The translations under genes were made by a program, and so were the position numbers. A stretch of DNA of 55,822 bases from a virus (Duplodnaviria > Caudoviricetes): positions 1 to 55,822 of IMG/VR virus record IMGVR_UViG_3300047095_000877. The stretch is one strand, 5' to 3'. This document shows, one piece after another, positions 1-55,822 of the stretch. The notes under the pieces are model-generated. The model was not told the DNA's origin, ran no database searches, and worked only from the letters and a program-made list of their open reading frames with translations. Numbering within the stretch: position 1 is the stretch's first letter; every line of letters begins with the position of its first letter.

Positions 1-142
1 ATGTCTGCAATGGCTCTCTGTTGACGGGGTCTAAGCATGGTCTTGACCTAAGTGGTCCGCAAGGGATAAATCAAAAAACACAGCAATAATAAGCACTTAG
101 CCGGGAATTCCCGTGAAGTGTGAAGAAACGCAACAGGGAGTC
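1..142. repeat. Terminal direct repeat (copy 1), probably assembly overlap of a circular genome
   Basis: 1-142 matches 55681-55822 except position 16 (C vs T at 55696); the helicase ORF start lies inside it. Confidence 0.95.
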
Positions 143-170
143 GTGAAGGTGCGGGAAACAGCGGTAAGCT
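116..170 (+). promoter_or_regulatory. Putative rightward early promoter (divergent from helicase)
   Basis: CGCAACA at 129-135 and -10-like TAAGCT at 165-170; same 36-bp offset recurs at 3711/3747 and 7394/7430. Confidence 0.45.
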
Positions 171-196
171 TCTGTCCACAGACACAGCATCAGCCT

Positions 197-385
197 ATGA
201 ACGACATAGACCGAGACGCAGCGCTGCTGATGGCGGGCATCCTGCTGCTGCTTTGCTTGATTGCCGGTTCCGTCACCTACCTTCAGGCATCAAGCGAAGC
301 AGCAGCCTTCAATCGCCTAACCACCGGCCCCAAGGTCACCACCTGGGACGCCGTCTGGCTGGATCTGCGCGTGGAGGCTCGCTGA
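197..385 (+). CDS. Small membrane protein
   Basis: ATG 197; hydrophobic stretch AALLMAGILLLLCLIAG; TGATG overlap with next gene. Confidence 0.65.
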   Translation: MNDIDRDAALLMAGILLLLCLIAGSVTYLQASSEAAAFNRLTTGPKVTTWDAVWLDLRVEAR

Positions 386-1206
386 TGGGCCTGACCAACG
401 CGGAGTACCACGCAAGACCCGAGGTCTCGAAAAGCGGGCTGGATCTGATCCGGCGTTCACCGCTGCACTACTGGAACCGCTACCTGAATCCGAACCGGAT
501 CGTGGAGCCACCGACACCGGCCATGGTGATCGGTTCGGCACTGCATGCGCGGGTGCTGGAGCCGCATCTGTTCGACGACGAGTACGTGGTCGCACCGGAG
601 GGCATCGACCGTCGCACCAAGGAGGGCAAGCTGCGGTGGGCGGACTTCGAGGCTGAAGCCGACGGCAAGACAGTCCTCAAGGCTGAGGACGCAGCTCAGA
701 TCGAAGCGATGGCCAGGGCGGTGCATAAGCACCTTGCGGCGAGCACGATCCTGCGGCTGCCTGGCAAGTGTGAGCAGTCTTACTTCTGGACGGATGAGAC
801 CACTGGTGAGGCATGCAAGTGCCGGCCGGACTGGCATAGTGACGACCGCCGCCTGATTGCCGATGTAAAGACTACCGACGACGCGAGTCCCCGTGGATTC
901 ATGCGTTCAGTGATCAAGTATCGCTACCACGTTCAGGCTGCGTTTTACAGTCAAGGCATTGGCGCAGAACAGTTTTTGTTTATTGCCGTCGAAAAGAAGC
1001 CGCCGTTTGCTGTGGCCGTGTACGCAACGCCGCCGGAGTTACTTGAGAAAGGGCTAATATACGCCGTTCAAGACCTGCGACAACTTGCCACATGCCGGGC
1101 CGAAAATCGATGGCCCGGCTACGGCGACGAAATACAGTCGCTAGTCATTCCAGACTGGCTTCAAGACGATCGTTCCGACTCCATTTCTGAAATCGAAGGT
1201 TTCTGA
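385..1206 (+). CDS. recE: RecE/exonuclease VIII-like PD-(D/E)XK nuclease
   Basis: YHA..VSKSGLD, GSALHARVLEP, CKCRPD, DVKTT, YHVQAAFY motifs. Confidence 0.9.
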   Translation: MGLTNAEYHARPEVSKSGLDLIRRSPLHYWNRYLNPNRIVEPPTPAMVIGSALHARVLEPHLFDDEYVVAPEGIDRRTKEGKLRWADFEAEADGKTVLKAEDAAQIEAMARAVHKHLAASTILRLPGKCEQSYFWTDETTGEACKCRPDWHSDDRRLIADVKTTDDASPRGFMRSVIKYRYHVQAAFYSQGIGAEQFLFIAVEKKPPFAVAVYATPPELLEKGLIYAVQDLRQLATCRAENRWPGYGDEIQSLVIPDWLQDDRSDSISEIEGF

Positions 1207-1871
1207 TGACTACTGAAAGCACAGCACTTGCCGTTACTTCAACAGTTGACGGTGTGTTCACGGGGATTCAACAATTCGAGAATGCTCAGCGCATCGCCAA
1301 AGCATTGGCTTCGTCCGCTTTGGTACCGAAGGAATACCAAGGTCAGACCGGTCTGGCCAACACGCTGGTGGCAATGGAAATTGCCGGCCGGATGGGCCTG
1401 AGTCCACTGCAGGTGATGCAGAACCTTCACATCATTCACGGGCGTCCTAGTTGGTCGTCGCAGTTCATCATTGCGATGATCAACGGGTGCGGGCGTTTCA
1501 CGCCGCTGGACTATAACGTCAGCGGTGAGGGGGACACTTTAAGCTGCTTTGCCTACGCGACTGAGATCGCAACAGGGAAGGAGCTGCGCGGTCCTGTTGT
1601 GACCATGGCCATGGCCAAGCGTGAAGGGTGGGCAACAAAATCAGGGTCCAAGTGGCAAACAATGCCGGATCTCATGGTCCGGTATAGAGCAGCTGCGTTC
1701 TGGGGGCGTCTTTATGTTCCTGAGTTCCTGGTTGGCATGAAAACACAAGAAGAAGTCGTTGACATACAAGAAGTTGAAGTAACCGAGAAGCCGTCGATCG
1801 TGGATGATCTGAACGGCAAGATCCAGGAACAAAAGGCATCTGAGGAGGCAGGAGATGATGCAGTCTGGTGA
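1206..1871 (+). CDS. RecT-like single-strand annealing protein
   Basis: LVPKEYQG, SPLQVMQNLHIIHGRPSWSS, SKWQTMPDLM motifs; coupled to RecE. Confidence 0.75.
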   Translation: MTTESTALAVTSTVDGVFTGIQQFENAQRIAKALASSALVPKEYQGQTGLANTLVAMEIAGRMGLSPLQVMQNLHIIHGRPSWSSQFIIAMINGCGRFTPLDYNVSGEGDTLSCFAYATEIATGKELRGPVVTMAMAKREGWATKSGSKWQTMPDLMVRYRAAAFWGRLYVPEFLVGMKTQEEVVDIQEVEVTEKPSIVDDLNGKIQEQKASEEAGDDAVW

Positions 1872-2073
1872 GACGTACTTGACCCCACGCGAGCTGGCTG
1901 AGCGCTGGCGTAATGTCGTCAGTCTGAGCACGCTGGACAACTGGCGATCTCAGCAACGTGGTCCGCGCTGGTTTAAGGCCGGCGGTCGAGTGCTCTATCC
2001 AATCCACGAGATCGTTCAATTCGAGCAGCGCAACATGCGCGGCTTCCCTAACAACCCACGACAGGACAAATGA
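1855..2073 (+). CDS. Excisionase/AlpA-like HTH DNA-binding protein
   Basis: YLTPRELAERW...TLDNWRSQQRGPRWFKAGGRVLY. Confidence 0.85.
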   Translation: MMQSGETYLTPRELAERWRNVVSLSTLDNWRSQQRGPRWFKAGGRVLYPIHEIVQFEQRNMRGFPNNPRQDK

Positions 2074-2321
2074 ATCGGATCACCGCCGAAGAAGCTCTCG
2101 CCAAGGCTGGCCGTCAGTCAAAGACGGCACCGCTGCGCAGTGAGATCCTTGATCTTGAGCCGGGCGAAGCGATCGAAGTCGGGTTTGACGAGTACAAGCC
2201 CGGCACCATCACCCAGGTGGTGGGCAATCTGAGCCGCCGCGAGCTGAGCCGCCGTTATTCGGTGCGCAAGCGTCGCGATGGCCTGGGCTGCTTCATCATC
2301 TGCCAACCCAAAGCGAACTGA
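2070..2321 (+). CDS. Hypothetical protein
   Basis: 83 aa ORF with ATGA overlap in operon. Confidence 0.7.
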   Translation: MNRITAEEALAKAGRQSKTAPLRSEILDLEPGEAIEVGFDEYKPGTITQVVGNLSRRELSRRYSVRKRRDGLGCFIICQPKAN

Positions 2322-2324
2322 ACC

Positions 2325-2756
2325 ATGTTTAACGGAACACTCACTGGCAATCTCGGCCGCGACCCCGACTTTCAGACCACGCAGTCTGGCCAGATGGTCG
2401 CGAAGTTCTCCCTGGCTGTCCGCCAGCCCAAGAAGCAAGGGCAAGACCAGCCCGCTTTTTGGGTGAAGGTGGAAGTCTGGGGCAAGCAGGCCGAGTATGT
2501 GGCCAACTACCTGAAGAAGGGCGCCAGCGTCTGCGTCACCGGCCAGGTGGCGGAGGAGCAGTGGAACGACAAGAACACCGGCGAGCTGAAGAAGGCCGTG
2601 GTGATTCGCAATGCGTCAGTGGAGAGCTGGCAGGCACGCTCTGAGGATGCCGCACCGGCACCGATGCCAATGCAGCAGCAGGTGGCCTATGCACCGGCAC
2701 CTGTCCCCCAGCAGGCGCCTCCGGCTCCGGTGTACGACGACAGTATTCCCTTCTAG
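2325..2756 (+). CDS. ssb: Single-stranded DNA-binding protein
   Basis: GNLGRDP OB-fold start, YLKKG, acidic DDSIPF tail. Confidence 0.97.
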   Translation: MFNGTLTGNLGRDPDFQTTQSGQMVAKFSLAVRQPKKQGQDQPAFWVKVEVWGKQAEYVANYLKKGASVCVTGQVAEEQWNDKNTGELKKAVVIRNASVESWQARSEDAAPAPMPMQQQVAYAPAPVPQQAPPAPVYDDSIPF

Positions 2757-3223
2757 TGGACCAGCGGCTGGCATGGATCGCTGATCTGCGCCAGCGGCAC
2801 CGGCCTGAGACTGTCCTGACGCTGTTGCAGCTGCAGGCACTCGGGCCGGGGCTCTACACCAGCAAGGAACTGCTCGAGCTGCTGGGGATGAGCGAAAGCT
2901 CGATCCAGCAGTCGTTCGCCCGGCTGCAATGCACCGGACTGCTGCGCTACGAAGGCTGGCCCAAGAAAGGCCGGCTGATCTGGTGGGTGGCGGACTGGGA
3001 CAACATGCAGCCGGATCCAGCGACGCAGTTTCCGCGGTGGGTGTTGCGCGCCAATGCGGTGCGCCAGGTGGAGGTGCTGCTGGGCAAGGAGCGAGAGGCG
3101 GCCGACAGGCTGCGCGTCAACTGGAAATCACTGAGCAACTTCCTGAGCCGGCGGACCGGCTGTTACCGCCTGCTGGGCGAATGGAGCATCGAACTTGACC
3201 CCGTGCAATTTGTGACCCGATGA
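2756..3223 (+). CDS. Putative winged-helix DNA-binding protein
   Basis: TSKELLELLGMSESSIQQSFARL HTH-like segment. Confidence 0.6.
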   Translation: MDQRLAWIADLRQRHRPETVLTLLQLQALGPGLYTSKELLELLGMSESSIQQSFARLQCTGLLRYEGWPKKGRLIWWVADWDNMQPDPATQFPRWVLRANAVRQVEVLLGKEREAADRLRVNWKSLSNFLSRRTGCYRLLGEWSIELDPVQFVTR

Positions 3224-3705
3224 CACTGATTTTTCCGAGCCGTGAGCTCGACCGCCAGATCACGCTGCCTGACTTGTGGAACATGGAGCTGGACGATGTC
3301 CGGCAGTTCCATGTGGAGCTGACGCTGGCTGTCCAGGGCATGGATGACGCGATCCGCGAAGCGCAGCGGATCGAGAACGATGCCGGCATCCCGTTCGATC
3401 GGGACTGGATGCACAAGGCGCGCAAGAAGCGCCGGATCACGATCATGTTCGCCAGTGAGGCAAAGCGCCGGCTGCTGAAGCTGGAGGGGCTGGAGGGCGC
3501 TGATGTGCGCCGCAGACGCTCGGCCTACGAGATGCAGCGCGACAAGTTCTCAGTCTTCCGCAACGACCGCCTCAGGGAGCTGCTGAAGGAAGAGCTCGGG
3601 CCTGGTGTGCTCGAGGAGATCGAGTGCGAAGCGCATGAGGAAGCCGAGGAGCTGTTCAAGGCATGGCTGGAGAAGGAGGGCCACCAACCGGTCTACGTGA
3701 CATGA
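3220..3705 (+). CDS. Hypothetical protein
   Basis: 161 aa, overlapping start/stop with previous gene. Confidence 0.7.
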   Translation: MTLIFPSRELDRQITLPDLWNMELDDVRQFHVELTLAVQGMDDAIREAQRIENDAGIPFDRDWMHKARKKRRITIMFASEAKRRLLKLEGLEGADVRRRRSAYEMQRDKFSVFRNDRLRELLKEELGPGVLEEIECEAHEEAEELFKAWLEKEGHQPVYVT

Positions 3706-3778
3706 AGTTTTGCAACAGAGCCCGGCCGCTATGGTGCCGGGCTTGCTTTGATAGGCGCGTCCCACACAGGAGGGCTCA

Positions 3779-4646
3779 ATGACACCCCTTGAAATCGTCG
3801 GTTTTGCAGCGCTCGGCACTGCCGCTGGCCAGCTGATCGCATGGCTGTTCAGCCGACCCACACGCAACGTTGAACACGAGCAGCGGATAGTGCGCAGCGC
3901 TTTCGAGGCCGGCATCCTTGCTGCTGCTGACATGGCAACCATCGAAGGACATGAAGAGCTTGCCGGAAACATGCGAAAGGCTGTCGCCAAGGTGCGGAGC
4001 AGCCATGACGGTTGATCAGCAGCTGGCCACCGTGCGCCAAGTCAAAGAATTGCGGCGTGATTTGCGCCGGCATGAGCTGACTTTGATGGCCATCATCGCG
4101 ATTCAGCTCATCAATCTCATCGTTGGACTCTCGAAACTATGAAAGGCGAACCGATCACATTCCAGTGGCACGAGCACCCCACCGGCAGCTTCGGGCCTGG
4201 TGTCAGCCGGCCAGCTGAACCGAAGCGCGCCAAGCCGTTTGTGCTTCATGTGAAGCATGGCAAGGCACGAGCGATGAAGGTCACGCTGATGGCTGAGAAC
4301 GACAAGCTGGCGGTCCGCTATGCGGAAGCCCGCTGGCCTGGTGCGCAGGTGGAGGTGGCGGCGTGACGAGCTTCACAAAAGCAGACGCGCTGTTCCTGCT
4401 TCAAGCCACAGCAGTCATTGTCGGGATCCCGGTCCTCCTAGTTGCCACCATTGCCCTTCTGATCTCATGACCATGACAATCGACGAAGCGAAAGCCGCCA
4501 AGAAGGCCCTGCGCGAACGCATCAATCAAGCCCTGCGTGAGTTCACCGACGACACTGGGCTTTTGGTCGAGTCGTTGCACGTCAACCAGAGCATGACCAT
4601 GGACGGCAGATGCGGCTACTGGCTGGATCTAGAGGTGCGGCTGTGA
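3779..4646 (+). other. Small hypothetical ORFs (3779-4015, 4005-4142, 4139-4366, ~4468-4646)
   Basis: Chain of coupled short ORFs; AGGAGG before 3779. Confidence 0.6.
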
Positions 4647-5284
4647 TTGACCACCAAGCAACGCCCGAGCAGTGGCACGAACTGGAAAGGTGCAGCCACG
4701 GCAGCCAGCCATGGGCGCCCTGCATTCTTGAACTCCGCGCCAGGGTCGAGGCGCTGGAGGCGGCGGCTCACAAGCACATCGTCGAAACCAGCGCCAACAT
4801 CTTGGCTCTGGCGAGCCGGGTCGAGGCGCTGAAGGCCGCGCAGCAGCAGCTTGAGCCGATCGACGAGGAAGAGAACAACCGCCGGTTTCATGCGTGCATG
4901 GACTTGATTCGCAATGCCACGCCAGAGCAGATCCGTGCGGCCGCCAGGTTGCCCAAGCGCCCAGCATCAAAGGTCTACGAGATCAATGAACCGCTGCAAC
5001 TGACGCCAGAGCAAGCGCAGCACGTCAGGGACCTGCTGGCGCCCAACTCCAAGCCAACTCCTAATTCAAGCCAAATTGGGAGTTCGCTGGTGGAGCGGGT
5101 GAGTACGGCGATTGCGCTGGAGGATGAAAAGCATTACTGGCCGTCCACTGAAAGCGACGCAAGGGGTGTAGTCGAGAGCGACATGGCCCGCGCCGCGATC
5201 CGCGAGGTGGCGGCGTGGTTGCGGGAGCAGCACGACGGCGATCTGGTTGCGGCGACTGCGCTTGAGCAGGAGGCTGAGCAATGA
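4643..5284 (+). CDS. Hypothetical modular protein
   Basis: GTG start overlapping previous stop; internal duplication RVEALEAA/RVEALKAA. Confidence 0.7.
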   Translation: MIDHQATPEQWHELERCSHGSQPWAPCILELRARVEALEAAAHKHIVETSANILALASRVEALKAAQQQLEPIDEEENNRRFHACMDLIRNATPEQIRAAARLPKRPASKVYEINEPLQLTPEQAQHVRDLLAPNSKPTPNSSQIGSSLVERVSTAIALEDEKHYWPSTESDARGVVESDMARAAIREVAAWLREQHDGDLVAATALEQEAEQ

Positions 5285-5493
5285 CTGACTACAGTTCCAA
5301 GCTTCAGGAGTTTCACGCTACCAGCGCTCAACTGATTCGCGCTGTCATCGAGAACGCCATCAGGGACACGTCGTCATGCCATTGGCGTGTCATTGAAGGT
5401 CCTGAAGATGGCAGTCAGATGGTTCGCGTTCGTGATCTGATGGCATGGGCTGACAAGATCGCTTCTCAACTGGAGCAGGAGACCGAGCAATGA
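5281..5493 (+). CDS. Hypothetical protein
   Basis: ATGA-coupled 70 aa ORF. Confidence 0.6.
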   Translation: MTDYSSKLQEFHATSAQLIRAVIENAIRDTSSCHWRVIEGPEDGSQMVRVRDLMAWADKIASQLEQETEQ

Positions 5494-5861
5494 CCCACCC
5501 CATCACCCCACCGCCGGAGCTGGTGCGTGAGTGGAATCAAGATGCTATAGGCACTCACTTTGAGCATTACGGGTATTCAGAGTTCATCGCCATCCGCGCC
5601 GCCCAATGGGGCGCTGACCAACAACTTGCAGAAGATGCAAAGTGGCTGGATCATAATGCTCTGAATGAACCGTATCTACGGATTACTCCAGTAGGTGAAT
5701 CATTAAAAGAGGCGATGCGTCCCAATCTGCCGAGCTTGAAGGAGCAGGCGTTGGAAGCACTTTCTGAAGCCGTCAAAATGGCCGATGACGTCCCGCCAGA
5801 GGGGATTTGCTCAGGCCAAGCAGACATCATCCGCCGCGCACTGGAGCAACTTGATGACTGA
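5490..5861 (+). CDS. Hypothetical protein, THPITPPPELV/PSLKEQAL family copy 1
   Basis: Shares four sequence blocks with 8552-8881. Confidence 0.75.
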   Translation: MTHPITPPPELVREWNQDAIGTHFEHYGYSEFIAIRAAQWGADQQLAEDAKWLDHNALNEPYLRITPVGESLKEAMRPNLPSLKEQALEALSEAVKMADDVPPEGICSGQADIIRRALEQLDD

Positions 5862-6744
5862 ACTTTCACCCGCTGCGCAGGCGGTACTGGGTGCTTGCAG
5901 CGGCTCCCCTCTTATCAATCACCTTATCCACAGGCTCTGTCTCGCCGCCGCCCTGCGAGCTGCTGCGGATCAGGTTGCGCCAGAGCCAAACGACATCGAC
6001 GAGGGATCGCTGTCACTTGCCGCCATCCGTAATCGATGCAAAGTGCGCGACGAACTCCTCGCCATCGCCGCCGAGCTGGAGGGCAGGTCATGACCGAACC
6101 ACCCCTCGAGCTCGTCGAGCACTGGATCGAAGACGCCGTCGACATGGTGCATGAAGGCGTTATCTCTCCTGAGACCATTCCCTTCCACGTCGCTTATCTT
6201 GCGGCTGAGTGGGGGCTCAACCAACCAAAGCAATGAAGACACCCGAAAAACTTTGCCAACCCTGCGGCCGCAAGCTCGGCGGCTTCTACATCGACGAGCG
6301 CTTCGTCGGCCCGGCGACGCACATTGCTACCTACACGCTGCGCTGCTGTGATGTGTGCGGCAAGAAGACCGCCGTGGGCGATCTGAACGAATTCGGCGGC
6401 CTCAAGAAGGACTGGACCTACTACCTCGGCCGGCGATGACCCATCCACTCAACCGCCTGCGCGAGATCTACAAGGAGCAGATGTCGCCACCGGTGGCGCC
6501 GGATGCCGTGACGCTGATCCGCTGGTGTGATCGCATCGAAACGCTGGCTCACTTCAACATTGCCCGCCGCAGCTGGACCTACGAACAGGCCGGCACGCTG
6601 GTGGATGAGGTGAACGAGCTGATGCGGCTGTGGCGCGACGAGATGCCAACGTTTGTGGTCGAGATGCCGCAGCCTGATGGCACGGTGCTCAGCCGGCACG
6701 TCCAGGCACCGACCTACGAGCAGGCAATTCAGCTGTTTGAGTGA
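5854..6744 (+). other. Small hypothetical ORFs (5854-6093, 6090-6236, 6233-6439 Cys-rich, 6436-6744)
   Basis: Coupled ORFs with overlapping start/stop codons. Confidence 0.6.
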
Positions 6745-6923
6745 TCCATCAGCAGTAGCTCCAGCCGGGCAATCTCGTTGACGGCCTGCTGGAGCTGGAA
6801 CTGCTGCTGACAGCACAACCTGTACAGCATTGCTGTACGAGGCTCCTCTTTGCGGGCGATCGTTTCGATCGTCCACTTTTCTTCTGTACTCATTTGCGCT
6901 TGAAGCCAGCTACCAAATTGCAT
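6729..6923 (-). CDS. Hypothetical protein, antisense to operon
   Basis: MQFGSWLQAQ...ARLELLL; fills the gap between + strand genes. Confidence 0.5.
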   Translation of the reverse strand: MQFGSWLQAQMSTEEKWTIETIARKEEPRTAMLYRLCCQQQFQLQQAVNEIARLELLLMDHSNS

Positions 6924-7398
6924 GGATTCCAACAGCAGCGATTCTTTAACGGTAGGCACGCCTGTCTGTGAGCACAACAACCGATTCGTTCGTGAAAGCA
7001 GGCCACGTCTTGATGGCCTGGTGCGCCGCCGGTGGCAATGCAACGACTGCGGCGAGCGGTGGACGACGATCGGACCTGATCGCAAGCCACCGCGGAAGCG
7101 CAAGCCGGGCCGCCTAGCGCCGAAAAAGTTGACCCGTGAGCAGGTGAAGCGTGCGCTGACCGACCGGCAGATCTCGGATGTGAAGCTGGCGCGGGAGCTT
7201 GGTGTGAGCCGGCAGGCAATCAGCCAGGTGCGGCGTGGCATCAGTTGGGCGAGGGCATTTCCGAAACTCAAGCGGCGGCCGTGGAAGGACTGCAGCGAGT
7301 GCCGGCACTGGTGCGGCGGCAGCTGCGGACTGGGCTTCCCGGACCCACTGGAGGAGGGCACCAGCTTCGCCGGCGACTGCGACCTTTACGAAGTGTGA
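6922..7398 (+). CDS. Zn-ribbon + HTH + Cys-rich putative regulator
   Basis: RRRWQCNDCGERWTT (NrdR-N-like ribbon), DVKLARELGVSRQAISQVRRG HTH, CSECRHW..C. Confidence 0.75.
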   Translation: MDSNSSDSLTVGTPVCEHNNRFVRESRPRLDGLVRRRWQCNDCGERWTTIGPDRKPPRKRKPGRLAPKKLTREQVKRALTDRQISDVKLARELGVSRQAISQVRRGISWARAFPKLKRRPWKDCSECRHWCGGSCGLGFPDPLEEGTSFAGDCDLYEV

Positions 7399-7457
7399 CA
7401 ACTCATGCCCACTGCTCGGTGGCGCCCGGCATCATTGACTCGTCCACCCCACCAGAC

Positions 7458-8179
7458 ATGAAACGACTGCTGTTCTTGCTCATCCCCGTGGCCACGATCG
7501 CCCTGATCGTCCACGACCACGCGGTTAGCTGCCGCGTTGCTCACCATTCCGCCGCTGGGGCTTTCCCTGTTTGCGAATGACTGACACTGAAGCAATGAGC
7601 CTTATCGGCGGATCCACCTCCCTGAAGCTCCGCGTTTGCTTGGCTGTTGGCGGACTGCTGGCCCTCTTCTTTCCTGGCTTGGTCGTCGTCGCGTTTTACA
7701 GGGGCTTCAAAGCCGCATTAGAAAAAATGACACCGGCTGAACAAGCCCAGGCCGCGCTCGCGTTTCGTGCTTTCCAAAACCTATGACTGAACGCCACTAC
7801 CACTTCACCATCCCCGAATCGAACATCTTCGATTTCGTTGCTGCCACCAATTTCTCCGATGCCAAAAGCAAAGCCTTTGCAGAGTATGGACCCTGGTACG
7901 ACCGCATCCAATGGCTTGACCCGTTCGATGACACTCCAGCAGGCACTGCAGCCGTGGATGACCGTGCGTGATGACATCGATTGGGATAGCTGCCCCGACA
8001 AGATCTGGGAGCAGCTGCTGGAGCAGGCGCCCAAGGTCGCTGCGATCAGCCGGTTTTGGTATCTGAAGGGCCTGCATCGCGCCATCACCGAAATGGAGCG
8101 CAAGATTGACGGCCGTCCCATGTGGCAGTCGCGCCAAGAACTGATTGACCATCTGAACTCGATCAATGCACCCAACTGA
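7458..8179 (+). other. Small hypothetical ORFs (7458-7580, 7577-7786, 7783-7971, 7928-8179)
   Basis: Coupled short ORFs, the first two hydrophobic. Confidence 0.55.
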
Positions 8180-8555
8180 AGACGATTTTCGGCTGATCCC
8201 GGAAACCATGCGCTACATGCAAACCCGCACGATCAACAGCCTGTTGCGGGGCGGCTACTTCACCGCTGAGCAGATCATGCTGGCCACCACGGCCGACCTG
8301 ATGAAGCTCAAGAACTTCGGTGTGCAGTCGCTTGGTGAGGTCGCTGCATGGCGTGATGCGCTGATGCAGCCCGACCCGCAGCTGTACCGCGAGACTCACC
8401 AGGCAGTAACCAAGGCGCTGGATGAATGCGGCAGCTGCATGGCCGATCAAGAGGCCGTGGTGGCGATGCGCGTGATCTGGGGACGGATTGCACGCGGGCC
8501 GTTCACGGCTACTCGGATCCGGCAGATGTTGATGCCGGCGGAGGTGGAGGCGTGA
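8166..8555 (+). CDS. Protein with RNA polymerase alpha-CTD-like domain
   Basis: RTINSLLRGGYFTAEQIMLATTADLMKLKNFGVQSLGEV follows the alpha-CTD pattern R..N.L...G..T...L....DL.K.KNFG..SL.EV. Confidence 0.75.
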   Translation: MHPTEDDFRLIPETMRYMQTRTINSLLRGGYFTAEQIMLATTADLMKLKNFGVQSLGEVAAWRDALMQPDPQLYRETHQAVTKALDECGSCMADQEAVVAMRVIWGRIARGPFTATRIRQMLMPAEVEA

Positions 8556-8881
8556 CTCACCCCATCACCCCACCGCCGGAGCTGGTATTGCAGTGGTACT
8601 TAGGCGCCAAGGCATATCCTGTCGATCAGTGGGCAACTGATGTTGCCACCAAGGCCGCCCAATGGGGCGCAGACCAGGAGCTGGAGGCGTGCTGTGAGTG
8701 GGTCAAAAGCAAGCAGACCTATTGGGCGCACGACGAACTCCGCGCCGCACGCCGGCCCAAGCCCCCGAGCCTGAAGGAGCAGGCGCTTGATGAGCTGCAC
8801 ATCAGTTTCGACAGGGGCTACCTCAAGGAAGGAGCTGCCGACACCATCCGCCGCGCCCTAGAGGCCCTTCCCGATGACTGA
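8552..8881 (+). CDS. Hypothetical protein, THPITPPPELV family copy 2
   Basis: GTG start; paralog of 5490-5861. Confidence 0.75.
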   Translation: MTHPITPPPELVLQWYLGAKAYPVDQWATDVATKAAQWGADQELEACCEWVKSKQTYWAHDELRAARRPKPPSLKEQALDELHISFDRGYLKEGAADTIRRALEALPDD

Positions 8882-9125
8882 CTTCCGAGCACTTTGCGCT
8901 GAGCTGGTGAAACAACTGGAAGGATGGCAGTGCTATGCGAGCCCGGATGGCCCCAACGCTAAGGTGCTGGACCGCGCCCGAGCCGCCCTATCCCAGCCCG
9001 AGCCGCCAAGCTTGAAAAAGCAGGCACTTGATGCCCTAGCGCATATCGCTACTGGCCCTAATCCAACGGCATTTCTTGACTGCCAAGACACCATCCGCCG
9101 CGCACTGGAGCAGCTCGCCGAATGA
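8874..9125 (+). CDS. Hypothetical protein sharing PSLKxQAL/TIRRALE blocks
   Basis: Different N-terminus (MTDFRALCAEL), same C-terminal blocks. Confidence 0.7.
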   Translation: MTDFRALCAELVKQLEGWQCYASPDGPNAKVLDRARAALSQPEPPSLKKQALDALAHIATGPNPTAFLDCQDTIRRALEQLAE

Positions 9126-9207
9126 CCCTCTCTACCGCCCTCTACCTCGCAGGCGCCTACTGGCTGATCTGCATCGCCTTCATCTGCCTCTGCAAGAAAA
9201 TCCTGCC

Positions 9208-9938
9208 ATGACCGATCCGCTGATCGAGCACCGCTGGTACTGGGTGCGCAACAGCTCTGACAACGAATGGTTCCCGGCGTGCCGCATGAGCCAAATGTGC
9301 GGTGGCTGGTGCAACCAAGACACTTGGGAAGACTGGAACAGAGAGGTCACCGAGTGGCGCCTAATCCCCTTGCCTGACAAATCATGACCCCCGGCTTCTA
9401 CCGCATCCGCCTGACCCGACCCGATGGTGATAGCTGGGTCTGGCTGGCCTGGGCCGTCACCGCCACCAACGCCCATTGGATGGCCGCCGAGCTGCACCCC
9501 GACTGCCATGTCGAAGTGCTTGGCTTGGAGGATCAATGGTGATTCAATCCGAGCAGGGCGTCTGGAAAGGCCAGAACCATCCCTGCTATGGCGTCCATCC
9601 TGTCGACCGCGGACTGGGGCTAGCGTTCCAACCGTGGTGCTTCGATGGCGCCACTGTTACCTGGGGCCCGTCCTTCGACACACACTCGAAGGCAATGGCC
9701 CATGCACGTTTGCTTGCTGGACACGATGTTTGACTGCCACCCCAAGATCGAGCAGATGAAGGCTGAGTTCCTCGATCACCTCTATGAACAATCTGGCCGA
9801 GACAGGCTGCCCAGCGGCCACCCACTGAACTCCACTTACACCGGCCTGTGGCAGGAATTCTGCCAGCGCGGTGCCGAGGAGGCGCGGCAAGCTTGGTGGG
9901 ATGTACAGAGCATCGACCCGGAGGCGTTCGATCGATGA
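9208..9938 (+). other. Small hypothetical ORFs (9208-9387, 9536-9733, 9726-9938 and neighbours)
   Basis: Short coupled ORFs. Confidence 0.5.
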
Positions 9939-10501
9939 ACAACGACTACGACCGCGACCGGCCGCAGCAGGTGATCGGCATCTACAGCCCGGCGCCACAG
10001 TCGGGCAAAACTTTCACTGCAACGGTGCTCGTCCATAGTGGCTTCCAGCCGATCAGCTTTGCTGAGCCGCTCAAGCGCATGGCGGTGACCTTCTTAGAGG
10101 GTTTCGGCTACCGCGAGGACGAAGCGCTCAAGCTGGTCTGGGTCGATAAGCACAAGCACATCCCGGAGATCGGCTGCACGGCCCGCTGGCTACTACAAAC
10201 GATCGGCACCGAGTGGGGCCGCCAGCAGATCGCTGACGATCTGTGGATTCGCTGCTGGGAAGCACGGGTTCGACGTCATGACACCGTCGTGACAGACGAC
10301 GTGCGGTTTGCCAACGAGGCCGAAGCGGTCAAGGCGATCGGCGGGCAGATGTGGAAGATTATCCGCCCATCAGCGCAGCGCAACACCGACCACCCCTCAG
10401 AAGGTGCTCTCGACGACTGGGACGGATTTGATGTTGTCATTCAAAATGATGGCAGCCTTGAACAATTCCGTCGCAAGATCGACGCGGCCTTATGGGGATG
10501 A
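9935..10501 (+). CDS. Deoxynucleoside monophosphate kinase (T4 gp1-like)
   Basis: P-loop QSGKT, SFAEPLK, R.LLQ.IGTEWGR, DDVRFANE, H.SE. Confidence 0.9.
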   Translation: MNNDYDRDRPQQVIGIYSPAPQSGKTFTATVLVHSGFQPISFAEPLKRMAVTFLEGFGYREDEALKLVWVDKHKHIPEIGCTARWLLQTIGTEWGRQQIADDLWIRCWEARVRRHDTVVTDDVRFANEAEAVKAIGGQMWKIIRPSAQRNTDHPSEGALDDWDGFDVVIQNDGSLEQFRRKIDAALWG

Positions 10502-10830
10502 TGCGATTTCATGCCGGGCGGATGGTCCTGCATCAGCAGGGCACCGTCTGGCATGTTCGCATCAAGCTTGGTGCCAGCCCTGAGCACCAAACAAAAGCCA
10601 GTCTTGAGACCAGCAATGCCGAGGAGGCAATCTTCAGGGCTGAGCGGATCTACGCCGATCTGAAACGCAAGCTGAGCAAGCGCGTTGACGATCGACCGAT
10701 GTGCTGGCAGTGCATCCACTGGGAGGGCATTAACGCACAATGCGGATTCGGCTGGCCGGAAGCCCGCCAGACTGGTGGGAGATTCGCCGCGCAGTGCTCG
10801 GTTTTCAAGGCATGTCCGACCCGGAAGTGA
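10498..10830 (+). CDS. Hypothetical Cys-containing protein
   Basis: CWQCIHW...CGFGWPE resembles the C-terminus of 6922-7398. Confidence 0.65.
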   Translation: MMRFHAGRMVLHQQGTVWHVRIKLGASPEHQTKASLETSNAEEAIFRAERIYADLKRKLSKRVDDRPMCWQCIHWEGINAQCGFGWPEARQTGGRFAAQCSVFKACPTRK

Positions 10831-10982
10831 TCAGCCGCACCGAACGCGACGGCGGCTACATCGAGACGCTGGATCGCCCGGGTTTCGAGATCTACTACCG
10901 CAGCTGCGCCCATGGCTACTGTCGCTACTCGAGCGACATGTGGCAAGCGGAGCTGTATCTAGACCATTTGCTGGCGCGATAA
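10812..10982 (+). CDS. Hypothetical protein
   Basis: MSDPEVISRTERDGGYIETL...YRSC...CRYSSD. Confidence 0.65.
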   Translation: MSDPEVISRTERDGGYIETLDRPGFEIYYRSCAHGYCRYSSDMWQAELYLDHLLAR

Positions 10983-11018
10983 GCTGATCGGGTTCCCGCT
11001 CTGCTTCGGCATCGGGCC

Positions 11019-11089
11019 GGAAGCGTAGCCCAAGCAGAGGCAGCGGAGACAATCCGAACTCAGTGCTGGTTCAAGTCCAGCCGCTTCCC
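11019..11089 (+). ncRNA. tRNA-like RNA with non-canonical anticodon arm
   Basis: Acceptor GGAAGCG/CGCTTCC, T-arm GCTGG-TTCAAGT-CCAGC, D-stem GCC/GGC; anticodon arm CGGA-GACAA-TCCG irregular, no CCA. Confidence 0.7.
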
Positions 11090-11185
11090 TTTGGCATGAA
11101 TGTGATGGCCGGTGCCCAGGGCTCACGCGCCACAGGGCTCACCGCAGCCGGCCGCTACGGTACCGCCTAGATCCTCAGAAAAGGT

Positions 11186-11512
11186 CTAGGCCGACAAATT
11201 AGCACCACCAGCAAGCCACTGCGCGATCGCCCACTCGTTGGCGGCGGACCAGAAGGGTTGCTTGCGATACCAGTCAATCCAAGGGGACTGGCCCTTCGAG
11301 ATATTGCAGTGCCAGCATGAGCTGACCAGGTTTTCCCTGACAGTTAGGCCACCGTGCGCCTTGGGGATGACGTGATCGAGCGTCGGACTGCGGCCAAGCT
11401 GGTCCGAGCAGTATGCGCATCGGTGGTCCCAGGCCAGGTGGATCTGATCACGAAACCGCAGCCTCGCCTCCTTCCTCGTGATCAGCTCCGTCTCCGAGAT
11501 CTGATGATCCAC
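11186..11512 (-). CDS. HNH endonuclease
   Basis: CAYC..TLDHVIPKAHGG...NLVSSCWHCNISKG. Confidence 0.92.
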   Translation of the reverse strand: MDHQISETELITRKEARLRFRDQIHLAWDHRCAYCSDQLGRSPTLDHVIPKAHGGLTVRENLVSSCWHCNISKGQSPWIDWYRKQPFWSAANEWAIAQWLAGGANLSA

Positions 11513-11681
11513 CTGGCTCCTGGGGTAGGGGAAAGGCATCCAGCTCGATATCGACGATGTGCTCGTCGCTGGGGACGAACTCGACAATGCGCGCATAGGT
11601 GTTCTCGATGAACTCCTCGATGGAGTCCTCGTCGCTATGCACAACAACCTTGGCGGCCACCTCGAGCAGGTAGGTCGGCAC
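11448..11681 (-). CDS. Acidic hypothetical protein
   Basis: GTG start, VPTYLLEVAAKVVVHSDED... Confidence 0.6.
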   Translation of the reverse strand: MPTYLLEVAAKVVVHSDEDSIEEFIENTYARIVEFVPSDEHIVDIELDAFPLPQEPGGSSDLGDGADHEEGGEAAVS

Positions 11682-11759
11682 AGTGGCGCCGCGGCTTGCA
11701 CCACGGTAGCGACCGTGACGGGATGCAACGATTTCTTTGGGATCACTGCGGGTTTTGGT

Positions 11760-11833
11760 TGGTAGGCCCACTCGGAGTTGAACCGAGATTTGCGAATTAA
11801 AAGTTCGCCACTCTACCGTTGAGTTATGGGCCC
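11760..11833 (-). tRNA. tRNA-Lys (UUU) with encoded CCA
   Basis: Minus strand GGGCCCA-TA-ACTCAACGGTAGAGT-G-GCGAA-CTTTTAA-TTCGC-AAAT-CTCGG-TTCAACT-CCGAG-TGGGCCT-ACCA. Confidence 0.95.
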
Positions 11834-11840
11834 GAAAGCT

Positions 11841-12066
11841 TGCGCGAATACTGCGCGAACGTGATTTCTGCTACTGCCTAACCCCTTGTTTTCACTCACA
11901 AAAATCAGCCTGATCAACTGATTAAAAGTCTCTTTCGGAAGTCTCACGCAACTTCACGCAAACTCATTAAACATCTGATTCATCAACAAGATCCGCTATT
12001 GCGTTTTTCGGCTGATTCGCGCAATTTACCGCAAATTCGCGCAAATCTGCGCGAATAGTGCGCGAA
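11841..12066. other. Putative attP
   Basis: AT-rich gap before integrase; paired TGCGCGAA repeats at 11841/11852 and 12048/12059; candidate core 11915-11930. Confidence 0.7.
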
Positions 12067-13178
12067 TGGAGGGACGCATGAAACGTGAGTGGAAGCCCGA
12101 TTCAAAGGTCACCGGACTGGGCCTGCTGGTGCTGCCGAGCGGGGTCGAAACCTGGTACCTGCGCTACCGCGAACCGAGCGGCAAGCAGCAGCATCACAAG
12201 ATCGGTCGGGCTGACATCCTCAACCGCACACTGGCCCGCGAAGAGGCGCACAAGATCCTTGCCGCCGTGGCGCGTGGGCATGCACCCACCAGCGCCCGCC
12301 AGGAGCTGCGCCGCGGCCCTGACATGACCGATCTGTACCAGCGCCTGCTGGCCGAGCACTATCCCAAACTGCGGCCGGGCACGGCGAAGAACTACCAGAG
12401 CATCTGGGACGTTCACATCATCCCGAAACTGGGCCGCCAGAAGGTGCAGATGATCACCAGCGCCGACGTGATGCGGCTGCTCTCGCGCATCCGGCCCATC
12501 CAGGCCAACCGGACGCTGGCGGTGCTGCGCAAGGCGTTCAACCTGTCGATCCTGTGGGGCCTGCGAGCGGACAATCCTTGCGCCAAGGTGCCGGCCAACA
12601 CCGAGCGCAAGCGGCGGCGTTATCTGTCAGGCGAAGAGCGGCAGCGGCTGGTGGCCGCACTGGGCGCGATAGCCACCTCGCCACTGCGCTGGCGGTTCGC
12701 TCAACTGGTGCGACTGCTGATGCTGACGGGGTGCCGCGTGAGCGAAATCTGCCGTGCCAGATGGGAGTGGTTCGACGAGAAGGCAGGCTTGCTGGCGATT
12801 CCCGCCGAGCATCACAAAACTGGTGAGCACACTGGCCAAAAACGTGTAGTGCATATTCCTCCTGCAGGAATTCTCATCTTGAGAGAACTGAGACTCAGAT
12901 CGAATACACAATGGATTATCGCAGGGCAGGACGATGGCTATCTGGTGGGGTATCAGAACCTATGGGAAGAGCTGATGGTGCTTGCCGAAATCAAGGATCT
13001 CAAATGCCACGATTTGAGGCACCACTGGGCCTCGGTGGCGATCACCAAGGTCGGCCTGACGCTGCCGCAGGTCGGCAATCTGCTTGGTCACGCCAGCCCG
13101 CTGACCACCAGCCGCTATGCGCACCTGCTCGAGGATGGGGCGCAGGCTATGGCGAGGGCCGTGGCTGATCAGATCTAG
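12066..13178 (+). CDS. int: Tyrosine integrase with N-terminal arm-binding domain
   Basis: GL.L.V.PSG..TW arm domain; TGCRVSE, HDLRH, LLGH, RYAH catalytic motifs. Confidence 0.97.
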   Translation: MEGRMKREWKPDSKVTGLGLLVLPSGVETWYLRYREPSGKQQHHKIGRADILNRTLAREEAHKILAAVARGHAPTSARQELRRGPDMTDLYQRLLAEHYPKLRPGTAKNYQSIWDVHIIPKLGRQKVQMITSADVMRLLSRIRPIQANRTLAVLRKAFNLSILWGLRADNPCAKVPANTERKRRRYLSGEERQRLVAALGAIATSPLRWRFAQLVRLLMLTGCRVSEICRARWEWFDEKAGLLAIPAEHHKTGEHTGQKRVVHIPPAGILILRELRLRSNTQWIIAGQDDGYLVGYQNLWEELMVLAEIKDLKCHDLRHHWASVAITKVGLTLPQVGNLLGHASPLTTSRYAHLLEDGAQAMARAVADQI

Positions 13179-13477
13179 TATTCGTCGTCCTCGGCTGCCG
13201 GCCCGACCATGTAGGCCGGCTTGCCGTCTTCGCTGAGCAGTGGCTGCGCGAGCTCGTCGCAGATCATCTGGTACAGCTTTACGTACGCCATCATTTCTTT
13301 GAAATGCGCAGCGAGAGCGTCGTATTCGCTCTCGCCGACGATGCCGATCGCGTCGGGGTCTGCATAGACGAGGAACATCATGGCCGCATCCAAGATGCGA
13401 CCATCACGAAACAGCTCGTAGGCAGTCTCGAGCCCTTCCTCAAACGTGACTGTGCCGTCGCGAGAGGCGAATCTCAT
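13175..13477 (-). CDS. Hypothetical protein
   Basis: 100 aa, coupled to thyX. Confidence 0.6.
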   Translation of the reverse strand: MRFASRDGTVTFEEGLETAYELFRDGRILDAAMMFLVYADPDAIGIVGESEYDALAAHFKEMMAYVKLYQMICDELAQPLLSEDGKPAYMVGPAAEDDEY

Positions 13478-14205
13478 GGGGCCAGGCGGGCTTTGTGCAG
13501 CCTAGTGCGCTCGTACCAGGCGGCGATTTCCGGTGTCCACCGGTGGATTACTGGCCACATCAGATCGCACATGGCCTGGATCTCAGGCTGTGCATCAGCC
13601 TTGGAGCGCAGATCCATGAAGTGGAGCGCCGAGCGCAGGTTGAAGGTGACGACGAAGTTTTGGCGGAAGTCGAAGGGGATCATGCCGCGAGCGTGTTCTT
13701 CGGCCCAGCCGACCCTCAGGCGGTTCCAGTAAACCTGTGCGGCGCCGAAACACATTTCAAGGTCGGCTTCTCGTTGAGACTCCGTGTAGATGTACTTTTT
13801 ACCCTGCCTATCACGGTACTCGCCCAGCGGGCGCAAATAGAACACGTCCTCAACATCAGCTTTGCCTTCTGCCACCTTGCAAATCCGCTTGCCGGTGTAG
13901 CGCATCGACTGCACGTCAAAGCTGATACCCACGCGATGCGTGCGTGCCTGCTGCATCACCGAATGCGGAAAGCCTGCGACGCCCAGTGTGATGCTCGGGT
14001 GCTCGAGCGGGCCGTAGTGGCCGCGCTCACCGGCTAGCAGGTGCTTCACCACCAGCCGGCCAGCCTCCTGGTCTTCCGGAGCAACGCAATCAAGCACCGA
14101 GCCCTCGTAGTAGTCCTGGTGCATAGCCTGCCAGACGAGCTGCTCGGGCGCCATCGTCCAGTTGAGGGCATCGACGCGGAAACGGGAGTCAATCAGGCTT
14201 CCCAT
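13474..14205 (-). CDS. thyX: Flavin-dependent thymidylate synthase
   Basis: GHYGPLEH, QARTHRVGISFDVQSMRY, NLRSALHF, AQPEI. Confidence 0.95.
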   Translation of the reverse strand: MGSLIDSRFRVDALNWTMAPEQLVWQAMHQDYYEGSVLDCVAPEDQEAGRLVVKHLLAGERGHYGPLEHPSITLGVAGFPHSVMQQARTHRVGISFDVQSMRYTGKRICKVAEGKADVEDVFYLRPLGEYRDRQGKKYIYTESQREADLEMCFGAAQVYWNRLRVGWAEEHARGMIPFDFRQNFVVTFNLRSALHFMDLRSKADAQPEIQAMCDLMWPVIHRWTPEIAAWYERTRLHKARLAP

Positions 14206-14711
14206 GACGGCATCACGCGGGGCTGCAGGTTGTAGTGTCCTTTTTCGGCGTAGGAGATGTCCGGGATCCCTGCCGTCAGCATGAAGACCATCTGACCGAT
14301 CTTCTTGCCGGGCCACAGCTTGAGCGGCCGCAACTGCCGGGCGTTGGTGAGCTCCAGCGTCAGCTTGGAGCCGTTCCATTGCGGGTCGGCGAAGCCGGCG
14401 TGGCTGTGCTCCAGACCTTCGCGAGCGCGACTCGACTTGAGAAAGAAGAACCCTGCCACATCGTTGGGCATGTTGAACGTCTCCCAGGTCTCCGCAAGGA
14501 TCCACTGGCCGGGCTTCAGCAGGCAGGGGTTGTCCTCATCGCAGTCGCTGATGTCGACGCGGATCAGCTCATCGCTGGTGGCGCTCTCGATCATGATCTC
14601 GTTGCCCAGCAGCAGGTCGTAACTGGCCGGGTTGAGCTGGTCGAGGTCGAACGGGACGATCATCCGCTCTTCTTCGCAGAAGCGCTTGATTTCGAGGTCG
14701 TGAAGGATCAT
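14193..14711 (-). CDS. dcd: dCTP deaminase
   Basis: LNPASYDLLLG, LKSSRAREG, DP.WNG..LTLEL, IGQMVF. Confidence 0.93.
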   Translation of the reverse strand: MILHDLEIKRFCEEERMIVPFDLDQLNPASYDLLLGNEIMIESATSDELIRVDISDCDEDNPCLLKPGQWILAETWETFNMPNDVAGFFFLKSSRAREGLEHSHAGFADPQWNGSKLTLELTNARQLRPLKLWPGKKIGQMVFMLTAGIPDISYAEKGHYNLQPRVMPSWEA

Positions 14712-14777
14712 GCGGGTCGCGGGTGATGCCCCAAGATACCGGCCGCCGGGCCCGAGTCTCGATTCAGTCGCAAAACG

Positions 14778-15953
14778 TCACTTTGAGACCAGTACGGCCC
14801 AGCCAGTGCCGGGGCCTTCGATTTCCCACCGGCGCAGCCAGTTCTTGCGGCTGTAACCGATGCCGGCGCCGTTGGCGTTGAGGTAGCCGCCGTTCAGCAG
14901 ATCGCATTCGCCGTAGGGGTCGTTGTGAACGATCTGCGTCGGGTTGAAACCGATCGCCACGGTCCAGTGGCCGCCACCGGTAGGCGCTGCGGCTGTGCCA
15001 TGGTGCAGCCAGCCAACAGCGATGGGCCGGCCGGCTTGGATCTCAGCCTCGAGCTGGGCGATCGAGCACTTCTGAGTGAAACGCGCATTGAGCCCCAGCG
15101 ACTGCAGTGTCTTCACCTGCGCAATGGGCTCGGTGGTGTCGCCGTATTTCGCACGAGCAGCGTTGTACTCGTCGTCGGTTTTGACCTTGCCATAAAAGGC
15201 GGCGATCATTGCGCAGCTCGACGAGAAGCACTCGCGGTAACCCTGGCCGGACTTGTTGTCGCGCTGGCTGAAGTAGGGCACGCCGAGACGCACCGGCTCC
15301 TCCGGCATCTCGTCCATGTCCTGAAGCCAGAGATCGCCTTCGGCCTTGCGGCGGCGCTTCAGGCCGGCTTCAACGCTGGTGCCGGGATTGCGGTAGAGCA
15401 ACATCGCTGCGGGCACATCCTTCCAGCGCTTGTCGCGCAATGCACCGCTGATGGTTTTGAAGCCCTCGGTGCCGTAGAAGCCTGAGCCAAGGTTGTAGGC
15501 AAAGGAGATCAGCGCGGACTTCTGACAGTCGCCCATCTCCTTCCAGAAGGGGACGGTGGTGCCCAGCTTGGCGGCAATGCGATCGACCTCCTGGCGCAGG
15601 AGCATGTCGGCCTCGATCGCGTTGATCTTGTCGCCCTTCTGCACCTTGCGCCCGTCGTTGTAGCGGGTGGTGCCGTAGCCGATCGTGGCCACGTTCCAGC
15701 CGTGCAGCGGATCTGGGTACGCCTCGAGGTGACAGCCCTCGAATGACTTGATGATGGCAAGCGCCGGAGCCAGGTCAGCCTGCTTGCCGTCTTGGCTCCA
15801 CGTAGCAAACCACGGCCTATCGCGACGCATCGCGGCGGCGTAGCCGTTTTCGCGCAAGTCGTTCTGCAGCTCTACGACGGCCGCCGCCTGATGGGGCAGG
15901 GCTTTGTAGTAGCGGAACAGCTGCTCGAGACTGATCGGGGCGGCGTTGCTCAC
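14778..15953 (-). CDS. Endolysin: GH24 lysozyme + C39-like peptidase
   Basis: IKSFEGC..AYPD..TIGYGTT, SFAYNLG, GLKRRRKAE; VPYFSQRDN..C.SSSCAM, GHW, NDPYG. Confidence 0.92.
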   Translation of the reverse strand: MSNAAPISLEQLFRYYKALPHQAAAVVELQNDLRENGYAAAMRRDRPWFATWSQDGKQADLAPALAIIKSFEGCHLEAYPDPLHGWNVATIGYGTTRYNDGRKVQKGDKINAIEADMLLRQEVDRIAAKLGTTVPFWKEMGDCQKSALISFAYNLGSGFYGTEGFKTISGALRDKRWKDVPAAMLLYRNPGTSVEAGLKRRRKAEGDLWLQDMDEMPEEPVRLGVPYFSQRDNKSGQGYRECFSSSCAMIAAFYGKVKTDDEYNAARAKYGDTTEPIAQVKTLQSLGLNARFTQKCSIAQLEAEIQAGRPIAVGWLHHGTAAAPTGGGHWTVAIGFNPTQIVHNDPYGECDLLNGGYLNANGAGIGYSRKNWLRRWEIEGPGTGWAVLVSK

Positions 15954-15959
15954 GGGCGC

Positions 15960-16100
15960 TCAGCGCTTTTTTGGGAATGCAAGGCGCAGGAACTGCAGAA
16001 CGAGCTGAACAACGCTGTTGGCGCGCAGGGGGCTCAGAGCAATGGCTTCAGAGGCTGCCGCGACGACGATCGCAATGATCGCGACGGTGTTGGGATCCAT
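15960..16100 (-). CDS. Small hydrophobic protein, holin candidate
   Basis: MDPNTVAIIAIVVAAASEAIALSPLRANSVVQLVL..., directly upstream of endolysin. Confidence 0.6.
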   Translation of the reverse strand: MDPNTVAIIAIVVAAASEAIALSPLRANSVVQLVLQFLRLAFPKKR

Positions 16101-16135
16101 GTTGCCGGGCATGGCAGGTCTCCTTCAGGCTAGCC

Positions 16136-16399
16136 CTATCTGTTGATGACGGCAGTCGTCGGTTTGAGGTTGAGCTGCAGGTGCTGGCCCATGAATGATG
16201 CCAAGGGCGGCAGCACCAAGCTTGCAATGACAGCTACAAGCACCACCTGCGCCATGCGTGTCTCGAGCTTTCCAATGCGCTCAAAGATGTTCTTTTTCTC
16301 GTCGTCGTCTCGTGTTTGGCTCAGCAGGATGGCGTCCATCTTGCCTTGGAGCACACCGAGCTCCCTGTAGATCTCAGCGTGGGATACTTCTCGCTCCAT
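16136..16399 (-). CDS. Coiled-coil + TM lysis-associated protein
   Basis: LGVLQGKMD..RIGKLE followed by a hydrophobic helix. Confidence 0.6.
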   Translation of the reverse strand: MEREVSHAEIYRELGVLQGKMDAILLSQTRDDDEKKNIFERIGKLETRMAQVVLVAVIASLVLPPLASFMGQHLQLNLKPTTAVINR

Positions 16400-16423
16400 G
16401 CGCCGCCTTGCAACCAAAGGATC

Positions 16424-16576
16424 CTAACCACCGGGAAGTGTTGGCCCATCGCCGAGAGGATCGGGCCTCCCGGCGAGGATGGCAACAGCGCGCTTGTAGT
16501 ACCAGTTGTCAGTTTTTCCTGCCGCTTCTAGCGCGTCCCTGATCTTGCGCCAGTTTTCGCGGACGGCCGGGTCCAT
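16424..16576 (-). CDS. Small hypothetical protein
   Basis: MDPAVRENWRKIRDALEAAGKTDNWYYKRA...; TAATG coupling; translated by hand. Confidence 0.7.
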   Translation of the reverse strand: MDPAVRENWRKIRDALEAAGKTDNWYYKRAVAILAGRPDPLGDGPTLPGG

Positions 16577-16713
16577 TACCGGCCTTGCCCCCTGAGGGGC
16601 TTCTTTCCACGGCGCCGGGGCCGGCTTTGTTGGCCGAACCCCTGGCGGGTGGTCTTGTGTGGGCCGGGCTGGTGCTCGATGCGAGCGGTGCCGGTCTTAC
16701 TCTTGACCGCCAT
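16576..16713 (-). CDS. Small basic protein ending RGQGR
   Basis: MAVKSKTG...KKPLRGQGR; translated by hand. Confidence 0.7.
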   Translation of the reverse strand: MAVKSKTGTARIEHQPGPHKTTRQGFGQQSRPRRRGKKPLRGQGR

Positions 16714-16867
16714 CGCCTTCTTCGTCAGCGGCCTGCTGCTTGGCGGTCACCTCGATGGCCTCTAAGAAGGCCGACAGTTGCTGGGCAGCGAACTGCTGAA
16801 GGGTGCCGTTGCCGCTGGCGCGTGCAGCAGCGTAAGCGTCGATGAGTTGAACGAGCTGTTCTTTCAT
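16697..16867 (-). CDS. Hypothetical protein
   Basis: MKEQLVQLIDAYAAARASG... Confidence 0.65.
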   Translation of the reverse strand: MKEQLVQLIDAYAAARASGNGTLQQFAAQQLSAFLEAIEVTAKQQAADEEGDGGQE

Positions 16868-16892
16868 GTGCGGTCCTTTGGACGGTTGGAGT

Positions 16893-17225
16893 TTAAGCCC
16901 AGGGCAGGCCGCTTGCTTTTTTGGGAGCCTGCTGTTCAGCGATCTGTGACGCGAGGGCGGCCTCGGTGGCTGCGACCTGCTCGGCACCGAGCTTCTCCTT
17001 GACCCAGCCGACCACCTGCTCCTTGCTGAGCTGGTCGAACGGGATGAGGTCGCCTTCGGGACGCTCAAGGCCGACAGAGCCGTAGGCACCGGCAGAGAAC
17101 TCACCAAGGGTGGAGCTGACGGTCCAGTGGGCGGTGTAGACGTAGCCGTCGCTCACCTCACGCTCGAGGTTGGCGATGTCCCAGGTGACGACGGGCTGGG
17201 GTGCGGGGGTGGATTTGGTGGCCAT
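16893..17225 (-). CDS. Tail-fibre-associated small protein, paralog 2
   Basis: TWDIANLERE..DGYVYTAHW..GAYGSVGLERPE..IPF..L..E.VVGWVKEKL..GLPW. Confidence 0.85.
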   Translation of the reverse strand: MATKSTPAPQPVVTWDIANLEREVSDGYVYTAHWTVSSTLGEFSAGAYGSVGLERPEGDLIPFDQLSKEQVVGWVKEKLGAEQVAATEAALASQIAEQQAPKKASGLPWA

Positions 17226-17260
17226 GGAATTGCTCCTCTGGGTCACTTTAGTCCCCGAAC

Positions 17261-18154
17261 TCAAAGCTCAGGGATTTCGTATTCCTGCGTGGTGTTGCAG
17301 TAATGCTTAAAGATAACTTCACTTGTGTTTCCTGCCCACGCTGCCACCTGTGGCACCGGAATTCCTGCCTCGATCCAGCGGCTGATCGCCGTGTGGCGAC
17401 AGTCGTACGGCCGATAAAGGTGGGAAATCAGTCCTGCCATGTGTAGCGGAGCAAGCTTCTTGCGAAAGTAGCTCTGAAATGCGAGGCGGTTCCACGGGAA
17501 GACGAACCTGTCCTCACGGGGCAGGTTTTGCAAGATCGCTTTGCACTTGGAGTTCAACGGAACCCACCGCTTCTTGTTGGTTTTCGTGCTTTCCTTCAGG
17601 CCGTGCGTCAGCGTGTAGTTGCGATGCACCAGCACTCGGCCGTCTTGGATGTCGTCCCAGCACATGGCCCGGACCTCGCCAGTGCGCATGGCGGTCTGCA
17701 GCATGAACTCTGCAAATAGCGACCAATCCACTTCGCGGTAGGTGAGCTTTGCAGTCAGTGCTGTGAGCACCAGCGCGATCTCGTGCCGAGGGATCACGGT
17801 GATCTCGCAGCTTTTCTGCGGCGCCTTGGGCATCCTGAAGTTGGCGACCGGGTTGCCGCTGATCAGGCCAACGTCTTCAGCGCACGCCCAGCGGTACATG
17901 CTGCGCACATACATGCACACGCGCCTAGCGGTGAGGATCGGCTTCTGCTGCAGCACCCAGATCAACACCTGCCGCCCTTGGGCAAGGTCTTGGATTGGGC
18001 AGCGCCCCATCCACTTCGTCACCTGCCGGTAGTCGCTAGTGAGGCTGGTGGGGCAGAGCGAGATGCTGCGCTCTTGCAAGAACATCGCCCACACTTCGGA
18101 AACTGTGTGAGCGCAAACGGGCGCAGCGGTCTGCGAGCGATAGGCTTCGGCCAT
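17261..18154 (-). CDS. Second tyrosine recombinase, no arm-binding domain
   Basis: TAMRTGE, KTNK, YDCRH, WAGN, KHY; ~300 aa beginning at the core-binding domain. Confidence 0.92.
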   Translation of the reverse strand: MAEAYRSQTAAPVCAHTVSEVWAMFLQERSISLCPTSLTSDYRQVTKWMGRCPIQDLAQGRQVLIWVLQQKPILTARRVCMYVRSMYRWACAEDVGLISGNPVANFRMPKAPQKSCEITVIPRHEIALVLTALTAKLTYREVDWSLFAEFMLQTAMRTGEVRAMCWDDIQDGRVLVHRNYTLTHGLKESTKTNKKRWVPLNSKCKAILQNLPREDRFVFPWNRLAFQSYFRKKLAPLHMAGLISHLYRPYDCRHTAISRWIEAGIPVPQVAAWAGNTSEVIFKHYCNTTQEYEIPEL

Positions 18155-18252
18155 CGGGTCCAATACAGCTGGATCTGATCACGGGTCAGGCGGGTGCAAC
18201 CGCGCTGGCCCACTCCATGCCTAGCACAACGCTCGCAGCGTAGATACCGCGA

Positions 18253-18576
18253 CTAAGCGGCCTGAGCAGCATTCCAAGGAACACCAGCTGCCTTGCTGGG
18301 TGCGTGTTGCTCATCGAGCTGAGCCTGCAGCGCAGCCTCGATTTCTGCCACCTTCTCGGCGGTCAGCTTCTCTTTGACCCAGCCGACCACCAGCTCTTCG
18401 GTCAGGTCAGCGAAGGGGATCATTTCACCTTCAGGGCGCTCTAGACCAAGCGACCCGTAGGCCCCAGAGTTGTAGGTGCCGTCGTTGGCGTCCACCACAT
18501 AGTGGGCGGTGAACACATAGCCGTCCAGGGTCTCCCTTTCAAGCTGAGAAATCTTCCAGGTGAAGGTGGTGGCCAT
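18253..18576 (-). CDS. Tail-fibre-associated small protein, paralog 1
   Basis: Clear paralog of 16893-17225. Confidence 0.85.
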   Translation of the reverse strand: MATTFTWKISQLERETLDGYVFTAHYVVDANDGTYNSGAYGSLGLERPEGEMIPFADLTEELVVGWVKEKLTAEKVAEIEAALQAQLDEQHAPSKAAGVPWNAAQAA

Positions 18577-18661
18577 GAGTGAAGTGGCGATGGTTCAGGT
18601 TATTGGTTGTGCAACCAGTTGAATAGGCCGGTTGCCCGCCTGGTGACATACGGCTAAGGGT

Positions 18662-18721
18662 GCTGAGCCTTTAATAAGACCGACCCTTATTCACATGCAC
18701 CGCTGAGCCTTTAATAAGACC
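18662..18721. repeat. 20-bp direct repeat GCTGAGCCTTTAATAAGACC x2
   Basis: 18662-18681 and 18702-18721. Confidence 0.95.
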
Positions 18722-18739
18722 CAGCAGTGACGTGGACTG

Positions 18740-18889
18740 CTAGCTGTCAGCAAGACGCTGCAAGCCTTCGCTGTTGTTGGCGTGCAAGGAATCCAGGGCT
18801 GCAATAGCTCCAGCTTCGCCAACATCATCCTGATTGCTCAGGTCAAGGCTGGCTTCGCAGTAGTCCTCGTAGGCAGTGGTGTCAGACAT
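18740..18889 (-). CDS. 49-aa acidic ORF between two palindromic sites
   Basis: MSDTTAYEDYCEASLDLSNQDD...LQRLADS; translated by hand. Confidence 0.6.
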   Translation of the reverse strand: MSDTTAYEDYCEASLDLSNQDDVGEAGAIAALDSLHANNSEGLQRLADS

Positions 18890-18907
18890 AGAAGTGAAGG
18901 GGACTCG

Positions 18908-19411
18908 TCACCGTGGCTGGTGACTCTCCATGTAGCGAAGAATTGCCTGCATTTCTTCCAGTGTGGCGTCGTTCTTAAGGAAGTTCGCCCTAGCCGAAAT
19001 GACCATGACGTTGCCTTTGGTGTAGCCACCATTGGAATCAATGCGATCCAACGTCGGTGCGTTCCAGTTGTCTTTCATCGAAACCCTGCCTTGACCGACT
19101 GTTGCTTGAAGCGGGATGCCAAGCACAGGGCACAGTTCAGGAATCACGATGTCGTCAACGGTCAAGTCGCAGTCAAGCCCTCGATCCTTGGCTCTGTTGT
19201 TTGCGTTGTACAACAGCTTTTTGCGTGGGTCAATCTTGATGTATTCCTTGTTGCGGCATTCCTTGCAACGTGCGCTGCGACGATTGCCGTCTGGACCCAC
19301 GCGGTATGCGCCTGCATGCTTATCTGGCCAGAAGCTGTCAAACGGTAAAAACTGCTGACAGCCACAGCACCAGAGTTCGCTTGGATCAGGCGATTTAACT
19401 GGCGCAGGCAT
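18908..19411 (-). CDS. HNH-like endonuclease with Zn finger
   Basis: CCGC..CKEC; CPVLG..PTLDRIDSNGGYTKGNVMVIS.RAN.LK. Confidence 0.88.
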   Translation of the reverse strand: MPAPVKSPDPSELWCCGCQQFLPFDSFWPDKHAGAYRVGPDGNRRSARCKECRNKEYIKIDPRKKLLYNANNRAKDRGLDCDLTVDDIVIPELCPVLGIPLQATVGQGRVSMKDNWNAPTLDRIDSNGGYTKGNVMVISARANFLKNDATLEEMQAILRYMESHQPR

Positions 19412-20532
19412 CAGGTGTAGACGATCATCAAGGTGCCATCCGACTTGCGATAAACGTCACCGTCTACCAATCCACCGGCTTTGGCTGCTGTGTTGTCAGC
19501 ATAAGTGGGCGTGTTGGCAAAATTAAGGATGCGGGAGTTCTTGATCCGCATCGCTTCGGTAGGTGATGACGCCCCATCAGCAGTAACGGAGAACACTAGG
19601 CGGCCTGGGTAGCTAGATCCAGCAGTCCAAGTCCCTCCATCCCTTTGTGCCTGTATCCACGCAGCATTTACATGCGTGGCATCGCCAAACATGATATAGC
19701 CGAGGTCTTCTGTTGAAGTTGGTCCATTTGTAGTTGTGCAGCAACGCAACACACCAGGACCAGTGGTACCGCTGTATCCTTGGAGAAGGAGTGTTGTATT
19801 GCTAGACGTGGAAGACGTACCAACTAAGAGGCGTCCGCTGGAGTCGATGCGGGCGCGTTCTGTGACGCCCGTAATGAACTGAAGATTTCCTTGATAACTA
19901 CTAATTTCAGCGGAATAATTATTGCTTTCTGCCCTAAACTGGAGTCCGGTAGTTGCAGAAGTACTCGTTCCGCCGTCAATCTTGATATAGCCAGTGGCAT
20001 TGCCTGTTGCAACGTGAAGTTTGACATCAGGGCTCGTAGTGCCCACCCCTACGCGGCCACTCGCATCAACAAACAACCGCCCAGCGCCATTAGTCGAGAT
20101 GGCTACTTGATCTGCGCCGGGGGAGTAGACGCCAGTATTCGTGTCGCCAGAGAAATACAGCCCCGGCGATCCAGCTGTGCCCGCGATGACGCCAAGCGCG
20201 CCGGTCATCACGTCGCCGCTGGCGTTCACGAACTCGCCGTCCTCGCTGCGCCACGCTGAGCCGTCCCAGATCTTGAAGACGTAGCGGCTGCTGCTCGTGT
20301 CTAGCCACTGCTCACCCACGCTGTTGCCGGCTGTGCCGCCGCTGGCCGGGCTGGCGTTCGGCGCTGTCGTGCCAACATGCACCGGTCCGACCTTCACCAA
20401 GTTGGCGTTGCTGTCCTTAAAGAACAGGCCAGGGCTGCCGCTGGCGGTGTTCATCGCCAGCTGCCCTTCCGACATGTTGCCGGGCACCGGCCGCTTATTT
20501 GCGGTGCTTGAACGCAGGTGTTGCAGTGCCAT
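19411..20532 (-). CDS. Tail fibre / receptor-binding protein (modular)
   Basis: EGQLAMN..PGLFFKD N-terminus; VGVGTTSP, ERARIDSSGRLLVGT, GRLVFS..EAMRI modules. Confidence 0.85.
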   Translation of the reverse strand: MALQHLRSSTANKRPVPGNMSEGQLAMNTASGSPGLFFKDSNANLVKVGPVHVGTTAPNASPASGGTAGNSVGEQWLDTSSSRYVFKIWDGSAWRSEDGEFVNASGDVMTGALGVIAGTAGSPGLYFSGDTNTGVYSPGADQVAISTNGAGRLFVDASGRVGVGTTSPDVKLHVATGNATGYIKIDGGTSTSATTGLQFRAESNNYSAEISSYQGNLQFITGVTERARIDSSGRLLVGTSSTSSNTTLLLQGYSGTTGPGVLRCCTTTNGPTSTEDLGYIMFGDATHVNAAWIQAQRDGGTWTAGSSYPGRLVFSVTADGASSPTEAMRIKNSRILNFANTPTYADNTAAKAGGLVDGDVYRKSDGTLMIVYT

Positions 20533-20577
20533 TCCTTAACGCCTCCTTGAAGGCCGGAAGTTACCTGTTCAGGCTAC

Positions 20578-23500
20578 TCAGAACGTCCCATCATCCAGAT
20601 CAGCAGTCACCGCCACCGTGCCATCACGGTTGGGCAGCGTGATCGTGCGGTCAGCAGTCGGATCAGCGCAGGTAAGCGTGGTCTCGAATGTGTCGCCGGT
20701 GGCGCCCTCGAACACGATGTTCACGCCAGCGCCCAGCTCGAGCGTGCCGGTCATCGTGCCGCCGGCCTTAGGCAGCGCTGCAGCCGCAAGATCGTAAGCC
20801 GACTTCACCGCGGTGGAGGTGGCGGCCAGTGCTGAGCTGCTGGTGCTGGTGCTGTCACTCAGCTGCACGATGCCATCCACTGATGTGGTGGCCGATCGGA
20901 TCGTCAGCGCCGGCGTGGTGGTGGCTGTCGCAACGGTCAGCGCCGCGGTGGAGCTGCTCACCGTGGTGACGGTGCCCACGAAGTCGTTGCCCCACTCCAA
21001 GCCGGTAGCTGTTGCGCTGTTGGCGCGCAGTACCTGACCGTTGCTGCCCACGCCGAGCTTGCTCAGCGCTGTGCCGCTCGAGGCCGCCAGCAGGTCACCC
21101 TTGGTGTAGCTGCCGGTGCCTGTGCCGCCCCGTGTAGCCAGCAGCGTGCCGCTGGTGATGTTGTCGGCGTTGCGGCACTCATTGGACACCTCCTCGAGCG
21201 CAGCCTGCACGTTGGTGCTGCCGAGGTTGGCGGCAGGCGTGAACCCAACGTTGGCAGCGGTCTGCGCCACGTAGGTGGAGCTTACGTCGATCTCGACCCA
21301 TGCGCTGCCGTTGGACAGGATCAGGTCAGGCGGTGCCAGTGCAACAGCAGGCGCCGGGCTGCTGCCGGTGCCACCGGTTGAGACAACAACGTAGTAGCTC
21401 TCGTTGACGTTCGATGCGGCCGGCAGCGGGTTGCCAACACTGAGGCCGATCGCGGTGCCTTCCGTGGTGACGGTGGCGACCTGGTTGGTGCTGGCGTTGT
21501 ACGTACCGGCGAAGATCACCGAACCGGCCGAGATACCGATCGGCTGCCAGACGTTGCCGTCCCACATGAAGAAGGCTTTATCGAGCGGATTCAGGAAGAT
21601 CTGCCCGATGTAGTCCGCAGTCGGCAGCACCTCGCCCACCTTGGCGGTGGAGTAGTTGGCGAGCTTCAGGCCGGTAACGGCGTCATCTGCAAGGAAGGCC
21701 GTGCCGAAGGTGCCGCTGGTGATCTTGCTGGCATCCAGCGACGGCACATCACTGGCGCTGAGCAGCGCGCCAGCGGTGACGTGCCCTTGCGCGTCCACCG
21801 TCAGCTTGGTGTAGGTGCCGGCGGTGGTGCTGTTGCTGTGATTCAGCGTGCCGCTGGTGACGGACAGGCCGCTGCCGGGTTGGACGATGCCCTTCGTGCT
21901 CGCGGTGGCATCCGGCAGGTCAGCGGGCACCAGCGCACGAAACGTTGGCGTTGCATCCACGCCGGTGGTTGGTCCCATCCATGCGCGGTTGGCCGCCTGC
22001 GTGTCGAGCCCCACCGTGATGGTGGCGGTGTAGGGGTCGGGGTAGGCAACTGCGAAATTGAGTGGGGTGGTCTCGGCAAAAGTGAGCAGCGCACCAAGAC
22101 TGGCCTGCCGCACCCAAGTGCTGCCGTCCCAGGTGTATTCGATCGCGGTGTTGGTGTTGATCCACTGCTGACCGATGAACGCACCATTACCAGCCGGGAC
22201 TGTGGCGGCCACCACTGCGGCGGAGTTGTTGGCCAGCTTGATGCCGGTGACGCTGCCCTCAAAGATCTTGCCGGTGGTGACGGCATTGGTCGCGATTTTC
22301 GCTTCTGTGATCGCGCTGTTGGCGATCGTCGCCGCGAAGGAACCGGTGCCGGAGCCCGTTACATCACCGGTCAGGGTGATCGTCTGGTCGCCGGTGTTGG
22401 TGCCTGAGCTGGTGCCGCTGAAGCTGGATCCATTGACCCAGGTGCCAGTGACTGTTGCCAGGTCACCCAAGCCGAGCAGGCTTCGCTGAGCTGAAGCACT
22501 GGCAGCTGCCAGCATGTCGCGACCAGCAGAGGTGGCTGGTATTTCCTGAATGACACCGCCACCGGCAGAGCTGCGACCAAGCAGCACGTCGTTGGTGGAG
22601 GTGTTCTGGATCTTGTCGTAAGTGACCGCCGCGCCAGCCAATTCGCTGGTGCCGATTGCGCCGGCAGCGATTTCGGCGGCCGTGATCGTGTCTGCGGCGA
22701 TCTTGCCAGCAGTGACCGCGCCAGCAGCCAGCTTGGCGGTGGTGACAGAGCCGTCGACCAGCTCGCTGGTGCCTACTGCCGCAGCGCCGATCTGCGTCGT
22801 GGTGATTGAATCTGCGGCGATCTTTGCGCCAGGGACGGATCCGTCCGCCAAATTCAGCTTGCTGTAGCTGATGGTGGCGGCGGCGATCTTTGCGTCGGTT
22901 ACAGCAAGGTCAGCCAGCTTGGCTGTGGCAACAGCGCCGTCGCCGATCTTTGCCGAGGTGACCGCAGAATTGACGATTGCAGCCGTGTCGACCGCGTCAT
23001 TAGCCAGCTCAGATGCACCAACGGCATCAGGGGCGATCTGCGCAGAAGTGATTGCATCGGCCGCGATCTTGGCGGCGGTTACGGCACCGGCGGCAATCTT
23101 TGCGGTGGTGACGCTTCCGTCTGCCAGCTCGCTTGTGGTGACGGCTGCGGCGGCAATTTGCGCGCTTGTTACCGAATCTGCTGCGAGCTTGGCGCCGGGC
23201 ACCGAACCATCGGCGAGGTTCAGCTTGCCGTAGCTGATGGTGCCGCTTGCGATCTTGCCATCAGTGACCGCAAGGTCGCCCAGTTTCGCCGTGGTGACAG
23301 CACCATCAGCCAGCTTGGCTCCGGTGACAGCGAGGTTGACAATGGCTGCGGTGTCAACGGCGTTATCGGCCAGCTCCGATGCGCCGATCGCGCTCGGCGC
23401 CAACTGCGCAGCGGTGATGCTGTCCGCTGCGATCTTGGCGGCAGTGATTGCGCTATCGGCAATCTTCGCCGTCGTGACAGAGCTGTCGGCATAAGCCGCA

Positions 23501-23967
23501 GTGCCCAGCGCGGTTACCTTGGCCGTCGTGACTGCACCATCAGCCAGCTTGCCGGTGGTGACTTGCAGATCGCCGATGCCGGCAGTCGGCACTACCAGCT
23601 GCTGGTAGGCGCTGCCGTTGAAGACCTGGAGATTGCCGGTGCTGCTGTTGAAATAGCCGCGGCCTTCAAAGTTGTCAGTTGTCGGCGAGGTGGTCTGAAC
23701 CGCAATCGAGCTGTCGGCGGCCAGCTTCGCTGCAGTGATTGCGCCGGTCGCCAGCGCCGTGGCTCCCAGCTTGGTGGCGCTTGCTTGATCGAGCTTGGCA
23801 AGGTCGATCTCGCCGTTGTCGACAAGGTCGATGCCGGCGGCGATCAGATCCTTGGCAGTGACCTTTTTGGTCTCGCTGGCCGAGATGTCCGAAATCGGCA
23901 GGACGTCGTTTGCCGCGACGCCAGCCTTAGACAGGGCTGTCAGCTGTGTAATGCGTTGGTCAGCCAA
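20578..23967 (-). CDS. Long tail fibre with 10-aa repeats
   Basis: AVTTAKLADG-type repeats, GTYTKLTVDAQGHVTAG, GIVQLSDST, PTADRTITLP. Confidence 0.88.
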   Translation of the reverse strand: MADQRITQLTALSKAGVAANDVLPISDISASETKKVTAKDLIAAGIDLVDNGEIDLAKLDQASATKLGATALATGAITAAKLAADSSIAVQTTSPTTDNFEGRGYFNSSTGNLQVFNGSAYQQLVVPTAGIGDLQVTTGKLADGAVTTAKVTALGTAAYADSSVTTAKIADSAITAAKIAADSITAAQLAPSAIGASELADNAVDTAAIVNLAVTGAKLADGAVTTAKLGDLAVTDGKIASGTISYGKLNLADGSVPGAKLAADSVTSAQIAAAAVTTSELADGSVTTAKIAAGAVTAAKIAADAITSAQIAPDAVGASELANDAVDTAAIVNSAVTSAKIGDGAVATAKLADLAVTDAKIAAATISYSKLNLADGSVPGAKIAADSITTTQIGAAAVGTSELVDGSVTTAKLAAGAVTAGKIAADTITAAEIAAGAIGTSELAGAAVTYDKIQNTSTNDVLLGRSSAGGGVIQEIPATSAGRDMLAAASASAQRSLLGLGDLATVTGTWVNGSSFSGTSSGTNTGDQTITLTGDVTGSGTGSFAATIANSAITEAKIATNAVTTGKIFEGSVTGIKLANNSAAVVAATVPAGNGAFIGQQWINTNTAIEYTWDGSTWVRQASLGALLTFAETTPLNFAVAYPDPYTATITVGLDTQAANRAWMGPTTGVDATPTFRALVPADLPDATASTKGIVQPGSGLSVTSGTLNHSNSTTAGTYTKLTVDAQGHVTAGALLSASDVPSLDASKITSGTFGTAFLADDAVTGLKLANYSTAKVGEVLPTADYIGQIFLNPLDKAFFMWDGNVWQPIGISAGSVIFAGTYNASTNQVATVTTEGTAIGLSVGNPLPAASNVNESYYVVVSTGGTGSSPAPAVALAPPDLILSNGSAWVEIDVSSTYVAQTAANVGFTPAANLGSTNVQAALEEVSNECRNADNITSGTLLATRGGTGTGSYTKGDLLAASSGTALSKLGVGSNGQVLRANSATATGLEWGNDFVGTVTTVSSSTAALTVATATTTPALTIRSATTSVDGIVQLSDSTSTSSSALAATSTAVKSAYDLAAAALPKAGGTMTGTLELGAGVNIVFEGATGDTFETTLTCADPTADRTITLPNRDGTVAVTADLDDGTF

Positions 23968-24001
23968 TGCTCAGCTCCGTCACGCCAGTGCTGGTGACAT
24001 G

Positions 24002-24877
24002 CTAATCCTCGACCTCCTGCAGCAGGAAGTCGAGTGACTGATCAAGAGTGATCCGGTCTTCGTCTTCTTTCAGGATGTAGTCAGACGGCTTGCCGTAGAC
24101 CAATCGAACTTCTCCAGTGGTCACGAAGTCGATTGAGCAATCGATGATGTCGCCGGCCCGTACCGTGACGCCTGCTCGGCTGACGACGGCGGTGAGGTCG
24201 TAGAAAATCGTGTCGACGGTTTCGTCAACGCTTTTGTCAGTCAGGTACAGCGCCAGATCAAACTCGCTGCCGATTTCTACCCGCTGAATCAGCTGCAGCA
24301 TCAGCAGCGGCGATTCGGTCGCTCCGGTTGTGGCGTAATCAAAAGCGCATTCAATGCGTCCGGCACCACTGATCAGCCCTGCTGAGATTTGCTGCTTGAA
24401 GCGGTCGTCTAGCGCCGTGGTATCAATCGTTGCGCGATCTGTGTTGAACTCATATCCGACCACATTGCCCAGCAGGTTGAAGTTCACGTCGCGCACGCCA
24501 ACCGTGATCTGCAGTGGATCGCCAGCAAATGCCGCTAACGGAATCTCGTTGGCACGGGTGTTGTTGACCGCGTCTTGGAAGTTGCGGAAGAATCGCAACC
24601 CGCCCATCGCGTTGACGTTGACGTACGCGCTGATTGCGCTGTTGACCGTCGCGTCGCTCCATGTGCTGGCGGGGAAGCACGCTAGGCCACGAGCGTCGGT
24701 TGTGCTGATGTCGACACGATCACCAGTGAGGATGTTGTCGAGTGCGCCGTCGAAACTGAGACGGTTGAGCAGTGTGTTTACATCATCCGGGATGATTCGG
24801 TCTTCCAGCGAACCGAGCTGTAGCTTGGTGCCTCGACGCAGCCTGACATTCCCCTTTGTGCCAAGGAAAAACGTCAT
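24002..24877 (-). CDS. Virion structural protein
   Basis: Position in tail operon; C-half resembles 24877-25308. Confidence 0.7.
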   Translation of the reverse strand: MTFFLGTKGNVRLRRGTKLQLGSLEDRIIPDDVNTLLNRLSFDGALDNILTGDRVDISTTDARGLACFPASTWSDATVNSAISAYVNVNAMGGLRFFRNFQDAVNNTRANEIPLAAFAGDPLQITVGVRDVNFNLLGNVVGYEFNTDRATIDTTALDDRFKQQISAGLISGAGRIECAFDYATTGATESPLLMLQLIQRVEIGSEFDLALYLTDKSVDETVDTIFYDLTAVVSRAGVTVRAGDIIDCSIDFVTTGEVRLVYGKPSDYILKEDEDRITLDQSLDFLLQEVED

Positions 24878-25308
24878 CAGGTCACAACCTCGGTGAAGTC
24901 CCCATCCATGGTGAACTGGATCGGCACTACGCTGAGCTCGCCGGTGCTGGTGGAGATCTGCGCCGAGGTGATGTAGGCGTTTAGCCTGATGTCATCAGCG
25001 CTGTCGCCGCCGACATTGAGCTCAAGCAAGACCCGGTCGCTTTCGGTCACCGTTCCGGTTTTCATGATCTTGCTAAGCAGCGCAGTGAACTGCGTTTTGG
25101 TTTCAGACTCGCCTGCCTCAAGCCGGTAGTACATCAGCGTTGCGCTGCCAGTGGCGGACTTCACGCCGGGCGTGAAGGTATTGACGGCGCTGTCGATGGT
25201 ATTGGTGGATAGGAGCTCGACACTGGTCTCCAGTGACCAGTCGCGGATCTTGGCCACGGGCTTGCCGCTGAAGACCAGTGACCCACTTCGTCCGGTGTAG
25301 AAGCCCAT
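24877..25308 (-). CDS. Virion structural protein (tail-tube-like)
   Basis: FYTGRSG...WSL...F.PG..SATGS; position in tail operon. Confidence 0.7.
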   Translation of the reverse strand: MGFYTGRSGSLVFSGKPVAKIRDWSLETSVELLSTNTIDSAVNTFTPGVKSATGSATLMYYRLEAGESETKTQFTALLSKIMKTGTVTESDRVLLELNVGGDSADDIRLNAYITSAQISTSTGELSVVPIQFTMDGDFTEVVT

Positions 25309-25334
25309 GTGCGGTGGTCCTAGATGAGTTCAGG

Positions 25335-28300
25335 TTAGCGAACCGTGAACAGACTATCGCTGAAGTGAGCAATCAGGCTCAAGGTCTCAGAACCTGACTC
25401 GATACACGGGTGCTCTACAGCTTTCACCGTGACCTCGCCTTCCTCATCCATTTGCACTTCAGTCACCCGGAATACCCGCTTGCTGGTGACGGCAGTGCCA
25501 AGCACGAAAAGGTAACCGGCGTACGGCGCCAAGGCCGAAGCAGTGCCGTTACTGACCGCTACGTTGTCGACCGTGACCACAGGCGCCCCGGGTCGGTAAA
25601 CCAGCGCCTTCAAGCCGTTGCCATTGGGAGCCTGTCCAATCGGGGTGTTCAGCACCCCATTGCTTTCGACGACGCCGGTGGTGACGTTGTTCCACTGATT
25701 GCGGCCAATGGCGACGTAGATGTAGCTGCCCGGCTCAAGCACACTGTCCGTCGGGAAGGTTGAAAACTCGATGGCGCGACGAACATGGCGCCGCTGGTTG
25801 CACAGCAGCTTGCCGAAGAGGATCGCCTGGCTGCGGTTGGTGACGTACTGCGAGAGATCGAAGGTTTGCCGGACCGCATTGGATTCCGTTACATCCGACC
25901 TGCTTACCTCAACACTGCGGTTGCGGGGAAAGACGCCGTCGACCTCGGTTTCGCGGTAAACCACTGAGGCGATCAGGTCCTGCACACTGCTGCCGAAGTC
26001 AAGAAACTCCTCGCGGTAGCTGTCCTCCAAGATATTGCCTTGGTTAAAAAGTGCAGTGATGGGGACTGAACGAGTGATGACGCCCGCTTCGTCGCAGGGA
26101 ACGGCCGGCACGAGTGTTTCGCGACCACCGACTCGGCCAAGCTCAAGCAGCGAGAACGGCGCAACCTCTGCCCAGAACTGCCGCCACGGCACCTGCTCGG
26201 CGATCACGCAATCCATGAAGAGCTGATTTTCACGGCAGAAGCGCTTCGCCAGTGCTAATGCCTGCAGGTCGACGCCGGCGATCTTGGCAAAACGTCCAAT
26301 GCCGTTCTCGCTGTCAAGGATGGTGTCGAGGAAGATGTCGGGCGCGTAGCTGCTGGAGCCGTCCGGCTCTGCGGGGTAGGTGCCGTCATCACGCAGGCGG
26401 CGCAGCTTTTTGCCCTCCAGCGCGAACACCGACAGCGAGCGCAGATCCTGGATGCCTTGGCCGCTGTAGGCGTTGAAGCCGAGCAGGGTCAGTCCGCGGT
26501 AGAGGTTGGGGTAGGTGCTGAACGACTCGATGCGCTGCTCCGTGACAGCGCTGATCGAGAACTCGGGACCACCTTCAAAGCTGAAACTGGTCTGCGTGTC
26601 GGAGCGCATGGAGAATAGCCCCCACTCGTCCACTTCATAGGGGTTGACGTTGATCGGCGGCTTGAGGCCCTGCCGATCACGGATGCTGCCAAGGAAAGTG
26701 AACTGGCCGCCGGCTGATCCGGAAATTTTCTGTACGTCGCCGCTGTTCTCGATATAGGCGAATTTGGCGAAGCCGTGGAACTCCATCTCGGCAGCCGGCT
26801 CGGCAATCGGATCGAAGCGAAACTGCCATTTGCCGATGTTGTCGCCCGCGATGAATTTCAGCGACATGAAGTTGTCCACGTCGGCGCCACGGCGAACGCC
26901 GAAGATGTAGGGCAGCCGGGTCCATTCCTGCCCGGTGCGGCGGTACTGCAGCCAAAAGAAAGCCGCACGCACCTTGGTGCCGTTGTCGCTGTCGCGGAAC
27001 TTCTTGACCTTTTCTTCGCCGTATTTCGGTGCGCGACCCTGGATGCGCTTGAACACCTTGGCCTTCAGCGCGAAGTCCACCACGCGGCACTCGGTGATGG
27101 TCTCGTAGCCGGCCTCCTCCATCTTCACCAGGCATTTGGTGTTGAAGTGGTCGTTCCAGCTATTGGGGTTCTCGAGGTAGCGCTCCAGCGTGTCGATGCG
27201 CTGCTGCTTGGTCGTGATCTGACTGCGCAGGCCGTTGTCGCGCTCGGTCATCGCCGTGAGGTTGAGGTTGTTGGCGTCAGCGGTCAGCTCGGCGATTTCT
27301 TTGTTGAGCTGCTCCTCTCGGGAGTTGAGCGCCTTCTTCTCTTGCTTGAGGGTTTTGCCGCGGCCGGGGATCGCCCTGTCAGCGAGGCCATATTGCTGAA
27401 CGGCCTGACCCAGCTTTGCCTGCGCACGTTTTAGCTTCTGGTTGACATCTTGTTTTTGTTTGCGCCACTCTTCAATTTTGCTTTTGCGTCGGTCAGCTTT
27501 TGGCTTGTCAAGCTCATCCTCGATCAGGCTTTCAAGTGCTTTCCTTTGCTCGCGCAACCCGTCTACTTGGTTAGCGTAATTAACAACAACGGGATCAAAT
27601 AATTCGGCATTGTTGGCAATATCGTCTAACTCAGCCGAAGTCCATTTCCTGTCTTCAAAATCGTTGATTAGGTCTTTTAGCTGGCGAATCTCGGCTAGCT
27701 TGTTTGTGACCTTCGTGCCAATGCCTTCCTTGAGGATTGGTTCGTTGCGCAGCAGCTGGTTGTTCAGCGCCGTGACTTCAAGCTGCAGCTGGATGATCTC
27801 GCGCTGTGCTTCGCGGCCGTTCTTCTTGAAGTCTGTGGTGCCGTAGTCCTCTCGCGGGCAGATCCCGGCTTCGATGCACTCCATCGAAACACGCATTGAG
27901 CCGTCTTCCAGCTCCACGTTCTTGATCGGTGCCGCAACGCGGAACTTCGCGCTGCCGAGCTTATAGGTGCTGGCTGCATCGATGTAGCTGGACAGTGTGC
28001 GGCGCAATTCCCTGGCTGCGCGTGCAGTGTCGTTGCTGGTAGAGGTAATGCGCTTGAAGATTAAGGTCATCTTCTTGCCAACCGGCACCACCGGCCGCGC
28101 ATCGTTCAGCACGCTCAAAGGCCAGTAGTTTTCTAGCCCTTCAATCTCGATGCCAAGTGGTGCGTCCTTCTCCTCGCCGTCCTCATCGCGGTCGACGTAA
28201 TCCACGTTGATCGGGATCGGCGCGTAGACGCCGAACTTGGTCATGGTGCTGGGCGAGAAAGCTTGACTGAAGCCATCTGAGTGCTGGTCACCGATCAGCG

Positions 28301-28937
28301 TCGGCCGGTAGGCGATGCTGCTAGCAGCCTCGCCGATGCGCGTCGGATCGCTCTCATCGCCGCGGATCAAATCAGAGAACCGCAGATTGCGGTTGGCGCC
28401 CAGATACGCCCAGGTCTTGCCGGCTGCCAGCTGACGGATGGGAGTCTGGCCGAACGCAATCCGTTCCGTTGCAATGCGAGCAATTTCAGACGCGCCGATC
28501 GCCACCAGCGTCTGCATGAACTGGCTCGAGCCTTCACTGTGAACAGCGGACCAGATCAGCGAGGTGGCAACACGCACGCCGCCGGTCGGATTGTCGACGG
28601 TATTGCAGTAGACGAGGTTAACTGGATCGCCGTATCTGGCCAGCTCTTGCTGTGAGTTGAAGCCGAACCGAGGCGCAAAGACTTGATCGCGGCGCTGGCG
28701 AGCATTTTTCTGCTCCGGCAGCTCCGGCTTGGGTGCCAGCAGAATGCTCGCGACCTGAAACAGGATGCCGACCACCGCCAGCACGATGCTGACCGGCTCG
28801 CCGCGCAACTCCTGCAGCTTCTCCTCAGGCGAGCGCGTGAAATCGTGCTGCGCCGACAGGAAGTCGAGGTACTCCTCCTTGGAGATCTTGAGCGCTTGGA
28901 TCAGCTCATGTTCGTAGGGGAGGAGCTTCCGCGTCAT
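25335..28937 (-). CDS. Central tail tip / host-specificity (gpJ-like) protein
   Basis: ~1200 aa; ALFNQGNILEDS, FRVTEVQMDEEGEVTVKA; follows NlpC/P60. Confidence 0.8.
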   Translation of the reverse strand: MTRKLLPYEHELIQALKISKEEYLDFLSAQHDFTRSPEEKLQELRGEPVSIVLAVVGILFQVASILLAPKPELPEQKNARQRRDQVFAPRFGFNSQQELARYGDPVNLVYCNTVDNPTGGVRVATSLIWSAVHSEGSSQFMQTLVAIGASEIARIATERIAFGQTPIRQLAAGKTWAYLGANRNLRFSDLIRGDESDPTRIGEAASSIAYRPTLIGDQHSDGFSQAFSPSTMTKFGVYAPIPINVDYVDRDEDGEEKDAPLGIEIEGLENYWPLSVLNDARPVVPVGKKMTLIFKRITSTSNDTARAARELRRTLSSYIDAASTYKLGSAKFRVAAPIKNVELEDGSMRVSMECIEAGICPREDYGTTDFKKNGREAQREIIQLQLEVTALNNQLLRNEPILKEGIGTKVTNKLAEIRQLKDLINDFEDRKWTSAELDDIANNAELFDPVVVNYANQVDGLREQRKALESLIEDELDKPKADRRKSKIEEWRKQKQDVNQKLKRAQAKLGQAVQQYGLADRAIPGRGKTLKQEKKALNSREEQLNKEIAELTADANNLNLTAMTERDNGLRSQITTKQQRIDTLERYLENPNSWNDHFNTKCLVKMEEAGYETITECRVVDFALKAKVFKRIQGRAPKYGEEKVKKFRDSDNGTKVRAAFFWLQYRRTGQEWTRLPYIFGVRRGADVDNFMSLKFIAGDNIGKWQFRFDPIAEPAAEMEFHGFAKFAYIENSGDVQKISGSAGGQFTFLGSIRDRQGLKPPINVNPYEVDEWGLFSMRSDTQTSFSFEGGPEFSISAVTEQRIESFSTYPNLYRGLTLLGFNAYSGQGIQDLRSLSVFALEGKKLRRLRDDGTYPAEPDGSSSYAPDIFLDTILDSENGIGRFAKIAGVDLQALALAKRFCRENQLFMDCVIAEQVPWRQFWAEVAPFSLLELGRVGGRETLVPAVPCDEAGVITRSVPITALFNQGNILEDSYREEFLDFGSSVQDLIASVVYRETEVDGVFPRNRSVEVSRSDVTESNAVRQTFDLSQYVTNRSQAILFGKLLCNQRRHVRRAIEFSTFPTDSVLEPGSYIYVAIGRNQWNNVTTGVVESNGVLNTPIGQAPNGNGLKALVYRPGAPVVTVDNVAVSNGTASALAPYAGYLFVLGTAVTSKRVFRVTEVQMDEEGEVTVKAVEHPCIESGSETLSLIAHFSDSLFTVR

Positions 28938-29311
28938 CGAACCATCCAGAAGAAACGCCCTACGCCCTGCGGCAATGAAGCTTGAATGACATTCTGCCCC
29001 GGACCGATGAAGATCGCTCGGTTCTCGACACAGATTCCCAGCGCACCACCGGCAGCAGCAGGCAGAAGCGCCACAGCGCCATGCCATGGCGCCTGCAGAC
29101 GGCGGCCATGCTGCAGCAGCCAGCGCGCCAGCATGCGGCGCGGGAAGGTCTCCTCGTTGTAGCGCTCGTACACCCAGGCGAAATGCTCGCGATAGTCGCT
29201 CAGGCCGAGCCGGTCGCGCACCTCGCAGACCAACTGGAAGCAGTCGGTGTAGCCGCTGCCATCACCGGGCCGGTGACCCCATTTGTACGCCAGGCCCACA
29301 AGGTCGTTCAT
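28934..29311 (-). CDS. NlpC/P60-like tail assembly protein
   Basis: DLVGLAYKWG...TDCFQLV. Confidence 0.8.
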   Translation of the reverse strand: MNDLVGLAYKWGHRPGDGSGYTDCFQLVCEVRDRLGLSDYREHFAWVYERYNEETFPRRMLARWLLQHGRRLQAPWHGAVALLPAAAGGALGICVENRAIFIGPGQNVIQASLPQGVGRFFWMVR

Positions 29312-29802
29312 CGCAGGAATAGCTCCGCATTGAGCGGCAGAGGCCCTACCAGCTCGCGGGTAAAGGTACGGCTAGGGAAGTTGGAGCCGACACTGTCGAT
29401 TGCCGAGCGGAAGCGCAATTCGATCGTGGTCTCGTTGAATGTGGCACCGATGCCGATGTAGTGATCGGTGGTGCTGTTGGTGATGGCGCCGGCTGCGTTT
29501 AGCCAAGCGGTCGTGAGCTGGAGCTCGCTCAGTCTGTTGCCATTGCCGGCCTCAACCAGCACCAGCGCAAAATCGATATGCGGAAACAGTACCTGAAGCT
29601 GCTGATTGTCGCCATTCAACGTGGCAAGCGCACCTTCGGCTCTAAATGGCGCAAACGCATAGCTTTGGCTTAGGAACGATGCGCTCTGACCAATGAAATA
29701 GTTCTGGTATCGATAAGTCTGGCCAAGTCGTATCACGCCATAGCTGTCAATCCACTGAGGCGTGAATAGACGAAAGAACTGGCAAATCCGCAGTTCGCTC
29801 AT
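29308..29802 (-). CDS. Minor tail protein (gpL-like position)
   Basis: YQNYF..FAPF..FPSRT; synteny. Confidence 0.65.
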   Translation of the reverse strand: MSELRICQFFRLFTPQWIDSYGVIRLGQTYRYQNYFIGQSASFLSQSYAFAPFRAEGALATLNGDNQQLQVLFPHIDFALVLVEAGNGNRLSELQLTTAWLNAAGAITNSTTDHYIGIGATFNETTIELRFRSAIDSVGSNFPSRTFTRELVGPLPLNAELFLR

Positions 29803-30191
29803 CAGTAGCTAAGCTCCCCGACCAGTGAGATCGACACCCGACTGCGGCCAACGTAGACCGACTGCACGTCAGGTGGCGCGGCATACTCCCACTTGATGCT
29901 GGTCGGAGCCTGGATGTAGCCGCGCATCGTGCTGGTCATGCCCGCGAATAACGTGTCGGGCAGGGTGAAGCGCGTAAAGCCGCCACTGGTGTTGTTGTAG
30001 TGAGCCAGCAATAGCTCGGTCGAAGCGTCGGGGATGTTGTCGTACTCGAGCTTTAGCTGAAAGCCTGTTGGGCGGTTGCCGAACGCACGCTTGACTGTTG
30101 CGCCGGACAGTGCCCGGTACGCCTTCACCGGAAAGCTGCCGAGCTTGAAGCTGCGGCCGCTTGGCTTGATCTGTGGGAAAGGTACAGACAT
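29802..30191 (-). CDS. Distal tail protein-like
   Basis: FP.IKPS.R...W.YA.PP.V; directly after tape measure. Confidence 0.65.
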   Translation of the reverse strand: MSVPFPQIKPSGRSFKLGSFPVKAYRALSGATVKRAFGNRPTGFQLKLEYDNIPDASTELLLAHYNNTSGGFTRFTLPDTLFAGMTSTMRGYIQAPTSIKWEYAAPPDVQSVYVGRSRVSISLVGELSY

Positions 30192-33100
30192 CAGCGCAGC
30201 CCCACACGAGTACGGGTGGATGGGCTCTGTTGCAGCCTATCAAGGGTCATGGTCATGCCACGCTTGGCGCCGTCACGGGATGCAGCGCGGCGGGTCTCAG
30301 CCATGGCGGACTCCAACTGGTCGCGGCTGACGTATTCAACACCGCCGATGTTGGTGGTCTGGAAGTTCATGTTCAGTACCGGCGACGGCGCCTGAGCCGG
30401 TGAGCGGCCCATCATGTCGCGCATGCGGCTGCCGCCATTGGCTGGCGCCTGCATAGCCACTGGGATGCGGCGGCCATCGGGCAGGGGCACATAAGCTTCG
30501 GGCTGGCTGCCTTCGCCAAAGACTGCCATCTGCGGTGAGTTGGCAATGCCGCCGCGGGCGTATTTCTTGAGCGGCACCGGGCCGCTGGAGGTCATCACGC
30601 CGCCCTTGGCAAAGGCTGGCATGCTGGCGCCAAAACCAGCCATGCCGGGACCTTCAAAATTCCAGCCGCCAGCTTGTGAAACCGGACCAGCACCACTGAA
30701 TCCCTGGAACCCGCCACCTAACGCCTTCAAGATCGTCTGCATGGTGATCATCACCAGCTGCTTCGCGATAATGTCGGTCGCCATCTTCACAAACGCTTGG
30801 CCAATGTTGGCGAACATCTGACTCAGCACTTGCTTGACCGATCCAGAGCCGGTGACGACCGCACCGACTGCACCCGCCATTGCGCTCGAGATCTCGGTCT
30901 CTACCAGTTGGCCGACCCGAACGAGGGTCTTCTCGACATTGGTCAGCTCAGCCAGCTGTTGCTTGAGCTGGCCGATGTAGCTGGCGAGCGCGACGCCGGG
31001 AGCGGTCTGAGCTTGGGCCAGTGCGTTGATGGCCGCAATCTGGCGCTCGTAGGCGATATTGGTCAGCTCGATCTCGGATCGAACGGCCGCAATCGCTGTT
31101 GGATCCTGCTGCTCGTTGGCGATGCGCAGGTTTTCATTCAGCTGAACCAGTCGATCAGAGCGCTGCAGGTCGATCTCGGCAATTCGCATCTGCGCATCAA
31201 GCAGCTCAGGCCGCATGCCCTGAGCTTCCAGTTGAACCCGCTTAGCCAGCAGCGCATTGTTGTCCTCCAGCGCTTTGGCCTGATCGCGCAGACCTTGGGT
31301 CTGTTGCTGGGCGTATTGCTGCGGAATCAGCGTCTCAAGCCCTCTGACTTGGGCTTGGTCCAAGCCAGCCAGCGCCCGGGCCTGGTCAAGCCCAGCTCCA
31401 GCCACGCCTAACTGCCCTTCAGCGCGCACGTCGCGGCGCGCTTGGGCGCCAGTACCAGCAGCGCCGCCAGCCGTGCGCATTGCGCTACCGGCCATCAAGT
31501 GCAGGGCACGCATGGTGCCCTCCGGGGTCATCACTTCGATGGCGTGACCACCAGCGCCGGTGTTGCCAAGGTCGCGACCGAAAGTGGCGCCGCCCTTGAG
31601 CGTGAGCGCCGAGCCGGCCGGCGCGCCGAAATCAATGCCGCCGTGGAAGCTGCGGCCGAACAGGTTGCGAGGACCGTAGGGGCTGGTAACACCAAACGAA
31701 CTCGGCGCCTTGCCGTTGACCAGGAAATACTTGTCAGCATCAGCCTTGGTGATCGGCCGCCCGTCACCCCAGCGCAGGTCGAGATGAGCGCCAGTGCTCT
31801 GGCCGGTGTTGCCGGTGCGAGCAACGATGCCGGTGGTTGGTGTGCCGCCGCTGCCGCCAGACGTGACGGCCTCCATGCGCGTAGCCGAGCTCAGCTCCTG
31901 CTGCGCCTGCCGGACGCCAAGATCAGACTCGAACAGCCGCTTGCGCAGATCGCCAAGACGGTTTTGCAGCTCAACGAACGACCGCGCCGATTCGCTGCGG
32001 ATGCCTTCAAAGGTGCCGGCCCAGACATCACGCTGCTGCTGGATTCGCTCCTGCTCGTAGTCGTAGCGGCGGCGCACCAGATCCATCTGGTTGCGGAACA
32101 CTGCGTTCTGCAGGTCGATCTCAGCCCTGGCCGTTGCCTCGTTCAGCCGCTGCTGTTCAGCAGCGAGGCGCTCGGCTTCTTTCTTGGCCTTGTCGGCCTT
32201 GTCCTTGCCGCCGCTGGCATCGCTCGGATCGGCAAACTTGCTCAGCTGCTTCTGAAGATCCTCGAGCTCCTTCTTGGCAACCTCGGCCTGCGTCGGAAAC
32301 TTGAGAGGATCAAGGGCATTGAGGGTCTTTTGCGCCTTGGCGATCTGCGTCTCAATGATCTGCTTGTCGGTGACGTTGCCAAGGAACAGGCGCGCACCAG
32401 GCACCCAGAATCGCGCCCATTCCTTGCTGTTGTAGTCAGCTAGGTCCTTTTGCGCCTTGCTGAGCGATTTCTTTGCGTCGTTGACCGCGCCTTCTACTTC
32501 CTCGCGGGTTTTGCCCGCATAGTCGGCCGCTGGGTCGTAGTCGCGCAGCTCCTTGATCTGCTGCCGCAGCTCGGCAATCTTCGCGATGCCGCGCACCAGC
32601 ACGTCGATGACGACCGTGACCACGCCAAGCTTCAGCAGGCTGCCGATCGCAGCCCTCAGTGCCACCACCTTCGGTGTCGCCAGCGCAGCGGCCGCCGCAG
32701 CCTGAGCGCCACCGGTTTGCAGAGCGGCAAACGCGGCCACAATGCCTGGCCGCAGCGCAACGAATGCCTTGACCGCCAGCGTCAGCGCACCGAACTGCAG
32801 CGCCAGCCGGGCGATGTTGCCGATGATCTCAGCGTTGTCGACGATCGCCTTGAACGCCAGCGCGATCTGCTTGGCAGTCGAGATCAGCGTCGGACCGACA
32901 TCACGCAGCAGGTTGCCAAACGCATCCTGGATCTGTGCACCGACCGGCAGAAGAGCAGCGCCAAATTGCTGCTGGAAGTTCTTCAGGTCACGAGCAAATC
33001 GTGCGCCGGCATCTGCATCCGACTTGGAAATCTTCTCGGCCGTCGTTGTGTAGCGCTCGCCAAGCGCCACCACAAACTTCATCACGTCGTTGAGACCGAC

Positions 33101-34027
33101 GACGCCCTGCTCGAGATCCTTCTGTAGTTGCGGCAGGCTGCGGCCGGTTGCCTCGGCGAACAGCGTCACCGCGCCCGGCAGTCGCTCACCGAGCTGACCC
33201 TGCAGTTCTTCCGCCGAGACCTTGCCCTTCGAGAAGATCTGGCTCATCGCCAGCAGCGAGCCCTGCACCTCTTCGGCGCCGCCACCGGTGGCCTTGATGG
33301 CTGCAGTGACGTTCCTGAACACCACCTCGGCGTCCGTCACCTTGCCGCCAGCGCCGATCACGGAGGCGCTGAGCTTGGTCATGCCCTGCGTGCTTTCCAG
33401 CAGCGGCACATTCAAGCGGTTGGTGACATCAGCCGCAGCGGCCAGAGCACGCTCGTAGCTTTGCTGGTCGCCCACCACGCCCTTGGTGGCGATGCGCAGC
33501 TTCTCGATCTGCGCTGCGTAATCAGCCGTGCCGGCAATCGACTGCCGGAACATGCCGACCTGCGCACCGACAGCGCCGCCGGCGAGCGCACCAGCCGCGC
33601 CACCAAACGCAGCGCCAATACCGGCGCCAACCAGGCCCTCAGGGCCGCCAAACACGCCTGATGCAGCCACTGCACCAGCGGTCTGCGCAAACTGCAGCGC
33701 ACGGCCACCGCGCTGCTGTGCGCCAGTCGCCCGATCAAGCTGCGCCTGGTACTTGTTGATCGTGCCGGTGAGCTTGGCGTACTCCCTGTCGGTCAGCGAC
33801 AGCTGAGCACGCACGTCCTTCAGCGCGTTGATTGATCGCCGCAGGTCATTCTCAGTGCGATCGGCTGCGCCGCCAAGCTGCAGTGCAGCATTTTTGAGTT
33901 TCTGGAGATCGGCCGCGGCCGGTGATGCAGTGGTCTGGAGCTGACGAACGGCATTCTTCAGGCTCTCGACCTGATCCATCCCCCGGAGGAGGACCTCGAT
34001 CCTGGCTCTGATCGTCTCATTTGCCAT
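30191..34027 (-). CDS. Tape measure protein with M23-peptidase-like insert
   Basis: QIFSKGKVSAEELQGQLGERLPGA; FAKGG..GE..PE.YVPL; HGGID and STGAHL motifs. Confidence 0.95.
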   Translation of the reverse strand: MANETIRARIEVLLRGMDQVESLKNAVRQLQTTASPAAADLQKLKNAALQLGGAADRTENDLRRSINALKDVRAQLSLTDREYAKLTGTINKYQAQLDRATGAQQRGGRALQFAQTAGAVAASGVFGGPEGLVGAGIGAAFGGAAGALAGGAVGAQVGMFRQSIAGTADYAAQIEKLRIATKGVVGDQQSYERALAAAADVTNRLNVPLLESTQGMTKLSASVIGAGGKVTDAEVVFRNVTAAIKATGGGAEEVQGSLLAMSQIFSKGKVSAEELQGQLGERLPGAVTLFAEATGRSLPQLQKDLEQGVVGLNDVMKFVVALGERYTTTAEKISKSDADAGARFARDLKNFQQQFGAALLPVGAQIQDAFGNLLRDVGPTLISTAKQIALAFKAIVDNAEIIGNIARLALQFGALTLAVKAFVALRPGIVAAFAALQTGGAQAAAAAALATPKVVALRAAIGSLLKLGVVTVVIDVLVRGIAKIAELRQQIKELRDYDPAADYAGKTREEVEGAVNDAKKSLSKAQKDLADYNSKEWARFWVPGARLFLGNVTDKQIIETQIAKAQKTLNALDPLKFPTQAEVAKKELEDLQKQLSKFADPSDASGGKDKADKAKKEAERLAAEQQRLNEATARAEIDLQNAVFRNQMDLVRRRYDYEQERIQQQRDVWAGTFEGIRSESARSFVELQNRLGDLRKRLFESDLGVRQAQQELSSATRMEAVTSGGSGGTPTTGIVARTGNTGQSTGAHLDLRWGDGRPITKADADKYFLVNGKAPSSFGVTSPYGPRNLFGRSFHGGIDFGAPAGSALTLKGGATFGRDLGNTGAGGHAIEVMTPEGTMRALHLMAGSAMRTAGGAAGTGAQARRDVRAEGQLGVAGAGLDQARALAGLDQAQVRGLETLIPQQYAQQQTQGLRDQAKALEDNNALLAKRVQLEAQGMRPELLDAQMRIAEIDLQRSDRLVQLNENLRIANEQQDPTAIAAVRSEIELTNIAYERQIAAINALAQAQTAPGVALASYIGQLKQQLAELTNVEKTLVRVGQLVETEISSAMAGAVGAVVTGSGSVKQVLSQMFANIGQAFVKMATDIIAKQLVMITMQTILKALGGGFQGFSGAGPVSQAGGWNFEGPGMAGFGASMPAFAKGGVMTSSGPVPLKKYARGGIANSPQMAVFGEGSQPEAYVPLPDGRRIPVAMQAPANGGSRMRDMMGRSPAQAPSPVLNMNFQTTNIGGVEYVSRDQLESAMAETRRAASRDGAKRGMTMTLDRLQQSPSTRTRVGLR

Positions 34028-34340
34028 GGTCGTTCAGCACCTGAAGAGCGGCCGATTCCATGACCTGGATGCCCTCCAGCATGGCCTTTGGATCCTCAAC
34101 CGAGTATAGGCCGCACAGCCACTGCAGCACCTCGTACTTCAGGCCGGTGTAGCCACCCATGACGACATTCCATTGCGTCTGCAGACGCAGGAACATCATC
34201 ACGATCTCCCAGTTCTCGTCCCAGACCTCAAAATCCTTTTCTGGCTCAGGGCCAGGCAGGACGACACCCATCAAGCGGGCGTCGTCCGCCGAGTCATCCT
34301 TCACCGAACCACCTGCGGCCCAGTAGCGGGCCGCGTCCTC
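34017..34340 (-). CDS. Tail assembly chaperone gpT-like (-1 frameshift extension)
   Basis: FEVWDENW..F..LQTQW..GLKY; frame open from the slippery site. Confidence 0.85.
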   Translation of the reverse strand, partial: EDAARYWAAGGSVKDDSADDARLMGVVLPGPEPEKDFEVWDENWEIVMMFLRLQTQWNVVMGGYTGLKYEVLQWLCGLYSVEDPKAMLEGIQVMESAALQVLNDHGK

Positions 34341-34666
34341 TAGTTTTTTGCTTTGCTGCCTTCCAGGCTTGCCAGGTAGGCAGCGATGATCCCACGGGTG
34401 AAGTAGGGATCATCCAACTGCTCCTTCAGCGTGCTCTTGGTGAAAGGCAGCTCCTTGCCGGCTTCGTCCGTGATGCCCTCCCAGCCCTGGAGAACGGTCT
34501 CGATGAGATCGAGATCGCCTTTATCGATCAGCTTCTGAAATTCAGAACGACCGATGCGCTTGAAGATTGCGTCAAAGGTCTCGCTTTCAAAGCGGCCGCC
34601 ATCGACGGGTGATTCGACGGTGACTGGCCACTTGAAAGTCGAAGACTTCTTGCGGACGAATGCCAT
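34340..34666 (-). CDS. Tail assembly chaperone gpG-like
   Basis: Ends GCA AAA AAC TAG (A AAA AAC slippery heptamer). Confidence 0.88.
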   Translation of the reverse strand: MAFVRKKSSTFKWPVTVESPVDGGRFESETFDAIFKRIGRSEFQKLIDKGDLDLIETVLQGWEGITDEAGKELPFTKSTLKEQLDDPYFTRGIIAAYLASLEGSKAKN

Positions 34667-34683
34667 GCAGGTGAGCTCCGTGA

Positions 34684-35616
34684 TCAGGTGAAGACTAGGC
34701 TGACTTCGTCGTTTCCGGCAGAAGTCGGGATCGCCACATAGGGCAGGTTCAGCATCTGGATGCCGTCGCTGTCGCTATAGGAGGGGTTGGTCAGGTCAAC
34801 CTTTTGGGCGGTGAAGGCAACGATGTTGCCTGCGGTGGTGCCGTGGGTGAAGGTCAGGCTGCCCGTGGTGTTGTTGTTGGCGATCGTGAAGTAGTCCTTC
34901 TGCGCAATGGTCGGCGCCTCGATCACGACCTCGCCAGCAGGGGCGCGGTTGGTGATCAGCACCTGGCGGGTGCAGCCGATCAGCTCGCGGTGGACGACCT
35001 CGTTGGCCACGTCGAAGCTGACGTTCATCAGGCAGCCGGCGTAGGACAGCAGGCTGAAGTTAGAGGTGTTGCCCTCCTTGAAGATCACCGGAGTCGCCTG
35101 AGCGGTATAGGTGGCCGCAGGGGCGACGGTATCGGTCGGCGCGTTGTAGATGCCGGTCATCGTGAACGAGATCACCGGGATCTCATTCAGGTTGCAGGTC
35201 ATCGTGAAAGTGCCGCGGCAGCCGGTGGCCTTGTGCAGCACGCCATCGTTGTTGAAGTAGATGGTGGCGCTGGAGAAGCTGGAGCTCACCGGGGCGTAGG
35301 TCACGCTGGTGGTGGCCACGACGGTCTCGGAGAAACCGCAAGCCTTCAGCAGGGAGCCAAAGCGCGGTGCAGTACCGGCGGTGCCGGAACCAGCCAGCTC
35401 CACCTCAAAAGTGATGCCGACGCGGGTGTTGGCGAGCAGCTGCTCGGAGTTGCCCAGATAAGGGCGGATCAGCTCGCGGCTGACAACATCAGCCTCGAGC
35501 GGGGTGATTTCAAGACCGCGGACGAGAACGGCATCGGCGCCGGCGGGGGTGCTATCGGTGCCGTAAGTGGCTTCAGCTTTCGCCAGAATCAGGCGCTTGC
35601 GAGTCAGGAGCGGCAT
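34684..35616 (-). CDS. Major tail tube protein
   Basis: ILAKAEATYGTD, VELAGSGTAGTAP..LLKACG. Confidence 0.88.
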   Translation of the reverse strand: MPLLTRKRLILAKAEATYGTDSTPAGADAVLVRGLEITPLEADVVSRELIRPYLGNSEQLLANTRVGITFEVELAGSGTAGTAPRFGSLLKACGFSETVVATTSVTYAPVSSSFSSATIYFNNDGVLHKATGCRGTFTMTCNLNEIPVISFTMTGIYNAPTDTVAPAATYTAQATPVIFKEGNTSNFSLLSYAGCLMNVSFDVANEVVHRELIGCTRQVLITNRAPAGEVVIEAPTIAQKDYFTIANNNTTGSLTFTHGTTAGNIVAFTAQKVDLTNPSYSDSDGIQMLNLPYVAIPTSAGNDEVSLVFT

Positions 35617-35755
35617 TGCTCGTTACCTCAGGAGTTGCGTGAGCAGGGGTGACAGCCGGCTCAGTCCGCTCGATGAGCTTCCGCTTGCCGGACTTGGGGT
35701 CCAGGAGGTAAGTGCCTCCTTGCCCATGGTATTGATCGATTGTGATAGCCATCAT
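35573..35755 (-). CDS. Small hypothetical protein
   Basis: DQYHGQGGTYLLDPKSGKRKLIERT. Confidence 0.65.
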   Translation of the reverse strand: MMAITIDQYHGQGGTYLLDPKSGKRKLIERTEPAVTPAHATPEVTSNAAPDSQAPDSGES

Positions 35756-36177
35756 CAAGCCGCCAAGTTGGTGACAGAGGACCTGTACCGCACAAGGTAA
35801 TCGCACATGACGACGCCTGCCGGTTGATCAGCCTCGACTGTTTGGAACTCTACTCGTTGTGGCTGAATATCCATGGCGAGACCGCCAAGGGTCAGGTCAG
35901 CCATCAATTTGCTGTGCAGTGATTCCACAATCGGATCTGCAGCCTGGTCCGGGATGTTGGCACGCACCACCACTGCAATCCGCACAGTCAGCGACCAGTC
36001 CAGTGTTGGCAAGCTGGTGTTCTGCTGGGCAACGTCCTCGATCGGCTCGACAACAATCGCCGGGCTCTCTTGTCTCGCCATCGGCTCGACCCTGCTGCGA
36101 TAGATGCGCGCCGCTACGCCGGTCGTTCCGGTCAGCGCCGTGCGGATTGCAGCAAGGATCTGTTCGCGCTTGGTCAT
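35755..36177 (-). CDS. Tail terminator-like protein
   Basis: TKREQIL..RIYRSR..PAI..D.TLGGLA; synteny. Confidence 0.75.
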   Translation of the reverse strand: MTKREQILAAIRTALTGTTGVAARIYRSRVEPMARQESPAIVVEPIEDVAQQNTSLPTLDWSLTVRIAVVVRANIPDQAADPIVESLHSKLMADLTLGGLAMDIQPQRVEFQTVEADQPAGVVMCDYLVRYRSSVTNLAA

Positions 36178-36263
36178 GGCATCAGATTAGCGGTGGTCGC
36201 CACAGCAGGCGCGAAGGATGGAGTGAGAAATCAGGACTTCTGCAGCAGCCGGATAAAACATGG

Positions 36264-36701
36264 TCAGTAGCTGCCCTCATCAATCGTGGAAGCATCAACC
36301 CAGGCCGTGCCGTTGTTCACCAGCAAATCACCAGACTGAGCACTGGTCAGCTCAACATCAGCCAAGTCACCTAGGCCAAATTCTTGCTTCGCATTGGGCT
36401 GGCCGCCTGGCGCAAGCTGGCCAGTAGCAAGCTTGCTTAGGCTCACCTCACACATCTGACCGTCATCAATCAGCCGGGTCTCTCTCACCTGATACGCAAC
36501 GCCCGCAACGGTGATGCCATCGCCGTAAATCAGCGTGCCAAAGTCCACCGCACGACAAGTCAGCGTGTAATCGGTGGTCAGCACCATGCCGTCGGCCACC
36601 ACCTGGCTTGGCATGTCCAGAATGCCCTTGGCCGTCACCGCGCCAGCAGTGCAGGTGACGCCAAAGTCTTCAAGGAACAGGTTTAGGTCTTCGGTGATCA
36701 C
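36264..36701 (-). CDS. Head-tail joining (head closure) protein with C-terminal extension
   Basis: EDL..F..DFG..GILD.P..GD.ITV.G..Y.V..DDG. Confidence 0.8.
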   Translation of the reverse strand: MITEDLNLFLEDFGVTCTAGAVTAKGILDMPSQVVADGMVLTTDYTLTCRAVDFGTLIYGDGITVAGVAYQVRETRLIDDGQMCEVSLSKLATGQLAPGGQPNAKQEFGLGDLADVELTSAQSGDLLVNNGTAWVDASTIDEGSY

Positions 36702-37714
36702 AGCGGCACCGCCTTCTGTCGTGCAATCAGGCTAGCCGCATCGCTCGCCAGCACCGCAACCTCAGTCCCAGCCCAGGCTGGCTGACCCTTGATCATCACG
36801 TCACCAGTCAGCCGGATCCGCACCTCGCCGCGGTGACTTACCGTCGGGGAAATCTGGCGCAGATTCTCCACCCTGATCGCGTCAACCGCGCAGTGAAGGT
36901 CGTTGCGGCCATACGCAATCAGCGCCTTGTGCCCGCTTACCTCAAGCCCGCCGGGAAACACGCACAGCGGCTGCCAACGCGTCTCGCAGTCGGGAACACC
37001 CCACTCCTCCTTAGCTGTCAGCACCGGCGCGCTCGACACCATCATCGGTGCATGCGGCGCCGTCGCGGCAAACGTCAGCCACGCTGCGTGGTACAGCCGG
37101 CTGCGGCGCGGGTGTTTCTCCCAGCTATGGAACATCGTCAGCTTCTGGCCTTGCCAGTCGACCGCCGGCGTGCCGCCGCTCATCCGTCCCCAGCGCCAGC
37201 GCACGGGAGCGCTGCGCCATTCCTGCACCACCTCGTCGCCCTCGAGCTCGAGCACCGTCCAGCCGGCAGCGCCCATGTCATAGACGCACCGCAGCGCGCC
37301 CTCAGCCTCGAAGAACGTCCAGTTCTTCTCCTTGCTGCTCCAGTCGTTGGCGCCGTATTTCGGCACCCAAACCTTCGCCAGGCTCCACGTCTTGCCCTTC
37401 TTGGCCAGCTTTCCGTACGCCTGCACGCACTTCCAGCCCTCCTTCAGGCCGTAGCGGGCGATGGAAAACGCGATGTACGTACATTCGCCGTACACAAAAA
37501 GTCGTGGATCCTCGAGTGAGCACCCCTTTTCGACACCCGGCACCTTCAGCCGTTGATTGCGCAGCACGTTGCGCGCACCATCCATCTCGGCCAGCACGAT
37601 CTCGCTGACCTTGAAGTCTTCCGGCTCAGACCGGTATGCCAAGAGAAAGCCCTCCCCAGAGCGAACCAGGGAGGGGTTGTAGTTTCGCTTGGCCTGAATC
37701 AGCCCAGCGATCAT
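36698..37714 (-). CDS. Five-bladed beta-propeller glycosidase-like protein (GH130/GH43-like) with small C-terminal domain
   Basis: YNPS..LAYR, EDPRL, EKNW, GGTP, VFPGGL..YG.ND. Confidence 0.8.
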   Translation of the reverse strand: MIAGLIQAKRNYNPSLVRSGEGFLLAYRSEPEDFKVSEIVLAEMDGARNVLRNQRLKVPGVEKGCSLEDPRLFVYGECTYIAFSIARYGLKEGWKCVQAYGKLAKKGKTWSLAKVWVPKYGANDWSSKEKNWTFFEAEGALRCVYDMGAAGWTVLELEGDEVVQEWRSAPVRWRWGRMSGGTPAVDWQGQKLTMFHSWEKHPRRSRLYHAAWLTFAATAPHAPMMVSSAPVLTAKEEWGVPDCETRWQPLCVFPGGLEVSGHKALIAYGRNDLHCAVDAIRVENLRQISPTVSHRGEVRIRLTGDVMIKGQPAWAGTEVAVLASDAASLIARQKAVPL

Positions 37715-37716
37715 GC

Positions 37717-39717
37717 TCAGGACAGAGCGCCGGTGCCGTAGCAGAAGGCGCCAGCTTGCTTCACAGCGAAGTCCACATCCTGCAGAGCAATGATGCGAAC
37801 GGTGCCGCTGGTGGCGCCGGCGTAAGGATCCAGGGTCAGATCCAGACCGGACCACAGGCCCATGATCATCTGGTCGAAGGCACCGAAGATGATGTCGTCG
37901 AAGGCCAGCTGGTTGGAGATCACGGCGGGGTAGCCGTTCACTTCGTTGTTCTCGTACACGAAGCCAGCAGCCACAGCAGAGGCAGACTTGGCGGTCGACT
38001 TCAGAGCGCCGCGGGCAGCAGCGTTCATCAGGTAGAACAGCGAGCCGGCGTCGGCGTTGTCCTTGGCCACCTCGGTCTCCATGTCGATCAGCTCGGCGAA
38101 GGTGCCGTAGCCGGTCAGAGCCTTGGTGTTGATGCCAACGGTGTTCACCAGACCGAGGGGCTGGTTGCTGGAGCCGGAGCCGTAGATGCCAGCGCGGTCG
38201 ATCTCAAGAGCGATCACGCGAGCCAGGTCGTTGCGCACCATCTGCTCCACGTCGATGGAGCTCTGGAGCAGCAGGCGGCGGCTGTAATCCACGAAGGCGC
38301 CCACGGTCTTGGGCGACATGGTCACCTGGCCGAGGGTTTCCTGGCTCTCGGTAGGAGCAGAGCCTTCACCGACCCAGTAGGCAGTGGCAGCGCCGGTCTG
38401 CTTGGGGATGGCGATGTTGCCCTGCAGGCCGTTGAGCACGGTGGCGCCCACGTTGGCCAGAGCCAGCTTGTTGCGGAGCAGCTCGATAAACGAACCGGCC
38501 AGCAGGTCGGTGGCAACCAGGTTGCCGCCGGCGGTTGCGGTGCCGACGTTCAGGTCACGACGGAGCACCTCGTTGGGCACCATCAGACCGTTGGCGGGCT
38601 TGCCGTAAGCCTTGGCAGCAGCGTCAGAAACCTCACGCTCGAAAGCGGCGGCTTCGGCGGCCTGCTTGTCGCCAGGGTTGGCGAGATAGTTCAGGGCGCG
38701 CAGGAAGGAGTAGCTGCGGGTCTCCTTCTCGTTCAGGCCGACCTCGGAGGTCGATTCGATGCGGTGCTCCACTTTGGTGCTGCGGGTGTCGATTTTTTCG
38801 AGGAAGGCAGCACGGGCCTCGTCGAGGCTGCGGCCACCGTCAATCAGTTCGCGTGCAAGCTCGGTCATGCCGTGCTTGTCGCCGAGGGCGGTGATGGATG
38901 CGATACGGCTACGCTCGGCCTCGACGGCCTTGGACCGGATCACCTCCACGTCAGGGGTGGTGTTCTCCATGTGAACCTCAGGTTCTTGAGGGGTTGGTGA
39001 TGCGGCGGTGGCCGCAGAGTCGATCGCAAGCGACCGGCCGATTCCGATAGTCGGATCTGCAGGCACACTAACAACCGAAACTTCGTACGGACTCCAACGA
39101 GTGGCTACGAAGTTGTCGCCACGCTCCTCCATCTTGTCGATGGCATAACCAAAGCTGACGCCCCGAAGAACGCCATCCTTGACATCAGCCATCACCTCCT
39201 TGGCGAAGCTGTTGCGGGAGAAGCGGACCTTGACGTAGCCGCGCTTCTTTTCGCCGTCGATCCATGCTCGCTCAACGACGCCCACTACCCGATCAGGGTT
39301 GTGGTTGAAGAGGAGCGGAGCACCGTCATTAAGACGGGCCAGATCAGCGGCGTCACCCTCGTGACTCAGCACTTCGTTTCCGAAGTACCGGGCCACGGGG
39401 TATTCGGAACTGAAGGGAAACTCGAATGAGCGGTCTTCAACTTCGGCAAAAGCAGTGACTTCGGTGCGCTGGTATTTGCCCTCAAGCTTGCGCTCCTCCA
39501 CCTCGGGCATGGCTTCTTCAGCCATTTCTTCTGCCTCAGTTTCTTCCTCGGGGTCTTCGCCCTGCAGGATTTCCATGGTGTCTTCCACCACTTCCATCAT
39601 GTGCTCAGCTACAACCTGAGCCACGGCGTCACCGACGACAGCTACTTGTTCTTCGGTCAGATCAGCTAGTGCGCGATCTTCCACGGGTGTCTGGTTTTGT
39701 TCTTTGAGTTCGTCCAT
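37717..39717 (-). CDS. Fused HK97 prohead protease - major capsid protein
   Basis: PLLFNH, VSFGY, PYEVSVVSVPAD protease motifs; AGGNLVAT, WVGEG, ALEID capsid motifs. Confidence 0.95.
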   Translation of the reverse strand: MDELKEQNQTPVEDRALADLTEEQVAVVGDAVAQVVAEHMMEVVEDTMEILQGEDPEEETEAEEMAEEAMPEVEERKLEGKYQRTEVTAFAEVEDRSFEFPFSSEYPVARYFGNEVLSHEGDAADLARLNDGAPLLFNHNPDRVVGVVERAWIDGEKKRGYVKVRFSRNSFAKEVMADVKDGVLRGVSFGYAIDKMEERGDNFVATRWSPYEVSVVSVPADPTIGIGRSLAIDSAATAASPTPQEPEVHMENTTPDVEVIRSKAVEAERSRIASITALGDKHGMTELARELIDGGRSLDEARAAFLEKIDTRSTKVEHRIESTSEVGLNEKETRSYSFLRALNYLANPGDKQAAEAAAFEREVSDAAAKAYGKPANGLMVPNEVLRRDLNVGTATAGGNLVATDLLAGSFIELLRNKLALANVGATVLNGLQGNIAIPKQTGAATAYWVGEGSAPTESQETLGQVTMSPKTVGAFVDYSRRLLLQSSIDVEQMVRNDLARVIALEIDRAGIYGSGSSNQPLGLVNTVGINTKALTGYGTFAELIDMETEVAKDNADAGSLFYLMNAAARGALKSTAKSASAVAAGFVYENNEVNGYPAVISNQLAFDDIIFGAFDQMIMGLWSGLDLTLDPYAGATSGTVRIIALQDVDFAVKQAGAFCYGTGALS

Positions 39718-41333
39718 CAGTTAAGCGGTCCCTCTGGACGCTCAGATTGAACTCCATCTACCTTAGACGCTTTCTTGCGACGCGATCTGGCGGGAGGGCG
39801 GCGGGGAGGCTCTTGCGTGGGGCTCTCCTCCCCGCCTACCGGCTGCTCCTGGGGGGCGAGAGCGGCCGGGTTCATGTCGGCGTCCAGCTGGACACCAAGA
39901 TCAACGGCAGTCTTGCGCTCGCGTGCAATCTGCTGAAGGTTCTCATCCAGATCACCGCCCAACTGAGCGCAGATCTGTGCCTTGGTCATATAGCCCGCCG
40001 CTTCCATCTCGCGGTAAGCCTTGACCTCCTTGAGCGGGTCAACCCAGCTCCAGCCACGCGCCAGCCATTTCGGGCTGTCATAACGATCAGGCCGCAGCTC
40101 GTAGTCGGGCAGCGCCAGCTCGCCGCTCAGCACCGCCACATCCATCCACTCGCGGAAGATCCGCATGTGGAAATTCTCGATCAGGTACTGCTGCACCACC
40201 TTCCAGTGGTCGCGGTCCTCGAGCAGTGACAGCCGGCTGCTGCTGTAGTTGGTCTCGCTGAAATCACGGCTCAGCGTTTCATACGAGCAGCCGAAGCCAG
40301 ATGCGAACCGGCGCGTCTTGGCGCGCACGAAGTCCTCATACTGCGCATCCGGCGACTTCAGATCCGGCACGATCACCGACTGGCCCGGATCGAGATACTT
40401 GAACACGCCAGGCTCAAACTCGCTGATGCGCTGGCCGTTCTCAACATCGTCAGCCTCGAGCTCGCCCTCTGGTGAGGTGACGAAGCCCATCAGCGATGCC
40501 GCGCTGCGAGCACGCACCACTGCAGCCTCTTCGTAGCCGGCCAGCTGGTGCGCATCGGTGATGATCGGCGCGAACCAGGGCACACCGCGGTGCTGCGAGG
40601 GGCGCTCCGGCACGAACAAATGAATCACGTCCTTGGCCGGCAGGAAGACATGCTTCACCGTCGCCTTTTCCGTCGACCCCTGGAACCAGTAGTCGCCCGG
40701 GTGACGTGTCAGAAACGCATACTGCACCGGGCGGCCGTAGCGGTCGATCTCGACCCCCATTCGCCATTCATTGCCCTTGGCGCTCACCGCACCGTTGTAC
40801 TCATCGTCGAGCAGGTCGCTCTCGATGATCTCCAGCGCGATCGGCACCTTGCTGCCACCGAACGGCTTGCGGTGGATCCTGAACAGCACCTCGCCGCTCT
40901 CGGGCAGCGCGCCGGCCGCCAGCCACTCGAACATGTGGAAGCTGCTCTTGCCCGCCACGTCGCAGTGGTCCTTGCGGCACCAGCGCTCCCACTTCGCTTC
41001 AATCAGGCCGTTGATCCGATCGTCGCGCTTGTTGCCGCGCAGGCTCATCACCTGCGACTGCAACTTGACGCCCTGGCCAACCACGTTGATCTGCGTGGTG
41101 CGCTTCGCCTGCCGGGCATACGGGTTGTCCCGCACCATCTGGCGGCTGCGGTCACGCAGCTTGCGCAGGCTGGTCTTGATCTCAGCGTCAGCGCTGGTGC
41201 CATTGCTGATCCAGTCGCTGGTCAGCCGGTTGATGATCGCCCCGGCATAGGTGCGACGCCGGCGTCGCGGCTGCTCTGGCTGCGGCTTGGGCCCAAATCC
41301 AAGGGCCGTCATTACTCGAGTACGGAGTCCCAT
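39717..41333 (-). CDS. Lambda-family portal protein
   Basis: LRDRSRQMVRDN, GVEID.YGRP, RGVPW, D.S..NYSS.R, WVDPLKE. Confidence 0.95.
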   Translation of the reverse strand: MGLRTRVMTALGFGPKPQPEQPRRRRRTYAGAIINRLTSDWISNGTSADAEIKTSLRKLRDRSRQMVRDNPYARQAKRTTQINVVGQGVKLQSQVMSLRGNKRDDRINGLIEAKWERWCRKDHCDVAGKSSFHMFEWLAAGALPESGEVLFRIHRKPFGGSKVPIALEIIESDLLDDEYNGAVSAKGNEWRMGVEIDRYGRPVQYAFLTRHPGDYWFQGSTEKATVKHVFLPAKDVIHLFVPERPSQHRGVPWFAPIITDAHQLAGYEEAAVVRARSAASLMGFVTSPEGELEADDVENGQRISEFEPGVFKYLDPGQSVIVPDLKSPDAQYEDFVRAKTRRFASGFGCSYETLSRDFSETNYSSSRLSLLEDRDHWKVVQQYLIENFHMRIFREWMDVAVLSGELALPDYELRPDRYDSPKWLARGWSWVDPLKEVKAYREMEAAGYMTKAQICAQLGGDLDENLQQIARERKTAVDLGVQLDADMNPAALAPQEQPVGGEESPTQEPPRRPPARSRRKKASKVDGVQSERPEGPLN

Positions 41334-41932
41334 CAGCGGCCACCAAAGCGGACAAACATGTTGTGGGGGTTGCCCAGCCCATTGGCGATCATCGCCGCCT
41401 TGTTCTCACGGGCAACCACGGCCTTGAGCCGTGACTCAAGCGCCAGCAGCTCAGCCAGGTCGTAGCGCTTCAGGTTGCGCGTCCCGATCCGGTACTCCTG
41501 CACCGCACCGCCGCTCATCAACGAGCGGATCGCCGCCTGCACCGCGTCGAGATCCTTCTGCGCCTGCGACCGGCCATCAAATGCGCTCGGCTGACCGGCG
41601 TAAGCCAGGTTCGCCTCAACCGTCAGCGACCCGCTGCCCAGCGTCGTCTTGGCGCCGCCCGCATTGGCGGTCGCCACCGCCTGGAAATACCAGTCATCCG
41701 CAACGAAGCCCGCAGTTGTTGCTGCCGGGATCGTGAACGTCCAGCCGCTGCCAGCCGGCGTGCCCACCACCGTCACGCCAGCCACTGTGGCGCCCTGGTG
41801 GTTGTGATTCGTGCGCAGGTAATAGGTCAGGCTGTGGTTGCTCCCGTCGATCGGTGCGCCAAACACATCGACCGTGGCCTCATCGCGCCACACGACCGTG
41901 TCACCTGCCCGGATTTTGGAAGGAATCTTCAC
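41333..41932 (-). CDS. Head completion protein (gpW-like C-terminus)
   Basis: VQEYRIGTR.LKR..LAELL; between terL and portal. Confidence 0.75.
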   Translation of the reverse strand: MKIPSKIRAGDTVVWRDEATVDVFGAPIDGSNHSLTYYLRTNHNHQGATVAGVTVVGTPAGSGWTFTIPAATTAGFVADDWYFQAVATANAGGAKTTLGSGSLTVEANLAYAGQPSAFDGRSQAQKDLDAVQAAIRSLMSGGAVQEYRIGTRNLKRYDLAELLALESRLKAVVARENKAAMIANGLGNPHNMFVRFGGR

Positions 41933-41936
41933 GGCC

Positions 41937-43790
41937 TCACCACTGGCGGACAAAACTCCGTTTCGGAGCCTTGTTCGATCTTAGCGGCGCCTTTCGCTCC
42001 CTTTCTACGGGCTTTTCGAGCCGTTTCTCCAGCTGATCCCAGATTGTTCTGCGGTCGTACCGCTGGTACAGCCGATTTAATCCTGCATACGCATAAACAA
42101 GCTCGTCCAACGCTTCATTGCGCTGGCTTGATTTCTTTACCCATACCCTTTCGGGGTAACCGCGAACGAACCTTGTGATCTGCTTTTCTGCAGTCAGTTC
42201 CTCGAAATACTCCTTCCCAGCCTCTGCATAGAAGTGCAAGTAGCCCGGCCCGGGCTCGTTGTGCTTCAGCCGGCCAAACAGCAGGCTCTTCACCGTGTCG
42301 GATCCGACCGGATACACCTCAGCGCCTTTCTTCAACGCACGACCCTTGTGGTTCAAGTCCACCTTCGATGGCTTGCCGATCGGTGGCTTGCCCTTCTGGC
42401 TCTGACCCTTGATCGCGATCACGCCCATGTTCTGGCGCTCCCTCGCGTATTGGTAGACCTCCATTGTGTGGTGGCCGCCGGAGTCGATGCAGACCACATC
42501 CGGCCTGATCTCGGCGCCGAGCGCATGCTTGAACGGCTTCAGCAGGATCTCATCCAGCTGCTTCCATGGCTCCGGCCGGCTCGGGTCGCCGTGGATCACC
42601 TGGCGATCAATCAGCCAGCCTTCTTCCTCGCGGCCCCACGCCCAGATCGACAAGCTCAACCTGTTGTCCTGCACGTCGCAGCCGATTGTCACCGCCGACG
42701 CTTCGGCCGGGATCATCTGGCTTTCGTAGAACTCCGCACGCTCCAGCAGGCTGTCAGCACCCACCTTCGCCGCGTAATCGTCCTCCCAGCTTTCGCCCAG
42801 CACGGTGTTGACGAACGTCTTCAGCGCCTCAGGGTCAGATTTCGCCTCGAGAAACTCATCACGCAGGTTGTCCCAGCTCGCGTTTGGTGAGTAGCTGTAG
42901 GCCGCCCAGATGTGGAAGCTGGCGTGCTTGCCGTTGCCCGGTGCCGTCGCTCGCCACTGGCCACGCTCCACCATCCAGCGCTTCTTTGCGTGCGGGATCA
43001 GCACGCCGCAGCTCTCGCAGACGTAATGCACCGGCGACAGCTGGTCGTCCCAGCGCATGTTTGCCCACTTCAGATATTGCATGTGCCCGCAATCGGGGCA
43101 GGGCACGAAATAGCGCCGCTGGTCGCCCTGGCTGAACAGCCGCTCGATCCGGCTGGCATCCTTCAGGGTCGGTGTCGACCCGGCCACGATCTTGCGGTTC
43201 CAGTAATACTCCGTCCGCCTGATGCCGAGCTTGATCTGGTCGCCCTCGGGGCCGGCACTCGGTGGGTAGCCGTCGGTCTCGTCGAACATCACGATCCGCC
43301 TGCTCACACGGCGGAAGCCCCGCGGCGAGTTGGCGCCCACCAGGCCAAGCGTTCCGCCCGGGTACTGCTTCTGCAGGATCGTGTTGGCGCCGTCCTTCGC
43401 CTTGCTGTCGCTGACCAGCCCTTTCAGCACCGGCACATCGCGCAGCATCGGCGCGATCTCTTCTTTCGAGTAGCCCTGCGCGTCCTCGATCGTCGGCTGC
43501 ACCAGCATCATCGGGCACGGATCCTGGTGGATGTGAAACGCGATGCAGGCGTTGAGACACTTGGTGTATCCCACCCGGGCGCTTTTCATCACCGAGATCT
43601 GCTCGATCGTCGGATCGGTGATCGCGTTCATGATGCCCTTTTGGTAGGGCAGCGTGTGCCAGCGGCCGGCTTCAGCGCTGCTTTCGGCCGACAGGTAGAA
43701 ATACCGATCCGCCCACTCGCTCAGCGTCAGCTTCTCCGGTGGCTTCCACGCCTGCAGCGCTGCCTTCGCGATGTCGTTGATGTCAGCCAT
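41937..43790 (-). CDS. terL: Terminase large subunit, lambda gpA family
   Basis: KSARVGYT, FDETD, GSTP, YFVPCPDC, F.NT.LGE, DVQ, DSGG, NEALD. Confidence 0.97.
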   Translation of the reverse strand: MADINDIAKAALQAWKPPEKLTLSEWADRYFYLSAESSAEAGRWHTLPYQKGIMNAITDPTIEQISVMKSARVGYTKCLNACIAFHIHQDPCPMMLVQPTIEDAQGYSKEEIAPMLRDVPVLKGLVSDSKAKDGANTILQKQYPGGTLGLVGANSPRGFRRVSRRIVMFDETDGYPPSAGPEGDQIKLGIRRTEYYWNRKIVAGSTPTLKDASRIERLFSQGDQRRYFVPCPDCGHMQYLKWANMRWDDQLSPVHYVCESCGVLIPHAKKRWMVERGQWRATAPGNGKHASFHIWAAYSYSPNASWDNLRDEFLEAKSDPEALKTFVNTVLGESWEDDYAAKVGADSLLERAEFYESQMIPAEASAVTIGCDVQDNRLSLSIWAWGREEEGWLIDRQVIHGDPSRPEPWKQLDEILLKPFKHALGAEIRPDVVCIDSGGHHTMEVYQYARERQNMGVIAIKGQSQKGKPPIGKPSKVDLNHKGRALKKGAEVYPVGSDTVKSLLFGRLKHNEPGPGYLHFYAEAGKEYFEELTAEKQITRFVRGYPERVWVKKSSQRNEALDELVYAYAGLNRLYQRYDRRTIWDQLEKRLEKPVERERKAPLRSNKAPKRSFVRQW

Positions 43791-44319
43791 CGCTCGCCAG
43801 CTCCTCGAGCGCCTCGCGCACGATGTCTTCCAAGATCGCGATCTGGTCCTGGGTCAGGTCTGGGATCCGCTGCTTTGCCTTGCTGGCGATGCCCAGCACC
43901 TTGGTGCGGCTGATCGTGATCACCTCAACCCACTTGGCTTCCACCTCGGACGCCCGCACCAGCAGTCCTTCCTTCTCCTTGCGCTCCAGCTCGAGCAGCT
44001 CGGCCTTCAGGTACTCGGTGCGTGCCCGGCTTTCGTTGTATTCGGGGACAATGTCCCCAGGTTCGGGTTCGGTGAGTGATCGGTCTCGTTTGGGTCGCTC
44101 TGGAGGAAAGGCAGTCTCGCCCATCGGTGGCTTGGGGCCGACGCCGATTTTGGCCATGGTGTTGGCGAACCAGTCCTCGCGCAGCGTCTCGGACTTGATC
44201 AGCTCCTTGCCATCAGAGGTCCGCACGACCGGTAGCCGGCCCTGCTTGATCGCCTTGTAGACCGCCGTGCGGGACACGCCCAGCGCGTCGGCCGCCTCTG
44301 ACTTGCTGATGAGCGGCAC
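43783..44319 (-). CDS. terS: Terminase small subunit (Nu1-like)
   Basis: N-terminal HTH, YNESRA..E..KA.L.ELE..G.LV, REALEEL. Confidence 0.88.
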   Translation of the reverse strand: MPLISKSEAADALGVSRTAVYKAIKQGRLPVVRTSDGKELIKSETLREDWFANTMAKIGVGPKPPMGETAFPPERPKRDRSLTEPEPGDIVPEYNESRARTEYLKAELLELERKEKEGLLVRASEVEAKWVEVITISRTKVLGIASKAKQRIPDLTQDQIAILEDIVREALEELASDG

Positions 44320-44517
44320 GGGATGCCGTTGATGTGAACCGATGTTACAGGTTTACAGTCTTGGTTGACACTATCCCCAAAACGCTGTCCTGGAGGGTAG
44401 TCTGGTCGGTTGCCTCGTTGACGGGGAAAGGGGGGTCTTTGCGTGAGACAGGCTGGACTCAAACCAAGTTGCGGAGCTGATGCCTAGATCAATATCGAGA
44501 TTCGAATTCACCCCCGC

Positions 44518-44711
44518 TGAGAATCATTCTCAAGGACCCATTGAGAATCAATAACACTTGCAATTGAGAATCAATAAGCCAGGGCGGTGAGAATGAGAAT
44601 CATTCTCAATACCCACGGCCCTGAGAATGAGAATCATTCTCACCATTCGGCGGGCTTACAAGAATGAGAATCATTCTCACCCTGTTGCCGCTGGAATGAG
44701 AATCATTCTCA
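44518..44711. repeat. Left array of Fur-box-like palindromes
   Basis: TGAGAATCATTCTCA at 44518, 44594, 44628, 44665, 44697, plus degenerate TGAGAATCAATAA at 44542 and 44565. Confidence 0.9.
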
Positions 44712-44745
44712 CCGTAGGAGTAGTACAAAACTACTCATTAAGAAT

Positions 44746-44785
44746 TGTTACAATCTCGCCCGATCGCGCCAGTATTTGCTATACT
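44746..44785 (+). promoter_or_regulatory. Promoter with extended -10 (TGcTATACT)
   Basis: TGTTACA 44746-44752, TATACT 44780-44785, upstream of ORF 44831. Confidence 0.6.
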
Positions 44786-44830
44786 AATGGTGTGGGCAGT
44801 TCTGCTCACTTTCTCATCGCACCTTGAAAC

Positions 44831-44980
44831 ATGCAATCTATTGCAGACCTGTTCGCCGCTCGATTGGAAGAACTGCGCCGCATCGATGAAGAATCGAACC
44901 GCCGGACGCAAGATCTACTCAAACGGACGCGAGCATTAATTAAGGAGATCGAGGCAATTGATCTCGAGACTGAATACTGA
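44831..44980 (+). CDS. 49-aa helical protein
   Basis: MQSIADLFAARLEELRRIDEE...; own promoter, CGCACCT-N6-ATG leader and terminator. Confidence 0.75.
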   Translation: MQSIADLFAARLEELRRIDEESNRRTQDLLKRTRALIKEIEAIDLETEY

Positions 44981-44983
44981 AAC

Positions 44984-45009
44984 GGGGGCCAATCGGCCCC
45001 CTTTTTTTT
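44984..45009 (+). terminator. Intrinsic terminator
   Basis: GGGGGCC-AATC-GGCCCCC followed by T8. Confidence 0.9.
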
Positions 45010-45020
45010 GTACAAACTAG

Positions 45021-45042
45021 AAAGCCCGCCGAACTGGCGGGC
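45021..45042 (-). terminator. Intrinsic terminator for the leftward island operon
   Basis: Minus strand GCCCGCC-AGTTC-GGCGGGC-TTT. Confidence 0.7.
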
Positions 45043-45066
45043 CGGTCGATCGATCGTGCGGGCGGA

Positions 45067-46134
45067 TCACGCGGGCATCAGCTGAACGATCCCGTCGGCT
45101 AGGCGAACGATCGGCGCGTTCGGCAGGATGAATCCGGCGAGCTCGGGATCTGCGCCGCGGGATCGCTTAGCCCTCAGGATCACAGCCACGCCCGCGGGAT
45201 CCTGCCACCGGTGATCCGTAGCGTCGCCGTCGACGGTCTGCAGCGCCAGGGTCTGGCCGCCGTGGCTGATCAGCACACGGGCCGGGATCGGCGCCCCCTT
45301 AGGTAGGTCGATCGGAACGGCTAGGCGGAACCCGGCGAGGGCGGCGGCGATGGCGTCGGCGGCGGCCGTCGGGCGATCGCCGGCCAGGCTGGCGGTCACG
45401 TCCCATCCGGCGTCGCGCTGAGCGATCAGACCGAGCGGGCCGCCGGTAGGCGCTTTGCTGTATTCGTACAACTCGATCGATCCGTCGGCCGTGGCCGGTG
45501 ACAGGAGCTCGGCCAGAGTCCGGCGCTCGCCGTTCGCGATCAGCAGACCGAACCGGCGCCGGATCGCGATCGCTTCAGGCAGGCTCACAGTCAACCGCCG
45601 GACGTGCCACGGTTGATCGTCGGTGCCGCGCAGCCTGACGGCGAGGGGCAGACCGTCGGCCTGGGCGCGGGCCCATTGGCGGGCGATCGCCCAGAGCATG
45701 GCCCGGCCGTACAGGGCGGGGTCGGCGATCATTGCCAGAGTCCGGCGGCCACGGGCGGCGGCCACGGCCGGTGACAGGCCGCCGTGGCCGGCCCACGCTA
45801 GGCAGGCCGACGCACAGCCTTCTGTGGCCCACGGGCAGGCATTGAACACCGACGCGGCGGCCGTCATTCCCTCGCGATCGGCGAGGGCGGCCAGGGCGGC
45901 TAGGTGCCCGCGTGGGGCCACCGTCGACCGGTTCGCGGGATCGATCGCGGCGGCCAAGGCGCGGCCTGGCAGGCCGTGATGGATCACGGCGCGGGCGATC
46001 TCAGAGCCCTTGCCTAGTTTCGGGTTGGAATCGGTGAGCACGTCGGCCAGGGTCAGGCCGAACCGGGAGAGATGGGCGGCCACGTCGGCGGGCAGGGCGA
46101 CGCGGGCGTTCGAACGGATCAGAGCAGCAGGCAT
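45067..46134 (-). CDS. GP88-like protein with Cx6Cx3C motif
   Basis: SNPKLGK, NACPWATEGCASACL..AG.G, VRLRGTDD, YEYSK, VDGD..D.R..DP. Confidence 0.75.
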   Translation of the reverse strand: MPAALIRSNARVALPADVAAHLSRFGLTLADVLTDSNPKLGKGSEIARAVIHHGLPGRALAAAIDPANRSTVAPRGHLAALAALADREGMTAAASVFNACPWATEGCASACLAWAGHGGLSPAVAAARGRRTLAMIADPALYGRAMLWAIARQWARAQADGLPLAVRLRGTDDQPWHVRRLTVSLPEAIAIRRRFGLLIANGERRTLAELLSPATADGSIELYEYSKAPTGGPLGLIAQRDAGWDVTASLAGDRPTAAADAIAAALAGFRLAVPIDLPKGAPIPARVLISHGGQTLALQTVDGDATDHRWQDPAGVAVILRAKRSRGADPELAGFILPNAPIVRLADGIVQLMPA

Positions 46135-46153
46135 GGTGTTAGGTGCGGGGTGA

Positions 46154-46717
46154 TCAGATCAGGCGGAGAATCGCCAGCCAGGAATCGGGCGCGTCCGGCT
46201 CAACAGTTCGGCCGTCGGGCGTTTCACAGCAGGAATCCAGAGTCCAGAGATCGAGCTCGCCGTCGGTAGGCGCCGGCCAGAATTTGCCGCGCCACCAGAT
46301 CCGGCGAACGCCGCCGGCCTGATCGATCGGCAGACCGGCGCGGGCGGCGAGCTCGCAAGCGGTCTCGGTGGAATCATCGGCGGCGGGCGCCGGGGCGCGC
46401 CATGGCGCGTTGATCGACGCCACTAGGTCGGCCCATTGGCGAGCAAACGGCCAGGCGCGGGCGTCGGCCGGATCGATCAGCGCGAACCGGTGATCCCATT
46501 GGCGGGCGATCTCAGCGGCGCGCCGCTTGCTACAGAGAAGGGTCCCGGCGCTAAGGCCGGACTCCCTATGGGTGATCACCCATTGCCCCCGGCAGACCGG
46601 GAAGCGGCGGGCCGAATCGCAGGGCGGCGTGAGGGCGACCCATTGGCCCATCCAATGGGCGGGCGCCATAGCGTCGCCGGCCTTGGTGGCAACGCGGCAA
46701 AGGTGAGGGGTTGGCAT
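46154..46717 (-). CDS. Hypothetical protein
   Basis: C-terminal DSCCETPDG..VEPD...SWL; CGCACCT leader. Confidence 0.75.
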   Translation of the reverse strand: MPTPHLCRVATKAGDAMAPAHWMGQWVALTPPCDSARRFPVCRGQWVITHRESGLSAGTLLCSKRRAAEIARQWDHRFALIDPADARAWPFARQWADLVASINAPWRAPAPAADDSTETACELAARAGLPIDQAGGVRRIWWRGKFWPAPTDGELDLWTLDSCCETPDGRTVEPDAPDSWLAILRLI

Positions 46718-46747
46718 GGTGCTAGGTGCGATGGGAAGGGCGGCTGA

Positions 46748-46924
46748 TCAGTCGCGATCGCTGATCAGCCAATGGTCAGGCGATGGGGCGACATCGTGCC
46801 CAGCGGCCACGCGGGCCGCGTACGCGGCGAGAATCGCGGCGAGCTGATCGGCCGTGGCCGGATCGGACGCGGCAACCCAGCCGCCGGCGACGCGGCGCAA
46901 GGGCGGGCGATCGGGGCGGGTCAT
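46748..46924 (-). CDS. 58-aa hypothetical protein
   Basis: ATGA-coupled to upstream ORF; translated by hand. Confidence 0.5.
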   Translation of the reverse strand: MTRPDRPPLRRVAGGWVAASDPATADQLAAILAAYAARVAAGHDVAPSPDHWLISDRD

Positions 46925-47199
46925 TCAGCGGCCACGGGGTACGCGTACCGGGCGCCCGCATCAAGCGAGAGGGCGGGGCCGGCCACGGCCCACGTGACGC
47001 CCATTGCGCGGTTTGCCTTGGCCACTACGGCGGCGGCGGCCTGATCGGGGCCGTCCGCGTACGGAACGGCGGCGCGGAATCGATGGCCGGGGCCGCCGCG
47101 GTCGATCGTGGCCGCCCATTGGCTGCCGCGGCGATCAGTGGCCGGGCGGTAGCTCACCACGGCGGCGGGCACGTATCGGGCGGGATGATCCTGAGGCAT
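46921..47199 (-). CDS. Hypothetical protein
   Basis: V.Y.PATD.RGSQW.A motif; CGCACCT leader. Confidence 0.75.
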   Translation of the reverse strand: MPQDHPARYVPAAVVSYRPATDRRGSQWAATIDRGGPGHRFRAAVPYADGPDQAAAAVVAKANRAMGVTWAVAGPALSLDAGARYAYPVAAE

Positions 47200-47231
47200 G
47201 GTGCTAGGTGCGATGGGATAGGACGCGGCGA

Positions 47232-47405
47232 TCAACGCCGGTAGCAGTGCTCAGTGGTGATACGGGCGAGGCGCGCCTCGTCTCGGCATGCCTGCAGGGC
47301 GAGGGCATCATTGATGCCTACGGTCGTAACGACAGCGAGGGCACAGGATCCGAACGCCAGACCGGCGGCGAGGGCGGCGGCGGCGGCGCGGTTCAGAAGA
47401 GACAT
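47232..47405 (-). CDS. Small membrane/secreted protein
   Basis: Hydrophobic N-terminus; CGCACCT leader. Confidence 0.65.
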   Translation of the reverse strand: MSLLNRAAAAALAAGLAFGSCALAVVTTVGINDALALQACRDEARLARITTEHCYRR

Positions 47406-47500
47406 GGTGATAGGTGCGATGGGACGACCTTTCGGCCGTTGACGGAATTCTGCCGACGCGCCCGACCCCATCAGGGGGCGGGCGGCCGGTTCGCCGATTG

Positions 47501-47842
47501 TCACGCGGCGAGGGCGGCGATCAGATCGGCCCGGCGGCCGTACGTATACAGGCGACGCGGCAGACCGGCGGCGCGGGCGGCGGCGCGCAGTTCGGCCACG
47601 GTCTGACGGGCGGCGGGCGCGGCGGGCGCGGGCCGGTCGATTCGATCGGCGAGGGCGCGCAGGGCGGCGGCGGCGATCGGGGCCAGGTGAACGGCGAGGG
47701 CGTGGGTCACCGCGGCCACGGTCAGGGCGAGGGCGAGGGCGCGGGCGGCGGCCGCTTGCCAGTCGATCGCGCTAAGGGCGGCGATCGCATCATCAATGGG
47801 AGGGAAGGCGGGCGCCTGGGCGCGGGCAATTGCAAGGGTCAT
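47501..47842 (-). CDS. Membrane protein with C-terminal Rho-N/SAP-like helix-extension-helix
   Basis: TVAELRAAARAAGL.....RRADLIAAL; CGCACCT leader. Confidence 0.7.
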   Translation of the reverse strand: MTLAIARAQAPAFPPIDDAIAALSAIDWQAAAARALALALTVAAVTHALAVHLAPIAAAALRALADRIDRPAPAAPAARQTVAELRAAARAAGLPRRLYTYGRRADLIAALAA

Positions 47843-48160
47843 GAGACTAGGTGCGATGGGAAACGCGGTTCGCGTTCGATATCCATGATGCCGACGGGTC
47901 GGCCCGGATCCCATAGCGTGGGGCCGGTTCGCGGATTGGCCTAGTTGCCATCGGCGCGGCGCCCCTTGCGACCGTGCCAGAGCACCTAGGTAACGGGCCG
48001 GCCTGGCCGCCCCATATATAAGGTCAGCGCCGATCGAACCGCGGCGCACCGGACGCGGCACCCGTCAGCTGATCACACAACGACATCGTTATAGTGTTTT
48101 GCCGTTATAGCGGCTGATCTTATAACGGCATCGTTATACTGTTTTGCTGTTGGCTGATCG

Positions 48161-48395
48161 TGAGAATCATTATCGTTCTCGGTCAACCGTGAGAATGATT
48201 CTCATTCCTGGTCGGCCGTGAGAATGATTCTCATTCCGCTGCAATTGAGAATCAGTCGCAACTAGGCCCGTGAGAACGATTCTCATTCCCACTAGGTAGG
48301 TGATATTGAGAATCATTCTCAAGTCAGGATCTGCTGACATCGCCCTATTGAGAATGATTCTCATTATCGGCAGGCGGTATTGAGAATGAGTCGCA
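48161..48395. repeat. Right array of Fur-box-like palindromes, inverted relative to left array
   Basis: Copies at 48161, 48190, 48219, 48246, 48271, 48307, 48349, 48381 (TGAGAATnATTCTCA or degenerate). Confidence 0.9.
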
Positions 48396-48616
48396 ATTGC
48401 AGTCAAAACACGAAAACAGGAGGGTCAAAAAACACCCCTTATAAACCGTCGATGCCCGAGTCCCTAATTTTTTTGAACGGCCAGGAGCTTTAGAAAACAC
48501 CCCTATTAAGCCTCGAATGCGCAGGTCCCTAAATTTTTCGATGGCCTGCGGTAGGATTTTTGTGCCCCGGCGAGCCGCAAACTCCCGAGGCGTGATCAAC
48601 CCGCAAACCCAGGCTG

Positions 48617-49123
48617 ATGGCAAAGAGTTTACCGCCCCTCGCGGAGCTGAGGGAGTGGCTGCGTTACGAAGTGGAAACTGGCGAGTTCTTCTGGTTGAAG
48701 TGTTCAGGCAAGAAAATGCAACCAGGCAAAAAAGCCGGCTGGGTTACGCGCTTTGGATATGTGAACATCACCTTGAATAACCAAAGAATGCAAGCCCACC
48801 GCTTGGCTTGGTTGTTTGTGTATGGAGAGGATCCCGGCGAAAAGATGATCGACCACATCAACGGCGATCCCGCCGACAACAGGATCTGCAACCTAAGACT
48901 TGCTAAGTCTGTCGACAACGCTCGCAACAGGCGCAAATTAGAGGGGGCCACCTCCTCCTACAAGGGCGTGAGCTGGTACAAGCGCAAGCGTAAATGGGTT
49001 GCCCAGATCGGTATCGACGGCAGATCTACCCATCTGGGCTACTTCCACGACGAGCTGGCCGCTCACATGGCCTACTGCGAGGCGGCGCAGAAGTATTTTG
49101 GTGAATTTGCGAACTTCGGATAG
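48617..49123 (+). CDS. HNH-AP2 homing endonuclease
   Basis: AHRLAW..IDHINGD..DNRI.NLR; SSYKGVSW..W.A.I..HLG.F..AY AP2 domain. Confidence 0.95.
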   Translation: MAKSLPPLAELREWLRYEVETGEFFWLKCSGKKMQPGKKAGWVTRFGYVNITLNNQRMQAHRLAWLFVYGEDPGEKMIDHINGDPADNRICNLRLAKSVDNARNRRKLEGATSSYKGVSWYKRKRKWVAQIGIDGRSTHLGYFHDELAAHMAYCEAAQKYFGEFANFG

Positions 49124-49144
49124 GTCGAGGGGACTCAAAGCCAC

Positions 49145-49171
49145 AAAAAACGGCCTGTCGGAAGGCAGGCC
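49145..49171 (-). terminator. Intrinsic terminator
   Basis: Minus strand CGGCCTG-CCTTCCGA-CAGGCCG-TTTTTT. Confidence 0.8.
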
Positions 49172-49200
49172 GCCCGTCGTCCGTCTGATCCGCACGCAGC

Positions 49201-49629
49201 TTAGCGGGCTGGTGTCAGGTAGCAATCCAGCGCAATGCGGATCGCGTCCATCAGCTCCACCTCCGGGTGGCGGGTGCGCAGGACCATTGCAGCTGCATCG
49301 CGCATAGCCAGCCGCTCCTCAAAGCTGAAGTCGTTGCTCAGTGCCAGCTCGACCGCGATGTCTTGGCACAGCTCACGGGCTCCGCCTTCTCCGGTCATGG
49401 CGCCCAACACCAGCGCCATCACATAGCTCTCAACCGCCGTCATTGCGCTGCCCTCGCTTCGATCAGCACTGACTGCAGCCACTCGGGCTCGCTGAATGCT
49501 TCGATCAGCTCGAGGTCGGTGTCGGCATCGAAGAACTGATCGCGGATCTGCTCCAACGTGCGGCCGCGATCGAGCTGGTTGCTGACAAGGCCATGCAGGG
49601 CAACAGCGACCTTGGGGTCGGTGGTCATG
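49201..49629 (-). other. Two small hypothetical ORFs (49201-49443, 49440-49629)
   Basis: ATGA-coupled ORFs. Confidence 0.6.
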
Positions 49630-49700
49630 GGTAATGCGTCGAATGCCCCACCACCGTACCCCACGCATGCCCGCCTGATGCCCACCGCCGTCACAAACCG

Positions 49701-50457
49701 TTACACGTTCGGCCTGCCCATCACCTCGCGGAACACCTCGTCGAACACCTGCGGTAGCTTCCGCTGAGCGCTCTTCTGCGCGATGCCGTAGAAATCCCAC
49801 TTCTTCTGCACCCGTGGCGTCCGCCGCAACTGCTTGAACAGCATGACCAGATCCGACCCCTGCACCCGGTAGATGCCCGGCGCCAGCGGTCTGTTGCTGT
49901 TGCGCCCGAACACCGTCTGCCCCGGCCGGATGTAGGTGTAAGTGCCGAGTGTTTTGTAGTCGAACTTGCCATACCGCCCCGAGCCACGAATATCTTCCAT
50001 CGCCCGAATTCCATACAGCGCTGCGGTGTACTGACCCGCAATGATCCGACCGCTCGGCCCCAGCTGCGCAGCTTCACTGCCGTGCAGCGGAAGCATATAA
50101 CCAGACCCCAGCCCGACCTGACGTTCAAGCCGCCGCTGAAATCGTGTTCGATATACCGGACCACCGAAGATTTGCGGCCGTAGGTAATCAGCAGCTGCGT
50201 TGCCTTTCGAGCCGAATTCCTTGATGCCAACGTCGGCGTAAAGCCTCTGCTTGGTGCTGACGCGGATGAACAGCGAGTTCTGCGTGTACGGCGTCAGGTA
50301 GGTGAACGTCCCACGCATCGAGCCGCGCAGTGAGTCCCGGACGTGGGTGGCGGTGCGGTTGATCGCCAGCGACGACATGAACGGCAGCTGCACCTTGCCG
50401 AACACGTCCAGCGACCGCACGAGCTTGTTGCCGTCGAACTGGATCTCACCGGCCATG
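49701..50457 (-). CDS. Neck/tail-completion-like basic protein
   Basis: QLPF..SLAINRTA..F...TPYT.NS..YL.PQI.GG; separated from the structural operon. Confidence 0.65.
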
Positions 50458-50543
50458 ACGCCCTCGCAAAGAAAAAGCCCTCGGAGCCAGCACCATGCTG
50501 GCAGGTCCAAGGGCTCCCATCGCGCCGCAACACTAGCAGGCCG

Positions 50544-50756
50544 TCAAGAGCCGAAGCGGACATTGCGTGAATCGCTGCAGAACACCATCCGCTGCTCCCT
50601 GCCCAGCCAGATGGCCCCACGATCGCCCTTGAGGCCCTCCCAGGTGCCTGAGGCCCACTGAGAGCCCATGAAGACCTTGCAGGCCGTTCCGCGGGGCTTG
50701 GCGGGCCAGTTGGTAGGTGACGCAGCAAGACGATCAGGGTCGGATTGGCGGCTCAT
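50544..50756 (-). CDS. Hypothetical protein
   Basis: 70 aa ORF. Confidence 0.5.
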   Translation of the reverse strand: MSRQSDPDRLAASPTNWPAKPRGTACKVFMGSQWASGTWEGLKGDRGAIWLGREQRMVFCSDSRNVRFGS

Positions 50757-50784
50757 TTGGCTCTGGAAAGCAAAAACCTAGTCA

Positions 50785-51012
50785 TACCAAGGGGTTTGAG
50801 GCAACGGCGGACCCAAAAGGAGCCCAAACCCCTTGCAAACACTGGAATGAGCCAAAAATGGCGAAGTCCCTATACCAGCCCCTATATAGACCCCCCTTTT
50901 ACCCCCCTTATTCCTGACTTCTCTTGGATATGAGGTAATTAGGGTCCAAGTAGTAATAGCAAGGGGTTTGGGCTCCAAGAGGTTCCGGTTTGGGTCCGGA
51001 TTTGGGTCCGGA
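50785..51012. repeat. Iteron-like repeats, candidate replication origin
   Basis: AAGGGGTTTG x2 plus an inverted copy; TTTGGGTCCGGA tandem; non-coding, downstream of primase. Confidence 0.5.
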
Positions 51013-51043
51013 AATGGCTTGACTCCGCACTGCAGCAGGGTTC

Positions 51044-53479
51044 TCACCACTTCAGGCTGGGGGGCAAATCCAAGCCCATGAGCATTGCCCCACGGGTCTC
51101 GGTCTTCCGTTCGACCTTCAGTTCGGGGAAGACCGCCTGCAGTCGATGCGCCAGCAGCCGGATCGCCTTGACCGGTGGATCGCCGCTCGGGTCCACCAGC
51201 CACCGACCATTGCCGTCCTTGAAGCCCTCGGTCTCGTACCAGGAGCACAGCCGGGTCCATACCGTCAGCAGCGGCACCTGCGAGTCCTCCTTCCACGACA
51301 GACCCACGTCGTCGCAGAAGTCCCAAAGGTGACTGCCTTTGCGACGGACAGCACGCATGGCTTCCTTGCCGGTCTCGTAGTCGATGCCGTGCTCAACGGC
51401 CAGCTTGAGGCCCTCGAGCAGCCAGTTCAGGAACGGCGGGCAGATGTGCCGAGCGATGAACTGCGGGTCATCCTTGAGGCGCGGATCGGCCTGGACGTGA
51501 TGCGGCTTGGAGGGGTTGTTGACGAAGGTTTTCTTGAACTGAAAGACGTGAAAGCGCGTCTCGATAGCAGCCTGCTCACCAGTGAGGCTCGGCTCCTTAT
51601 TCAGGTTGAAGACGAAGAGACAAGAAGGCACGAAGTTCGATTCCTGCACGCCCTTAACTTCCCACGCCAGTTCTTCACCAGAGATGGCACCTTTAAGCGC
51701 CTGAAGACTATCGATGTGGACGAATTGACTGTTCTCCGATGACCAGTTGATCGAGGCATCACGAAGCGGCGCGAGCGGGAATTTGCGGCCTTGGTCGTAC
51801 TGCCTGAAATCGGCGAGTGTGCAGGAGGCGAAGTTGCGAGCACCAAGCGTGTCGCGCAGTGCGGTGCGGATGGTGTCTTTGCCGTTGGATCCGGAACCGA
51901 TCATGAGCATGGCGCGTGGGCGACCGCGGACAGCGCGGTAGCGGCGCAGGTCGAGCGATGAGCCGAGGATGCGCTGCATGGTGTCGAGATCGGTGCCCTC
52001 GACGGCGGCCAGGAGCTTGAACATGTGCTCCGGGTTGGCCTTGGTGTCGTAGTCGTAGTCGGTGACGTAGGTGAAGGGGAAGGAGGGGTCGTGCGGTGAG
52101 AAGTCGACGCGCAGCTGGTCGTCATCGTTCCAGTCCCAGGTGACGACACCATTGCGGCAGTTGATGGAGTTCTGCGGGTTAGCGGGTGTGTTGCCGAGGC
52201 GATGGCGGAACCAGGAGAGGACCTCGTTGACGAATTTGGGCTTGGCCCAGTGGTGAATGACCTCGGTTTTGTCGTGGTAGTAGAGGCGCGAAAGGTAGTC
52301 CGCGATCTGCGGGGTAAGTTCGTCGTCGGGTACGGCCTCGTAGTGGGTGTCGCGCCACTGGTGGAGGACACCGTCGACGCAGATCCAGCGGGTGTCGGTG
52401 AGCTGGAAAACCTCGTTGAGTGCGCCGGTGAGGTAGTCGGAATTCTTGGAGTCGAGGGGGATGCCACCTTCGGGTTCAGCGGCCCTGGTGGGCATGGCCT
52501 TGGTGACCGGCACCACGGCATCGACCTCTTCGCGCTCGATCCGTTGAGCTGGTGCAACGGGGACGGCAGTGGCATCGATGGTGCGCGCCCAACCGTGCTC
52601 CTTGGCCCAGTACCAGAAGCTGGCGGCCGTGACGTTTGCGCCACCGGAGCCAGCCACTTGCCGGATGCCGGTCCACTGCGGGGAGTGGGCCTCCATCATG
52701 GCGATGGCCATATCGGACGAACCGTTGGCCTCCTCGACAGCTGCGATCAGCCCCCAGAGGATGTTGCGGTACATCGGGTAGGTGCCACCACCGGGCACGC
52801 GGGGAGGGATCAGGCCGAGTGCTTGGCGGATCTCATCGACGGTGTGGGTTTTGTCGTAGCGGAACTGCCGTGCGCGTTGGAGGCGCTCGTAGACGTATTC
52901 GCTGGGCAGGCACTGCTCGATGTCGGCAGCGGCGTAGTAGTTCTCGCTGACGTGAACGACGGACGCCATGGCACCGGGTGTGCCGTCTGGGCCGATGTGG
53001 AATGTGCCCGGCAGCCGCATGACGCGGGAGGGGTTTTTCAGGGAGCGATCGGCGTCGGCGTGCTCGAGCAGGCGCTTCTGGATGACGGCCCAGTGCGCTG
53101 GGGTGATCGGGGCGGAGAGTACCCAGTAGTTGTGGATGGACTTGCCGCCGGTATCGACCTGGATGGTGGGCTCCGGCAGGCCGAGCTCCTTCCATGCGGT
53201 GATCTGCCAGCCCTTGGGACGATCGTCCCATTCGCAGAAGAATGCGCGGCAATGGGTGATCTCCTTGTCGGTGTCACCACCGTCGTTGATGACGGCATAG
53301 ATGCCGCGGCCTTCCTGCTGCCAGCGGATGATGTCTTCCTTGCTGGGTGGACCCTTGCGACCTTTGTCGTCGCCTTTCAGTGGGTGGCCGGATGGCAGAA
53401 AAGCCCGCAGGCGCAAGGTGCCGGGCGGTTTGTTGAGGGCGTTGAGGAACTGCCGGGTGGATTCAAAGTCGAAGTTCAT
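51044..53479 (-). CDS. RepB-type primase + PriCT-2 + D5-like SF3 helicase
   Basis: FCEWD, TGGKSIH.YW, NPSRVMRLPG; IN.RNG; GSGSNGKDT Walker A. Confidence 0.92.
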   Translation of the reverse strand: MNFDFESTRQFLNALNKPPGTLRLRAFLPSGHPLKGDDKGRKGPPSKEDIIRWQQEGRGIYAVINDGGDTDKEITHCRAFFCEWDDRPKGWQITAWKELGLPEPTIQVDTGGKSIHNYWVLSAPITPAHWAVIQKRLLEHADADRSLKNPSRVMRLPGTFHIGPDGTPGAMASVVHVSENYYAAADIEQCLPSEYVYERLQRARQFRYDKTHTVDEIRQALGLIPPRVPGGGTYPMYRNILWGLIAAVEEANGSSDMAIAMMEAHSPQWTGIRQVAGSGGANVTAASFWYWAKEHGWARTIDATAVPVAPAQRIEREEVDAVVPVTKAMPTRAAEPEGGIPLDSKNSDYLTGALNEVFQLTDTRWICVDGVLHQWRDTHYEAVPDDELTPQIADYLSRLYYHDKTEVIHHWAKPKFVNEVLSWFRHRLGNTPANPQNSINCRNGVVTWDWNDDDQLRVDFSPHDPSFPFTYVTDYDYDTKANPEHMFKLLAAVEGTDLDTMQRILGSSLDLRRYRAVRGRPRAMLMIGSGSNGKDTIRTALRDTLGARNFASCTLADFRQYDQGRKFPLAPLRDASINWSSENSQFVHIDSLQALKGAISGEELAWEVKGVQESNFVPSCLFVFNLNKEPSLTGEQAAIETRFHVFQFKKTFVNNPSKPHHVQADPRLKDDPQFIARHICPPFLNWLLEGLKLAVEHGIDYETGKEAMRAVRRKGSHLWDFCDDVGLSWKEDSQVPLLTVWTRLCSWYETEGFKDGNGRWLVDPSGDPPVKAIRLLAHRLQAVFPELKVERKTETRGAMLMGLDLPPSLKW

Positions 53480-53634
53480 TTGGTGTCGTCGGCAGTGTCG
53501 CGGGCAATGGCCTCATCAAGGACATCGCGAAGCACGTCTGCGAGGGAGCGCAGCGGAGTAACGCGGGAGTTGAGCCACTCCTTTTGGTCAGGTCGCACAA
53601 GGGCGACGAGACGTTGATTGCGGGGCTTGGTCAC
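53476..53634 (-). CDS. Small ribbon-helix-helix-like protein
   Basis: RLVALVRPDQKEWL...SLADVLRDVLDEAI; translated by hand. Confidence 0.55.
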   Translation of the reverse strand: MTKPRNQRLVALVRPDQKEWLNSRVTPLRSLADVLRDVLDEAIARDTADDTK

Positions 53635-53730
53635 GGGGCCTCAATGATGACTTTGTCGAGAAAGGGTTGCATTGTCACAGTCTTGTCACTGTGTGTGTCC
53701 GGCTGAAGCATAGCGGCGACTGTCAACCCC

Positions 53731-54087
53731 TCAGTCGTTGAGCATCCGCTGCGCCTCCGCCGCCGACCTGACGATCGCGGCGATACCACCAGCCCGGCGG
53801 ATGTGATCGATGAAATGCCGCTGCGCTGGTGTCGCCCGGCCTGTCGCTGTCTTGACTTCGATGGCGGTAAAGACAGCAACGGTGCTGCCGACCATGTCGG
53901 GCGTGATGGTGACGGACCGGTAGCCGATGAGATCGGATCCACCGGGTGAGGCGACACCGAACTGGACCCAGCGGCCGGTGCGTGGGTCTGGGAGCTTGCC
54001 GGAGTTGTTGCGCCAGAGGCGGATGTGGGGCAGCTGGCCGATGGACAGCCTGATCCGCTGTTGCAGATCGGTTTCAGCATTGCTCAC
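53731..54087 (-). CDS. VRR-NUC nuclease
   Basis: ETDLQ..GGSDLIG..AIEVKT..GR....Q..F. Confidence 0.9.
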   Translation of the reverse strand: MSNAETDLQQRIRLSIGQLPHIRLWRNNSGKLPDPRTGRWVQFGVASPGGSDLIGYRSVTITPDMVGSTVAVFTAIEVKTATGRATPAQRHFIDHIRRAGGIAAIVRSAAEAQRMLND

Positions 54088-54111
54088 GGCGCCTTGCAAT
54101 CGCTCGCACCA

Positions 54112-54351
54112 TCATGTCCGGCGCATGAAGTATTTGCAGGCCATCGCACTGGCCGGGATCGGCTTGAGCCACTTGCCGGACATGGCCTTGGCCTTGGAGC
54201 AGCAGAACCGCTTGATCTGAACGTAGGGGCGAGGGACGAAGTAGAGGCAGTCGCCGCAGTTGGCGCCGATGGATGGATCGGCGAAGTGCGCCTGCCCGGG
54301 CACCGTCAGGCTTTGCTCCCAGTTGTCGGTGAGCGATGGATCTCCGATCAT
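54112..54351 (-). CDS. Cys-rich hypothetical protein
   Basis: CGDC..C..ACKYF. Confidence 0.6.
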   Translation of the reverse strand: MIGDPSLTDNWEQSLTVPGQAHFADPSIGANCGDCLYFVPRPYVQIKRFCCSKAKAMSGKWLKPIPASAMACKYFMRRT

Positions 54352-55718
54352 GCAGCCCTCTTCCGTTGCCGGGCCGCAAGGACGTGCTTCGCCCACCCGT
54401 GGGGTGATCGCATTCCGCGCTTGCGGCCGATTTCAATCAGTTGCTCGAGTGTTTGCGCTGCAGCCTGCTCGCGATTGCGCTCACGGCGTATAGCTGCTTC
54501 ATCCACCTCAACGAGCTCGCCAGCCAGTTGTTGAGGGCCTTGCGGCACTGTCTCCCGAACATAAACGTGGCCACAGCAGGGGCAAACAGGAGCTGGAGCA
54601 TGGCAGGCAAAACACTGCGGGCATTCTCGAACTGCAGGTGCATCAGCTGAGCCCTTACGTTTTGGTTTCGCATCAAGCGTCCACTCGCGCTCCTCCTGTG
54701 GCATGCCATGCGTGAAGACGCAGCCGGCATGGTCGAGCACCACCAGATCGGGCCAGTCGTCGCAAATCCGCAGGCCGCGGCCGACTGCTTGCAGGTAATA
54801 GGTGAGGGACTTGGTGGGGCGCAGGAGGATGATGCAGCCGATGTTCGGGCAATCGACACCTGCTACCCACAACTGAGCATTGCAGACCACGTCGATGTCG
54901 CCGGAGCGCAAGCCGTTCAGCGCTTGGTCGCGCTCTTCCTTGGTGGACCCGCCTGAGATTGCGACGGCGCGATACCCAGCGCTTGTGAAGGCGTTAGCTG
55001 TGTGCTCAGCATGAGCGACGTTGACGCAGAAGGCGACTGCTGGGCGACGGTCGGCGTGTTTTCGGTAGTGAGCAACTGCGTCTCCGATGATGGAAGGCTT
55101 GTCGACCGCAGCGGCCAACTCATCTTGAGCGTAGTCACCAGCGCGGGTGTGAACACCGGTAAGGTCGGGCCGTGTTGGTGCGTAGTAGCGAATGGGCGCG
55201 AGCAGACCCTCGGCGATGAGGTCACCGGTGGAGCAGGTGGGCACCAGCACGTCGAACATCTCCGCGAGGCCACGCCCGTCCAATCGAATCGGTGAACCCG
55301 AAAGTCCTAGGAGCGGCGGGTTGCCGGCAGCCTCGACGACCTTCTTGTAGGTCTCGGCGACGGCCAGGTGGCATTCATCGATGATGATCAAGCCAGGCTT
55401 GTGCTCCAGCTGGCGCCGCACGGCCGTCTGCACTGAAACCACCTGCACCGGCTTCCAGGGTTGCTCCTTGCAACCGGCCATGATGAGGCCGTGTGGAATG
55501 CCAGCTAGGCGCAGGCGCTTGGACGTGTCGTCGAGGATCTCGCGCAGGTGAGCAAGAAACCAGACATCCCGCCCGCGATCGATGGCTGACTGAATAATGG
55601 CGGCTGCTGTGAAAGTCTTGCCTGCGCCGGTGGGAGCGCACAACAAGACACGCCTGTACCCTGCTGCGTAGGCCGCTCTGATGTCTGCAATGGCTTTCTG
55701 TTGACGGGGTCTAAGCAT
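54348..55718 (-). CDS. SF2 DEAD/DEAH helicase with Zn finger
   Basis: PTGAGKT, DECH, SGSP.RLDG, Q.VGRGLR, CPQC..CPCC. Confidence 0.95.
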   Translation of the reverse strand: MLRPRQQKAIADIRAAYAAGYRRVLLCAPTGAGKTFTAAAIIQSAIDRGRDVWFLAHLREILDDTSKRLRLAGIPHGLIMAGCKEQPWKPVQVVSVQTAVRRQLEHKPGLIIIDECHLAVAETYKKVVEAAGNPPLLGLSGSPIRLDGRGLAEMFDVLVPTCSTGDLIAEGLLAPIRYYAPTRPDLTGVHTRAGDYAQDELAAAVDKPSIIGDAVAHYRKHADRRPAVAFCVNVAHAEHTANAFTSAGYRAVAISGGSTKEERDQALNGLRSGDIDVVCNAQLWVAGVDCPNIGCIILLRPTKSLTYYLQAVGRGLRICDDWPDLVVLDHAGCVFTHGMPQEEREWTLDAKPKRKGSADAPAVRECPQCFACHAPAPVCPCCGHVYVRETVPQGPQQLAGELVEVDEAAIRRERNREQAAAQTLEQLIEIGRKRGMRSPHGWAKHVLAARQRKRAA

Positions 55719-55822
55719 GGTCTTGACCTAAGTGGTCCGCAAGGGATAAATCAAAAAACACAGCAATAATAAGCACTTAGCCGGGAATTCCCGTGAAGTG
55801 TGAAGAAACGCAACAGGGAGTC
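55681..55822. repeat. Terminal direct repeat (copy 2)
   Basis: Matches 1-142. Confidence 0.95.

What the first reader, a model, noticed from the sequence alone, without database searches (positions are those of the whole stretch)
11760..12066. attP core resembles a tRNA-Lys anticodon arm; an adjacent complete tRNA-Lys may replace the disrupted host gene
Seen: between paired TGCGCGAA arm-like repeats, the minus strand of 11915-11930 reads GACTTTTAATCAGTTG, a Lys(UUU) loop CTTTTAA plus a 3' stem. No T-arm or acceptor follows. An intact, sequence-different tRNA-Lys(UUU) lies 80 bp away in the same orientation. Known: tRNA-targeting integrases often cross over in the anticodon loop and normally carry the 3' half of the gene to rebuild it. 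Inference: this phage breaks the host tRNA-Lys and complements it with its own copy, which could make the prophage hard to lose imprecisely.
Basis: partly seen in the sequence, partly recalled or inferred. Interest (0 to 1): 0.72.

Follow-up and report, generated by a model that had tools for sequence, protein, structure and literature searches.

The report
Phage tRNA replaces broken host tRNA
A lake-water phage carries an integration site that would cut a host lysine tRNA gene without rebuilding it, and right next to that site a complete lysine tRNA gene of its own that most likely takes over; this trick was shown in mycobacterial phages in 2024, and here it appears in a very different phage group.

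Summary
Window 11841-12066 is a lambda-type attP. It has paired arm-type sites (TGCGCGAA) on both sides and a core at 11917-11930 that is a tRNA-Lys(UUU) anticodon loop plus 3' stem, with no T arm or acceptor. It lies directly upstream of an arm-binding tyrosine integrase. A complete tRNA-Lys(UUU) gene sits 7 nt outside the P arm, co-oriented with the core.

The main evidence is comparative. I found 66 distinct real attP sites of this integrase family. In 50 of them the same position holds a full tRNA 3' half (Lys, fMet, Phe, Asn, Thr, Gly, Arg), and none of those has an adjacent tRNA gene. The other 16 have a truncated core, and all 16 carry a complete cognate tRNA gene next to the P arm (15 Lys, 1 fMet).

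A collinear sister phage with a 95% identical integrase rebuilds the tRNA and has no tRNA gene. Its similarity to the window resumes exactly at the core.

This matches "tRNA-dependent lysogeny" (Guerrero-Bustamante and Hatfull 2024), so it is a new member of a known kind, in a probable freshwater cyanosiphovirus. No attB, attL or attR was seen, and the host was not identified.

The parts
11760..11833 (-). Complete phage tRNA-Lys(UUU) gene with encoded CCA. It lies 7 nt outside the P arm, co-oriented with the core's tRNA fragment and downstream of it.
   Evidence: ARAGORN; Rfam RF00005 68.3 bits, model positions 1-71; cloverleaf fold, z = -3.55. Across 15 distinct homologues, 13 of 21 predicted pairs show compensatory changes.
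11841..11859 (+). P arm: two direct arm-type sites, TGCGCGAA-TAC-TGCGCGAA.
   Evidence: Conserved in all 8 aligned relatives and used to recover 111 loci.
11860..11916 (.). P-side spacer. It stands in place of the tRNA T arm, acceptor and downstream spacer that the tRNA-rebuilding relatives have, and is 43 bp shorter.
   Evidence: Arm spacing is 207 in the window against 250/251 in rebuilding relatives. There is no T stem or CCA. Similarity to sister phage L002 is absent here.
11917..11930 (-). Core. On the minus strand it reads GACTTTTAATCAGT: two stem bases, the 7-nt tRNA-Lys(UUU) anticodon loop (11922-11928) and the 5-nt 3' stem. This is the predicted common core and crossover region.
   Evidence: It is identical to the start of the tRNA-Lys 3' half in sister attPs. 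It lies at a fixed distance from the P' arm in 64 of the 66 attPs. The similarity block to L002 starts at 11917.
11931..12047 (.). P' side. It holds the conserved TCTCACGnAACTTCACG block (11940-11956) and two inverted arm-type sites, TTCGCGCA (12016-12023 and 12036-12043).
12048..12066 (+). P' arm: two direct arm-type sites, TGCGCGAA-TAG-TGCGCGAA. It abuts the integrase ribosome-binding site.
12066..13178 (+). Tyrosine integrase with an N-terminal arm-DNA-binding domain. The real start is probably the ATG at 12078, after GGAGG.
   Evidence: Pfam hits: Arm-DNA-bind_3 4.9e-12, Phage_int_SAM_3, Phage_integrase 3.2e-16. In the translation the motifs GCRVSE, HDLRH, LGH and RYAH are present; the motif names are recalled.

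Best explanation
Window 11841-12066 is the attP of the adjacent heterobivalent tyrosine integrase, and its target is the anticodon loop of a host tRNA-Lys(UUU) gene. The attP shares only about 9-14 bp with that gene (GA-CTTTTAA-TCAGT) and lacks the T arm and acceptor, so integration would leave two dead tRNA halves at attL and attR.

The complete phage tRNA-Lys(UUU) gene sits 7 nt outside the P arm. It would supply the lost function, making the prophage's tRNA necessary for the lysogen. This is 'tRNA-dependent lysogeny'.

After integration the phage tRNA would lie about 130-140 nt downstream of the host tRNA's 5' half, in the same orientation. It could therefore be transcribed from the host tRNA promoter.

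Shown here: the attP anatomy, the homology to tRNA-rebuilding attPs, the strict association between a truncated core and a cognate tRNA gene, and selection on the tRNA's structure.

Inferred: the identity of attB, the fact of integration, the essentiality of the host tRNA, the source of transcription, and the host (probably a freshwater picocyanobacterium).
For: 1. Integrase and arms. The integrase has Arm-DNA-bind_3, SAM-like and catalytic domains. Six of the window's 8 TGCGCGAA sites flank the core.

2. Sister phage. L002 has a 95% identical integrase, a 55,939-bp record rated 100% complete, and is collinear with the window. It has no tRNA gene (0 RF00005 matches). At the same core it carries a full tRNA-Lys 3' half ending in ACCA.

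3. Census. I examined 129 loci: the window, 7, 111 and 10. Of these, 95 have both arms and give 67 distinct inter-arm sequences, one of which is a tandem-repeat false hit. Fifty attPs hold a tRNA 3' half: 12 Lys, 16 fMet/CAU, 14 Phe, 1 Asn, 2 Thr, and 5 in the opposite orientation (Gly, Arg, Thr). None of the 50 has a tRNA gene beside the P arm. Sixteen have a truncated core (15 Lys, 1 fMet), and 16 of 16 have a complete cognate tRNA gene ending 3-9 nt from the P arm, in the same orientation.

4. Whole-record control. Zero of 5 rebuilding-type phage records, 4 of them at least 91% complete, hold any tRNA.

5. Integrase tree. It used 51 of the 67 attPs, those with a full-length integrase, and is IQ-TREE's quick search. 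The tRNA-dependent state needs at least 4 changes. It appears in the window's clade, in L091's clade and in the fMet clade (L074).

6. Crossover footprint. Similarity between the window and L002 stops at 11755, just 3' of the tRNA, and resumes at 11917, the first base of the core. This is what Int-mediated exchange at the core would leave.

7. Selection on the tRNA. The 15 distinct phage tRNA-Lys genes keep the cloverleaf, with compensatory changes in 13 of 21 pairs.

8. Precedent. PMC10865867 shows by experiment that integrases with arm-type sites and 8-17-bp cores in tRNA-Lys-TTT disrupt the gene and need a phage tRNA-Lys. It also shows that sister phages which rebuild the tRNA lack one (sections 5, 6, 9, 10).

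9. Transcription signals. No terminator-like or sigma-70-like site lies in 11100-12200. This is compatible with read-through from a host promoter but is weak evidence.
Against: - No attB, attL or attR was seen. Every attP-like locus among the 129 examined is the phage (attP) form or a deletion derivative.
- A pattern for the predicted attL found 0 metagenome contigs.
- All 10 of 10 metagenome hits to the core-plus-P' pattern are attP.
- The host genome and its tRNA-Lys sequence and copy number were never accessed. The predicted 14-bp core rests on the tRNA half carried by sister phages.
- Four of the 15 truncated Lys cores have another 3' stem (TCGTT), and two others have TCGCT or TCGTC. No rebuilding counterpart with those stems was found, so their shared core may be only 9 bp.
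- No repressor or excisionase was recognised. Nine small neighbouring ORFs gave 0 Pfam families, and 7 of 10 ORFs gave 0 PHROGs families.
- Many relatives have lost the integrase module, so lysogeny may be rare.
- The census rows are related sequences, not independent events, and the tree is the quick version.
Confidence: 0.78

Rival explanations
1. The tRNA-Lys is an ordinary phage tRNA, serving codon supply or acting as a decoy against anticodon nucleases that cut tRNA-Lys. The truncated core would be a decayed or little-used attP, and the two features would be unrelated. Alternatively the host has spare tRNA-Lys genes, so nothing needs replacing.
For: - No integrated form was seen.
- Relatives often lose the integrase module.
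- The discussion of PMC10865867 (section 11) notes that phage tRNA-Lys could also counter tRNA-degrading defences.
- The window's tRNA has an anticodon stem unlike the inferred host one.
Against: - 16 of 16 truncated cores have a cognate tRNA glued to the P arm, against 0 of 50 rebuilding attPs. The tRNA's isotype follows the core: Lys with Lys, fMet with fMet.
- It is the only ARAGORN-called tRNA in the genome.
- The integrase is intact, and the arms and core spacing are conserved.
- An anti-defence role could still coexist with replacement.
Confidence: 0.13
2. The crossover takes place inside the complete phage tRNA-Lys gene, so the full gene would be the real core. Integration would then rebuild a hybrid host-phage tRNA, and the 16-mer between the arms would be a relic.
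For: The phage tRNA shares ACTTTTAAT with the core (family D5). PMC10865867 section 9 speculates that a plasmid-borne phage tRNA can act as a secondary attB.
Against: - The tRNA lies outside the arm pair. Its anticodon loop is about 250 nt from the P' arm, whereas in 64 of 66 attPs the loop lies 126 nt before P' and in the other two is shifted by 1 nt.
- The mosaic boundary with L002 falls at 11917, not in the tRNA gene.
- The stems of the phage tRNA differ from the tRNA halves of sister attPs.
Confidence: 0.04
3. The resemblance is chance, and the intergenic region is only the promoter and regulatory region of the integrase gene.
For: The total count of TGCGCGAA in the window is not unusual: 8 against 4.94 expected, with 12 of 100 shuffles reaching 8.
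Against: The sites are clustered, with 6 of 8 in 226 bp. The same layout holds bona fide tRNA 3' halves of seven isotypes at the same position in 50 distinct relatives.
Confidence: 0.02

Closest known systems
tRNA-dependent lysogeny of actinobacteriophages (Fionnbharth K4, Cain K6, cluster L, Gaia; Guerrero-Bustamante and Hatfull, mBio 2024, PMC10865867)
   Same: - A tyrosine integrase with an arm-binding domain and paired arm-type sites around the core.
- The target is tRNA-Lys-TTT, with a CAT isotype also used.
- The core is too short (8-17 bp there, 9-14 bp predicted here) to rebuild the tRNA.
- The phage encodes the cognate tRNA.
- Close relatives that rebuild the tRNA have no phage tRNA.
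- The state arose several times in the integrase tree.
   Different: - There the function was proven by experiment and attB is known. Here everything about the host side is inferred.
- There the tRNA lies elsewhere in the genome: in Fionnbharth it overlaps gene 37 and has its own strong promoter, and in cluster L it sits in or near tRNA clusters (sections 6, 9). Here, in 16 of 16 attPs, it is fused to the P arm, co-oriented and downstream of the core, and travels with attP-int as one module.
- The phage lineage and habitat differ: a lake-water siphovirus whose capsid is nearest to Synechococcus siphoviruses.
Canonical tRNA-rebuilding attP sites with the crossover in the anticodon loop (sister phage L002 and 49 other attPs of this family; Boilgate and Ximenita in PMC10865867)
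   Same: The same integrase family, the same arm sites, and the same core position and P' side. The L002 integrase is 95% identical to the window's.
   Different: The window lacks the 43-bp-longer P side that holds the T arm, acceptor and CCA, and instead has a whole tRNA gene outside the P arm.
Prophage Lj965 of Lactobacillus johnsonii, and Mesorhizobium-phage-like prophages of Sinorhizobium meliloti
   Same: Both are cited as prophages that fail to rebuild the tRNA at a junction and encode a cognate tRNA. Lj965 is mentioned in PMC10865867 section 11. The Mesorhizobium-phage-like prophages are mentioned in a passage of the PMC12429752 discussion seen. I saw only those passages.
   Different: Different hosts. 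I did not read the primary descriptions, so I cannot compare the anatomy.
Cyanosiphoviruses S-LBS1, S-CBS3 and S-CBS1
   Same: They give the nearest major capsid proteins (53%, 49% and 49% identity). S-LBS1 is a freshwater phage with 60.2% G+C and an integrase (PMC6157547, passages seen).
   Different: No Synechococcus phage is among the 15 best rows for the window's integrase; the best are Ralstonia phages at 36%. The S-LBS1 paper proposes other att motifs and no tRNA target.

Membership tests
tRNA-dependent lysogeny (PMC10865867) | A tyrosine integrase of the lambda type, with an arm-binding domain and arm-type sites flanking the attP core | tested here: met
   Pfam Arm-DNA-bind_3 plus Phage_integrase; paired TGCGCGAA sites on both sides of the core.
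tRNA-dependent lysogeny (PMC10865867) | attB overlaps a host tRNA gene | tested here: inconclusive
   No host genome could be reached. The target is inferred from 12 distinct sister attPs that carry a tRNA-Lys 3' half at the same core.
tRNA-dependent lysogeny (PMC10865867) | The common core is too short for a functional tRNA to be rebuilt at attL or attR | tested here: met
   On the attP side, no T stem (1 of 5 pairs) and no CCA follow the core. The block identical to the sister tRNA half is 14 nt.
tRNA-dependent lysogeny (PMC10865867) | [quoted passage not shown] | tested here: met
   tRNA-Lys(UUU) at 11760-11833. The same holds in 16 of 16 truncated-core attPs. The structure is kept by compensatory changes.
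tRNA-dependent lysogeny (PMC10865867) | The phage tRNA is required for viable lysogens, because the host tRNA is essential or single-copy | not testable with these tools
   This needs the host genome and genetics.
tRNA-dependent lysogeny (PMC10865867) | Integration at the tRNA is demonstrated by attL and attR junctions | tested here: not met
   No junction was found: 0 hits for the attL pattern, 10 of 10 attP for the core-plus-P' pattern, and no junction among the 111 IMG/VR loci. Absence from assemblies does not show that integration does not occur.
Heterobivalent tyrosine integrases that target the tRNA anticodon loop (class as I recall it from Williams 2002; not read here) | The attP carries the tRNA from the anticodon loop to the 3' end, so that the gene is restored | tested here: not met
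   Met by 50 relatives but not by the window. The window is a derived variant of this class.

The most novel reading that the evidence does not exclude
The tRNA, attP and integrase form one portable 'cut-and-replace' cassette, and the replacement tRNA has no promoter of its own. It would be silent in the free phage and switched on only by integration, which places it about 130-140 nt downstream of the captured host tRNA-Lys promoter. Phages would flip between the 'rebuild' and 'replace' modes through Int-mediated exchange at the core; the window/L002 mosaic boundary at 11917 would be the footprint of such an exchange. If the hosts are freshwater picocyanobacteria, this would also be a concrete, testable lysogeny module for a group in which inducible prophages have hardly been found.
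Probability: 0.3. Interest if true: 0.7.

Novelty: new member of a known kind. Interest (0 to 1): 0.55.

Why it matters
It extends tRNA-dependent lysogeny from actinobacteriophages to an abundant lake-water phage lineage. At least half of the sampled words of a 6-kb stretch (window 9000-15000) are held by 17 lake-water metagenome runs.

It also offers a natural experiment. Within one integrase family, 50 rebuilding and 16 replacing attPs coexist, including a near-isogenic pair (the window and L002).

The fixed position of the tRNA against the P arm suggests a simpler, self-contained module than in mycobacteriophages. That is of interest for integration vectors and for how a prophage makes itself indispensable.

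If the host is a picocyanobacterium, the predicted attL and attR junctions give a direct PCR test for lysogeny in lakes.

Tried and rejected
- Integrase search in species genomes: only a 29%-identical Acidobacteriota hit (L009).
No cyanobacterial genome could be reached.
- Scan of viral contigs with 28 nt of the L002 tRNA half: 27 loci. Seven hold complete tRNA-Lys genes (in tRNA arrays or high-G+C contigs) that share the loop, 3' stem and T arm and show the 5' stem ACTGA, but none has the acceptor stem of the sister half. Eleven are attPs of another phage group with different arm repeats. The host is not identified by this.
- blastn of the tRNA half against isolated phages: only generic tRNA similarity, 79-89% in the 40 rows listed.
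- Predicted attL pattern in metagenome contigs: 0 hits. Core-plus-P' pattern: 10 hits, all attP.
- Laying Logan contigs of 4 lake runs on 11300-12700: in 3 runs one contig bridges the whole attP. In the fourth the break is at 11717-11734, not at the core. There are no loose ends at the core. Contigs drop rare variants, so this shows only that the attP form is present.
- Promoter and terminator scan of 11100-12200: nothing found. It is a weak tool for this organism.
- Pfam and PHROGs on small ORFs for a repressor or excisionase: nothing found.
- A T-arm regular expression misclassified five attPs (L003, L004, L040, L111, L150). It was replaced by the position-based test.
- The 'careful' tree did not finish in 288 s, so the quick tree is reported.
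- Literature searches for the mechanism in cyanophages (titles and abstract starts seen) found none. Supplements were not consulted.

Full report
**What the window is.** It is a complete IMG/VR virus record of 55,822 bp, rated 100% complete by CheckV, with about 60% G+C. Its genes include:
- large terminase, portal, a protease-capsid fusion, tape measure and tail fibres;
- lysozyme, ThyX, a dNMP kinase and an HNH endonuclease;
- RecE/RecT-like proteins, helicase and primase.

It is therefore a siphovirus-type phage. Its capsid protein is nearest to those of Synechococcus siphoviruses S-LBS1 (53%), S-CBS3 and S-CBS1 (49%). At least half of the sampled words of a 6-kb stretch (window 9000-15000) are held by 17 lake-water metagenome runs. 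A freshwater picocyanobacterial host is probable (my estimate is about 60%) but not shown.

**The observation.**
- The minus strand of 11915-11930 reads the stated 16-mer. Its first 11 bases occur once in the window.
- Six of the window's eight TGCGCGAA octamers lie in 11841-12066. They form two direct pairs (11841/11852 and 12048/12059) and two inverted copies (12016, 12036).
- A complete tRNA-Lys(UUU) lies at 11760-11833 on the minus strand (68.3 bits; cloverleaf). It is 81 nt from the 16-mer and co-oriented with it.
- The gene that follows the repeats (12066 or 12078 to 13178) is a tyrosine integrase with an arm-DNA-binding domain and an intact-looking catalytic region.

**What the comparison shows.** A protein scan found seven viral contigs with integrases 79-97% identical to the window's. 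Six have the same layout as the window. The seventh, L002, has a 95% identical integrase and a 55,939-bp record. It has no tRNA gene. Between the same arm sites and joined to the same core, it carries a complete tRNA-Lys 3' half: variable loop, T arm, acceptor and ACCA.

I then scanned viral contigs for the double arm motif, which gave 111 loci, and metagenome contigs for the core plus the P' arm, which gave 10 loci.
- Of the 129 loci examined in all, 95 have both arms (up to 2 mismatches each). They give 67 distinct inter-arm sequences, one of which is a tandem-repeat false hit.
- In the 61 minus-oriented attPs a tRNA anticodon loop sits 126 nt before the P' arm. It is shifted by one base in three of them.
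- Fifty attPs continue into a T stem with 5 of 5 pairs (4 of 5 in one opposite-orientation attP), which in the 45 minus-oriented ones ends in CCA: 12 Lys, 16 CAU (with an initiator-type acceptor end), 14 Phe, 1 Asn, 2 Thr, and 5 in the opposite orientation (Gly, Arg, Thr).
- None of those 50 has a tRNA gene next to the P arm. Five whole rebuilding-type records, four of them at least 91% complete, have no tRNA at all.
- Sixteen attPs stop after the anticodon 3' stem. Their arm spacing is 207-209 instead of 239-251. All 16 have a complete cognate tRNA gene ending 3-9 nt from the P arm, in the same orientation: 15 tRNA-Lys(UUU) and one tRNA-Met(CAU) with an initiator-type acceptor (L074).
- The isotype of the extra gene therefore follows the isotype of the truncated core.

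**Independence.** The rows are related, so the 16/0 against 0/50 split is not a probability. A quick maximum-likelihood tree was built from the 51 attPs with full-length integrases. On it the truncated-core state needs at least four changes: the window's clade (with L002 nested inside as a reversal), L091 in another Lys clade, and L074 inside the fMet clade. Left neighbours also differ. It is an HNH gene on the minus strand in the window and a plus-strand gene ending in a CxxC...CxxC-type motif in L146-L148. So the tRNA travels with attP-int rather than with the backbone.

**A footprint of recombination at the core.** The window and L002's contig are collinear over more than 13 kb at 73-91% identity. 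[quoted passage not shown] It resumes at 11917, the first base of the core on the plus strand. The exchanged block is exactly 'everything on the P side of the crossover point', which is what recombination at the core between two attP or prophage junction sites would produce.

**The phage tRNA is kept functional.** The 15 distinct tRNA-Lys genes fall into at least two sequence classes. All keep all four stems, and 13 of 21 predicted pairs show double, compensatory changes.

**How it most likely works.** The integrase binds the arm sites through its N-terminal domain and the core through its catalytic domains, and recombines the core with the anticodon loop of a host tRNA-Lys(UUU) gene. Against the tRNA half carried by the sister phages, the window shares GA-CTTTTAA-TCAGT (14 bp) and then only scattered bases. 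The junction on the host 5' side would therefore run into phage spacer, and the host 3' half would be left behind the integrase gene. Neither would be a tRNA. The phage tRNA-Lys, now about 130-140 nt downstream of the host's 5' half and in the same direction, would supply tRNA-Lys(UUU). No terminator-like or sigma-70-like site was found between them (weak evidence). Transcription from the host tRNA promoter is therefore possible, but it is my inference.

**What is known.** This is the mechanism published as 'tRNA-dependent lysogeny' (PMC10865867; I read the abstract and sections 5, 6, 9, 10 and 11).
- Tyrosine integrases with arm-type sites, and cores of 8-17 bp in tRNA-Lys-TTT (also Ile2-CAT and Leu-CAA), leave the host tRNA unreconstructed.
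- A phage tRNA of the same isotype is required for viable integration.
- Sister phages (Boilgate, Ximenita, Omega) rebuild the tRNA and lack the phage gene.
- The authors expected it outside Actinobacteria and cited Lj965.
- A later paper mentions Mesorhizobium-phage-like prophages (PMC12429752, passage seen).
- My searches found no report in cyanophages or lake phages (listings only).

The differences here are the phage lineage and the architecture. In Fionnbharth the tRNA lies elsewhere with its own strong promoter. Here it is welded to the P arm in 16 of 16 attPs.

**What is missing.**
- I saw no attB, attL or attR. There is no junction among the 129 loci.
- The predicted attL pattern gave 0 hits.
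- Contigs of four lake runs bridge the attP without a branch at the core.
The host's tRNA-Lys sequence and copy number therefore remain unknown.
- No repressor or excisionase was recognised.
- Eleven relatives have lost the core and integrase while keeping the P arm, and four others carry only an integrase fragment beside it.

**Verdict.** It is filed as a new member of a known kind. It has an unusually clean natural control set and a cassette-like architecture that suggests promoter capture, which is untested.

Noticed in passing
window 11019-11089 (+): A second tRNA-like element. Rfam tRNA scores 33.5 bits (cut-off 29) with a shortened anticodon loop. ARAGORN misses it in the window, but at the homologous place it calls 'tRNA-Cys(aca)' in L141 and 'tRNA-Leu(caa)' in L142. 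Sister phage L002 has no tRNA match at all.
   Followed up: partly
window 17261-18163 (-): A second tyrosine recombinase of 300 aa. It matches Phage_integrase at 1.6e-12 and phrog_1, and has no arm-binding domain. Its role is unknown; dimer resolution or a second integration system are possibilities.
   Followed up: no
L024, L050, L068, L080, L089, L092, L093, L098, L107, L113, L120; also L033, L034, L102, L112: Relatives that keep the P arm but have lost the core, the P' arm and the integrase. In most of them the arm is followed by a terminator-like hairpin and another gene. Four others carry only an integrase fragment. These look like deletion derivatives that can no longer integrate.
   Followed up: partly
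L126, L127, L129-L133, L136-L139: Another group of viral contigs carries the very same tRNA-Lys 3' half, acceptor included, ending at the anticodon loop. It is flanked by quite different repeats (such as ACCTTACCC and GGCACCC). This looks like a second, unrelated attP type aimed at the same tRNA-Lys.
   Followed up: no
L040, L150, L111 (attP inter-arm): Three tRNA-rebuilding attPs carry tRNA-Lys 3' halves with odd T loops (ATCGTAC, GTCAGAA) in place of TTCGA-type loops. The T stems are fully paired and ACCA is present. Whether the rebuilt tRNA would work is open.
   Followed up: no
L049, L051, L038/L076, L065, L063: Five attPs of the family hold the tRNA segment in the opposite orientation, with the 3' end towards the integrase (Gly-CCC, Arg-UCU, Thr-UGU). 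In L049 and L038, ARAGORN calls a whole tRNA between the arms, with a poor D arm, as if a decaying 5' half were still present.
   Followed up: partly
window 45001-48000: G+C rises to 0.70-0.72 against about 0.60 elsewhere. The stretch covers ORFs 45067-46134(-), 46154-46717(-) and neighbours, which I did not annotate.
   Followed up: no
window 11760-11833 versus L141, L142, L145: The three phages whose integrases are nearest to the window's (up to 99% identical, L142) carry a different tRNA-Lys allele. The window's allele is shared with L006, whose integrase is 83% identical. The tRNA gene is therefore shuffled among close relatives.
   Followed up: partly

Follow-up and report, generated by a model that had tools for sequence, protein, structure and literature searches.

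Introduction

Tail fibres of the T-even phages, through motifs in gp37/gp38, and of P2, Mu, P1 and lambda are mosaics that recombine at short conserved segments. Site-specific recombination uses longer and more regular signals, the core sites of the lox/FRT/dif type consisting of inverted arms of about 7–13 bp around a spacer of 6–8 bp; the active site of the tyrosine recombinases comprises Arg, Lys, His-x-x-Arg, His/Trp and Tyr. Phages also carry free-standing homing endonuclease genes, such as seg and mob of the T-even phages and F-CphI of cyanophage S-PM2. These are small nuclease genes that lie between conserved genes, occur patchily among relatives, are more conserved than their flanks and are transferred together with adjoining sequence. 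In the Rin shufflon of Bifidobacterium prophages, as set out in the sections of PMC6109161 devoted to it, the genome contains several silent C-terminal cassettes, an identical 11-bp repeat stands before each of them, and the inversions map to these repeats. For the integrase of phage S-LBS1 lysogeny has been proposed, and the passages of PMC6157547 dealing with this enzyme report that no evidence of lysogeny was found; low G+C of the S-LBS1 fibre gene is noted there as well.

The window studied here, by which we mean the whole stretch of 55,822 nucleotides (IMGVR_UViG_3300047095_000877), stems from a lake cyanophage and contains on its minus strand a tail-fibre gene that is followed by an HNH gene and a tyrosine recombinase gene. 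It shares with the T-even, P2, Mu, P1 and lambda fibres the arrangement of variable receptor-binding modules between short nucleotide-conserved segments found across unrelated phages, the location of block boundaries in those segments and a varying number of modules; it differs from them in the freshwater and estuarine Synechococcus hosts, in its very short cassettes (187–300 bp) and in having at each junction a rare-codon signature in frame, TAG-N9-CTA. We know of no earlier description of such a junction signature, the literature not having been searched for the signature itself. Compared with what PMC6157547 describes of S-LBS1, tail fibre, integrase and DUF7936-like gene follow one another in the same order and the integrase is 71.5 % identical, whereas the window adds the HNH gene, a second DUF7936 gene, a second integrase with a tRNA gene, and RecE/RecT-like genes. 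As in the Rin shufflon and in the tail-fibre inversion systems Min, Gin and Cin, a recombinase gene is found beside the gene of a receptor-binding protein with a variable C-terminal part; unlike those systems, as far as the cited account of Rin goes, the window has neither silent cassettes nor a repeated site, and its sites occur independently of the recombinase.

A shufflon or cassette exchange driven by a tyrosine recombinase (Rci/R64, Rin) was considered and is not supported. The recombinase does adjoin the variable gene, but the same 11–19 bp crossover sequence is not present at every cassette border of the window, a search for copies of fibre segments, inverted or direct, gave none (the absence of silent inverted copies had been rightly noted before), and the sites do not co-occur with the recombinase across relatives. 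Nor do the sites have the form of a core site of the lox/FRT/dif type, their arms being of 3 bp around 9 bp, imperfect in two of the four window sites. A search of the window for a serine invertase found none.

Modular organization of the tail fibre

The tail-fibre gene (19411..20532, minus strand) was defined by its open reading frame and translation; it encodes 373 residues matching PHROG tail-fibre families (best E 7.2e-33) and is preceded by the gene of a large tail-fibre protein (20578..23967, minus strand, 1129 residues; PF03406 phage tail fibre repeat, E 1.5e-9). The window fibre is the shortest of its family and is composed of an N-terminal part and three short modules, complete fibre reading frames of relatives encoding 385–1015 residues. 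The G+C content falls from 0.65–0.68 at 20100–20499 to 0.49–0.54 at 18500–20099, in agreement with the previous remark that the DNA between the sites is richer in A+T.

Three conserved linkers separate these parts. Junction 1 (20057..20160, minus strand) has a 50-bp core (20057–20106) with site 1 at its upstream edge and site 2 just outside. Short blastn matches of 85–94 % identity in many loci end at 20057; identity reaches 96–98 % in the podoviruses S-CBP3 and S-CBP4, and 11 named cultured Synechococcus phages, including S-CBP1, S-CBP3 and S-CBP4, have the junction in their fibre genes at 74–98 % nucleotide identity. Its depth in metagenome contigs is 28–109, against about 5 around it. Junction 2 (19813..19860, minus strand), with site 3 at its downstream end, gives matches of 87–94 % identity at 19860–19811. 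Junction 3 (19544..19612, minus strand) holds site 4, was aligned in 72 instances and is found in 6 named cultured phages; blocks in common with other loci start at 19608–19612 or end at 19544. The conserved stretches, 48–104 bp long, are not centred on the 15-mers, and junction DNA is conserved across phages of other families. At the protein level, the junction peptide matches the Bdellovibrio trimeric fibre proteins 8OND (E 6.7e-5) and 8OJN (E 2.9e-4), in which, according to the portion of PMC10769870 concerned with them, the matched regions are β-helix domains in trimeric fibres of mosaic build. The alignment of the junction-1 peptide lies at the starts of these domains; the Bdellovibrio mosaic adhesive trimeric (MAT) fibres are, on the other hand, bacterial surface fibres, and the match covers only about 60 residues.

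Mosaic exchange between phages

The fibre is a mosaic built between conserved junctions. The earlier note had proposed that the sites mark module junctions and that phages swap modules in frame there or close by, and this is borne out by the breakpoints, which in related loci and in lake metagenome contigs fall in the 48–104 bp junctions containing or adjoining the sites. Two related loci (L014, L009) are 90–91 % identical to the window down to 20065–20067, two others (L054, L144) 95.5 % identical over 19833–19544, and three more (L064, L071, L005) 91–97 % identical from 19608–19612 to 18884–18895. The most recently exchanged block (18893..19833, minus strand, 941 bp) comprises the last two fibre modules together with the HNH gene and is 99.9 % identical in loci L023 and L024, the flanks of which do not resemble the window; there is no site at its 18893 end, which lies 15 bp past the HNH gene. 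Contigs from four lake metagenome runs of four studies diverge from the window at 20106, 20057, 19860, 19843, 19833, 19612, 19598 and 18896; one diverges exactly at 19598, the edge of site 4, and one joins 19833 to 20057.

An all-against-all comparison of the loci, in which junctions were defined by their likeness to those of the window and block ends are non-independent events, gave 79 unique block ends inside fibre genes; 23 % of them fall within junctions, versus 8 % for random places, and 52 % within 50 bp of junctions, versus 28 %. High-identity blocks have as their borders short segments that are conserved in genes otherwise dissimilar, and cassettes of 187–300 bp are shared also between pairs of loci both lacking the recombinase.

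The TAG-N9-CTA signature

The four 15-mers, whose coordinates and letters had been given correctly, all lie on the minus strand: site 1 (20091..20105, reading VAISTN), site 2 (20037..20051, reading VGVGTT), site 3 (19812..19826) and site 4 (19584..19598). Sites 1 and 2 are exact TAG-N9-CTA matches, whereas sites 3 and 4 each miss one of the six arm letters in the window (at site 4, Val for Thr); the family consensus at both is nevertheless the exact pattern. Among unique sequences of relatives, 39/65, 43/73, 40/61 and 39/75 are exact for sites 1 to 4, respectively. A single codon phase is common to all four sites in the gene, and each of them begins within a GTA, GTA, TTA or CTA codon. Codon usage in 13 long phage reading frames (GTA 6.6 % of Val; TTA 1.1 % and CTA 3.0 % of Leu) confirms the rarity of these codons which, like the common frame, had been pointed out before. 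The four sites have only TAG and CTA in common; no longer shared arm was found among them, nor any repeated site of at least 11 bp, nor was such a repeat family found in 16500–20700.

Within the window alone the pattern is weak. Six exact matches occur in 55.8 kb versus 1.84 expected, a number reached by 1 of 100 shuffles, and the fibre gene contains 2, compared with 0.2 when its synonymous codons are shuffled (P 0.0165, the pattern having been chosen post hoc). When one mismatch is allowed, the fibre gene shows no enrichment (7 versus 4.6 expected, P 0.15), and palindromes of any 3-9-3 kind are not in excess there (16 versus about 17 expected).

The relatives show the pattern to be real and stronger than in the window, namely a true family-wide nucleotide signature, in frame, at module junctions. 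In 113.7 kb of their tail-fibre DNA there are 243 exact matches, 233 of which share one codon phase; among unique fibre spans the density is 2.05–2.49 per kb for the 85 whose recombinase status is known and 1.42 per kb for 21 that are truncated, compared with 0.04–0.43 per kb for control spacings and arm orders, a 5- to 60-fold enrichment. NTA codons account for 75–94 % at the junctions versus 21–24 % gene-wide, and NCT codons for 80–97 % versus 18–34 %, so that both are used 3–5 times more at junctions. The check on synonymous positions which the earlier note had suggested reveals conservation that is position-specific, Phe for example being TTT at residue 154 and TTC at residue 314. At site 2, the two end codons retain their third positions in 79 % and 89 % of sequences, and the three middle codons retain theirs in 45–48 %; at site 4, synonymous conservation is 80–91 % over four codons and 32–55 % in the flanks. 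Variation in the NTA and NCT codons affects the first position and leaves the third unchanged, and the two codons are retained or lost jointly. Since NTA is kept in 7 of the 8 site-4 variants whose next codon no longer begins with G, it is the codon that is conserved and not the TAG triplet. Site-4 cores are bimodal, either wholly kept or wholly diverged, as expected of allele lineages and not of selection acting site by site.

The signature is absent from all ten distant phages that have the same peptide motif. At the place of site 2 these have GTA in 4/10 and ACT in 2/10, three of the four GTA cases coming from A+T-rich genomes. Relative to the shared peptide motif, site 3 is one codon out of register with site 2, and the rare codons are therefore not at equivalent structural places.

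The tyrosine recombinase

The recombinase (17261..18163, minus strand, 300 residues) is of the S-LBS1 integrase type and matches PF00589 (E 1.6e-12, 47.9 bits against a cut-off of 27.1) and phrog_1 (E 1.5e-39). It begins 1.25 kb past the fibre stop codon, is co-oriented with the fibre gene, and has no arm-binding domain detectable by Pfam, much as had been stated (an enzyme without arm domain about 1.3 kb downstream). Aligned to the canonical integrase of the window, it possesses Arg160, Arg256 and Tyr288, with Tyr253 at the first and Asn278 at the second His position; these five active-site-like residues are at least 98 % conserved in 67 homologues, and at least 117 relatives of the protein occur in viral contigs.

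The exchange junctions are independent of this enzyme, and the claim that it performs the swapping is not supported by the comparison of relatives. With the four site classes pooled, exact sites are found in 77/126 unique sequences with the recombinase and in 84/148 without it, and TAG-N9-CTA densities are 2.49 and 2.05 per kb, respectively. Of 71 related fibre loci, no more than 7 have the recombinase downstream of the fibre gene. None of ten whole related records (seven estimated to be at least 90 % complete) encodes a homologue or any PF00589 protein, and each of them carries 1–4 exact in-frame sites; a homologue at E ≤ 1e-10 is likewise missing in 10 of the 11 named cultured phages sharing junction 1. 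The protein is a putative accessory integrase of the S-LBS1 type, and the four 15-mers are probably not its sites.

The HNH gene

The HNH/endonuclease VII-like gene (18908..19411, minus strand) has a start codon overlapping the fibre stop codon. Its product matches PHROG endonuclease, endonuclease VII and HNH families (E 1.3e-33, 4.6e-23 and 5.1e-11); searches of Pfam and PDB gave no match. The gene is present at this one genomic place in some relatives, a minority of the loci, and absent in others, and it is more conserved than its flanks, the protein being 94–100 % identical in loci whose fibres are 50–73 % identical. All blocks that carry it stop 13–24 bp past its stop codon, and the junction-3 copies beside it have a Val/Ala variant in 10/10 cases, versus 9/84 elsewhere. 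It is, judging from sequence, probably a free-standing homing endonuclease gene, with which seg, mob and F-CphI agree in small size, patchy presence, better conservation than the flanks and movement of neighbouring sequence; it differs from them in that the sequence moved along with it is the receptor-binding end of a tail fibre and in that its activity is only predicted.

Probable mechanism of module exchange

The explanation that we consider likely is a modular trimeric fibre whose domain junctions act as short homology for general recombination. Each module would be a short domain of about 65–100 residues, beginning and ending in a conserved strand motif as at the β-helix domain starts of solved trimeric fibres. 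The junction DNA (48–104 bp) is nearly the same in many Synechococcus phages, of different families, from lakes and estuaries and would thus provide short homology, at which homology-dependent recombination, either during co-infection or with remnants of prophages, would swap modules in frame. Because the junctions are equally present in phages without the recombinase, recombination based on homology, and not the neighbouring enzyme, is the likely cause. In the window phage the swapping may be carried out by its pair of RecE-like exonuclease (253–1206, plus strand; phrog_412, E 1.2e-97) and RecT-like annealing protein (1206–1871, plus strand; phrog_561, E 3.1e-76). A homologue of this RecT is found in just one of ten related records, so that the argument is confined to the window, and elsewhere different recombination proteins, of phage or host origin, would be required. 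The last module would be carried along by the HNH gene, which is placed right after the fibre stop codon and probably drives its own spread by homing, co-converting the adjoining fibre end. The four 15-mers would be the junction cores, their TAG...CTA look resulting from rare NTA and NCT codons retained in junction alleles. Simple hitch-hiking of these codons does not obviously account for the retention of end-codon third positions at site 2 while middle codons vary, nor for first positions of NTA and NCT varying when third positions stay and both codons are kept or lost together.

That the four sites are heterospecific cores of the arm-less recombinase, with like-for-like exchange by double site-specific crossover, we regard as extremely unlikely. 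The enzyme is real, conserved and suitably placed, the role of its S-LBS1 counterpart is unproven (PMC6157547, in its passages on lysogeny), and the family-wide in-frame signature with its jointly kept codons would suit a recombination site; but conservation of the sites in phages without the enzyme, which the proposal had itself named as evidence against it, is what we found, refuting it in part, in the ten records devoid of PF00589 proteins, in ten of the eleven cultured phages and in the pooled counts and densities. In addition, the 3-bp arms are broken in two of four window sites, no site of at least 11 bp is repeated, the 99.9 % block has an end without any site, and NTA persists in site-4 variants that have lost the following G. 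Chance resemblance, in which only the peptide motif has meaning, is very unlikely too: it would suit the relaxed counts and 3-9-3 palindromes in the window, and is contradicted by the family-wide enrichment and by codon choice far from gene-wide usage.

Two further readings are improbable, less strongly so. The junction cores might be cis-acting DNA signals at which another factor, a host or phage nuclease or nickase, starts recombination at domain borders. The sharp site-4 core and the restriction of the signature to the module-exchanging gene pool would fit, as would a homing endonuclease cutting a junction allele, for which the Val/Ala variant beside the HNH gene looks like a cut-resistant form; linkage to the last module, however, would account for this variant equally well, the HNH gene occurs in a minority of loci, half-sites of 3 bp with no longer shared flank are too short for specific recognition, and no factor can be named. 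Should the in-frame TAG-N9-CTA cores of all domain junctions nevertheless be true cis-acting recombination signals read by a phage or host factor other than the neighbouring integrase, which we doubt, cyanophages of several families in lakes and estuaries would have in their fibre genes one natural pool for targeted exchange of receptor-binding-domain cassettes. Alternatively, NTA and NCT could be kept for translation, rare codons slowing the ribosome at domain starts so that the trimeric fibre folds in register, and the DNA pattern would be a by-product. The rarity of both end codons, their enrichment at junctions, the constancy of third positions and the persistence of NTA without a following G speak for this view, to which we attach a small probability; the lack of shared codon choice in the ten distant phages, the register shift between sites 2 and 3 and the bimodal site-4 cores speak against it.

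Site 4 taken alone is exact in 30/39 unique sequences from loci bearing the recombinase versus 9/36 without it, an excess that favours the recombinase as agent, counts against general recombination at domain junctions, and is not repeated at the other three sites.

Other genes of the window

An SSB gene (2325–2756; phrog_44, E 1.1e-33) follows the RecT-like gene. The canonical integrase (12066..13178, plus strand, 370 residues; PF00589 at 61.9 bits; phrog_1, E 4.9e-60) lies beside a tRNA-Lys gene (11760–11833, ARAGORN), and the earlier placing of the integration integrase elsewhere in this DNA was correct. Two DUF7936 genes, copy a (18253..18576, minus strand; PF25590, E 5.8e-34) and copy b (16893..17264, minus strand; phrog_7802, E 2.9e-37), share a direct repeat of 192 nt with 71 % identity.

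Gene organization around the tail-fibre gene

The window record (55.8 kb) is estimated by CheckV to be 100 % complete, and its nearest named relative is S-LBS1, a siphovirus of freshwater Synechococcus. Listed in transcription order, the genes around the fibre, all on the minus strand, encode a fibre protein of 1129 aa (20578–23967), the tail-fibre protein under study (373 aa, 19411–20532), an HNH/endonuclease VII-like protein (18908–19411) whose start overlaps the fibre stop and, beyond a spacer of 330 bp, a first DUF7936 protein (copy a, 18253–18576), a tyrosine recombinase of 300 aa (17261–18163) and a second DUF7936 protein (copy b, 16893–17264). The spacer contains a perfect 20-nt direct repeat (18662–18681 and 18702–18721, 40 nt apart), and part of it is 93 % identical in L064, one of the related loci (L-numbers) on other contigs. 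A second, canonical integrase gene (12066–13178, plus strand) directly adjoins a tRNA-Lys gene (11760–11833, minus strand), which is the usual arrangement of an integration module. Genes for a RecE-like exonuclease, a RecT-like annealing protein and SSB occupy 253–2756 (plus strand). Another HNH endonuclease gene, unrelated to the first, is found at 48617–49123 (plus strand; phrog_99, E 9e-63).

Modular structure of the fibre gene

Where the window and other loci have a block in common, its ends fall in three conserved junctions, at 20057–20160 (junction 1, with a 50-bp core at 20057–20106), 19813–19860 (junction 2) and 19544–19612 (junction 3). The N-terminal part of the fibre is 90–91 % identical to L014 and L009 as far as 20065–20067; the segment from 19833 to 18893, comprising the last two modules and the HNH gene, is 99.9 % identical to L023 and L024; the third module only (19833–19544) is shared with L054 and L144 at 95.5 % identity; and the last module together with the HNH gene (19608–19612 to 18884–18895) is shared with L064, L071 and L005 at 91–97 %. 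In an all-against-all comparison, where junctions were set by similarity to the window's own and block ends are mutually non-independent, 23 % of 79 unique block ends within fibre genes lie in junctions against 8 % of random positions, and 52 % against 28 % lie within 50 bp of one. Many cassettes of 187–300 bp are common to otherwise dissimilar fibre genes.

In four lake metagenome runs, which come from four studies, contigs depart from the window at 20106, 20057, 19860, 19843, 19833, 19612, 19598 and 18896, and one of them fuses 19833 straight to 20057. Added up over contigs, depth in the bin with junction 1 (20050–20163) is 28–109 in the four runs, compared with about 5 in adjacent bins; junction 1 occurs in many other phages of those lakes. 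Complete fibre ORFs in the family are between 373 aa (the window) and 1015 aa long, and several (L006, L048, L067, L073) contain two to three copies of junction 3, which indicates that the number of modules varies too. Taken together, block ends, joins in lake contigs and ORF lengths show the fibre gene to be a string of interchangeable modules. The peptide at the junctions aligns with the beginning of the beta-helix domain in the Bdellovibrio trimeric fibre proteins 8OND and 8OJN, and the junctions are accordingly structural domain borders; the matched regions are, according to excerpts of the structural report (PMC10769870), beta-helix domains of solved trimeric fibres. These domain cassettes are unusually clean, very short (about 190–300 bp) and common to cyanophages of different families, the nearly identical DNA of the junctions being the means by which they are shared. 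Tail fibres determine host range, and the family offers a good natural system for the study of receptor change in phages of bloom-forming and picoplanktonic cyanobacteria.

A codon signature at the junctions

The earlier note had placed four 15-bp quasi-palindromes at module junctions, and these sites do lie within or next to the exchange junctions. Their positions (site 1, 20091–20105; site 2, 20037–20051; site 3, 19812–19826; site 4, 19584–19598) and single codon phase are as it described, as is the use of rare NTA codons: the sites start in GTA, GTA, TTA and CTA, respectively, codons that account for 6.6 % of Val (GTA) and for 1.1 % (TTA) and 3.0 % (CTA) of Leu codons in 13 long ORFs of the window. 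Below 20100 the DNA is indeed AT-richer, G+C dropping there to about 0.52 from about 0.66. Two of the sites match TAG-N9-CTA exactly, and two each have one arm letter off. Taken by itself, the window gives the pattern little statistical weight: it has 6 exact occurrences where 1.84 are expected, and the fibre gene has 2 against 0.2 in synonymous shuffles (P 0.0165, for a pattern picked post hoc), or 7 against 4.6 with one mismatch permitted (P 0.15), while 3-9-3 palindromes are not enriched in the fibre gene (16 against about 17). A third exact occurrence, at 18241–18255 and overlapping the DUF7936 copy a stop codon, was taken as chance; it is not kept in 13 other sequences with the DUF7936-recombinase gene order, in an alignment read by eye.

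The signature becomes strong in the fibre DNA of relatives. Viral contigs supplied 71 loci whose fibre gene is related, together with 80 of at least 117 that have a related recombinase. Across the 113.7 kb of 106 unique fibre spans we count 243 copies of TAG-N9-CTA, of which 233 share one codon phase, whereas control spacings (N6, N8, N10, N12) and other arm orders give 0.04–0.43 per kb. The occurrences sort into four peptide classes corresponding to sites 1–4, and the family consensus is exact at sites 3 and 4, so that the two imperfect sites of the window are slightly diverged copies. In codon usage tallied over 53 unique fibre ORFs, the first codon is NTA in 75–94 % of cases at the four junction classes, as opposed to 21–24 % gene-wide and 10 % where the same loose peptide motif recurs elsewhere (136 instances); the corresponding values for NCT at the fifth codon are 80–97 %, 18–34 % and 21 %. 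The sites noticed in the window thus belong to a true family-wide nucleotide signature, a concrete oddity that is open to testing.

Does the recombinase drive the exchange?

It had been suggested that the neighbouring recombinase exchanges modules at the 15-mers, which we now regard as very improbable. Of the 71 fibre loci, 7 have the recombinase on the downstream side of the fibre gene. Among ten whole related records (seven estimated to be at least 90 % complete, two with terminal repeats), none contains a homologue of it (in a search with a positive control) or any PF00589 protein, the same PF00589 search recovering two such proteins in the window, and yet all ten carry one to four exact in-frame sites in the fibre gene. 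Site density is 2.49 per kb with the recombinase and 2.05 per kb in loci that have the fibre-to-DUF7936 interval complete but lack the recombinase. Counting unique sequences, site 4 is exact in 30/39 with and 9/36 without the recombinase, an excess that favours the proposal; the values are 17/29 and 23/32 at site 3, 18/31 and 25/42 at site 2, and 12/27 and 27/38 at site 1. The excess is probably an effect of relatedness, being unrepeated at sites 1–3 and gone upon pooling (77/126 with, 84/148 without), where sites are equally present in both groups and the supposed co-occurrence disappears. Among cultured phages, a close recombinase homologue is found in S-LBS1 only, but junction 1 is 74–98 % identical in the fibre genes of 11 named Synechococcus phages, including the podoviruses S-CBP1, S-CBP3 and S-CBP4. 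Moreover, the four sites have their 3-bp arms in common and nothing more, and the conserved stretches (48–104 bp) are off-centre from the 15-mers, the 50-bp core having site 1 at its margin and not reaching site 2. Breakpoints fall in junctions that include or border the sites, but the newest exchanged block stops 15 bp beyond the HNH gene, where there is no site; since a two-site cassette exchange needs a site at the block end, this counts against the model. Finally, of 8 site-4 variants that have lost the initial G of the second codon, 7 retain NTA: conservation at site 4 concerns the codon and not the TAG triplet.

As described before, the window has no silent inverted fibre copies; a classic invertible segment or shufflon was rejected on this ground and for want of a serine recombinase (PF00239), and a diversity-generating retroelement for want of a reverse transcriptase (PF00078). 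The closest recombinase-based system, judging from excerpts of its description (PMC6109161), is the Rin shufflon, which depends on several copies of an identical site and on silent cassettes, both lacking in the window. An integrase adjoining a fibre gene is not in itself a site-specific exchange system, and an attractive but unsupported idea can be discarded. Other readings concern the codons themselves. NTA and NCT are retained while first positions vary, and are retained or lost jointly. At site 2, third positions are kept in the two end codons (79 % and 89 %) and vary in the middle ones (45–48 %). None of ten distant phages that share the peptide motif (Thermus, Roseobacter, cyanomyoviruses, P-SSP3) has the pattern, which is therefore not a general requirement of the fold. 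We consider it unlikely that the junction cores are a cis signal for some other factor, and give little credence to a translation pause at rare NTA and NCT codons. Third-position changes in site-4 cores have a bimodal distribution, with none in 57 of 74 unique sequences and three to five in 11, which fits junction alleles spread by recombination.

Homology at the junctions and the HNH gene

Homology-based exchange at the junctions is the most likely driver of module swapping. The synonymous positions of junction DNA are conserved in a position-specific way, and the junctions supply 48–104 bp of near-identity between otherwise dissimilar fibre genes. In recombineering, RecE/RecT-type systems work on homologies a few tens of bases long, and the RecE-like exonuclease, RecT-like annealing protein and SSB of the window are candidate exchange functions. 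RecT was rejected as a family-wide feature explaining all exchange: a homologue is present in 1 of 10 related records, so other phages must use other functions. The closest known kind of system, a likeness drawn from general knowledge of the literature, is the mosaic tail fibre, which recombines at conserved motifs.

The HNH gene behaves, as far as its distribution tells, like a putative homing endonuclease gene. Its presence or absence varies at one place among relatives, its product is 94–100 % identical where the fibre is 50–73 % identical, and every shared block including it ends 13–24 bp beyond it. A Val/Ala variant is found in 10/10 junction-3 copies directly upstream of the HNH gene and in 9/84 others; it may be a cut-resistant allele or reflect plain linkage.

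Identity and surroundings of the recombinase

The recombinase is of the S-LBS1 integrase type (71.5 % identity), and it is correct that it has no arm domain (Pfam) and that a second integrase lies elsewhere. Its relatives in viral contigs number at least 117, of which 80 were kept (68–83 % identity). A sequence match among solved structures is absent both for it and for the HNH protein. In an alignment with the window's canonical integrase, Tyr253 and Asn278 occupy the positions of two active-site histidines; both, like Arg160, Arg256 and Tyr288, show conservation of at least 98 % across 67 homologues, which argues for a conserved unusual active site, not decay. Integration is the default reading of its predicted role. 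Excerpts of the S-LBS1 paper (PMC6157547) propose lysogeny and report that evidence for it was not found. A scan of genome contigs revealed no integrated copy, only two MAG contigs, phage-like, being matched. These (L156, L157), labelled Hyphomonadaceae and Methylacidiphilales, carry close homologues of the recombinase (73–74 % identity) and are probably phage contigs binned with bacteria.

The recombinase always adjoins a DUF7936 gene (75 loci), and the order, assigned in 72 of these, is fibre-recombinase-DUF7936 in 56 and fibre-DUF7936-recombinase in 16. In the window DUF7936 paralogues, 71 % identical over a shared 192 nt, flank it on both sides, as if the two gene orders, each with a single DUF7936 gene in relatives, had recombined here. 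About 90 nt upstream of the recombinase start (18164–18252) are conserved with 13 other aligned sequences of the DUF7936-recombinase order (for example L141 and L149). Single-base indels exclude coding, and the segment could be a regulatory site or the recombinase's own target; a short G+C-rich palindrome is visible within it when the alignment is read by eye.
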